The position numbers and the translations under genes were made by a program. Below the pieces are notes generated by a model. It saw nothing but the letters and a program-made list of their open reading frames with translations, had not been told where the DNA came from and made no database searches. Shown piece by piece: positions 1 to 64,000 of a stretch of 64,000 bases of DNA (within the stretch, counting starts at the first letter, position 1; every line of letters begins with the position of its first letter). The stretch is taken from positions 62,001 through 126,000 of the IMG/VR virus record IMGVR_UViG_3300042391_001376. One strand, given 5' to 3'.

Positions 1-13865: not shown

Positions 13866-16800
13866 TTAGAAAGAGCTAGCTACTTCATTATACGGGTTGT
13901 TCCCAGCCTGAGGAGCTCTACGATACATAGTAGTGTTCATATTGAATTTTCCTAACCCCATAGCTTCTTGCCTAAAGTTGGAAACGTCTTTTGTATTCCC
14001 ATATAAGTTAACTTTATAATCTACACCTGGGTTGTAAACTGCGTTTCCTATTTGCGGGATTTCAGACATCCTCTTGGGGTAATTGTCTTCGTAAGCTGAT
14101 CCACCAGGCAGGAGTGGTGGACCTTGTATGTCTTCTTGGCTTCTATCCTTTACGGCCTGATAAGCAAAGCTGCCAACGACCAAAGCTCCTATCGCTACAA
14201 CTGAATTTTTAAATAGTTTATTTTCTTGGAATAAGTTTTTTAAACTTCCGTCTTTTATGAATTCACCAATTCGTTTAAATTGTGCTTTAGCTATAGATAC
14301 TTCTTCGCCCGATATTACTCTTTCCAAATCTTTTCCAACCGTAGTAGTTGGCGCAGGAGCTGCAGTTGTTGGTCTTCCAATAAAATCTAAATCTGTTTTA
14401 AATTCATCTGCCAATTCTGAGTACCTAATGTCAGCCATAACTGCATCAAGCCTATTGGACATTGTCGTTCTAACTTCATTCATGTTTCTGTTATTAAATA
14501 CTTGGTTTTGTATTTCTTTATTATCAGACAATAGAGCCAGTATGTCTAATTGAGCTGATGAAGGATCATGCAGTACGCCATATGCTGAAGCTTCTAAGAT
14601 TTCCTTTGCTGTTTGCCCTGCCCTTGAAGAGAGATTCTCGCTTGTTGTTGATCCTAAAATATTTAAAGTTTTAACTACATCATCGCTTGCTCTTAAACTC
14701 TCTAGGTAATTATAATTTCTTTTTATCTCTGCTGCTGAAAATAATTCTCTTAAATTACTAGAAATTGTTCCACCAGATCCAGCTACGTCTTCTAGCACTG
14801 ATTTTGGAAAATAATTTAAATCATCATAAATAAATTCTTTACCAATTTGATCGCTTCTTTTCCTTAAAGTATTTATCATTTCTTCTACAGACACACCAGA
14901 TCTACGAGCTGCTTCTCTTATGTCATCTGTCACCGTATCGCCCATTTTAAGTTTTCTTAAATATAATTCTTTTGTTGCTTCATTGTTTAGCTCAGCCATA
15001 TCTGTTCTAAAATTTAATATTCTAGAAGCTTCTTCTGTATGTTTTTCTAAAAGAAAGTCTGCTGCTCTTCTGGCTTCTTCTGTGTATTCAAACGAAGCTA
15101 AAGCAGGATTTATTGTCCTGCTCCTGTACCTGATATTATTCATTGCTTCTAAATTTGCAGCGGCAACTGTGCCTGCGCCATGCAACCTGGAAACAGTAGC
15201 ATAAGCGTGTTGCTCATTCGCACCAAAAAGTCTTATAAGCGCATCTCTTCTTGCTTCTGAACTTATCGGCATTTGTTCTTCGGACAATTGTCCTATTATA
15301 TCTTTAAACATACCAACGTCAGAAGCACCTGTTTGTATCCCACTAGATATACCTCTGATCATAGATTCAAGGTCAACTAACTGAGCTCTTCCCTTTAATA
15401 ATTGTTGATCAATTTTTGGTAAAAATCTTTCTTTAAATTTTTCAGCAGCTGCAGCGTCTCTAACTGCCATCTCAGTTGCCAACTCCATTACTTGTGCGTA
15501 CTCTGTGCCCACGCGTTTGCCAAGGTTTTCTATCGCTTGTGCACCAATATCATCTATCGATCCACCAGCTTTACGTATTCTTTCTACAGCTCTTAAGGCT
15601 GCGTTTACATCTTTTGAATTATCTATGGCCATAGTGACACTGGTCAAACTTTCCCTCAATACATCCATATCACTAAGTAAAGATGGCATAACTCCAGAAG
15701 CACTCTTGGAAAAGTCAATTGCAAGTTCCTGAGAAACTAAACCTATTTGATGTTCAAGAATTTTTCTAATTCTTCCGTCTTGCCCGCCCATTTTTATTAA
15801 ATGCTCTATTAAATCTTGCGTTTGATTCAACTTAGACCCAACCAACATTGTTCTATTAACATACGTTCCAAGTACTGCTGATTCTTCTGAGGTAGCCACA
15901 CTAAACATTTTATTAAATACAGATTGTTCTTTTAACGCACTTAAAATTGGATTATCTAGATTTTTTTCGAATACTCTGTTCACTTCATCGAATTGAGATG
16001 ATTCTAAAGCTGTTTTTAATTGATTGTAAACTGAAGAGTCCAAAGCGTTTTTGTATGAATCATTTTCAAGAAGTTCTTTAATTTGGTCTTTTATCAAATA
16101 ACCTTGTTGCGAATTATACTTTTGATTCTCTTCTTCAAATATTTTAAAAATTCCAGGCCTTGTATATTGTTGACTATTCGCTAGCGATGAAGAACCTTGT
16201 CTTTCTATTGCCCTAAGTATTCTTCTATTGTGAGCGCCAGCTACACCTTCCATGGAACCATCAAGCATTCTTAGTCCAGCTTTACCTCTGGACTCAGCAA
16301 AATCAAAAATGCTTATAACAAGTTGTTCTGCTTCATCTGCATTTATAGTTTTATATTTTTTATCATTCCAAAGAACAGAGTAGAGATCGTCTAATGATGA
16401 AGCCCTTACGCCGCCAGCCGATAATCTATAATCTTCTAACAGCCCTCTAAATCTTTCATTCTGGAAATATGACCTTAGTGTTCCTTCGTCTAAATTTGCT
16501 TTTGCATATATTGATTCTTCTGGGCCAGAAGGTTGTCTGTACATGCCAAACAAAAGTCTTTTCTTATTACCATTATCTTTATATGTCATCATCTTAGTTA
16601 AGACTTTGTCGTCCAAGTCGAAACCACCCAAAGACTCATAGAATCTATTTGTCATTCCAGGACCGAATAAAACCCTATTATCATCTACTCTGAACTCTAA
16701 AAGCTGTGTCGCTATTTCTCTATCAACTCCTTTGATTCTTGCACTAGTCATGCCAGAAAGATTTTCACTTGGTGCCGTACCACTCTGGAACGCTGCGTTC

Positions 16801-18773
16801 TCAGTGCTCAATGCAAATCTTCTAACGTCAGGCAAAGCTGGTAGGTAAGTTGCAACGTTACCCTTTGTCTGTATTCTAAACATTTCCGAAGCGTGAAGAC
16901 TGGCTAGCATGTTCATCATTCTTGGAGAATCTTTTGGGGATATTCCAGATTGATGCATCTCGAGCAGCTGTCTTGCAAATTCTTTATTTCGTATTCTTGT
17001 TTCAGTCATGTACTCTGGCAGATAATCCAGCTCATCATTAAAAACTGTTCTTTGCAGCATTTCTTTTATTCTTGGTGGCAAAATATTTTGATCAATAGCA
17101 GTATTAAATTCTTGCATTATTTCTCCAGAGTATCTTTTCATATTTTCTATATCATAATCTGAAGCAAAAAGTTCACCAAGGAATGAGGTAGAAACTGGAT
17201 CAGAATACACTTTGTCGCTACTACTTCCTAGACCGCTAAAAACAAATCCTTTAAAATTAAAACCTAACTCACCCTTAATTGCCTCTTCATCTAAGATGGC
17301 TGCAAAACCAGAAAATAAACCTCTTTTATTTCCTATCAAATCGAAGTCTGCAAAATTAGCAGCGGACTTTATTTGCTCTTCGCCAGTACCTCCTCTCATG
17401 GTTACTTGATACAGATTGTTTGCCTTTGAAACTATGTCGTATTGCCTTTGTATCTCATATAATTGCTGCTCTAAAGCTTCTGCTTCTTGCCTACTCCTAC
17501 CTGGTATGCCTGCTCTTAAATCTGCGTGTATTTCTTTTATCTGGTCTTGCATGGTGCCTATACGCCCTTGCAATTCATCCATCTTATAAGTTCTTAGCCT
17601 ATCATTAACTACGGATATACCATCAAACTCTCTTTTTACGCCTTTCATTATTCTTTCTATTGACTTATATTCTTCGCTATTTTTGCCAAAAGTTTTTTCA
17701 ACATTACCCAATAATTCTTTTGAGCTGTTTGATCGTCCAACTAAGCCCTTAATTTTTTCAGTTGAAAGAATTCCTTTGTCTAAACTTTCTGTTGACAAAT
17801 TATCTATGGTAGCTTTTACTAAATTTGTGTCTAAAAGTTCATCTATTAAATTGTATTCAACGCCACCCTCTTTCACTATAAAATTTTGTCCAAGACCAGA
17901 AATAACCTTACCGTCAGCATCATAAACTAAATCTGTAGACCTACCAGCAAATCCCATATATCTTCTGAGATAGTCAATCCCAGAATCAACCCTTAGAGCT
18001 CTATCCTCAATTGCGGTACCGACATCAATACTACCTATAGCTCTCGTTATGTCTTCTTGCGGCATAAAAATATCTCTTTCAGAAAAGAATGCCCTTAGAC
18101 GTTTTGGTAGTTTATTAACAAACCCTGGCATTGATGCTTCGCCTAATGCTGATTGCAATCTTTCTTGGTTTAATAAACCAGACCCCAATATTGTGCTCAT
18201 CATGTGCATCTGAGCAGATGATAGGGCCCTTTGTTCTCCGCCAACTAAAGCCTGCATGGTAAGAAAAGCTCCACCCTCTCCATCAACAATAGGGATAAAG
18301 CCTATGCTAAGTTTCTCTAACTCTTTTGCCGCTAAAGTTGCACCTTTTCCTTTTTCGCTTTTGCTAGTTAGAATTTGCATCATCAATGTACTCGGGTCAA
18401 TATCTCCAAGCCCGATTCTTGCCAATTGTGATCTTTGAAGATCGGTTGCAGAAGTTAATCTTGTTTGAAGATTTTCTAATACAGAACCCGCTTGAGAAAA
18501 TCTAGTATCATAAAATTCAGAACCAAGTTTTGATGCCCCATATCTTAGTTCTGTATAATCTGTTAATAAAAATTTTTTAGATTCCAAGAAAGCTTCACCA
18601 GGAGTGTCAAATTTTTTTCCACTAACTGATGATACATAACTAAATCTTCCAGTAGTTTCGTTTTTTTCAACTCTTGCTGCGCCTGTTCTGCCAAGCTCAG
18701 TTCTAGCCATGCCGGCTTTAGCAGCATACTCAGCTTTTCTAGGATTAGTAAATAGTTCGTTTATTGGTATCAT
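13866..18773 (-). CDS. Large virion/ejection protein (1635 aa), possibly a divergent two-barrel RNA polymerase-like protein
   Basis: Long, largely helical ORF coupled to the upstream gene. GGFDLDD, YRQP and LGTYVN are weak motif matches. Hydrophobic segment near the C-terminus. Confidence 0.45.
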   Translation of the reverse strand: MIPINELFTNPRKAEYAAKAGMARTELGRTGAARVEKNETTGRFSYVSSVSGKKFDTPGEAFLESKKFLLTDYTELRYGASKLGSEFYDTRFSQAGSVLENLQTRLTSATDLQRSQLARIGLGDIDPSTLMMQILTSKSEKGKGATLAAKELEKLSIGFIPIVDGEGGAFLTMQALVGGEQRALSSAQMHMMSTILGSGLLNQERLQSALGEASMPGFVNKLPKRLRAFFSERDIFMPQEDITRAIGSIDVGTAIEDRALRVDSGIDYLRRYMGFAGRSTDLVYDADGKVISGLGQNFIVKEGGVEYNLIDELLDTNLVKATIDNLSTESLDKGILSTEKIKGLVGRSNSSKELLGNVEKTFGKNSEEYKSIERIMKGVKREFDGISVVNDRLRTYKMDELQGRIGTMQDQIKEIHADLRAGIPGRSRQEAEALEQQLYEIQRQYDIVSKANNLYQVTMRGGTGEEQIKSAANFADFDLIGNKRGLFSGFAAILDEEAIKGELGFNFKGFVFSGLGSSSDKVYSDPVSTSFLGELFASDYDIENMKRYSGEIMQEFNTAIDQNILPPRIKEMLQRTVFNDELDYLPEYMTETRIRNKEFARQLLEMHQSGISPKDSPRMMNMLASLHASEMFRIQTKGNVATYLPALPDVRRFALSTENAAFQSGTAPSENLSGMTSARIKGVDREIATQLLEFRVDDNRVLFGPGMTNRFYESLGGFDLDDKVLTKMMTYKDNGNKKRLLFGMYRQPSGPEESIYAKANLDEGTLRSYFQNERFRGLLEDYRLSAGGVRASSLDDLYSVLWNDKKYKTINADEAEQLVISIFDFAESRGKAGLRMLDGSMEGVAGAHNRRILRAIERQGSSSLANSQQYTRPGIFKIFEEENQKYNSQQGYLIKDQIKELLENDSYKNALDSSVYNQLKTALESSQFDEVNRVFEKNLDNPILSALKEQSVFNKMFSVATSEESAVLGTYVNRTMLVGSKLNQTQDLIEHLIKMGGQDGRIRKILEHQIGLVSQELAIDFSKSASGVMPSLLSDMDVLRESLTSVTMAIDNSKDVNAALRAVERIRKAGGSIDDIGAQAIENLGKRVGTEYAQVMELATEMAVRDAAAAEKFKERFLPKIDQQLLKGRAQLVDLESMIRGISSGIQTGASDVGMFKDIIGQLSEEQMPISSEARRDALIRLFGANEQHAYATVSRLHGAGTVAAANLEAMNNIRYRSRTINPALASFEYTEEARRAADFLLEKHTEEASRILNFRTDMAELNNEATKELYLRKLKMGDTVTDDIREAARRSGVSVEEMINTLRKRSDQIGKEFIYDDLNYFPKSVLEDVAGSGGTISSNLRELFSAAEIKRNYNYLESLRASDDVVKTLNILGSTTSENLSSRAGQTAKEILEASAYGVLHDPSSAQLDILALLSDNKEIQNQVFNNRNMNEVRTTMSNRLDAVMADIRYSELADEFKTDLDFIGRPTTAAPAPTTTVGKDLERVISGEEVSIAKAQFKRIGEFIKDGSLKNLFQENKLFKNSVVAIGALVVGSFAYQAVKDRSQEDIQGPPLLPGGSAYEDNYPKRMSEIPQIGNAVYNPGVDYKVNLYGNTKDVSNFRQEAMGLGKFNMNTTMYRRAPQAGNNPYNEVASSF

Positions 18774-21700
18774 TACCTAACACCTGCTGAAATATCAATA
18801 CTGCTTGATCCAAAAGTATTTGCTACTGGAGTAATTGTCCCAGATACACCGGAGCCACTAAGAAGTCTTCTTAACTTTCCAAGTATATCATCTTTGTTTT
18901 CTTGCCTATTAAATTGAGGGAAAGCTGGATTTGCTAAATTTGCTTCTTTTATCTGTTGTGGATAGTAACCCATCTGCGACATTTCCAGACCCATGTTTTG
19001 ACCTATCTTAACTTTTACATGGTCTAGATTAGTATTCGGATGCCAACCTTCCCAATTCAAATCTGGCAATTCGTGCCTACTAAAGTACTCTGCCAAATCA
19101 GGCTTATCTTCGACTGGCATCCCCCATGCTGCTTGATATATTCTTCTTTCTAATCTGCCAGAAGTAGACAATATAGCTTTGCGTTCAGATTCTGGAGCAT
19201 TAATCATTTCTGCAAAGTGTTCTCTTTTTCTTTTTGGTATTGCCAAAGAAAGAGTTTCTACTGGAGCACCATATATATCAGCTCCATACATAGTTCTTTT
19301 TGCGGCTTGTCTATATTGATTTGCTTCAAACCCACTACCAGATTGTTGCGCCATAGAAGCCAACCTAGAATATTTAACATAGTTTAACATGTCAGTATAT
19401 TCTTCAAGCGCTAATTCTTTTTTTCTTACCTTAGGAATAAATCTTTCTCCAGTTATTACTTCTCTAGCATTGTCATATGTAGACGCAAACAAGCCAGTTG
19501 CTGCCCCAACAAAACCACCAAAAGCTTTTCCTTTAGGAGTCCTACCAAAAGCTGTTCCAACAGCCAGTAAAGTTGCAGAGGCAGTTAGTGGGTCTCTCTG
19601 TGTAGCTTTGTATGCCATTGGTTTAATAAAGCTTTCGAAAGGCCTCTGCCATTCAGGAAAAGTAGAACCATAAACATTTCTTCTTTCCCAATCTTCTTGG
19701 GCTGTCCTATCTTGCCAAAATTTAGTATTAAAAATTGTATCTCTATGCGCTAAATATTCTTTTGTTCTTTCAAATTTATATCTTCTATCTGATATACCTA
19801 ATTCAGAAGCTGTTTTGTCTTTGTATTCATATCTACTAAAATTATATTTTTTAGTTGTTTGTTCTACTCTATTTCTTATTTCTTGAACTTTTATCTTTTG
19901 ATCTGGAGAAAGATTTTTTGAATCTATAGCGGCATTTAGTTGTTTAAATTGATTTGAGTACGGGGCAACATCAGCCAATATACTCAGTTGATCGACTAAA
20001 CCATATCTTCCTGTTTCATCAGAGTTTAGTGTATTAAATCTCTCATAACCTCTGCCAGGCAACCTTAGCTCGCCTTCTGCGATTCGCGTAAAAGGGTCAC
20101 CTCTTGTGAAGTCAGTAAAATACTCTGCGCCCGGCAGGAAGGGGTATTGCTCACCCATAGTATTTTTTATTGGGTTTAAATAATCTACTCCTGATCTTTC
20201 CTTGGGAATAAATCTTCTTACTATTTCGGAAAATTCTAAGTTGCCCAAAGCACCTTGCGCTGGGAGTGGAAGGTCGCCAGCACCACCAAGATTTAAATCC
20301 CAGAATGCTCTTGTTGTTCCATATGCTTTTGAAGCAGACTGCAAAGTTGCTCTGTCTGGCTGGTAATCACCTTGACCAAAGCCAAATTTTTCTCTTAGAG
20401 AAGAGAAACCGAAACCGTAAATACCAGCCATTTCTTGAGTTGTATATCCTAGATTACCCATTTGCATTTGCAATGCACCAGGTGACAAAGGTGAACCAGT
20501 AGGAACTATTTGTGCTGGCATTACCCCACGTTGTTTTGTCGGGCCGTATGCCATTTGCATTAATGGTTCATTTAACCCAGCTATTGTTCCTTTTGTTAAT
20601 CTTCCAGCTGTGTATAACGGAGTGCCACCAGCTGATCCATAGCTTGCATTAGAAGCTGATATCATTCCAGGCCCAGCTCCGGTTCCACCGCCGCCGCCAC
20701 GACCACCAATTCCACCACCAGGAGAAGTTAAATACGGTGTTGCATTATAGGCGCCTGCTTGACCTGCTTGAACATAGTTTTGCAAACCTTGTGTTAATTC
20801 CTGTTCATGCATTAATACTTGTGGTTTTAGAATTCTTCCAAGAGTCGCGTTTAATAGTGGTACAGCCGGACCAAACGGACCAGAAAAATATTCTCCAGTT
20901 ACAGGATATGGTCTATCCTCAAAGTGTTTTCTTTCAAACCTATAAGGGTCTATCGGTCTTAGTGGAGAAATATCATTGTAGTACAAGAATTTTTCCATCG
21001 GACTTCCATAAGTGTCCGAAGTAAACATTGCCCCACCTTGCAATTTCCTATACCAGGACGGTCTGTAATACTGAACTTTTCCTCCAGCAAATGGTGTGTT
21101 GCCAAGCGGCCAAAAACGACCCTGTCTTATGGGGACAAGTCCTTCTGTTAGTTGTTCTTTTTTATCTTCATAAGTATCACCACCAGGTGTAATACCAGAA
21201 AGAATTGACCTTGCTTCAACTACTCCACGAGCTGCTTTAGTTGTGAAAAACGGTGAATAAACTCTTTCTCCATCTTTATCTTTTGGCTGGGTATAACCAC
21301 CTATTGTCCTGTCCACTGTCATCGCTGTTGTTCCAGCCGCAAAAATAGGGAGAACCCTCTTGCCAACCATGCCACGCATATACAAATCAAGAGGACCATT
21401 GAACCTAGATGTATCTAGCTGCATTCCTAGCGTGCCGAAATATCTATTCAAACGCTCAACACCTTGAGAAACTGCAGTCCCGGCTACAGAATAATCTTGC
21501 GGATTTTTATAAGTGCCGACTCCTAGTGCACTTTTAATTGCTCCAAATGGATTTTTATCGAATACAGTTCCAAACGTTGGAACAAAAGTAATAGATTGAC
21601 CAGAGCCCAATGGGTCTATGCTAAATTCACTTGGCTTAAATGCCGCTGTTCCAAATTTTCTTCTACCCAAAGGCGACAGCGCGTTGAAAGGCCTTCTTAG

Positions 21701-24700
21701 ATTGCTGGCTATTAAAGACTCTGTTCCACGCGTGAATGGATCGAACAATGATCTAGCTGCTGCGCCACCGGAAGAGCTAGAAGTAGTTATTTTCAATAAA
21801 GCTTCAACTGCATTTCTTGCATTTTGTTCAGAAGAAATAGATTGATTAAAAGTTCTGTACGCACTAATATTAAATAGCGTTGACAGTGCCGCCGCTTGTG
21901 CTTCTGCGTACTGCGAAGCTGGTATAGACTTCTTTAAGTTTGTTAATACATTTTGTATGTTAACAAACATGCTTTCGGTAGTAGAACCGCCCTGACCAAG
22001 AACTGCGTTTGTCTGCGAAACATATCTAAATATTTCGTTCCTTAATTCATCAAGTCTAGTTGTAATTGTTGATGATTTACTTGAAGACTGTGCTGCTGCA
22101 GCTAAGTCAGAATCTTTAACTATGTTTCTTATTCTTGAATAAGACTCTTCCAAGAATCTTGAATCAATCCCTCTTTCTCTAGCTTGCGCAGAGAGCAGCG
22201 GCTTCATCTCTTCTAGTCGAGCAACGAAATCTCTTGCCTGCTGAGCGGTTCTAACTTCTGATACTTTGCCTAACCCAGCTCTTGTAAAAGTTTCAGGAGC
22301 TATAGTTTCAAGCTCTTGCATTATCTTATCTGTGTACCCATAACCAAAAGTTCTCTTCCTGAATATATCAGTGCCTTTTAGTATTTCAGATTCACTATAT
22401 GTGTTGCTAATTTTTCCAGTTGAATCTATTAAATTATATCTGTCGCCAGTTTTATCTAATTTAAATGCTTTTCTAGTTCCACCCTCTTTCATCATTACTT
22501 CTTCACCACTTAAAAGGCGAGATATAACTTGAGGATTATTTATGTCTTGAGATCTATTGCGGAATCTTGACAATAAACCGAACAATGAGTTTGGTTGATC
22601 GGCGTCAATGTCCATTGCATTTTTGAATCGCCTTGATCTGTCAGAGTTACCTAAAACAAAATCTAAAAACTTTGAACCAGATTGTCCATCTACATCATAG
22701 GCGGGTGTTCCAGGCATGCCAGCAGCAAAGCGTGCATGCTTGGTGAGCATTTCGGTACTTCTAGTTGGTAATGGTCGGTAAGTTCCTCTTAAGGTTTCTC
22801 CAAAAGTTTCTCCAGAGAATTCATTTGTTGAATAAGAAGTTATTTTGCCTTTAGTTCCCTTGGTAGCGTGCCATATATGAAAGTCTGCTCTGCTACCAGG
22901 AAGATCGCCAAATGGCTGGACTGTTGACCCAGGTGAATATTGTAGAGGTCCTTTTTGTGCCATTTCGGCAAAAGATCTGCGACCAAACAAATCGGCTGGG
23001 TTAAGTTTAATGATAGGTATGTGTAGGTCTGAGGCAAAAAAGTTCGCAACATTTTTAAATGATGTTTTAATTGAACTAAAATCTAATGTTTGTCCAGACC
23101 TTGTTTGATAAACTCCTTCTAATTTGTTGAATCCTATAGATTTAGATACTGGGTCATCTATAGCCATTCTTCCAGCTAGATTTTTTATTATAGACTGTTC
23201 TCTATCGGGCAGGTGCGCAAACTTACCCTTGTCTACCGCTTCGCTTATCAAAAGCGGCTTCATCCCAAAGAGGTTGAAATTTCCTTCAAATATTCCTGAG
23301 GTTATTTTTTTGTTTCTAATTAAAAAAGATTTTAAATTTGTAAAATCGTTTGGATCAAATCCCCTATTAGCCAAACCATTTCTGACTATATCTTCGGATA
23401 CCATCCTTCCTTCTAAATCTTTTAATGGTATCCCTAATACTTGAGCTGTTTTTCTTTGTAAGAATTGTTTCTTTACACTATTTAGTGGACCAACAAAATC
23501 TTGATACACAGCTTTTTCTGGTTTTAGAATAGAAGAAGCGCGATCAACTAAATCGTTTCTAGAAAATGAATTCCATTGGTTTTTAATTTTTAACTTTACA
23601 CCATGTTGGAATTCTTTGCTGGTAAAATATGTATTGGTTTCTTCTACAACTTCTTTTAAGAATTGATCTGATGTTTTTCCTGCCCCTGCAACATTTGCCA
23701 AAGCTGTTTCATAATCTTTTCCGCCCTTAACACCTTTAAGTCTATCAAGCAGTATGTCAAAGTAACTTTCTTCATCTCCATGGATTTTCATCTTTCCAAT
23801 TGAGATCATATTGGTTGGATGAGTCTTAGCCCCTGGAGTTACAACCTTGATTTGATTTACAAAACTGTCAGTTTGTTTTGGGTCTAAACCTTTAGATGAA
23901 AGTCTTTGGCTTAAAAGTTTTTTGTATTCACTTTCCTGTTGACCTAAATAAAAACCAGACCTAGTAAAACTTGAGTCTCCAGGACCACCTGCACCAAGGA
24001 TCGATACCTGATTAGCCATCTTAGATAGTCTGCTAGAATACTGTGCTTGTATCTTTTGCATTGCAGAAACTACGTCTGCGGACCTTGGGCTAGAAGAAGA
24101 TAATACTCTTGAATGTTCTATCGAGTTCTGTAAGGCGTCGTAAGCTTTTCCGTAAACCCTAAACTGTTGTGTTCCTGCCCTTATTCCTGCGTTTAAACCT
24201 CTAAAGGCTGGTATCGTATCTATTATCCCGGGGCCAATTTCCCCATCAGAGTTTTTAACGCCAAATGCGAGGGCTTTAGCATAATTGGTAGCTCTCTTCA
24301 TCCCCGGGTCTCTAGCCCCTCTAGAGGCCTCGTAGGCGGCTCTGGCGCCCTTCCTAGCCTTATGCAGGGCATCTACGAATCTAGGTTGCTCGTTGGCTCC
24401 CATAGCTGTTGTAGCAGCGTTAAATGCCCCTGAGGATTGAGCTGACTTTTTTAAGAATGCATTCCCAGCGGTGGCCATATCATGGCCGACTTCTCCAAGA
24501 ACTTCAGTTAAGTTTACAAACCCTTTTGCTGCCTTTTCTTTTATCGGACTTAAATCCGATATGCTGGCCATAGAATATTTGAAAGTATTCATCGAGCTCT
24601 TAGATGCATTAAGAGCTGCTCCACCACCTTCGAATGGCAAGATCATTGTTGCCATTGTTGTCACTGATGTTTTTACAAAGTCGCTTACAACATCAACAGG

Positions 24701-25339
24701 ATTGTACCAGTTTATTTTTTTTCTGTTATCGTCTTTTCCAAAGAGTGGATCTGTGACCATTCTTTGTGCGCCCCATAGGGCTGGAAGTTCGTACGGCATT
24801 CTTCTGCCGACTCTAATCATCCTTTGTTGAAGGTCTTCTTTAAGACCCCAAATCGCAGCTGGCTCTGAAGTTAATCCTCTTCCAGCTTGATCTAATTCAT
24901 TCTTTGAAAATGAATAACCAAAATTTTCAAAAGTTCCGTGTCTAGACCCAAGATAGCCAGTTGTTAATTCATCGCCAGATTCAAAGACCAATTTTTCATA
25001 TGGATCGTTTACGCCATTGATAGCTCTTTTAACGCCTTGTAAATTGTCAAGATGTCTTCTAACATCTATCATATCTTTGATTAAAGATGTTTGACCAGAC
25101 TCTTGTATTTTTTGGGTTAGCTTAAGACCACCTTTCCTGAGCATGGCTGAACCAACGCCAGCAACAAGCATTGTTGTTCCTGCATGCGCAAAAAAACGCA
25201 TGACGGGATGGCCGCCTAGGGCTTTTGAAACTGCACCGCTATCTTGGGAAATGCCTTCTGTTTCACCCTCATTCAGAGGTACGTCACGAGACGTTACACC
25301 ATTACCCAAGTTATGTAATGGACCACGATCTCTAATCAA
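18773..25339 (-). CDS. Tape-measure-like large virion protein (2188 aa)
   Basis: Directly downstream of the tube genes and two chaperone-like genes. Ala/Gly-rich with several hydrophobic segments. Confidence 0.6.
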   Translation of the reverse strand: MIRDRGPLHNLGNGVTSRDVPLNEGETEGISQDSGAVSKALGGHPVMRFFAHAGTTMLVAGVGSAMLRKGGLKLTQKIQESGQTSLIKDMIDVRRHLDNLQGVKRAINGVNDPYEKLVFESGDELTTGYLGSRHGTFENFGYSFSKNELDQAGRGLTSEPAAIWGLKEDLQQRMIRVGRRMPYELPALWGAQRMVTDPLFGKDDNRKKINWYNPVDVVSDFVKTSVTTMATMILPFEGGGAALNASKSSMNTFKYSMASISDLSPIKEKAAKGFVNLTEVLGEVGHDMATAGNAFLKKSAQSSGAFNAATTAMGANEQPRFVDALHKARKGARAAYEASRGARDPGMKRATNYAKALAFGVKNSDGEIGPGIIDTIPAFRGLNAGIRAGTQQFRVYGKAYDALQNSIEHSRVLSSSSPRSADVVSAMQKIQAQYSSRLSKMANQVSILGAGGPGDSSFTRSGFYLGQQESEYKKLLSQRLSSKGLDPKQTDSFVNQIKVVTPGAKTHPTNMISIGKMKIHGDEESYFDILLDRLKGVKGGKDYETALANVAGAGKTSDQFLKEVVEETNTYFTSKEFQHGVKLKIKNQWNSFSRNDLVDRASSILKPEKAVYQDFVGPLNSVKKQFLQRKTAQVLGIPLKDLEGRMVSEDIVRNGLANRGFDPNDFTNLKSFLIRNKKITSGIFEGNFNLFGMKPLLISEAVDKGKFAHLPDREQSIIKNLAGRMAIDDPVSKSIGFNKLEGVYQTRSGQTLDFSSIKTSFKNVANFFASDLHIPIIKLNPADLFGRRSFAEMAQKGPLQYSPGSTVQPFGDLPGSRADFHIWHATKGTKGKITSYSTNEFSGETFGETLRGTYRPLPTRSTEMLTKHARFAAGMPGTPAYDVDGQSGSKFLDFVLGNSDRSRRFKNAMDIDADQPNSLFGLLSRFRNRSQDINNPQVISRLLSGEEVMMKEGGTRKAFKLDKTGDRYNLIDSTGKISNTYSESEILKGTDIFRKRTFGYGYTDKIMQELETIAPETFTRAGLGKVSEVRTAQQARDFVARLEEMKPLLSAQARERGIDSRFLEESYSRIRNIVKDSDLAAAAQSSSKSSTITTRLDELRNEIFRYVSQTNAVLGQGGSTTESMFVNIQNVLTNLKKSIPASQYAEAQAAALSTLFNISAYRTFNQSISSEQNARNAVEALLKITTSSSSGGAAARSLFDPFTRGTESLIASNLRRPFNALSPLGRRKFGTAAFKPSEFSIDPLGSGQSITFVPTFGTVFDKNPFGAIKSALGVGTYKNPQDYSVAGTAVSQGVERLNRYFGTLGMQLDTSRFNGPLDLYMRGMVGKRVLPIFAAGTTAMTVDRTIGGYTQPKDKDGERVYSPFFTTKAARGVVEARSILSGITPGGDTYEDKKEQLTEGLVPIRQGRFWPLGNTPFAGGKVQYYRPSWYRKLQGGAMFTSDTYGSPMEKFLYYNDISPLRPIDPYRFERKHFEDRPYPVTGEYFSGPFGPAVPLLNATLGRILKPQVLMHEQELTQGLQNYVQAGQAGAYNATPYLTSPGGGIGGRGGGGGTGAGPGMISASNASYGSAGGTPLYTAGRLTKGTIAGLNEPLMQMAYGPTKQRGVMPAQIVPTGSPLSPGALQMQMGNLGYTTQEMAGIYGFGFSSLREKFGFGQGDYQPDRATLQSASKAYGTTRAFWDLNLGGAGDLPLPAQGALGNLEFSEIVRRFIPKERSGVDYLNPIKNTMGEQYPFLPGAEYFTDFTRGDPFTRIAEGELRLPGRGYERFNTLNSDETGRYGLVDQLSILADVAPYSNQFKQLNAAIDSKNLSPDQKIKVQEIRNRVEQTTKKYNFSRYEYKDKTASELGISDRRYKFERTKEYLAHRDTIFNTKFWQDRTAQEDWERRNVYGSTFPEWQRPFESFIKPMAYKATQRDPLTASATLLAVGTAFGRTPKGKAFGGFVGAATGLFASTYDNAREVITGERFIPKVRKKELALEEYTDMLNYVKYSRLASMAQQSGSGFEANQYRQAAKRTMYGADIYGAPVETLSLAIPKRKREHFAEMINAPESERKAILSTSGRLERRIYQAAWGMPVEDKPDLAEYFSRHELPDLNWEGWHPNTNLDHVKVKIGQNMGLEMSQMGYYPQQIKEANLANPAFPQFNRQENKDDILGKLRRLLSGSGVSGTITPVANTFGSSSIDISAGVR

Positions 25340-25351
25340 GACTTTCTCCTG

Positions 25352-25978
25352 TTACTTTAATCCCCATAATTTTTGAGCAATAGGGTCTGAATAACTAGCT
25401 TCTCCTTCTTTCTTAGAAAGATTATGTCTAGCTTCACTGGTTTTTTTCTTCTCTATTTCTTCTTCTGGATCAATTAATTGAAGATTAATATTTGTTGGCT
25501 CAACGCCATTTATACTTTGTTGTATTTCAATAATTTTTTCAGATAGTGCGACATTTTCTGCTAATTGGGAAAAGGTCATCCCATCTAAATCTTTAGGGTT
25601 GTACGTATGTATAGTAGCGAGAACAAAAGCTTTCATTAAACTTCTAACTTCGTTAGCTTTTTCCCTTTTATCTTCTAGTATGTTTTTGGCTATTTTGGCT
25701 GAATAGAAACCAGATACGTCAACTATCTGCTGCGACAAGGAAGATATTAAACCAGGAGGCAAAGAATTAATATTAAAATCTTCAGGATAGATAACCGCAG
25801 CGCCGATAATAATATCTTCTATATCTACCGAAGAGTGGGCATCCGAGTTTTTATACTCTATGATTTTGTCGTATTCTTCAAATGTTAATTCTCTGAAAAA
25901 CACTTCTTGTTTTTTAACTAAAGTGCTAAAGATAGAACCATATCTTTTTTTTAACTCATAGAGTTTTTCTGGATCCAT
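25352..25978 (-). CDS. Tail assembly chaperone-like protein
   Basis: Position between tube and tape measure. KRYGSIF...FFRELTFEEY resembles the neighbour's EVYGDIY...VWRVLSRLEY, and both carry G..SL.SQ....SGF. Confidence 0.6.
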   Translation of the reverse strand: MDPEKLYELKKRYGSIFSTLVKKQEVFFRELTFEEYDKIIEYKNSDAHSSVDIEDIIIGAAVIYPEDFNINSLPPGLISSLSQQIVDVSGFYSAKIAKNILEDKREKANEVRSLMKAFVLATIHTYNPKDLDGMTFSQLAENVALSEKIIEIQQSINGVEPTNINLQLIDPEEEIEKKKTSEARHNLSKKEGEASYSDPIAQKLWGLK

Positions 25979-25985
25979 AATTAAA

Positions 25986-26489
25986 TTATAATTGTCTTAC
26001 CTCTAAGGCGACGAATCCCGATGCCTCTAAAACTTCTTGCGAAATCAAAGATGGAACTCCAGCCATAATACCACCAGTATTATTTTTATCGTACTCAGGA
26101 TACAGCATGCAGAGTTCTGATATGGCTTCTTCATTCCACATGTTAGCTTCTGCAGAAGATAGTTGGCCGGCTTGAACTAATTGCTCCATCTTCTTAACAA
26201 GATTCTTGTATTCTAATCTAGATAGAACTCTCCAAACAATGTGCTTATCAAAAGATAAAGAAGTTACATAAATATCTCCATACACTTCTTTCCAATGCTT
26301 GATGATCCCGGCGGTTGGCCCACCTTCCCATATCTCCTGTTCGTCATCTAAATCTTCGACAGATTTTGATTCATCGTCAACCTGTGCCACTTCAACAGGC
26401 TCTGCGGTTATCTCTATAACTTCATCAACGTTGACTTCTTTTGCCATTTCAGGGTTTGTGGAAATGGAAACTTTTCTCTGCGTAGCCAT
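25986..26489 (-). CDS. Tail assembly chaperone-like protein
   Basis: Acidic, paralogous to 25352..25978, syntenic position. Confidence 0.6.
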   Translation of the reverse strand: MATQRKVSISTNPEMAKEVNVDEVIEITAEPVEVAQVDDESKSVEDLDDEQEIWEGGPTAGIIKHWKEVYGDIYVTSLSFDKHIVWRVLSRLEYKNLVKKMEQLVQAGQLSSAEANMWNEEAISELCMLYPEYDKNNTGGIMAGVPSLISQEVLEASGFVALEVRQL

Positions 26490-26559
26490 AATATCTCCTT
26501 GTATTAAAACACTAGTTCACTTATCATTATACATTATATATGCAATATATTCAATATAT

Positions 26560-27489
26560 TTAATTTAAATTATTTGAAGACTGATCCGTTGCGGATTGTC
26601 CATTTCTTCCTTGATTAGTATCGGAAGTATTTTGAGTAGTTCCAGACTTGATAAAACCAAGATTTACTTCACTAAAATAAAGATCTCTGGCTATGAACTG
26701 ATAGCTCTCAGCAACTGGTTGTCCACCTGTGCCGTAAGAAGTCGCCATACCAAGAAGCTGTACTTCTTGCAGAACTATTTTCATTGGGTTAGCATTGTTG
26801 TCAGTTCTTATTAATCTTTCATTTATATCTGACACAATCATTCTATCTAGATTGTCTGTTATAACTCCCCCTGTGGTGCCGCTATAATCAAGCGGACTCA
26901 TAGAGGCTTCTTGAGCACCATAGAGAATGACAAAATTAAACGGTGGATGAGCACTAAAAATATTATGACCAGAATCTTTAGCGATTTTTGACAAAGGATC
27001 TGCTGTTATTCTGTCAAGCTGACTATAGGCCCAATATTTTTCTATGTTTTTTTGGTCATCAGCTGACTCTAATTTTGACCTTAAAGAAGAAACAACTCCA
27101 CCCATACTCTCTTGCGGTGTAGGGTTCTTAACTCTTACCGAAGCTGCTTGCTCTATCAGGTCCGTCATTCTTCTAGGGTAACGAGTGTATATCGTAAATT
27201 CACCACTAACGATTCTTGTGCCATATAAGACTGTATCGTAATTATAAGACCAGAAACCATATAGCGGTTGCTTTTCCTGTTTAATCGAATAACTGAAAGA
27301 TGATATATCTAATTCGTTTTCTGGTTCAAAAAGTCCATCAACATACACCTTGATGTCTTCCCCACCAAAGTAGTAATCATAATAATTACTAAATCTTTTG
27401 TCTTTATTATCTCCAGTTGGTCCACCAGACCAAACTGAATCTAAATTGGATAAAGGATTAAAATTTTCTTGATAATAACTATTTGACAC
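26560..27489 (-). CDS. Tail tube-like protein (paralogue 3)
   Basis: YFGGEDI, EKQPLYGF, RIVSGEF, PPFNF and ESYQFIARD align with the other two tube-like genes. Confidence 0.65.
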   Translation of the reverse strand: MSNSYYQENFNPLSNLDSVWSGGPTGDNKDKRFSNYYDYYFGGEDIKVYVDGLFEPENELDISSFSYSIKQEKQPLYGFWSYNYDTVLYGTRIVSGEFTIYTRYPRRMTDLIEQAASVRVKNPTPQESMGGVVSSLRSKLESADDQKNIEKYWAYSQLDRITADPLSKIAKDSGHNIFSAHPPFNFVILYGAQEASMSPLDYSGTTGGVITDNLDRMIVSDINERLIRTDNNANPMKIVLQEVQLLGMATSYGTGGQPVAESYQFIARDLYFSEVNLGFIKSGTTQNTSDTNQGRNGQSATDQSSNNLN

Positions 27490-27498
27490 TTTTTTTCC

Positions 27499-28230
27499 TT
27501 AAGAAATTACTTCATCTGTTATTAAATTAGAATACATGGCGGTTACGGTCTCGCCATTAACTGTATCCCCAAAAATATTTCTATTAATATTCAAAATATT
27601 ATTTGTTTGCGCATCAGTCATATTACCATACTTTTCTTTTTCATATGACATATTGACCATCGGCTGTATGCCCCTAGCCATGAAGGTGTACGTTTGCTCT
27701 GTGATAAGGTCGTCTACAGACATAGTCTGGCCTTCATCTACTATGGTCACGCCAAATATTTTCATCTTAGCTGCATTTCCATACTCATTAAAGAATGTTA
27801 ATACAATATCAAAAGGTGGAAGCATATCTGCTAATGGAGCGAAAAAACCATTGCTTCTAGCAAGGTATTCTTTGTATTGCTTTATTCTATAAAAAGCATA
27901 CTCGTTAAACACTGTGAATATTAGTGAGCCAGCTATAGTTCTGCCACCCTTAATAAAGCCTCTAACATTAGAATGACCTAACGTTCTAACTGGACTATTT
28001 TCCCTGTGTATTGAATAGGATATTGTTTGCAGTTCACCTATATCTATAACGTCACCAGCACTGGTGATTCTACCATCTGGACCTATTTGAGGAATTATCA
28101 TAGTGGCAACCGTATCGGCTCCCGAAAATGACATGTTGGAAAGTATTGATTTAAAATCAGTTGCTGGGTCGTATTCTGGTCTTACTTCAGAAAAACTAGA
28201 AATATTTGAAGTTTGATTCACTTCTTGCAT
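27499..28230 (-). CDS. Tail tube-like protein (paralogue 2)
   Basis: SFSGAD, ENSPVRTLG, RTIAGSLIFTVF, PPFDI, EQTYTFMAR. Confidence 0.7.
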   Translation of the reverse strand: MQEVNQTSNISSFSEVRPEYDPATDFKSILSNMSFSGADTVATMIIPQIGPDGRITSAGDVIDIGELQTISYSIHRENSPVRTLGHSNVRGFIKGGRTIAGSLIFTVFNEYAFYRIKQYKEYLARSNGFFAPLADMLPPFDIVLTFFNEYGNAAKMKIFGVTIVDEGQTMSVDDLITEQTYTFMARGIQPMVNMSYEKEKYGNMTDAQTNNILNINRNIFGDTVNGETVTAMYSNLITDEVIS

Positions 28231-28257
28231 TTTTACCTAACCAGTCTTTTAAATAAA

Positions 28258-28285
28258 TAATGCATGGGTGTTACCCCATGCATTA
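28258..28285 (-). terminator. Intrinsic terminator after major tube gene
   Basis: Perfect 11-bp inverted repeat TAATGCATGGG/CCCATGCATTA followed by TTTATTT on the minus strand. Confidence 0.7.
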
Positions 28286-28309
28286 CTCATAACTTGTAAT
28301 TGTTTAAAA

Positions 28310-29011
28310 TTACGGACGAATAATATTTGAATTAAGTCCCGAGTTCGTTACTGCGCCTTGGCTCAAAATGTCATTAAGCTTAAGAGAACTTTGATCAGCT
28401 TCTTTGTCCACCTTGATGGCGTACATAGGGCCGAGCTCTCTAGCTACATAAGTCATTGTTTCTTCGATAACGATATCGTCCATCGAAGCTCCCGAACCTT
28501 CGTTCAAGAGTTCAACTCCGTAGATTGAGCGAACTGCTGCTTGTCCATATTCATTAACAAAAGTTACTGTAATGTCAAATGGTGGAATTTGGTCAGCGTA
28601 ATAAGGAACCTTTTTAACAACGTCCTTGCTAAAATTACCAGCAGTTCCTAAACCAGCTATACCTCTACCTACTGACTGAGTATCACCTGGGAGTGTGTTA
28701 TGTGCTCTGGTGTAGAACATTTGCTTTGAATCTTGTGATTCATAATTCTTGTCCAACATTGTGTAAAGTGCTGGGCGATCAAAAACTGTAAAAATTAATG
28801 ATCCAGCGATGCCACGCTTTCCTCTTGAGAAAGATCTTGGGTTTGGTGAACCCATTGTGTAAATAGGTGCTTTTTCTCTTGTTACAGAAAATGTAATTCC
28901 TGAAAGTGCGCCAATCTCTACTCCACCAAAAGTTGCAACTATGTCTGCACCTGAAAATGTAGTATAAGTGTTAAGATATTTATTTACTGGGTTATATGAT
29001 TCTGCTGCCAT
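28310..29011 (-). CDS. Major tail tube protein
   Basis: Follows the sheath gene. TFSGAD, EKAPIYTMG, RGIAGSLIFTVF, PPFDI. Ends at a terminator. Confidence 0.75.
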   Translation of the reverse strand: MAAESYNPVNKYLNTYTTFSGADIVATFGGVEIGALSGITFSVTREKAPIYTMGSPNPRSFSRGKRGIAGSLIFTVFDRPALYTMLDKNYESQDSKQMFYTRAHNTLPGDTQSVGRGIAGLGTAGNFSKDVVKKVPYYADQIPPFDITVTFVNEYGQAAVRSIYGVELLNEGSGASMDDIVIEETMTYVARELGPMYAIKVDKEADQSSLKLNDILSQGAVTNSGLNSNIIRP

Positions 29012-29033
29012 TTGCTACCCTCCAACCGGTATA

Positions 29034-30347
29034 TTATATGTTAATGGATATTTGAACCTGGATCGAATTAAGTTCGAACGCAGGTGTTAATACGAGGTCT
29101 ACAATCGCCATGTTATCTGAAGGAACATATGTAACATTGAAGTCACTCTCCAGCAAGGCACCTTTGACTTGCATACCACGTAAGCCTGAAGAAATTGCTG
29201 TTTCCATTGAATTTCTTACTTGTATTGTTGATGGTTCGCCAATGAACTTTTGACATACTTGACGAACTAGTTGTGAAGCCTCATCTACGATTCTCTTAGT
29301 TGAGAGTCTTAGATAGTCTGAATTTGCTGCCGAGTAAGTTACTGCTCCACCGAATACTGCAATCTTATTAAAGTTCAATATAACAGCGTTTACTGCTGCG
29401 GCATTCAGGGTTACTTGCTGCACTCTTGTGGGTGCGTAACGAAGAGCTTGAACATTGTAAAGAGCTTTGTTTGTTAGGCCCGTGTACGATGGTGTTCTAC
29501 TCATAGTCGCCGCAAGCGATGCTGCTCCGTTTGAATAACCGTAATCTGTAGTTCCACCAGAAGTTGTTGTAGCGTATCCTACTGGTTTTACTTCTGTAGC
29601 TATAATTGAAACATACGAACCAACAGCCTTCATAAGCGCATTATTCCTGTCTGGCAAGAGTGCCAAAGAAGAAGACATATGTGATGAAACTTGCGCTGGT
29701 GTTAAAGTTTCTCTTGAACTTGCTACGTATGGCGCTATACCCATCACTGCAATGCACGGGTTTGTATTTTCGGAAATATCTTTTACTTTACTTGCTACCT
29801 TATATGCCCAGTTATTTGCTGTTGTATTGGAGTTGTTTGCGTGGAAAAGATAATCTTGTGCGTTTGGTGTCGCTCCTGTTGTGGCATCCCAGTCTGATGA
29901 ATTGCCACCTCTACCCCAAGGTATGATAACATCTGGGATTGCAGCCTCTGCTGCTGCAAAAGCTGCGTTAAAAATATCTTCGCCATAACTAGCAAATCCT
30001 GCGCTAGCGCTTTTTAGTTGTCCATTTGTGTGGTCAAACTGCGTGTCATAAGGAAGTGGAACAAGGTGAATTCTTTCTGCGCCTGCAGTAATCAATTCCA
30101 AAAATGCTTTATGGAGATCTGAACCAACACCAAAAGCGTCAATAACATCTTTCTCTGTAGTAGCTTGCACTACGTCAAGGTCAGCAACCTTGTTCATAGC
30201 ATTATAAGCAGTTGTTTCCGTAGAAGGATCGAACTCATTTTTGTTTCTTTTGGCTATCGCCACAATTCTTGGTCCCGCTGGGACATCTTGCCTTGAGACG
30301 CTGTAGAAGCGATCTCTAATTAATGTTGTTACACCCGGTGTAGCCAT
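29034..30347 (-). CDS. Tail sheath protein
   Basis: N-terminal TPGV. C-terminal LSTKRIVD...FIGEP...VDLVLTPAFELNSI is typical of sheath C-domains. Confidence 0.8.
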   Translation of the reverse strand: MATPGVTTLIRDRFYSVSRQDVPAGPRIVAIAKRNKNEFDPSTETTAYNAMNKVADLDVVQATTEKDVIDAFGVGSDLHKAFLELITAGAERIHLVPLPYDTQFDHTNGQLKSASAGFASYGEDIFNAAFAAAEAAIPDVIIPWGRGGNSSDWDATTGATPNAQDYLFHANNSNTTANNWAYKVASKVKDISENTNPCIAVMGIAPYVASSRETLTPAQVSSHMSSSLALLPDRNNALMKAVGSYVSIIATEVKPVGYATTTSGGTTDYGYSNGAASLAATMSRTPSYTGLTNKALYNVQALRYAPTRVQQVTLNAAAVNAVILNFNKIAVFGGAVTYSAANSDYLRLSTKRIVDEASQLVRQVCQKFIGEPSTIQVRNSMETAISSGLRGMQVKGALLESDFNVTYVPSDNMAIVDLVLTPAFELNSIQVQISINI

Positions 30348-30384
30348 GTTATCTTTGAACCTCCGACAGAATAAGTCTTGTGAT

Positions 30385-30391
30385 ATAGTAA
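30385..30391 (-). promoter_or_regulatory. Putative late promoter TTACTAT
   Basis: Intergenic, 38 nt upstream of the sheath start; recurrent motif. Confidence 0.6.
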
Positions 30392-30449
30392 CAACTAAGT
30401 CATAAAAATAACTATCAATATATTAACTATGGGAATTTTAATACAGGTT

Positions 30450-31220
30450 TTAATGACGTGGAGTAGCAGTATTCTCTAAGTCTATAAGGTTAATGTTTAT
30501 ATCTTCATAATTTGGAGTTGCTGCGGCTAAGAATTCTGGCTCATAGGCCATAAACTGTCTTACATCTATAGCTATCTTTTCTATCGTATTAGCTTGTGCT
30601 GCAAAGACCTTTTCTGTGGTGAGCATGTAAGTGACCGTTCTTTTGTGAACGTCCTTAGAATCCCTATTTACTTCTGAATCCGAAAGTCTTCTGGAGTAGA
30701 CCAATTCTGAAGCCCCTATCTTTTTAAAGATTGGAGTATACTCCAGCATGAAGTCCTCAAAAGATTCTATTAAAGATTCAACCAAATAAGAGTTGTCCTG
30801 GTCATCACAAACAGAATTTGAATCTGGTCCTGATCTTTTTCCAACTGGAGACATGGCCGTAAATGCAACAACGTTCTGGAATCTTTGACCATAAACATAA
30901 ACATTGTCACTTGTTATTTGTCTCATTCGTGGTTTTGGTTCAACGGAATGAGCTTTTCTTAACTCTAAAGAATAAACTATTATTGCATCTGTGGTATCGT
31001 ATTCTTGAGTTGCTGGGTTAAACCAGGTAAAAGAATTATCCCCATTTGACGTTGCCTTGATCGGATAGTTCGGAAAGCTTTCTTCCCATAAAGACTTTAC
31101 AGCTGATATAAATTCTAGGTAACTTAAATTCCCATCAGACTGGAGTATGTTTGCAAAACGCGATTTATCCATCGCATCTGCCAAGCCAAGCTTTGGCATG
31201 CTGATCGGTAATTGTGCCAT
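30450..31220 (-). CDS. Tail completion/terminator-like protein
   Basis: Position between neck and sheath genes. Confidence 0.45.
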   Translation of the reverse strand: MAQLPISMPKLGLADAMDKSRFANILQSDGNLSYLEFISAVKSLWEESFPNYPIKATSNGDNSFTWFNPATQEYDTTDAIIVYSLELRKAHSVEPKPRMRQITSDNVYVYGQRFQNVVAFTAMSPVGKRSGPDSNSVCDDQDNSYLVESLIESFEDFMLEYTPIFKKIGASELVYSRRLSDSEVNRDSKDVHKRTVTYMLTTEKVFAAQANTIEKIAIDVRQFMAYEPEFLAAATPNYEDININLIDLENTATPRH

Positions 31221-31221
31221 C

Positions 31222-33096
31222 TTAAGCCGCCGGTCCTGCTGATAAAGAAAGGTTAATTTTTTTCAAACCTAAAGAAGAAGTTAAATTAATATTTAATATT
31301 AATAGACCTTGTTCCTGTTCAGATTGTTCTGCTTTAAATTCATAGTCAACAATTGAACCATTCTTCTTTAATGTTGACAACATATTAGTAACACTAGTTA
31401 CAACCTTGTCATACCCAAATTTTCCTATGTAATCATAGCCGTACGCTTTGACTTGGCTAGCTACATATGAAGTTAACCTCATTTGCGGAAGTTTCGAAAA
31501 CACAGAATTAACATTTGAAAGGGTGTAATCACTGGTCAGGTACACTTCATATACATTACCCCTACGTGCTTTAGTGCCTCTATATATTGTGTTTATGCCG
31601 ATTGAGTCAAGTGTATTTAATTGAGTAGAATTTAGGTCTACACCGTACAAAGATAAAGCCCCTGGAATTCTTTTTCTTGTTAAGCCCATATTTAATTGAG
31701 ACTGGGCTATCATCCCAGCAACAGCTGCTGCAACTGAGGCGGTGTAGGTGTTGTCTATTTGCAGGTGAGAGAACACAGCCTCCCCATATACTGGCACAAC
31801 GTATCTTCCTATGTCAGAAGCAATTTGCGTGCTAGATGTAGTGTTAATGAATGTAGTATATTTATATCTAAGATATTTACTATTTTGAATCAACTCAATA
31901 TCAGACGCACTTATTCCATTCCCCCTACTGCCTATAACGCCAATTTGCACGTACCCAGTTTCGTTGTGGAAGTCATTGCAATAGTGCACGAGTTGTGACA
32001 AGAAATCTACTCCACCAGTTTTTATTATAGAAGCTTCTAATGGAACAATTATATCTATATAGTCTAATTGTTTTATAATACTATATGTTTCAATCAATCT
32101 TTCATAATATTTTTCATAGAAAGTTTTAAGAGTTTGTCCATTAAAAACGGCATAAGCTTTGTTTCTATCTTCTACGCTTAAAACATATTCCGACATCGGG
32201 GCTGCCGCGCATATGAATATGTTTCTTGCGCCTGCGCCATATGCATCTAATACACCTCTAAGTAAAGGGCTGTTCTTGTTCCCAGATAAAAGATCTATTG
32301 CATTTTGTACTGAGTTTATCTTTACTGGATTATTTAATTCTAATCCATCTGCGTGACCTATCAATAATATTGATTGCATATTAGTTTGGTTCAGGTCATC
32401 ATAAGACGGTTTGTAAGTTATTGTTGCAGATTTATTTCCTTGGCCAACACCTGAGGCTAAATCATATAAAGTGTCTTTTAATTCAAATTGAACTGTTGAA
32501 CTCAATAAATTTCCATCGATGTAGGTTCTAGCTACAATAGTGTAAGTGCCGCTGAATAAAGAATTTTGTGCTTCTATATTTTCTGGAATTCTATAGTTAA
32601 AAACAAACTCAGTTGTTCCATTTCTCTCTATATAGGCGTCAGGGCTTGTCGTAGAATTTGTATATCTATAAGATATAGGAACTCCTATAATTGCCCCTGA
32701 TTGGTCAAGGCCCCTATAAACACTAACTGTAACGTCTGAACCATTTGCTATTGGATCGTAGGATAAACCGCCATTTAATAAGGCGGAAGTAACAGACGCT
32801 GTTCCAGAAGAAACAACAACGCTGACATTTGATTCTACTGTTCTATAACTAAATGTATTATTAGTTACCTCTTCTATTGTATGTAATCCATTAAATACTG
32901 AATCTACTCCAGCAATTGTAACTGCTTGTCCAACTTGAAAACCGTGGTTAACAACTGTAGTTATTGTTGCTTTGTTGTTTAATATTTGTTTAAATGAAAT
33001 ATTTTTAGAATTAGTTGATGTAGTTGAAGTTGCTCTAGCGTCACCAACAAATGTAAATCTAAATTTTAATTGTTGATTTTTTTTTACTATTAACAC
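31222..33096 (-). CDS. Second sheath-like protein with N-terminal beta domains
   Basis: C-terminal half resembles the sheath (LLRGVLDAYGAGARNI, GINTIYR, YIGK, GSIVDYEF). Probable GTG start at 33096. Confidence 0.6.
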   Translation of the reverse strand: MLIVKKNQQLKFRFTFVGDARATSTTSTNSKNISFKQILNNKATITTVVNHGFQVGQAVTIAGVDSVFNGLHTIEEVTNNTFSYRTVESNVSVVVSSGTASVTSALLNGGLSYDPIANGSDVTVSVYRGLDQSGAIIGVPISYRYTNSTTSPDAYIERNGTTEFVFNYRIPENIEAQNSLFSGTYTIVARTYIDGNLLSSTVQFELKDTLYDLASGVGQGNKSATITYKPSYDDLNQTNMQSILLIGHADGLELNNPVKINSVQNAIDLLSGNKNSPLLRGVLDAYGAGARNIFICAAAPMSEYVLSVEDRNKAYAVFNGQTLKTFYEKYYERLIETYSIIKQLDYIDIIVPLEASIIKTGGVDFLSQLVHYCNDFHNETGYVQIGVIGSRGNGISASDIELIQNSKYLRYKYTTFINTTSSTQIASDIGRYVVPVYGEAVFSHLQIDNTYTASVAAAVAGMIAQSQLNMGLTRKRIPGALSLYGVDLNSTQLNTLDSIGINTIYRGTKARRGNVYEVYLTSDYTLSNVNSVFSKLPQMRLTSYVASQVKAYGYDYIGKFGYDKVVTSVTNMLSTLKKNGSIVDYEFKAEQSEQEQGLLILNINLTSSLGLKKINLSLSAGPAA

Positions 33097-33097
33097 C

Positions 33098-33472
33098 TTA
33101 AACCTGTTTTTCCCTAGTTGCTCCAACTGTCCAGTAAACTATTTTGCCACCCTTGCCTCTAATTGGTGCACTAGTATCTATCACGTAGATAGTATATTTG
33201 CTCGAAACATTGGGGATCATCTCGTAGATTCTATCACCCTCGCCTGGATTAATGGAACCTTCAAAATAATAAACAACATCGGAATTAACGATGATTCCTT
33301 CGTCTTCTTCACTAGCTGATTTAGCTTCAAATCTTCCTTTTGGAAAAACGCTTCTTGTGGTCACCTGCTGGAGATTATCTTCATAATTGCCATTGGCTTT
33401 TTTTCTTTGTATAAAAACATCATAGCCCCATTTTTTTAAAATGTTCATAAATGATTTTTCAAGATTAATCAT
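33098..33472 (-). CDS. Head closure/neck protein
   Basis: Small beta-rich protein (YYFEGSINPGEGDRIYE), synteny. Confidence 0.55.
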   Translation of the reverse strand: MINLEKSFMNILKKWGYDVFIQRKKANGNYEDNLQQVTTRSVFPKGRFEAKSASEEDEGIIVNSDVVYYFEGSINPGEGDRIYEMIPNVSSKYTIYVIDTSAPIRGKGGKIVYWTVGATREKQV

Positions 33473-34364
33473 AATTATGCAAACCCCTCTTGGGGATAGG
33501 GTCGTAAGATAGCTCCCTAGATCTACTCGTCCCGTAAAGATCTCTGTCTGTCAAATAAGTATTTCTTCCTGTATCTGGATCTATATAATTCCCAGCATTT
33601 ATAACTGGCATTGTAGGTAGTCCCTTTGGCTGGAAACCTCTAGCTCCAGTTATGCCAGCTAACATTTCTTTTCTCAATGCTGCTGCAATCTGGCACCACG
33701 TGACAGCATTGCCCCTGCTTATGTTTGTCCTTGGGAGATTTCTTGCTGTGACGGTTAGGTCCCCCAATTGCACAGAGACGTCATCGTCGCCGCCATAACT
33801 ATATGTCCTACTGAGGTCACAAGCTGTAGCCGCTTTTATATATTCTAAGCTAGTATAGTTTATTCCAGATGCTGGATTAGAATCATTAAATCCATAAATA
33901 TCTCTGACCTCCATTGAATGATAATGAATTATTTCCCCAATTTCAAGCAAAGATGCTTCCGGGAAATAGGCTTGCATTTCTTCTGGGTTTAAATAAATCG
34001 GATCAACGTCTGCTGCAAACATAATTATCTCATCTGCTTTTAGCGTTATAATTGGCTTATAGGTATCGGTTGACGTACTTACATAAAGCTGCTGGTTAAC
34101 TGTTATTGAAGTTCCACCGGGTATATTGCCTACGAAAACTATTTTATACGTGTCAGCAACCGTGGGGGTAAAATCGTAATAGTATTCTGAGCTAGTAAGA
34201 GCAGTCGCAGTAGTCGAAACAATTTGAGTATTATCTGATTTATAAACAGTGACCAAAACAGAGGTAGGACTGACTAGTATTTGTGCCCCAGTAACATTGT
34301 TTACGTCAACAAACTTTACTTTTATTCTTACTTGATCATTTACCAATACGGTGTCAGTTAACAT
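33465..34364 (-). CDS. Head-tail adaptor-like protein with N-terminal Ig-like domain
   Basis: Synteny; beta-rich N-terminus; SVQLGDLTV motif. Confidence 0.5.
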   Translation of the reverse strand: MLTDTVLVNDQVRIKVKFVDVNNVTGAQILVSPTSVLVTVYKSDNTQIVSTTATALTSSEYYYDFTPTVADTYKIVFVGNIPGGTSITVNQQLYVSTSTDTYKPIITLKADEIIMFAADVDPIYLNPEEMQAYFPEASLLEIGEIIHYHSMEVRDIYGFNDSNPASGINYTSLEYIKAATACDLSRTYSYGGDDDVSVQLGDLTVTARNLPRTNISRGNAVTWCQIAAALRKEMLAGITGARGFQPKGLPTMPVINAGNYIDPDTGRNTYLTDRDLYGTSRSRELSYDPIPKRGLHNYD

Positions 34365-34393
34365 GGGAGCTCCAAAAGAAATTAATATTTAAT

Positions 34394-34400
34394 ATAGTAA
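34394..34400 (-). promoter_or_regulatory. Putative late promoter TTACTAT
   Basis: 30 nt upstream of the 34364 start. Confidence 0.55.
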
Positions 34401-34406
34401 TTATAC

Positions 34407-34694
34407 TTATCCTATTATGGATATTTGCCCACTTACACCAACTGATATAACTTGGGCTGAAGATATAGCGCTTACGTCTTTGTCCAAAACCTCTACAGAA
34501 ACAATTCCTTGAGGGTTTATGTCTATGCTTAAAACGCCAATTGTTGTTAAATTTGAATAATCTTCGTTAGAAGCATAAAATATTGTTATATTATTTAATA
34601 CAATTGGGTTTATTAGACTATCTGCATAAATTATTAAAATACCATCATAAGACACATTAGGACTATTGTAGGCTATTGCTTCTCCGTATTTCAT
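34407..34694 (-). CDS. Hypothetical protein
   Basis: 95-aa ORF overlapping the upstream stop (ATGA). Confidence 0.55.
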   Translation of the reverse strand: MKYGEAIAYNSPNVSYDGILIIYADSLINPIVLNNITIFYASNEDYSNLTTIGVLSIDINPQGIVSVEVLDKDVSAISSAQVISVGVSGQISIIG

Positions 34695-34840
34695 GATTTA
34701 AATTGCTTTTCCCTCTTTGCTTGCTTGGTCCCGTCTTGTGGTATCCACTGATGCAAAGTCAACCAATCTAAAGTTGAATATTTTTCAATGTTTAAAGTTT
34801 TGTCTAAAATGGGCATACTCTCATTTTTGTTTTCTACCAT
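34691..34840 (-). CDS. Small hypothetical protein
   Basis: ATG at 34840 preceded by a GGTGG RBS-like sequence; the track's TTG start is less likely. Confidence 0.4.
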   Translation of the reverse strand: MVENKNESMPILDKTLNIEKYSTLDWLTLHQWIPQDGTKQAKREKQFKS

Positions 34841-34937
34841 TAAGACCACCACCCGGTTTATAGGACATAAGATCAAGCTACTGGTTCGTATGCGCTCACT
34901 GCGTGAATGAATACAACCCTATTAGCAATTAAATCAA

Positions 34938-34944
34938 ATAGTAA
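34938..34944 (-). promoter_or_regulatory. Putative late promoter TTACTAT
   Basis: Intergenic copy of the motif, upstream of a hairpin leader. Confidence 0.5.
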
Positions 34945-34962
34945 CAATCAAAATTTAAAACT

Positions 34963-35838
34963 TCATCCCTGGGTTAAGGCTCCGACTAATCGCAATACCT
35001 CAGCAGCGTTTTGATTGTTAGCATAATCTTTAGACGCTAAATTAGCTAAATCTTCTCTCAAGAATGGTAAATATAAATTTGCCATTCTGGTAGCTATATC
35101 GGTTGACTCTAATGGATTATATATCTTTTCTCTAAGCTTTTCATTTGCGCTACCATGGCCATACCAACCGAGGTAGCTATACCTAACTCCGCTTTCTACG
35201 GGCAACACTTGATGAGTAGCTATATAATTGCTTGGGAACATCAATATATCACCTTTTTTAGGCTTATATTTTATATTTAAATAATTAAAATAATGCTCTC
35301 CACCAATATAGTCATCGTTCACATACACTACAGAACCAACTACATTCTTCGCAGCGAGTTGCATTTTCGGTTCTTCTAGACCAAAGATGTAGTCACAACT
35401 ATTATCGGAATGTGGGCCCAAGTATGACCCAGGACCATAGGATACAACATGCCCCTTGGATCTCCACCATATACACTTAAACAACATAGGGTATTCCATT
35501 ATATATTGAAGTAAACACTTATATTTTATATCTTCGATAAAAGCTAACAAAACAATTGATTCAAGAGATTTATCTTCATGTATCTCTATGCTCCTAAAGG
35601 GCATTTCGTTGACGGTTCTTTCGTTAAAATAATAACCACTTCTATTTATATAACAGGGCGCACCAGTGTCAGGGTCGATTGATGGTTTGTACATGTTTTC
35701 TTTTTCTCTCAATATATGGCCGCTAGCCCATTCGACAAAGTAGTCCCAATCTACGTCCAAGACTTGTTCAAAAAGCAATACTCCGTCTCCCAACTTCTTT
35801 GGAGATACTTTTTTATAATTGAACTTTTCCTTCAACAT
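34963..35838 (-). CDS. 2OG-Fe(II) oxygenase (prolyl 4-hydroxylase-like)
   Basis: HSD...YVNDDYIGGE...FPSNY..THQV..VESGVRYS. Confidence 0.85.
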   Translation of the reverse strand: MLKEKFNYKKVSPKKLGDGVLLFEQVLDVDWDYFVEWASGHILREKENMYKPSIDPDTGAPCYINRSGYYFNERTVNEMPFRSIEIHEDKSLESIVLLAFIEDIKYKCLLQYIMEYPMLFKCIWWRSKGHVVSYGPGSYLGPHSDNSCDYIFGLEEPKMQLAAKNVVGSVVYVNDDYIGGEHYFNYLNIKYKPKKGDILMFPSNYIATHQVLPVESGVRYSYLGWYGHGSANEKLREKIYNPLESTDIATRMANLYLPFLREDLANLASKDYANNQNAAEVLRLVGALTQG

Positions 35839-35878
35839 TATGATGCCATCCTGACTGTATCCGATATGCCTAATTGTA

Positions 35879-36328
35879 TCACAATAATTTAAGTTGAGCT
35901 TTCTTTAAGTGGTCATAATTTTCTTTTTTTATATATTTTGAAAAGCAAAATAAATTGGCAGTAAACACTTCCGGCGATAAAACTTTATCGTGGTTATACT
36001 GGGGCTTCCACCTCACCGCATTGTGAAATTTATCAAGTAAATATATAGTCCCTCTACCATAGGCTCCCTGCTTCACCTTCCTGTCTATGGGGTTAATCCT
36101 ATAAATGTAATATGAATTACCATTATCTATGCTATCTAAAAAGCCATTATCAGAATCTATATTCAAGATTCTTTTATCCATTTTATATAAAAGAGATTTT
36201 ATAGCCAATGAAGAAAAATTTTCTACGTTTACAATAAGCTCGATACTTCCGCTAATGTGGAGAGAGTTATTGCTGGTGGTGCAGTATGAATAGCTGTTTA
36301 GCTTTGGTTCTAGAAAAAACGTATCCAT
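35879..36328 (-). CDS. Hypothetical protein
   Basis: 149-aa ORF in the operon. Confidence 0.55.
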   Translation of the reverse strand: MDTFFLEPKLNSYSYCTTSNNSLHISGSIELIVNVENFSSLAIKSLLYKMDKRILNIDSDNGFLDSIDNGNSYYIYRINPIDRKVKQGAYGRGTIYLLDKFHNAVRWKPQYNHDKVLSPEVFTANLFCFSKYIKKENYDHLKKAQLKLL

Positions 36329-36343
36329 ATTTATATTATGATA

Positions 36344-37015
36344 TTAGATTATCCCTAATATCATATCGTATAACTTATCTAATTCATTTAATTCTAAAGT
36401 AAAATTATTTAGAATGTATTGCTCAATAGTGTCATTGGCCGTAGAATTATGACCCGGTATATTAATTAATTTATTCTCAAATTTATAATTACTAATATTT
36501 TCTATATTAAATTTTTTTCTAATGTCTTCCATCAAATTGTGGGAGCTATAAAGCAAAGCATCAAATGTGGCAATAAAAAAATTATTCTTATATTTATCCT
36601 TCGCATTTAAAATATATCGAAAGTATTCCAAATGGGTGTCTAGGATGTGATCTATTGTTTCTTTGAAAATCATAGAACGTATATAAGCGTCCAAAGTTTT
36701 TTCATCTTTATATATATGTTCAATGTTATCTTTTTTATTCTGATAAGACACCAATGAAGATGCTGTCCCCAAGCTTCTTCTTAAAGTAACTACGCAGGGG
36801 ATACCTTTTGACAGGCTTCTTTCAATATTGGATACTTCATGAGTTAAGGCTCTATTTATAGAGATGGTAGGAAAAGTTTCCAATAAAAGTTTTCTAAGGC
36901 TATTATTGCCTTGGCGCTGAAAACCATCAACGCAAAAAAGATGTGTACTTTTACTACTTATAGGTCTGGTAAAATTAAATAAATTATAATAACTTCTTAT
37001 ATCTACTGTGTCCAT
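36344..37015 (-). CDS. Sulfotransferase-fold (P-loop) protein
   Basis: DGFQRQGNNSLRKLL resembles the 5'-PSB motif; VVTLRR.....SS resembles the 3'-PB motif. Confidence 0.5.
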   Translation of the reverse strand: MDTVDIRSYYNLFNFTRPISSKSTHLFCVDGFQRQGNNSLRKLLLETFPTISINRALTHEVSNIERSLSKGIPCVVTLRRSLGTASSLVSYQNKKDNIEHIYKDEKTLDAYIRSMIFKETIDHILDTHLEYFRYILNAKDKYKNNFFIATFDALLYSSHNLMEDIRKKFNIENISNYKFENKLINIPGHNSTANDTIEQYILNNFTLELNELDKLYDMILGII

Positions 37016-37068
37016 GTAAGACCAAACTCTAACTCATCCATAGATTACCAAATCTGCAACACAAAGAC

Positions 37069-37866
37069 TTAGTCTTTGATTATTATGGTAGTCCCCTGAA
37101 GAGATGAAATATGATAAAAGCATATATTATCAATTTTTCTAAGATTTTCATGCATAACATAATACGGTGACATCAGCTGCATATTCAAGCTTTTTGAAGA
37201 ATTTGAATTTGATGCCCCATATGTAGTCATCAAATCGCCACTTGCACCAAGAATTATTGTTCCGCCACTTGCCATAGAATCTATTAATTTAAGAAAAATA
37301 TCATCATCAAAATAACTGACTAATATTTCTGCCGTTGTTAAGATCAGGTCTAAATCTTTCGGGCCCTCTCCATTTGCTATATCTATCAAATTCACAACAT
37401 TAAAAGTTGTTTCCTCTTCATCATAAAACTCTTCTAGTCTATTTAACCAGTAGTCATTGGATACAAAAACATTTTCTCCACAGAAAGTAGATAAGAAATT
37501 ACTCTTAGCATCTCCTCCGCTACCAATCAATAGCGTCCTGTTTGGTTTTATCATTCTAAATAACATTTCGCTTATTACATCACTATACAACAACACATTT
37601 GTGAGTATCGGCATTTTTGCAACTAGTAATTCAGGCCTTCGGATTTCTCCGTACCCATAATTGGTTGATTTTATAGATCTATCCATACCAAGGGAGATTT
37701 CATTTTCCACAATTTTACTATTGATTAATGCTTGTTCTTCAATTGATAAAGAACCTGCTAACTTTGTTTTAGAAAGATTATAACCACCTTTTATAATATC
37801 AACCCAGGTTGGGGCGACCCATTTGCCCTGTGCATAATCCGTGATTCTGTTTTGTTCTTCTAACAT
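37069..37866 (-). CDS. Class I SAM-methyltransferase-like protein
   Basis: TLLIGSGG motif I, DLDLIL, LIDSMASGGTIIL. Confidence 0.5.
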   Translation of the reverse strand: MLEEQNRITDYAQGKWVAPTWVDIIKGGYNLSKTKLAGSLSIEEQALINSKIVENEISLGMDRSIKSTNYGYGEIRRPELLVAKMPILTNVLLYSDVISEMLFRMIKPNRTLLIGSGGDAKSNFLSTFCGENVFVSNDYWLNRLEEFYDEEETTFNVVNLIDIANGEGPKDLDLILTTAEILVSYFDDDIFLKLIDSMASGGTIILGASGDLMTTYGASNSNSSKSLNMQLMSPYYVMHENLRKIDNICFYHISSLQGTTIIIKD

Positions 37867-38145
37867 TTAGATACCCGATTCGTTTATTTTTGCTGCATAA
37901 AGCTTATAATTGTATAAATTATTAATTATTTTCATAATTAATACTTTTCTTAATCTTTGAGTTTCTGGTTCGATATAATCCTGAGACATAATTCTATCTT
38001 GATATGGATATATTTCATTAACTTTTTCTATAAATACATCTATTTCTATGCTAGCATAATCTTGTTCTGCTAGTCCTATTTCTAGACATATCTTATCTAA
38101 TCTCGATTTTAGATAAGATGTATATTCTGTAGGGTTAAATTTCAT
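37867..38145 (-). CDS. Small helical hypothetical protein
   Basis: ORF with AGGAG RBS. Confidence 0.6.
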   Translation of the reverse strand: MKFNPTEYTSYLKSRLDKICLEIGLAEQDYASIEIDVFIEKVNEIYPYQDRIMSQDYIEPETQRLRKVLIMKIINNLYNYKLYAAKINESGI

Positions 38146-38154
38146 TTTTAGCTC

Positions 38155-38328
38155 CTATGACCAAGGATCTGAATATACTTGGAATAAATATAAATTAAAT
38201 TCTTCATCTATTGGTATTCTGCCCTGGCCTTGTACCTGATTAGGTTTATCGCTTTTTTTTACATAACTTTTTGTAGCGCTATTATATTTCAGATTTTCTA
38301 ACGCAGAAAAATTCATAAATAATGTCAT
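38155..38328 (-). CDS. Small hypothetical protein (57 aa)
   Basis: Not in track. MTLFMNFSALE...SDPWS* fills the gap and is coupled to the upstream stop (TAATG). Confidence 0.5.
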   Translation of the reverse strand: MTLFMNFSALENLKYNSATKSYVKKSDKPNQVQGQGRIPIDEEFNLYLFQVYSDPWS

Positions 38329-38567
38329 TATGCAACCGTGTTTAATAAATTTTTTAAAATTGCGATATTATTTTCAAGCATCTTGTAAGTTCCTTCTTCA
38401 TTAGAGCTAGAATATTCATCAGGTAGAATAACACCATTCGTATATGCGTCTTCTGGATCGAGACCCAAGATCCTTGCCACTCTATATATATGAAGTTTCT
38501 TTTGGTGTATAACTTCATCTGTTAAATGCTGCTTTAATTCTTCTGGGATACTGTCAAAAATTGCCAT
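38328..38567 (-). CDS. Small helical hypothetical protein
   Basis: 79-aa ORF. Confidence 0.6.
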   Translation of the reverse strand: MAIFDSIPEELKQHLTDEVIHQKKLHIYRVARILGLDPEDAYTNGVILPDEYSSSNEEGTYKMLENNIAILKNLLNTVA

Positions 38568-38597
38568 AATGTATAGGTTTCCTTTTTGCGGGTAGTA

Positions 38598-38849
38598 TTA
38601 TTCAAGTTCTGCAATTAAAGATAATAAATCTTTATACACTTCTACAATTTCCTGTAAATCGCGCTCTATGTGAGAAGCTGCGCTATTAGAATCAAAAGTT
38701 CCGGCCACCCAGGTGTCTATATCAAAAGAACTGTTAATGCCCAATTGAGCGGTTAGGGCAAACATTCTATTCGCTATGTATCTTTTGGCCACTTGAAGCT
38801 CTTGAAGCTTCTCTTCTGTCGTTAACAGATTAAAAATATCAGATGCCAT
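38598..38849 (-). CDS. Small helical hypothetical protein
   Basis: 83-aa ORF with AAGGA RBS. Confidence 0.6.
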   Translation of the reverse strand: MASDIFNLLTTEEKLQELQVAKRYIANRMFALTAQLGINSSFDIDTWVAGTFDSNSAASHIERDLQEIVEVYKDLLSLIAELE

Positions 38850-38884
38850 TTATATTCCTTTTGTTTTGGATTCTTGTAATTTAT

Positions 38885-38891
38885 ATAGTAA
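38885..38891 (-). promoter_or_regulatory. Putative late promoter TTACTAT
   Basis: 36 nt upstream of the 38849 start. Confidence 0.55.
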
Positions 38892-38930
38892 CTACTCAAA
38901 GAAAAATGTTATAAAAAATACCTATAAAAT

Positions 38931-39635
38931 CTATTGTTCTGGCGAATTAAGGTTAGGTAGGCCAGAGTACTTTGGCCCTATCCTATCTCCGTCTGAATTA
39001 AGGCCAGTTTTGATTCCTTTAATCCAGGTCCATGGTTTTTCTATATTATTTCTAGATTTAAGGTAATTATATTTTTCTCTTTCTGCGACTAGTTCTGGAA
39101 AATCTGATCTATTAACAACTTCAAAGTTGACACTTGGCATCAGGGATGGGTCGAATATAGTAAAGAATATAAAGGGTTCTCCCTTTTTAAAGATAACAGG
39201 TTCATTTATTTTTGTGATAACCCAATTTGTTTGCAGTTCATCCGGCCACCAATCGCTTGGAATTGTTGCCGTCATAGGAGATGCCCCGTCAACATAGTAA
39301 TTTGGAGATCCAGTTGCCCACAAGTGATATGGAGATTCTGTATTTATTACCCATCCAGTAGCAAAAGAAATCATTCCATTAATATTTGAATGAGCAAAAT
39401 TCCAACCATTATGGACTCCACCGCTAATAATTTGAGCTGGGGAATTGCCGCCATTCCAGATAACAGTAACATCTTCGGGCAACACCATCTCCCAACCACT
39501 AACATTCGCAGTTGTGACTGGGGTACATTGATATGCATGCTTGTTGTATGTATTGTCCATCCAGTCACGTTTTATTCTAGATTGCTTAATTTCTACTGGA
39601 TTTTGAAGAGTTTTTGATAAAGTTATTTTTGTCAT
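38931..39635 (-). CDS. DUF6065-like protein
   Basis: RDWMD...HAYQCTP...AN..GW, GSPN, DWWP, FKKGEP recalled as family motifs. Confidence 0.6.
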   Translation of the reverse strand: MTKITLSKTLQNPVEIKQSRIKRDWMDNTYNKHAYQCTPVTTANVSGWEMVLPEDVTVIWNGGNSPAQIISGGVHNGWNFAHSNINGMISFATGWVINTESPYHLWATGSPNYYVDGASPMTATIPSDWWPDELQTNWVITKINEPVIFKKGEPFIFFTIFDPSLMPSVNFEVVNRSDFPELVAEREKYNYLKSRNNIEKPWTWIKGIKTGLNSDGDRIGPKYSGLPNLNSPEQ

Positions 39636-39652
39636 AATTATTATTATCCCTT

Positions 39653-40372
39653 CTATATTGCATGAACTATATAGTCGTTGTCTAATTTTTTAATATTTTT
39701 TAAATTAGATTTTGGATTTCTCATCTCTTTTCCGCCATTATCACTCCCTGTATATGGGTAATGAAATCTTGAATTATAGTCAAACATAGTAACCGCTGAG
39801 TACTTTACTCCAGATTTAACGGGTAGTGCCTCATGCATGAAAATAAAATTAGATGGAAATAATATTATATCGCCTATTTTTGGTTTAATTTTAAATCCTA
39901 AATTATTAAAGGCTAACTCGCCACCTTCGTAATTGTCATTAAGATAGACTACAGTAGAAACCGTGCTGGAATAACTGAAACCGTCATCTCCATGCTGTTT
40001 AAAATGTTGACCAATTCCATATTTGATGTAGTTTATCTCTTCCATGTAATCCATTCTTATATTAAATCTTGTTTCGTAATCATAGAGACATTCTAGCACC
40101 GTTTCTTTAGTCTTCATGTATATATCAGTTAGCTCAGGTATGTCTTCTGTAATTGAATTTAATATTGATTCAGAAATGTGAAAATCATAACAATTTCTAT
40201 AAGATTTTATATAGTCGCCATCGCCAGTAGTGGCTTCTTTCCACTTGTTATGCCCGGTGTTGTTTTTGCTTAATACATTTTCTAGGGCCTCTATAATTAA
40301 ATCACTATTTTTTAAAGCATTCCTATATAACACTATGCCAAATCTTTTGTCTAAGATATACTGAATATCCAT
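39653..40372 (-). CDS. 2OG-Fe(II) oxygenase (prolyl 4-hydroxylase-like)
   Basis: HGD...YLNDNYEGGEL...HEALPVKSGVKYS. Confidence 0.85.
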   Translation of the reverse strand: MDIQYILDKRFGIVLYRNALKNSDLIIEALENVLSKNNTGHNKWKEATTGDGDYIKSYRNCYDFHISESILNSITEDIPELTDIYMKTKETVLECLYDYETRFNIRMDYMEEINYIKYGIGQHFKQHGDDGFSYSSTVSTVVYLNDNYEGGELAFNNLGFKIKPKIGDIILFPSNFIFMHEALPVKSGVKYSAVTMFDYNSRFHYPYTGSDNGGKEMRNPKSNLKNIKKLDNDYIVHAI

Positions 40373-40392
40373 AACTTGATTTACCAGCCCTT

Positions 40393-40428
40393 TTGATATA
40401 TAATGATCTAATCGAATTATTATATCAC
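40393..40428. promoter_or_regulatory. Pair of oppositely oriented sigma70-like -10 elements
   Basis: TGATATATAAT on + and TGTGATATAAT on - between the two divergent oxygenase genes. Confidence 0.45.
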
Positions 40429-40441
40429 AGGAGAAGCACTG

Positions 40442-41062
40442 ATGACAAATGCTCCAGAATTTAATATATTACCAGACCATTTTGGAAAGGGTCCAGAAAA
40501 TATATATACTTTTCAAAATTTTATTGAAAAAGACGACTTAAAAAGCATAAATGATTTTGTAGCAAATATAAAAATTTGGGATAATAATAGCAAAAGCGTG
40601 AGTTATGCAGATGGTTCGAGTAGATACAGTGCTGAGCTTTGGCACGACCGAATGTGTAGTGGGGAAATAATAAAATCTTTAAGTCCTGATATCTATAATT
40701 TAATAGATTCTTATATTATAAAAATGCAACATATCGCAGAAGAAATATTTAACTGCAAACTAAAAAAAAGACCTCCAGTAGTTGTTTGCTGGAGACCAAG
40801 TGATATGCAATTGCCTCACGCAGACAAACAGTTGCAAGATGGAAGACCAAATGCATTCCCCGATTATGATTTAAACTCATTATTTTATTACAATGAAGAT
40901 TTTGAGGGCGGTGAACTATATTACCCACAACACGTTAAAAAAATAATTCCTAAAGCTGGTTTAGCCGTTCTGCATCCGGGAGATATAAATTATTTACATG
41001 GAGTTACCCCAGTTCTTTCTGGACGTAGATGGGTTACTCCTTCGTTTTATACGGTCCAATAG
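40442..41062 (+). CDS. 2OG-Fe(II) oxygenase (prolyl hydroxylase-like)
   Basis: HAD...YYNEDFEGGEL...HGVTPVLSGRR; AGGAG RBS; the only credible plus-strand gene. Confidence 0.85.
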   Translation: MTNAPEFNILPDHFGKGPENIYTFQNFIEKDDLKSINDFVANIKIWDNNSKSVSYADGSSRYSAELWHDRMCSGEIIKSLSPDIYNLIDSYIIKMQHIAEEIFNCKLKKRPPVVVCWRPSDMQLPHADKQLQDGRPNAFPDYDLNSLFYYNEDFEGGELYYPQHVKKIIPKAGLAVLHPGDINYLHGVTPVLSGRRWVTPSFYTVQ

Positions 41063-41122
41063 TTAATAACTAGTAATTATAAAAAATAATTTAATTTATA
41101 TAACTACTGTTTTTATGCTATA

Positions 41123-41530
41123 TCAGCAAGGGAGGCAGCAGCCGCAGGTACCCTTATTGCAGAAGGAGATAGGAAAACCTGGCGGGGCAAAGAAACCTGG
41201 TGGGGAAAAGAAATCTGGCGGGGAAAAGAAATCTGGCGGGGCAAAGAAGCCTGGTGGGGAAAAGAAACTTGGTGGACCAAAAAAACTTGGTGGAGAAAAA
41301 ACTCCATAATCATAATTTATAGCTGTGCCAAGTAATACTACCGAAGTATCTGTTAAGGCTGTAACAACTTTGTCATTAAGATTGATGTCTTGAGTAGAAG
41401 TAGTTACAACGGTGCCCACAACATGGCCTGCCGCAATGATCGCAGCATTTGCTGCTGCCCTAGTAGTGCCTTGGGCTATTGCAGGCTTAGCGTTTTTTCT
41501 ATTTTGCTTTTTACCAGTATTTTCAGCCAT
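41123..41530 (-). CDS. PASTA-like domain + (FFxPPx)7 repeat + Cys-rich tail protein (copy 1)
   Basis: Sequence shows the hexapeptide repeats and a CNKGTCGCCLPC terminus. The N-domain is nearly identical to copy 2. Confidence 0.75.
   Translation of the reverse strand: MAENTGKKQNRKNAKPAIAQGTTRAAANAAIIAAGHVVGTVVTTSTQDINLNDKVVTALTDTSVVLLGTAINYDYGVFSPPSFFGPPSFFSPPGFFAPPDFFSPPDFFSPPGFFAPPGFPISFCNKGTCGCCLPC
41172..41303 (-). repeat. 18-nt coding tandem repeat (7 units)
   Basis: VFSPPS FFGPPS FFSPPG FFAPPD FFSPPD FFSPPG FFAPPG. Confidence 0.9.
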
Positions 41531-41531
41531 A

Positions 41532-43478
41532 TTATGCTACCAAATCTCCTAAAGCAACCCATGTATCAGTTGCGCGTTTAATAAGTGTAGCAGATGACCA
41601 CTGTGCACGCAACTTAAGACCAGGAGTACCGTTTAGTGTTACTCCTGCTCCTGCCGTAAGTGTGCACTGGCCAGCTAATGTTTGAAGGACTGTGAGAGTA
41701 GTCCCTACCGGAAAAGCTACTGAAGAGTTAGGTGGCAATGTCAGCGTATTGGCTGAAGCATTCCCCATTTCGATCATCTTTCCGCTGTCTGCTAATACTA
41801 GTGTATAGCTAGCTGCCTGAGCGTTAGTGACTGTGTCAGTAATAATTCTCTGGTAGTTAGTGCCGTCATTTGTGAATTCCCAACAGTCTGTTGTTTCATT
41901 CCAACGAAGTACTACGTTTGTTGAAGTTCCGCGTTCTACTTCGATCCCAGCATTAACCGATGGAGTGCCTGCTTCATTATTATTTAATACAATAATGTTG
42001 TCATCGATTGTTAAAGTCTCTGTGTTGATACTTGTGGTAGTTCCTGAAACTGTTAAGTTACCAGAAACGGTTAAGTTTCCAGCTACTGTTGGATTAGAAG
42101 TATTAACCCAAGCAGAACCGTTATATGATAGAAGTTGATTTGTTGCTGCTGTGGTAATTGTAACATCAGAAAGATCTGTTATCCCTAACGTCTCAGTGAG
42201 GCTAGCGTTAACCCAAGCTGAACCGTTATACTTAAGAAACTGACCACTTGCAACTGAAGTAATTGTCACTCCGCCAACGTCATCAATGTCATTGATAGTT
42301 GGGATTGAACCCCATTCAAGACCTGATGTAGCCGACGAGTTTGCTCTTAAAAAGTTTCCATCTGTTCCAACAGCTAAGCGATTAACTGTATTGTCAGCTG
42401 TTCCGACAACAAGATCACCTTTAGCATCGATTAGCGATTTTAGAACTGCGTTGTTGCCAGCATCAGAAACAGCTATTGTTGCAGCGTTTTGCACGAATGC
42501 GGTAGTTGCCAACTGAGTGTTGCTAGTAGCGTTTGCTGCGGTCGGTGCAGTAGGGACTCCAGTTAAACCTGGGCTAGCTAATGTTGCGTAACCAGTGAAT
42601 GATACGCTAGATGTCTCTTTGCCAGAAATTCTACCATAATCGTCTACAGTAAAATTGCTAACAAAACTGGTTGTATTTGCGCCTGAAGTATTTGATTGAG
42701 CTACTGTAGCAAGATCAATACTATCCGCATTAACAACTATTCTTGTTCCATTTGCAGAAACAACATCTATAGAATTGCCAGTCTTGACCATGCCGTCACC
42801 CACTACAAATGCTGCGGTACCGGTAAATTGAGAAAAGCTAAGATTATCTGTTCCTAAAACAATTGCATCGTTTGTACCAGTTCCAGTGGTAGTTAAGATA
42901 AATGCTTGACCACCATTGCTACTCCCAGCTACTACGTATACTGAATCGCCAGCAGAAACTTGACCAGCAACACTATTATTGGAATCCGCACGACGAGTTA
43001 ACACAAATGGGTTAGATGCATCGCCTTGTGCTGTAATTATGTATATTCCGTTTTGTGTTGCAGTTGCTTGGTTTTTTACCAAGATGCTTTTGCCAGTAGT
43101 TTGAGAAGTTCCATCAACAGTTAGTCTCCCATTGGCATCACCAGTGAGAGTTGCTCCTACTCCAGCAGTTCCGTTTGCATAAGTGCAAGTAGGAAGAGCT
43201 GCTGCTGTAGCATAGGCTACTGCATCATGCCAATTCAAACCAGCGGCTACCGTATCAACATAGCCTCTTGTGGCCAAGGATGTCGAACTTGTTCCTGCGT
43301 TTGAAGTAACAACAGAAGTAACGTTTAACGTACCATCTACCGCTATATTGCCAACAACTGTGCCAGACGAGTTTTTAAATTCTGCTAATGGAGCGCTTGC
43401 TCCAGTAGCTGCTTTGATGACAAAAGATTCATCATATACTGTAATTTCTGGTGCGGTTTCAATCCTTAGGCGGGCCAT
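41532..43478 (-). CDS. Tail fibre protein
   Basis: Thr/Ala/Gly-rich. Fibre modules LASP.LTG.PTAPTA, DL.DVTIT and ERGTSTNV. C-domain shared with 58017..60509. Confidence 0.8.
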   Translation of the reverse strand: MARLRIETAPEITVYDESFVIKAATGASAPLAEFKNSSGTVVGNIAVDGTLNVTSVVTSNAGTSSTSLATRGYVDTVAAGLNWHDAVAYATAAALPTCTYANGTAGVGATLTGDANGRLTVDGTSQTTGKSILVKNQATATQNGIYIITAQGDASNPFVLTRRADSNNSVAGQVSAGDSVYVVAGSSNGGQAFILTTTGTGTNDAIVLGTDNLSFSQFTGTAAFVVGDGMVKTGNSIDVVSANGTRIVVNADSIDLATVAQSNTSGANTTSFVSNFTVDDYGRISGKETSSVSFTGYATLASPGLTGVPTAPTAANATSNTQLATTAFVQNAATIAVSDAGNNAVLKSLIDAKGDLVVGTADNTVNRLAVGTDGNFLRANSSATSGLEWGSIPTINDIDDVGGVTITSVASGQFLKYNGSAWVNASLTETLGITDLSDVTITTAATNQLLSYNGSAWVNTSNPTVAGNLTVSGNLTVSGTTTSINTETLTIDDNIIVLNNNEAGTPSVNAGIEVERGTSTNVVLRWNETTDCWEFTNDGTNYQRIITDTVTNAQAASYTLVLADSGKMIEMGNASANTLTLPPNSSVAFPVGTTLTVLQTLAGQCTLTAGAGVTLNGTPGLKLRAQWSSATLIKRATDTWVALGDLVA

Positions 43479-43514
43479 ATTACTCCTATTTTGTTTATAA
43501 TAAAAACTAAACTA

Positions 43515-43521
43515 ATAGTAA
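43515..43521 (-). promoter_or_regulatory. Putative late promoter TTACTAT
   Basis: 37 nt upstream of the 43478 start. Confidence 0.55.
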
Positions 43522-43546
43522 TAGCCTTAATCAAATATATGTAAAA

Positions 43547-44155
43547 TTAATTCCACCAAGCAACTGCCGCATATTTTATACCTTTTGTAATTGGAGTACT
43601 TTGATGAAAGAAAGGCACCTGGGATGGAAAGAAGATTATATCTCCTTCTTTTGGCTTTAATTCTAGCCCAATTTTTGGGAATTCTAGAATCCCACCATCA
43701 TAATCATCATTTAAATACACCAAACCAGATATAACACGAGATAAAATTGGAGAAGTATCTAAGTGAACAGAAAAAAAATCTCCTAATTCGTATTTTAATG
43801 TGCTGTATCGATCTTGCTCATATGCCTTTATGGCAATGCCGATTCTCTGCGTGTAGTCTCTAAGAGCAGCAGAAAATGAACGATCTATAACATTAAAGAT
43901 TGAGCTAGATAAATAATTTACTTCATTAGACTCATTTGATCTAAAAAAATCTATTTGTTTACTACTTCTAAAAGAATTTACTTTTTCTTTAGTTTTATCC
44001 CCATGATAAATTAAGCTGTCTCTCCATGCGTATTCTGTATTTAATTCTGATAAAGTATTTATTTGGTTAAGAACTTTTTTTGGATTTTCTATACCATTAC
44101 GATAAATTACAATTGAATTATTTATTTTAATAAAACATTTACTGTCTTCATCCAT
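43547..44155 (-). CDS. 2OG-Fe(II) oxygenase (prolyl 4-hydroxylase-like)
   Basis: HLD...YLNDDYDGG...HQSTPITKGIKY. Confidence 0.85.
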   Translation of the reverse strand: MDEDSKCFIKINNSIVIYRNGIENPKKVLNQINTLSELNTEYAWRDSLIYHGDKTKEKVNSFRSSKQIDFFRSNESNEVNYLSSSIFNVIDRSFSAALRDYTQRIGIAIKAYEQDRYSTLKYELGDFFSVHLDTSPILSRVISGLVYLNDDYDGGILEFPKIGLELKPKEGDIIFFPSQVPFFHQSTPITKGIKYAAVAWWN

Positions 44156-44157
44156 AT

Positions 44158-44964
44158 TTATTGTGTTATTCTCTTTAAAAATTCTAACATTTTACCAGTA
44201 TATTTAATGCGTCCAAAATGGGTCAAGTTAATAGTTGGGTCAACCCAAATCTTTCCCCCCATCTTTTGCCAATATCTACAAAAACCATAATCCTCAGACA
44301 AGAATCTTCCATCATCATCTACATAAGAATTAAACAAAGCGTAGGCGTTTTCTGTTTCTTCGCCGTGCAAAGCTCCTGTATCATCTTTGTATTTTAACTT
44401 TTTGTACTTTTTAAACATTTTGTCAAATACTTGACGCTTGATAAGCATAAAGCCAGTTCCTGCTTCATAGCATTCGATTGCGCCATTATCAATATTTAAT
44501 TGAGTTTCTCCTGGCTTGGTCATATGGACTACATATCTTGTAGCGTATTCCATAAGATCTTGGGCCGGCAAGTCGGCTTGTGCACCTTCTTTTACTTTAT
44601 CCCAATTAATTTCCTTGATTGGATAAGACGCAGTCATGACATCCTTATCGTGCCACAATAACTTTAATATAGCTTCTTTGTCAAATTGAAGATCGACATC
44701 TATAAATACCATGTGGGTAAAGTCTGGACTACCCATGAACTTGGCAACCAAGTTGTTTCTTGCGCGGTTGATTAAAGAATCAGATATTGTGCAGACTGAA
44801 TACTTTAAACCTATTTCTTTAAAATAAAGACAAGCTTGCAAAAAGCTCATCATAAAAGGTTCTGTTACGTGTGAATCATAACATGGGAGAGCAAAAAATA
44901 CATTCCACTCTTGAAGCTTTTCTTTAGGGATTGTTATGTTTATTGGTTGTTCTTCTACAGGCAT
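44158..44964 (-). CDS. GT-A fold glycosyltransferase-like protein
   Basis: ARNNLV, FIDVD (DxD), GTGFMLIKR, LSEDYGFC, LTHFG. Confidence 0.75.
   Translation of the reverse strand: MPVEEQPINITIPKEKLQEWNVFFALPCYDSHVTEPFMMSFLQACLYFKEIGLKYSVCTISDSLINRARNNLVAKFMGSPDFTHMVFIDVDLQFDKEAILKLLWHDKDVMTASYPIKEINWDKVKEGAQADLPAQDLMEYATRYVVHMTKPGETQLNIDNGAIECYEAGTGFMLIKRQVFDKMFKKYKKLKYKDDTGALHGEETENAYALFNSYVDDDGRFLSEDYGFCRYWQKMGGKIWVDPTINLTHFGRIKYTGKMLEFLKRITQ

Positions 44965-64000: not shown

Follow-up and report, generated by a model that had tools for sequence, protein, structure and literature searches.

An aromatic-proline repeat protein encoded next to a tail-fibre gene and prolyl-hydroxylase-like enzymes in an uncultured lake-water phage

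An uncultured 205-kb lake-water phage encodes, directly after a tail-fibre gene, a small Phe-Phe-x-Pro-Pro-x repeat protein. In most related phage contigs with enough flanking DNA, this protein lies next to prolyl-hydroxylase-like enzymes and an uncharacterised partner (DUF6065), which suggests oxygen-dependent modification of the fibre apparatus, although the modification is inferred from sequence and fold rather than shown. The window analysed here is a stretch of 64,000 nucleotides (positions 62,001 to 126,000 of IMG/VR record IMGVR_UViG_3300042391_001376), and all coordinates refer to it (Table 1). An earlier note, made from the sequence alone, had described the repeat protein with its PASTA-like N-domain and Cys-rich tail, surrounded by four oxygenases, a GT-A enzyme and DUF6065-, methyltransferase- and sulfotransferase-like genes, and this observation was confirmed. 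Its interpretation, a cluster for proline hydroxylation followed by glycosylation or else a RiPP-like leader/core arrangement, yielding a hydroxyproline glycopeptide on the fibre tips, was only partly supported; the conserved core is smaller than proposed.

The repeat protein and its neighbouring genes

The repeat protein, rep135, comprises 135 aa and ends in ...VFSPPSFFGPPSFFSPPGFFAPPDFFSPPDFFSPPGFFAPPGFPISFCNKGTCGCCLPC. It contains seven PP-containing hexapeptide units, six of them perfect FFxPPx and one VFSPPS, and the last 13 residues hold five Cys. The underlying DNA is an 18-nt tandem repeat detected by Tandem Repeats Finder. The N-domain of rep135 does not itself reach the Pfam PASTA family, but its homologue P0013 does (E 1e-9) and aligns with it, while a further repeat locus, L138, gives a weak PASTA hit (E 5e-4). 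The gene immediately upstream is a tail fibre by PHROGs, and its stop codon lies 1 nt from the ATG of the repeat gene. In the 205-kb genome, rep135 and its paralogue rep2 are the only ORFs matching the repeat pattern, and only one other ORF, a 1634-aa frame with 11 scattered PP, reaches five PP dipeptides.

All four neighbouring oxygenases exceed the Pfam PF13640 cut-off and carry the invariant H-x-D...H triad. In an alignment of 52 sequences, including all five oxygenases of the window, the H127/D129/H180 triad is invariant and K190 is nearly invariant. The best solved relative of oxyJ, oxyA and oxyN by sequence is the prolyl 4-hydroxylase (P4H) of Bacillus anthracis, and oxyJ and oxyN also match vCPH of PBCV-1, whereas the closest solved relative of oxyK is the PKHD-type hydroxylase PiuC, with a weak resemblance to lysyl hydroxylases and P3H1. 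The AlphaFold2 model of oxyJ (pLDDT 90.6) matches prolyl hydroxylases in nearly all of the top 50 Foldseek hits, led by an algal P4H bound to (Ser-Pro)5 (E 1.8e-11).

The DUF6065 gene matches PF19541 (E 1.2e-39). Elsewhere, DUF6065 occurs fused to 2OG-FeII_Oxy_3, Cupin_8/JmjC_2, a GT1-like domain and an Stf0 sulfotransferase, the pattern expected of a shared partner of tailoring enzymes. The identities of the remaining genes are less secure. The GT-A has no Pfam hit but matches phrog_1574 and has Anp1/GT2-type clusters as Atlas neighbours, which is a lead only. The sulfotransferase-like gene is supported by Atlas neighbours alone, and the methyltransferase-like gene by sub-threshold TehB hits (E 0.015 and 0.025).

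Table 1. Features of the repeat-protein locus and of the paralogous module B within the 64,000-nt window.
Position	Strand	Feature	Remarks
34963-35838	-	oxyA, prolyl-4-hydroxylase-like oxygenase	Copy number varies from 1 to 5 in relatives
35879-36328	-	149-aa protein	No family match; present only in close relatives
36344-37015	-	Sulfotransferase-like protein (a lead only)	Found only in close relatives
37069-37866	-	Possible Rossmann-type methyltransferase	Weak
37867-38849	-	Four small ORFs (92, 57, 79 and 83 aa)	No family match; conserved in close relatives
38931-39635	-	DUF6065 protein	dUTPase-like beta-barrel fold; recurrent companion of the oxygenases
39653-40372	-	oxyJ, prolyl-4-hydroxylase-like 2OG-Fe(II) oxygenase	Core cassette member
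40442-41062	+	oxyK, PKHD/PiuC-like 2OG-Fe(II) oxygenase	Core cassette member
41123-41530	-	Repeat protein rep135	PASTA-like N-domain (about residues 15-75), seven xPPxFF units, tail C-x-K-G-x-C-x-C-C-x-P-C
41175-41299	-	18-nt tandem repeat array encoding the FFxPPx units	6.9 copies, 84% matches, score 145
41532-43478	-	Tail fibre, 648 aa	Last ~109 aa (41535-41861) form the conserved fibre C-domain that precedes repeat genes in relatives
43547-44155	-	oxyN, prolyl-4-hydroxylase-like oxygenase	Between the GT and the fibre gene
44158-44964	-	Anp1-like GT-A glycosyltransferase (phrog_1574)	Only in the closer lineage, where it is very conserved (87-97% identity)
54830-55507	-	Fifth PF13640 oxygenase	End of module B
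55811-56769	-	PF11397 (GT60, 'GlcNAc') glycosyltransferase	Collinear with an intact 312-aa homologue but in three frames, both junctions at CGG (56487 and 55967)
56763-57528	-	GNAT-like protein (57010-57528) and Cys-rich DUF6171 protein (56763-57077)	Module B
57591-58014	-	rep2, paralogue of rep135	Five FFxPPx units, a PPPPPC segment and a Cys tail; ATG at 58014 in one frame and body in the +1 frame, junction GGC CGG C at 57984-57990
58017-60509	-	Second fibre, 830 aa, with the same C-domain	Heads module B

A second, paralogous module (module B) lies at 54830-60509. Several late genes here, including the repeat gene and the PF11397 glycosyltransferase of that module, appear to need +1 frameshifts at the rare codon CGG. 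The PF11397 family contains the Skp1 Hyp-GlcNAc-transferase Gnt1 (PMC6939170), and PF11397 genes follow Cys-tailed repeat genes in all 9 loci found with that glycosyltransferase. The PF11397 gene of module B thus lends some support to glycosylation from outside the first locus.

Conservation of the cassette

The repeat protein, the prolyl-hydroxylase-like oxygenases and DUF6065 form a conserved cassette that recurs across many diverged phage contigs and is always tied to a tail-fibre C-terminal domain. The order fibre C-domain, repeat gene, oxyK-like, oxyJ-like, DUF6065 is kept at 35-60% protein identity in two sets of related loci (L007-L017 and L018-L055). In locus L059, from an unrelated HK97-type phage, the order is rearranged, with five oxygenases plus DUF6065 between two fibre-plus-repeat modules.

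Co-occurrence across phage genomes, which the earlier note had named as a check, was examined in two ways. A degenerate (FFxPPx)3 DNA pattern identified 80 IMG/VR loci, all of them in-frame repeat ORFs, of which 65 have an oxygenase and 56 have DUF6065. Of the 37 repeat ORFs with at least 4 kb downstream, 36 have an oxygenase in the locus and 34 have one within 4 kb. Among 57 loci chosen only by the fibre C-domain and with at least 4 kb downstream, 47 have both an aromatic-Pro ORF and an oxygenase, 7 have neither, 1 has only the repeat and 2 have only an oxygenase (Fisher p = 1e-6, odds ratio 164). These loci are evolutionarily related rather than phylogenetically independent, and the counts therefore overstate independence. 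One of the two loci in which no repeat was detected under the criterion used, L249, does carry a lower-proline (FSFTP)n repeat. In contrast, the GT-A, sulfotransferase-like and methyltransferase-like genes are confined to close relatives and occur in only 7, 0 and 2 of the 80 pattern-found loci, respectively, such that hydroxylation followed by glycosylation is at most lineage-specific.

The repeat is the common element among the linked proteins, which range from 100 to 895 aa. Their N-domains are PASTA-like or FN3 (in some cases fn3 arrays), the repeats are (FFxPPx)n or (FPP[FYW])n, and the C-terminus is variable, being a bare '...FK' end, a Cys-rich tail, an S74 intramolecular chaperone or a Hint/intein-like domain. 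The S74 chaperone begins right after '...FK', the same end as in the short forms, and Hint/BIL domains begin right after the last Phe. Both imply a processed fibrous structural protein, and a fibre-associated, structural role fits these N- and C-domains.

Interpretation

The locus is best explained as one copy of a widespread phage cassette comprising, in order, a tail-fibre gene ending in a conserved ~100-aa C-domain, a gene for an aromatic-proline repeat protein, and two to nine prolyl-hydroxylase-like 2OG/Fe(II) oxygenases with one DUF6065 protein. In the most likely mechanism, which is held with no more than moderate confidence, the oxygenases would hydroxylate prolines of the Pro-Pro repeats late in infection, using O2, Fe(II) and 2-oxoglutarate, while DUF6065 would act as a docking or accessory subunit for these and other tailoring enzymes. 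The modified protein would be an extended polyproline-II-type stalk mounted on, or assembled with, the C-domain of the fibre, and its variable C-terminal piece would form or expose the distal tip. In this phage lineage, glycosyl and possibly sulfate transfer may follow, with the GT-A, the PF11397 glycosyltransferase of module B and the sulfotransferase-like gene as candidates, although these steps are not conserved parts of the system. The analysis establishes gene content, synteny, co-occurrence, fold class, catalytic residues and domain fusions, whereas the substrate relation, hydroxylation itself, proline as the target residue, virion location and any glycan are inferred. Co-folding of oxyJ, DUF6065, Fe and rep135 gave no usable model of the complex (score 0.00, partner pLDDT about 30). 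The repeats also lack Gly at every third residue and lack Ser-Pro3-5, and are neither collagen nor canonical extensin substrates.

Alternatively, the oxygenases and DUF6065 could act on something other than the repeat protein, such as the fibre itself, other virion proteins, host translation factors or ribosomal proteins (as bacterial PPHD and Tpa1/Ofd1 do), or small molecules, and could sit beside the repeat gene only because both belong to a mobile, hypervariable fibre-proximal island expressed late. Phage PF13640 oxygenases are common without repeat proteins, for example in cyanophage S-MbCM7 beside gp12 fibres. Related oxygenases occur in a cultured cyanophage next to short tail fibres with no repeat protein, DUF6065 or fibre C-domain within 12 kb, and the enzyme family therefore has other substrates. 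Oxygenase copy number also varies widely, from 1 to 9, and two fibre C-domain loci have oxygenases without a detected repeat. However, linkage follows the repeat rather than the fibre C-domain, as all 7 fibre C-domain loci without a repeat also lack oxygenases, and it survives rearrangement of gene order and swaps of the N- and C-domains, which leaves this reading possible but unlikely. Somewhat less likely still, the repeat protein may be the substrate of a different chemistry, such as beta-hydroxylation of Phe/Tyr/Asp/Asn, hydroxylation of the conserved C-terminal Lys, or other regio- and stereo-chemistries (3-Hyp, 3,4-dihydroxyproline) made by the several paralogues. Aromatic residues are as invariant as Pro in both repeat flavours, many family members end in F-K, oxyK is nearer to PiuC and weakly resembles lysyl hydroxylases and P3H1, and DUF6065 is also fused to JmjC/cupin hydroxylases, which modify Lys, Arg, His or Asn. 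Against this, the top sequence and fold matches of oxyJ, oxyA and oxyN are prolyl 4-hydroxylases, including enzymes that act on poly-Pro-type peptides.

The location of the repeat gene immediately downstream of a fibre gene is also typical of assembly factors, and the protein could be a non-structural fibre assembly chaperone, like Tfa or gp38-type chaperones, that would not be a virion component and whose modification would tune assembly. This is doubtful, as its S74 or Hint autoprocessing domains and fn3 arrays are features of exposed structural proteins, but this reading is compatible with hydroxylation and differs only in the final location of the protein, which is itself only inferred. 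The RiPP-like reading, in which the N-domain is a leader and the repeats plus Cys tail form a core peptide that is tailored, cleaved and released, does not fit and is very unlikely. The small size of rep135, its Cys-rich C-terminus, the nearby tailoring enzymes and the possibility that DUF6065 acts like a recognition element could be cited in its favour. However, relatives reach 895 aa with folded N-domains and carry S74 fibre chaperones or Hint domains at their C-termini, the gene is translationally coupled to a tail-fibre gene, and no RiPP maturase, leader peptidase or exporter family was found in the family searches.

Comparison with known systems

The C-terminal domains of many family members match bacterial intein-like (BIL/Hint; PDB 2lwy) and mini-intein profiles, with an N-terminal Cys and a C-terminal His-Asn. 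The two copies in the window lack this domain, and its position after a repeat in phage fibre-linked proteins turned up in no paper in a single full-text search on bacterial intein-like domains, phage and tail fibres. In trimeric phage fibres, including collagen-like ones, with a C-terminal S74 intramolecular chaperone, the arrangement is comparable to that of loci L012 and L092, where a Pro-rich repeat is followed by an S74 autocleaving chaperone. Together with the mimivirus collagen hydroxylase-glycosyltransferase L230, this fits the logic of modifying a viral structural repeat. However, Gly does not occur at every third residue, so this is not a collagen triple helix, and both tetrapeptide and hexapeptide periods exist. 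T-even gp38-type tip adhesins with polyglycine-II sandwich domains are, by analogy, also small proteins encoded just downstream of the distal fibre gene, with an N-terminal attachment domain followed by left-handed-helix-prone repeats with variable tips, but here the repeats are Pro- and aromatic-rich and are accompanied by oxygenases.

Among systems with a prolyl 4-hydroxylase, the Skp1 modification pathway of Dictyostelium and Toxoplasma couples the P4H PhyA to the GT60 enzyme Gnt1 (PMC6939170, PMC3515798). In module B, a P4H (6t8m is a fold match) plus a PF11397/GT60-family glycosyltransferase are likewise encoded beside the candidate substrate. Skp1, however, has a single Pro site in a globular protein rather than repeats, GT60 also contains Thr-directed enzymes, and the glycosyltransferase copy in the window needs two frame changes to be read. 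Algal and plant P4H act on hydroxyproline-rich glycoproteins or extensins, which are extended polyproline-II repeats that are then O-glycosylated, and Chlamydomonas Cr-P4H-1 with (Ser-Pro)5 (PDB 3gze) is the top fold match of oxyJ. The window has no Ser-Pro3-5 motif, its repeats being FFxPPx or FPPx, and glycosyltransferases are not conserved with the cassette. In chlorovirus PBCV-1, a virus-encoded P4H-type 2OG oxygenase (vCPH; 5c5t), which is among the best sequence and fold matches, occurs together with virus-encoded Pro-rich tandem repeats such as (Pro-Ala-Pro-Lys)n (Eriksson et al. 1999, cited in PMC7019647). PBCV-1 is a eukaryotic algal virus with a single enzyme and no DUF6065, and its repeats lack aromatic residues and are not linked to a fibre gene, whereas here there are 4-9 paralogous enzymes in a fixed cassette.

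Genomic context and gene content of the locus

The 204.9-kb IMG/VR virus record that contains the window (bases 62001-126000) is estimated to be 97% complete. It represents a myovirus-type phage with a tail-sheath gene, a DnaE-type polymerase, a ribonucleotide reductase, a portal and a terminase. Its TerL is only 37% identical to that of its best cultured relative, Moorella phage MTATph1, and is more distant from those of the 0305phi8-36-like jumbo phages. Near-identical DNA is present in many lake-water metagenomes. In contrast, megablast and tblastn searches with the region, the repeat protein (rep135), DUF6065 and a neighbouring 634-aa protein found nothing among 50,697 GenBank phage records, and no cultured close relative was found in that collection.

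The repeat gene encodes a protein with a basic N-terminus and a domain of ~60 aa, followed by the units VFSPPS, FFGPPS, FFSPPG, FFAPPD, FFSPPD, FFSPPG and FFAPPG, and it ends FPISFCNKGTCGCCLPC. At the DNA level, the repeats form an 18-nt tandem array with 6.9 copies. The stop codon of the upstream tail-fibre gene lies 1 nt from the ATG of the repeat gene. Four oxygenase genes flank the repeat gene. The coordinates of the other features are collected in the table below.

Coordinates of features and frame junctions in the window
Position	Strand	Feature	Observation
41123-41530	-	Repeat protein, rep135	135 aa
41532-43478		Tail fibre	Upstream of rep135
38931-39635		DUF6065 protein	E 1e-39
44158-44964		Candidate GT-A protein	268 aa; no Pfam match; phrog_1574; among Anp1/GT2-type clusters in the ESM Atlas
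36344-37015		Sulfotransferase-like protein	Nearest Atlas neighbours are sulfotransferase clusters
37069-37866		Methyltransferase-like protein	Only sub-threshold TehB-type hits; call could not be confirmed
58017-60509		Second fibre	Same C-domain as the first
57591-58014		Second repeat protein, rep2	Only other ORF in the genome matching the repeat pattern
56763-57077		DUF6171 protein	Small, Cys-rich (CxxC...CxxC)
56470-56769		PF11397 piece	E 1.7e-6
55935-56480		PF11397 piece	E 6.4e-12
54830-55507		Fifth PF13640 oxygenase	27.5 bits
46109-48256		DUF285-repeat protein	715 aa; Pfam E 2.6e-63 ("Mycoplasma DUF285"); between fibre genes; presumably another host-binding structural protein
1940-13027		Large ORF	3695 aa
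13866-18773		Large ORF	1635 aa
18773-25339		Large ORF	2188 aa
49671-54083		Large ORF	1470 aa; fibre-like
57984-58014		rep2 frame change	GGC CGG C; ATG at 58014
56487	-	CGG junction	Within the PF11397 gene
55967	-	CGG junction	Within the PF11397 gene
54591	-	CGG junction	Joins a 56-aa N-terminal ORF (54583-54753) to the 1470-aa fibre
45557	-	CGG junction	Joins ORFs 45492-45761 and 44987-45460
12980	-	CGG junction	Joins ORF 12921-13394 to the 3695-aa ORF

The earlier note had described a small protein with a PASTA-like N-domain, Pro-Pro hexapeptide repeats and a Cys-rich tail, surrounded by four prolyl-hydroxylase-like oxygenases, a GT-A enzyme, and DUF6065-, methyltransferase- and sulfotransferase-like genes. 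This description and its coordinates are correct, although the PASTA-like and methyltransferase-like labels are its weakest parts. The N-domain of rep135 has no match to the PASTA profile (PF03793). Among 24 aligned family members, only P0013, which aligns to rep135 at 37% identity, reaches the profile (E 1e-9), and a protein of another repeat-gene locus (L138; loci collected here carry L numbers) scores E 5e-4. The structural region as a whole is dominated by very large ORFs.

The aromatic-proline repeat-protein family

A homologue search with rep135 found 14 clusters, and a scan of IMG/VR found 17 loci. The family has two repeat flavours, a hexapeptide (FFxPPx)n and a tetrapeptide (FPP[F/Y/W])n. 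The N-terminal domains are either the PASTA-like domain or arrays of fn3 domains, the latter scoring above the Pfam cut-off. The C-termini vary. Many of the proteins simply end in F-K, and some have Cys-rich tails, as in the window. Others continue after F-K with a Peptidase_S74 intramolecular chaperone (E 9e-11), the self-cleaving trimerisation domain of phage fibres.

In many relatives (L007-L010, L059 and L080-L159; for example L093:7048-7578 and L083:8643-9143), the last Phe of the repeat is followed directly by a domain of ~165 aa that starts with Cys and ends with His-Asn. A profile of 21 such domains hits the bacterial intein-like (BIL) domain 2lwy (E 1e-7), the Pho RadA intein and the gp41-1 intein, while Pfam Intein_splicing or Hint_2 is found in 14 and 8 of the 21. 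The residue after the Asn is mostly not a nucleophile, which suggests C-terminal autoprocessing rather than splicing. The copy in L059 ends in THN-K, echoing the F-K terminus of the short forms. Full-text searches found no paper on BIL domains in tail fibres.

Other proline-repeat flavours follow the same fibre C-domain, namely (TPPPIIAV)n, (FSFTP)n, (FFP/FFPP)n and (PPPF)n in L243, L249, L255 and L238. The first three have oxygenases nearby, while L238 has none. Taken together, the features of the family are those of processed, exposed structural proteins, not of RiPP precursors.

Co-occurrence of the repeat, the oxygenases and DUF6065

The absence of genomic co-occurrence had been named in advance as a result that would count against the proposed cluster, and co-occurrence was examined in four selections of loci. 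In loci selected by homology to the repeat protein, the order fibre C-domain, repeat gene, oxyJ/oxyK-like oxygenases (named after two of the four that flank rep135) and DUF6065 holds down to 35-45% identity. In loci selected by DUF6065, every locus with enough upstream DNA has the fibre C-domain and a repeat ORF. A degenerate DNA pattern for three FFxPPx units matched at least 119 stretches, of which 80 loci were retrieved. All are in-frame repeat ORFs; 65 have an oxygenase, 56 have DUF6065 and 56 have the fibre C-domain. Of 37 repeat ORFs with at least 4 kb downstream, 34 have an oxygenase within 4 kb, often 9-1300 nt from the stop codon. Finally, at least 586 IMG/VR loci matched the fibre C-domain alone. 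Among 57 of these with at least 4 kb downstream, 47 have both an aromatic-Pro ORF and an oxygenase, 7 have neither, 1 has the repeat only and 2 have an oxygenase only (Fisher p = 1e-6). As the loci are related to each other, this p-value is descriptive and not a probability.

The most divergent family member, P0013, lies in a phage with an HK97-type head module, in which five oxygenases and DUF6065 sit between two fibre-plus-repeat modules. Linkage survives rearrangement. In contrast, the GT-A, the PF11397 glycosyltransferase, the sulfotransferase-like gene and the methyltransferase-like gene occur in only 7, 2, 0 and 2 of the 80 pattern-found loci.

Prolyl-hydroxylase-like oxygenases

All four oxygenases of the locus score 29.5-52.6 bits against Pfam PF13640 (P4Hc), for which the curated cut-off is 27, and the fifth oxygenase also exceeds it. 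In an alignment of 52 sequences that includes all five window oxygenases, the iron triad H127, D129 and H180 is invariant, and K190, a basic residue at the position that binds the C5 carboxylate of 2-oxoglutarate (2OG), is at least 90% conserved. The best solved relative of oxyJ, oxyA and oxyN is Bacillus anthracis P4H (E 5e-5, 7e-4 and 3e-7, respectively), and oxyJ and oxyN also hit PBCV-1 vCPH. The best solved relative of oxyK is the PKHD-type hydroxylase PiuC. An AlphaFold2 model of oxyJ, the only one of the enzymes to which the fold evidence applies, has a pLDDT of 90.6 and a double-stranded beta-helix fold closest to known prolyl hydroxylases. Nearly all of its top 50 Foldseek PDB hits are P4H or PHD enzymes (E 1.8e-11 to 1.8e-8; TM 0.45-0.59 by query and 0.49-0.72 by target), including algal P4H with (Ser-Pro)5, Pseudomonas PPHD, vCPH, Dictyostelium PhyA, PHD2 and human C-P4H-II. 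The label "prolyl-hydroxylase-like" is therefore well founded as a class, with activity and target remaining inferences. Co-folding of oxyJ, DUF6065, Fe and rep135 gave no answer and is not used as evidence.

DUF6065

The predicted structure of the DUF6065 protein (pLDDT 87.9) has a dUTPase-like beta-barrel, although the Foldseek match is weak (E about 4e-4; TM by target 0.6-0.68). An exhaustive profile search found 1704 representatives. Long members are fusions with 2OG-FeII_Oxy_3 (PF13640), Cupin_8/JmjC_2, a UDPGT/EryCIII-type (GT1-type) glycosyltransferase and an Stf0 sulfotransferase, as seen in different proteins among the representatives P0348, P0356, P0327 and P0341. A domain fused alternately to hydroxylases, a glycosyltransferase and a sulfotransferase is best read as a shared docking or accessory module of tailoring enzymes. 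This also gives some indirect credit to the glycosyltransferase and the sulfotransferase-like gene of the window as lineage-specific add-ons. A scan of genome contigs for the bacterial context of DUF6065 returned only phage contigs binned into MAGs, and full-text searches found no paper on the family.

A second repeat module

The second repeat gene, rep2, lies downstream of the second fibre gene. It is followed by a GNAT-like gene, the DUF6171 gene, the PF11397 glycosyltransferase gene, a small ORF and the fifth oxygenase gene. In a lake strain about 1.4% diverged over the flanks, the 3′-end of rep2, comprising the Cys tail and the last repeats, and the spacer after it (57528-57708) are replaced by 167 unrelated bases. 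The tail is a hypervariable cassette.

The PF11397 gene is split over three frames, whereas its homologue in locus L016 is intact (E 1.6e-23). No PF11397 match lies inside 34963-44964. All nine IMG/VR loci found with this glycosyltransferase have the order fibre, Cys-tailed repeat protein, DUF6171, glycosyltransferase, and in each of the five that were laid out the DUF6171 gene lies directly before that of the glycosyltransferase. DUF6171 also accompanies repeat-protein modules in 20 of the 80 pattern-found loci. In L076-L079 (for example L078:7001-7991), a lineage whose glycosyltransferase is 64% identical to that of L016, the gene is also interrupted, but at a different position (between aa ~159 and 181).

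Candidate +1 frameshifts at CGG codons

The conserved body of rep2 has no ATG, GTG or TTG upstream of an internal GTG at 57899, which would cut off part of the N-domain. The upstream ATG opens the frame one base behind, and the two frames meet at GGC CGG C. The same layout occurs in about 20 distinct repeat genes (including those of L012-L016, L026, L028, L036, L056, L075-L079, L092, L110, L129 and L134), in which an upstream ATG ORF encodes the conserved N-peptide. The 0-frame codon at the junction is always CGG, preceded by varying codons, and the +1 codon is always GGN, matching the Gly of unshifted homologues. L016 (1797-2237) appears to have two such sites in tandem. CGG is the rarest sense codon of this genome, at 0.35 per 1000.

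The two frame changes of the PF11397 gene are also CGG sites, and their +1 reading restores the sequence of the homologue (..RID-GHMRFK.. at the first, 56487). An assembly error was rejected as an explanation, because contigs from four separate lake samples, one of them a strain about 1.4% diverged, show no indels at either junction. The reading of this gene as a simple pseudogene is doubtful, because both junctions are CGG sites whose +1 reading restores the sequence of the homologue. Of the further junctions, that of the 1470-aa fibre is kept with an invariant CGG in eight diverged loci, while at 45557 relatives have a single continuous gene with ATT GGT TTT. Gene callers would annotate such loci as split genes or pseudogenes.

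In + strand genes at about 150-204 kb of the genome, which are probably early, in-frame CGG codons look ordinary, as the 0 frame continues and the +1 frame is closed. In - strand late genes, in-frame CGG codons mostly lie close to the 5′-end of the open frame, possibly upstream of the start codon, or at frame junctions. The phage encodes seven tRNAs, including Gly-UCC and Arg-UCU. The pattern looks like programmed +1 frameshifting at a "hungry" codon in late genes, but this is unproven, and a genome-wide scan for start-less frame overlaps was too noisy to give a statistic.

Interpretation

The cassette is real, non-trivial and apparently undescribed. The central idea of the earlier note, that P4H-like enzymes decorate a Pro-repeat protein associated with fibres, is the best-supported reading, although it remains an inference. 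Its interpretation is thus supported only in part, as the glycosylation, methylation and sulfation components are peripheral and the RiPP alternative does not fit. In the proposed mechanism, the oxygenases would hydroxylate Pro in the Pro-Pro repeats, with DUF6065 assisting in presenting the substrate. The product would be an extended stalk attached to the fibre C-domain, and the removal of C-terminal S74 or Hint domains, or the cross-linking of Cys tails, would mature the distal end. Glycosylation would be optional. The linkage of the genes, the enzyme class and the conserved catalytic residues follow directly from the sequences and the oxyJ model, whereas catalysis of peptidyl-proline hydroxylation, the substrate, hydroxyproline as a sugar acceptor and presence on the virion fibre are inferred. 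The mechanism as a whole is considered about as likely as not. That the repeat protein is the substrate is somewhat more likely than not, that Pro is the modified residue somewhat less so, and the addition of a glycan in this phage is unlikely.

The main rival is that the oxygenases have another target and are merely co-resident with the repeat gene in a fibre-proximal island. In the cultured Synechococcus phage S-MbCM7 (KF156338.1, 30553-55068), 2OG-Fe(II) oxygenases about 32% identical to oxyJ sit directly after gp12 short-tail-fibre genes, with no repeat protein, DUF6065 or fibre C-domain within 12 kb. Several GenBank records label these oxygenases "ferrochelatase" or "DNA endonuclease V", which looks like mis-annotation. 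The alternative reading of the repeat protein as a RiPP precursor, with the N-domain as leader and the repeats as core, is rejected, since relatives reach 895 aa and carry fn3, PASTA, S74 and Hint domains, and no RiPP enzyme families were found in the cluster.

A more far-reaching possibility, which is not excluded but is considered unlikely, is that a widespread and previously undescribed phage system makes an O2-, Fe- and 2-oxoglutarate-dependent hydroxyproline-rich stalk at tail-fibre tips. It would combine a new aromatic-proline repeat fold, (FFxPPx)n or (FPPx)n, with batteries of P4H paralogues that modify it, DUF6065 as a dUTPase-fold docking module shared by hydroxylases, glycosyltransferases and sulfotransferases, and S74 or Hint self-cleavage that matures the C-terminus. 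In addition, this phage lineage would express several late genes, including the second repeat gene, its GT60 glycosyltransferase and two fibre genes, through programmed +1 frameshifts at CGG, a form of sense-codon recoding.

Phage 2OG-Fe(II) oxygenases (phrog_61) are among the commonest phage "auxiliary" genes, and are the phage proteins that most often resemble a human protein, EGLN3 (PMC12774648). No described substrate for them, and no paper on phage prolyl hydroxylation of fibre proteins, was found in a small number of full-text searches. The cassette offers a concrete, testable candidate substrate for a large subset of this family. If the mechanism is right, construction of the host-recognition apparatus would depend on oxygen, iron and 2-oxoglutarate. 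The cassette also gives a first functional context for DUF6065, and defines a new repeat type and an unexpected use of intein-like domains in phage fibre-linked proteins. The CGG junctions, if they are programmed, would be a new recoding signal that gene callers currently misread as pseudogenes.

Comparison with known systems

The oxygenases belong to a known class, the P4H-type 2OG/Fe(II) enzymes, but the repeat differs from the established substrate types with which it was compared. Collagen has Gly at every third residue, whereas the units of rep135 are F-F-[S/A/G]-P-P-[S/G/D], and relatives have L, R, D, N or T at the sixth position or a 4-residue period FPP[FYW]. Membership of the collagen type is therefore rejected on motif grounds. 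The same applies to the extensin/HRGP type, as Ser-Pro(3-5) and (Ser-Pro)n motifs are absent and there are only Pro-Pro dipeptides flanked by aromatic residues. The resemblance is limited to Pro-rich tandem repeats next to a P4H. In Skp1-type glycosylation, a P4H is combined with the GT60 enzyme Gnt1, the Skp1 hydroxyproline GlcNAc-transferase. PF11397, found in the second module, corresponds to CAZy GT60, a family that also includes Thr-directed polypeptide GlcNAc-transferases (PMC6939170). As is expected of a tail-fibre tip accessory or adhesin, the repeat protein is encoded immediately downstream of, and is co-inherited with, a fibre gene. Of 81 distinct fibre C-domain ORFs in an earlier set of loci, most of them chosen for carrying the repeat, DUF6065 or the PF11397 glycosyltransferase, 76 are followed within 400 nt by a repeat ORF, and in loci chosen by the fibre C-domain alone, 48 of 57 have an aromatic-Pro ORF.
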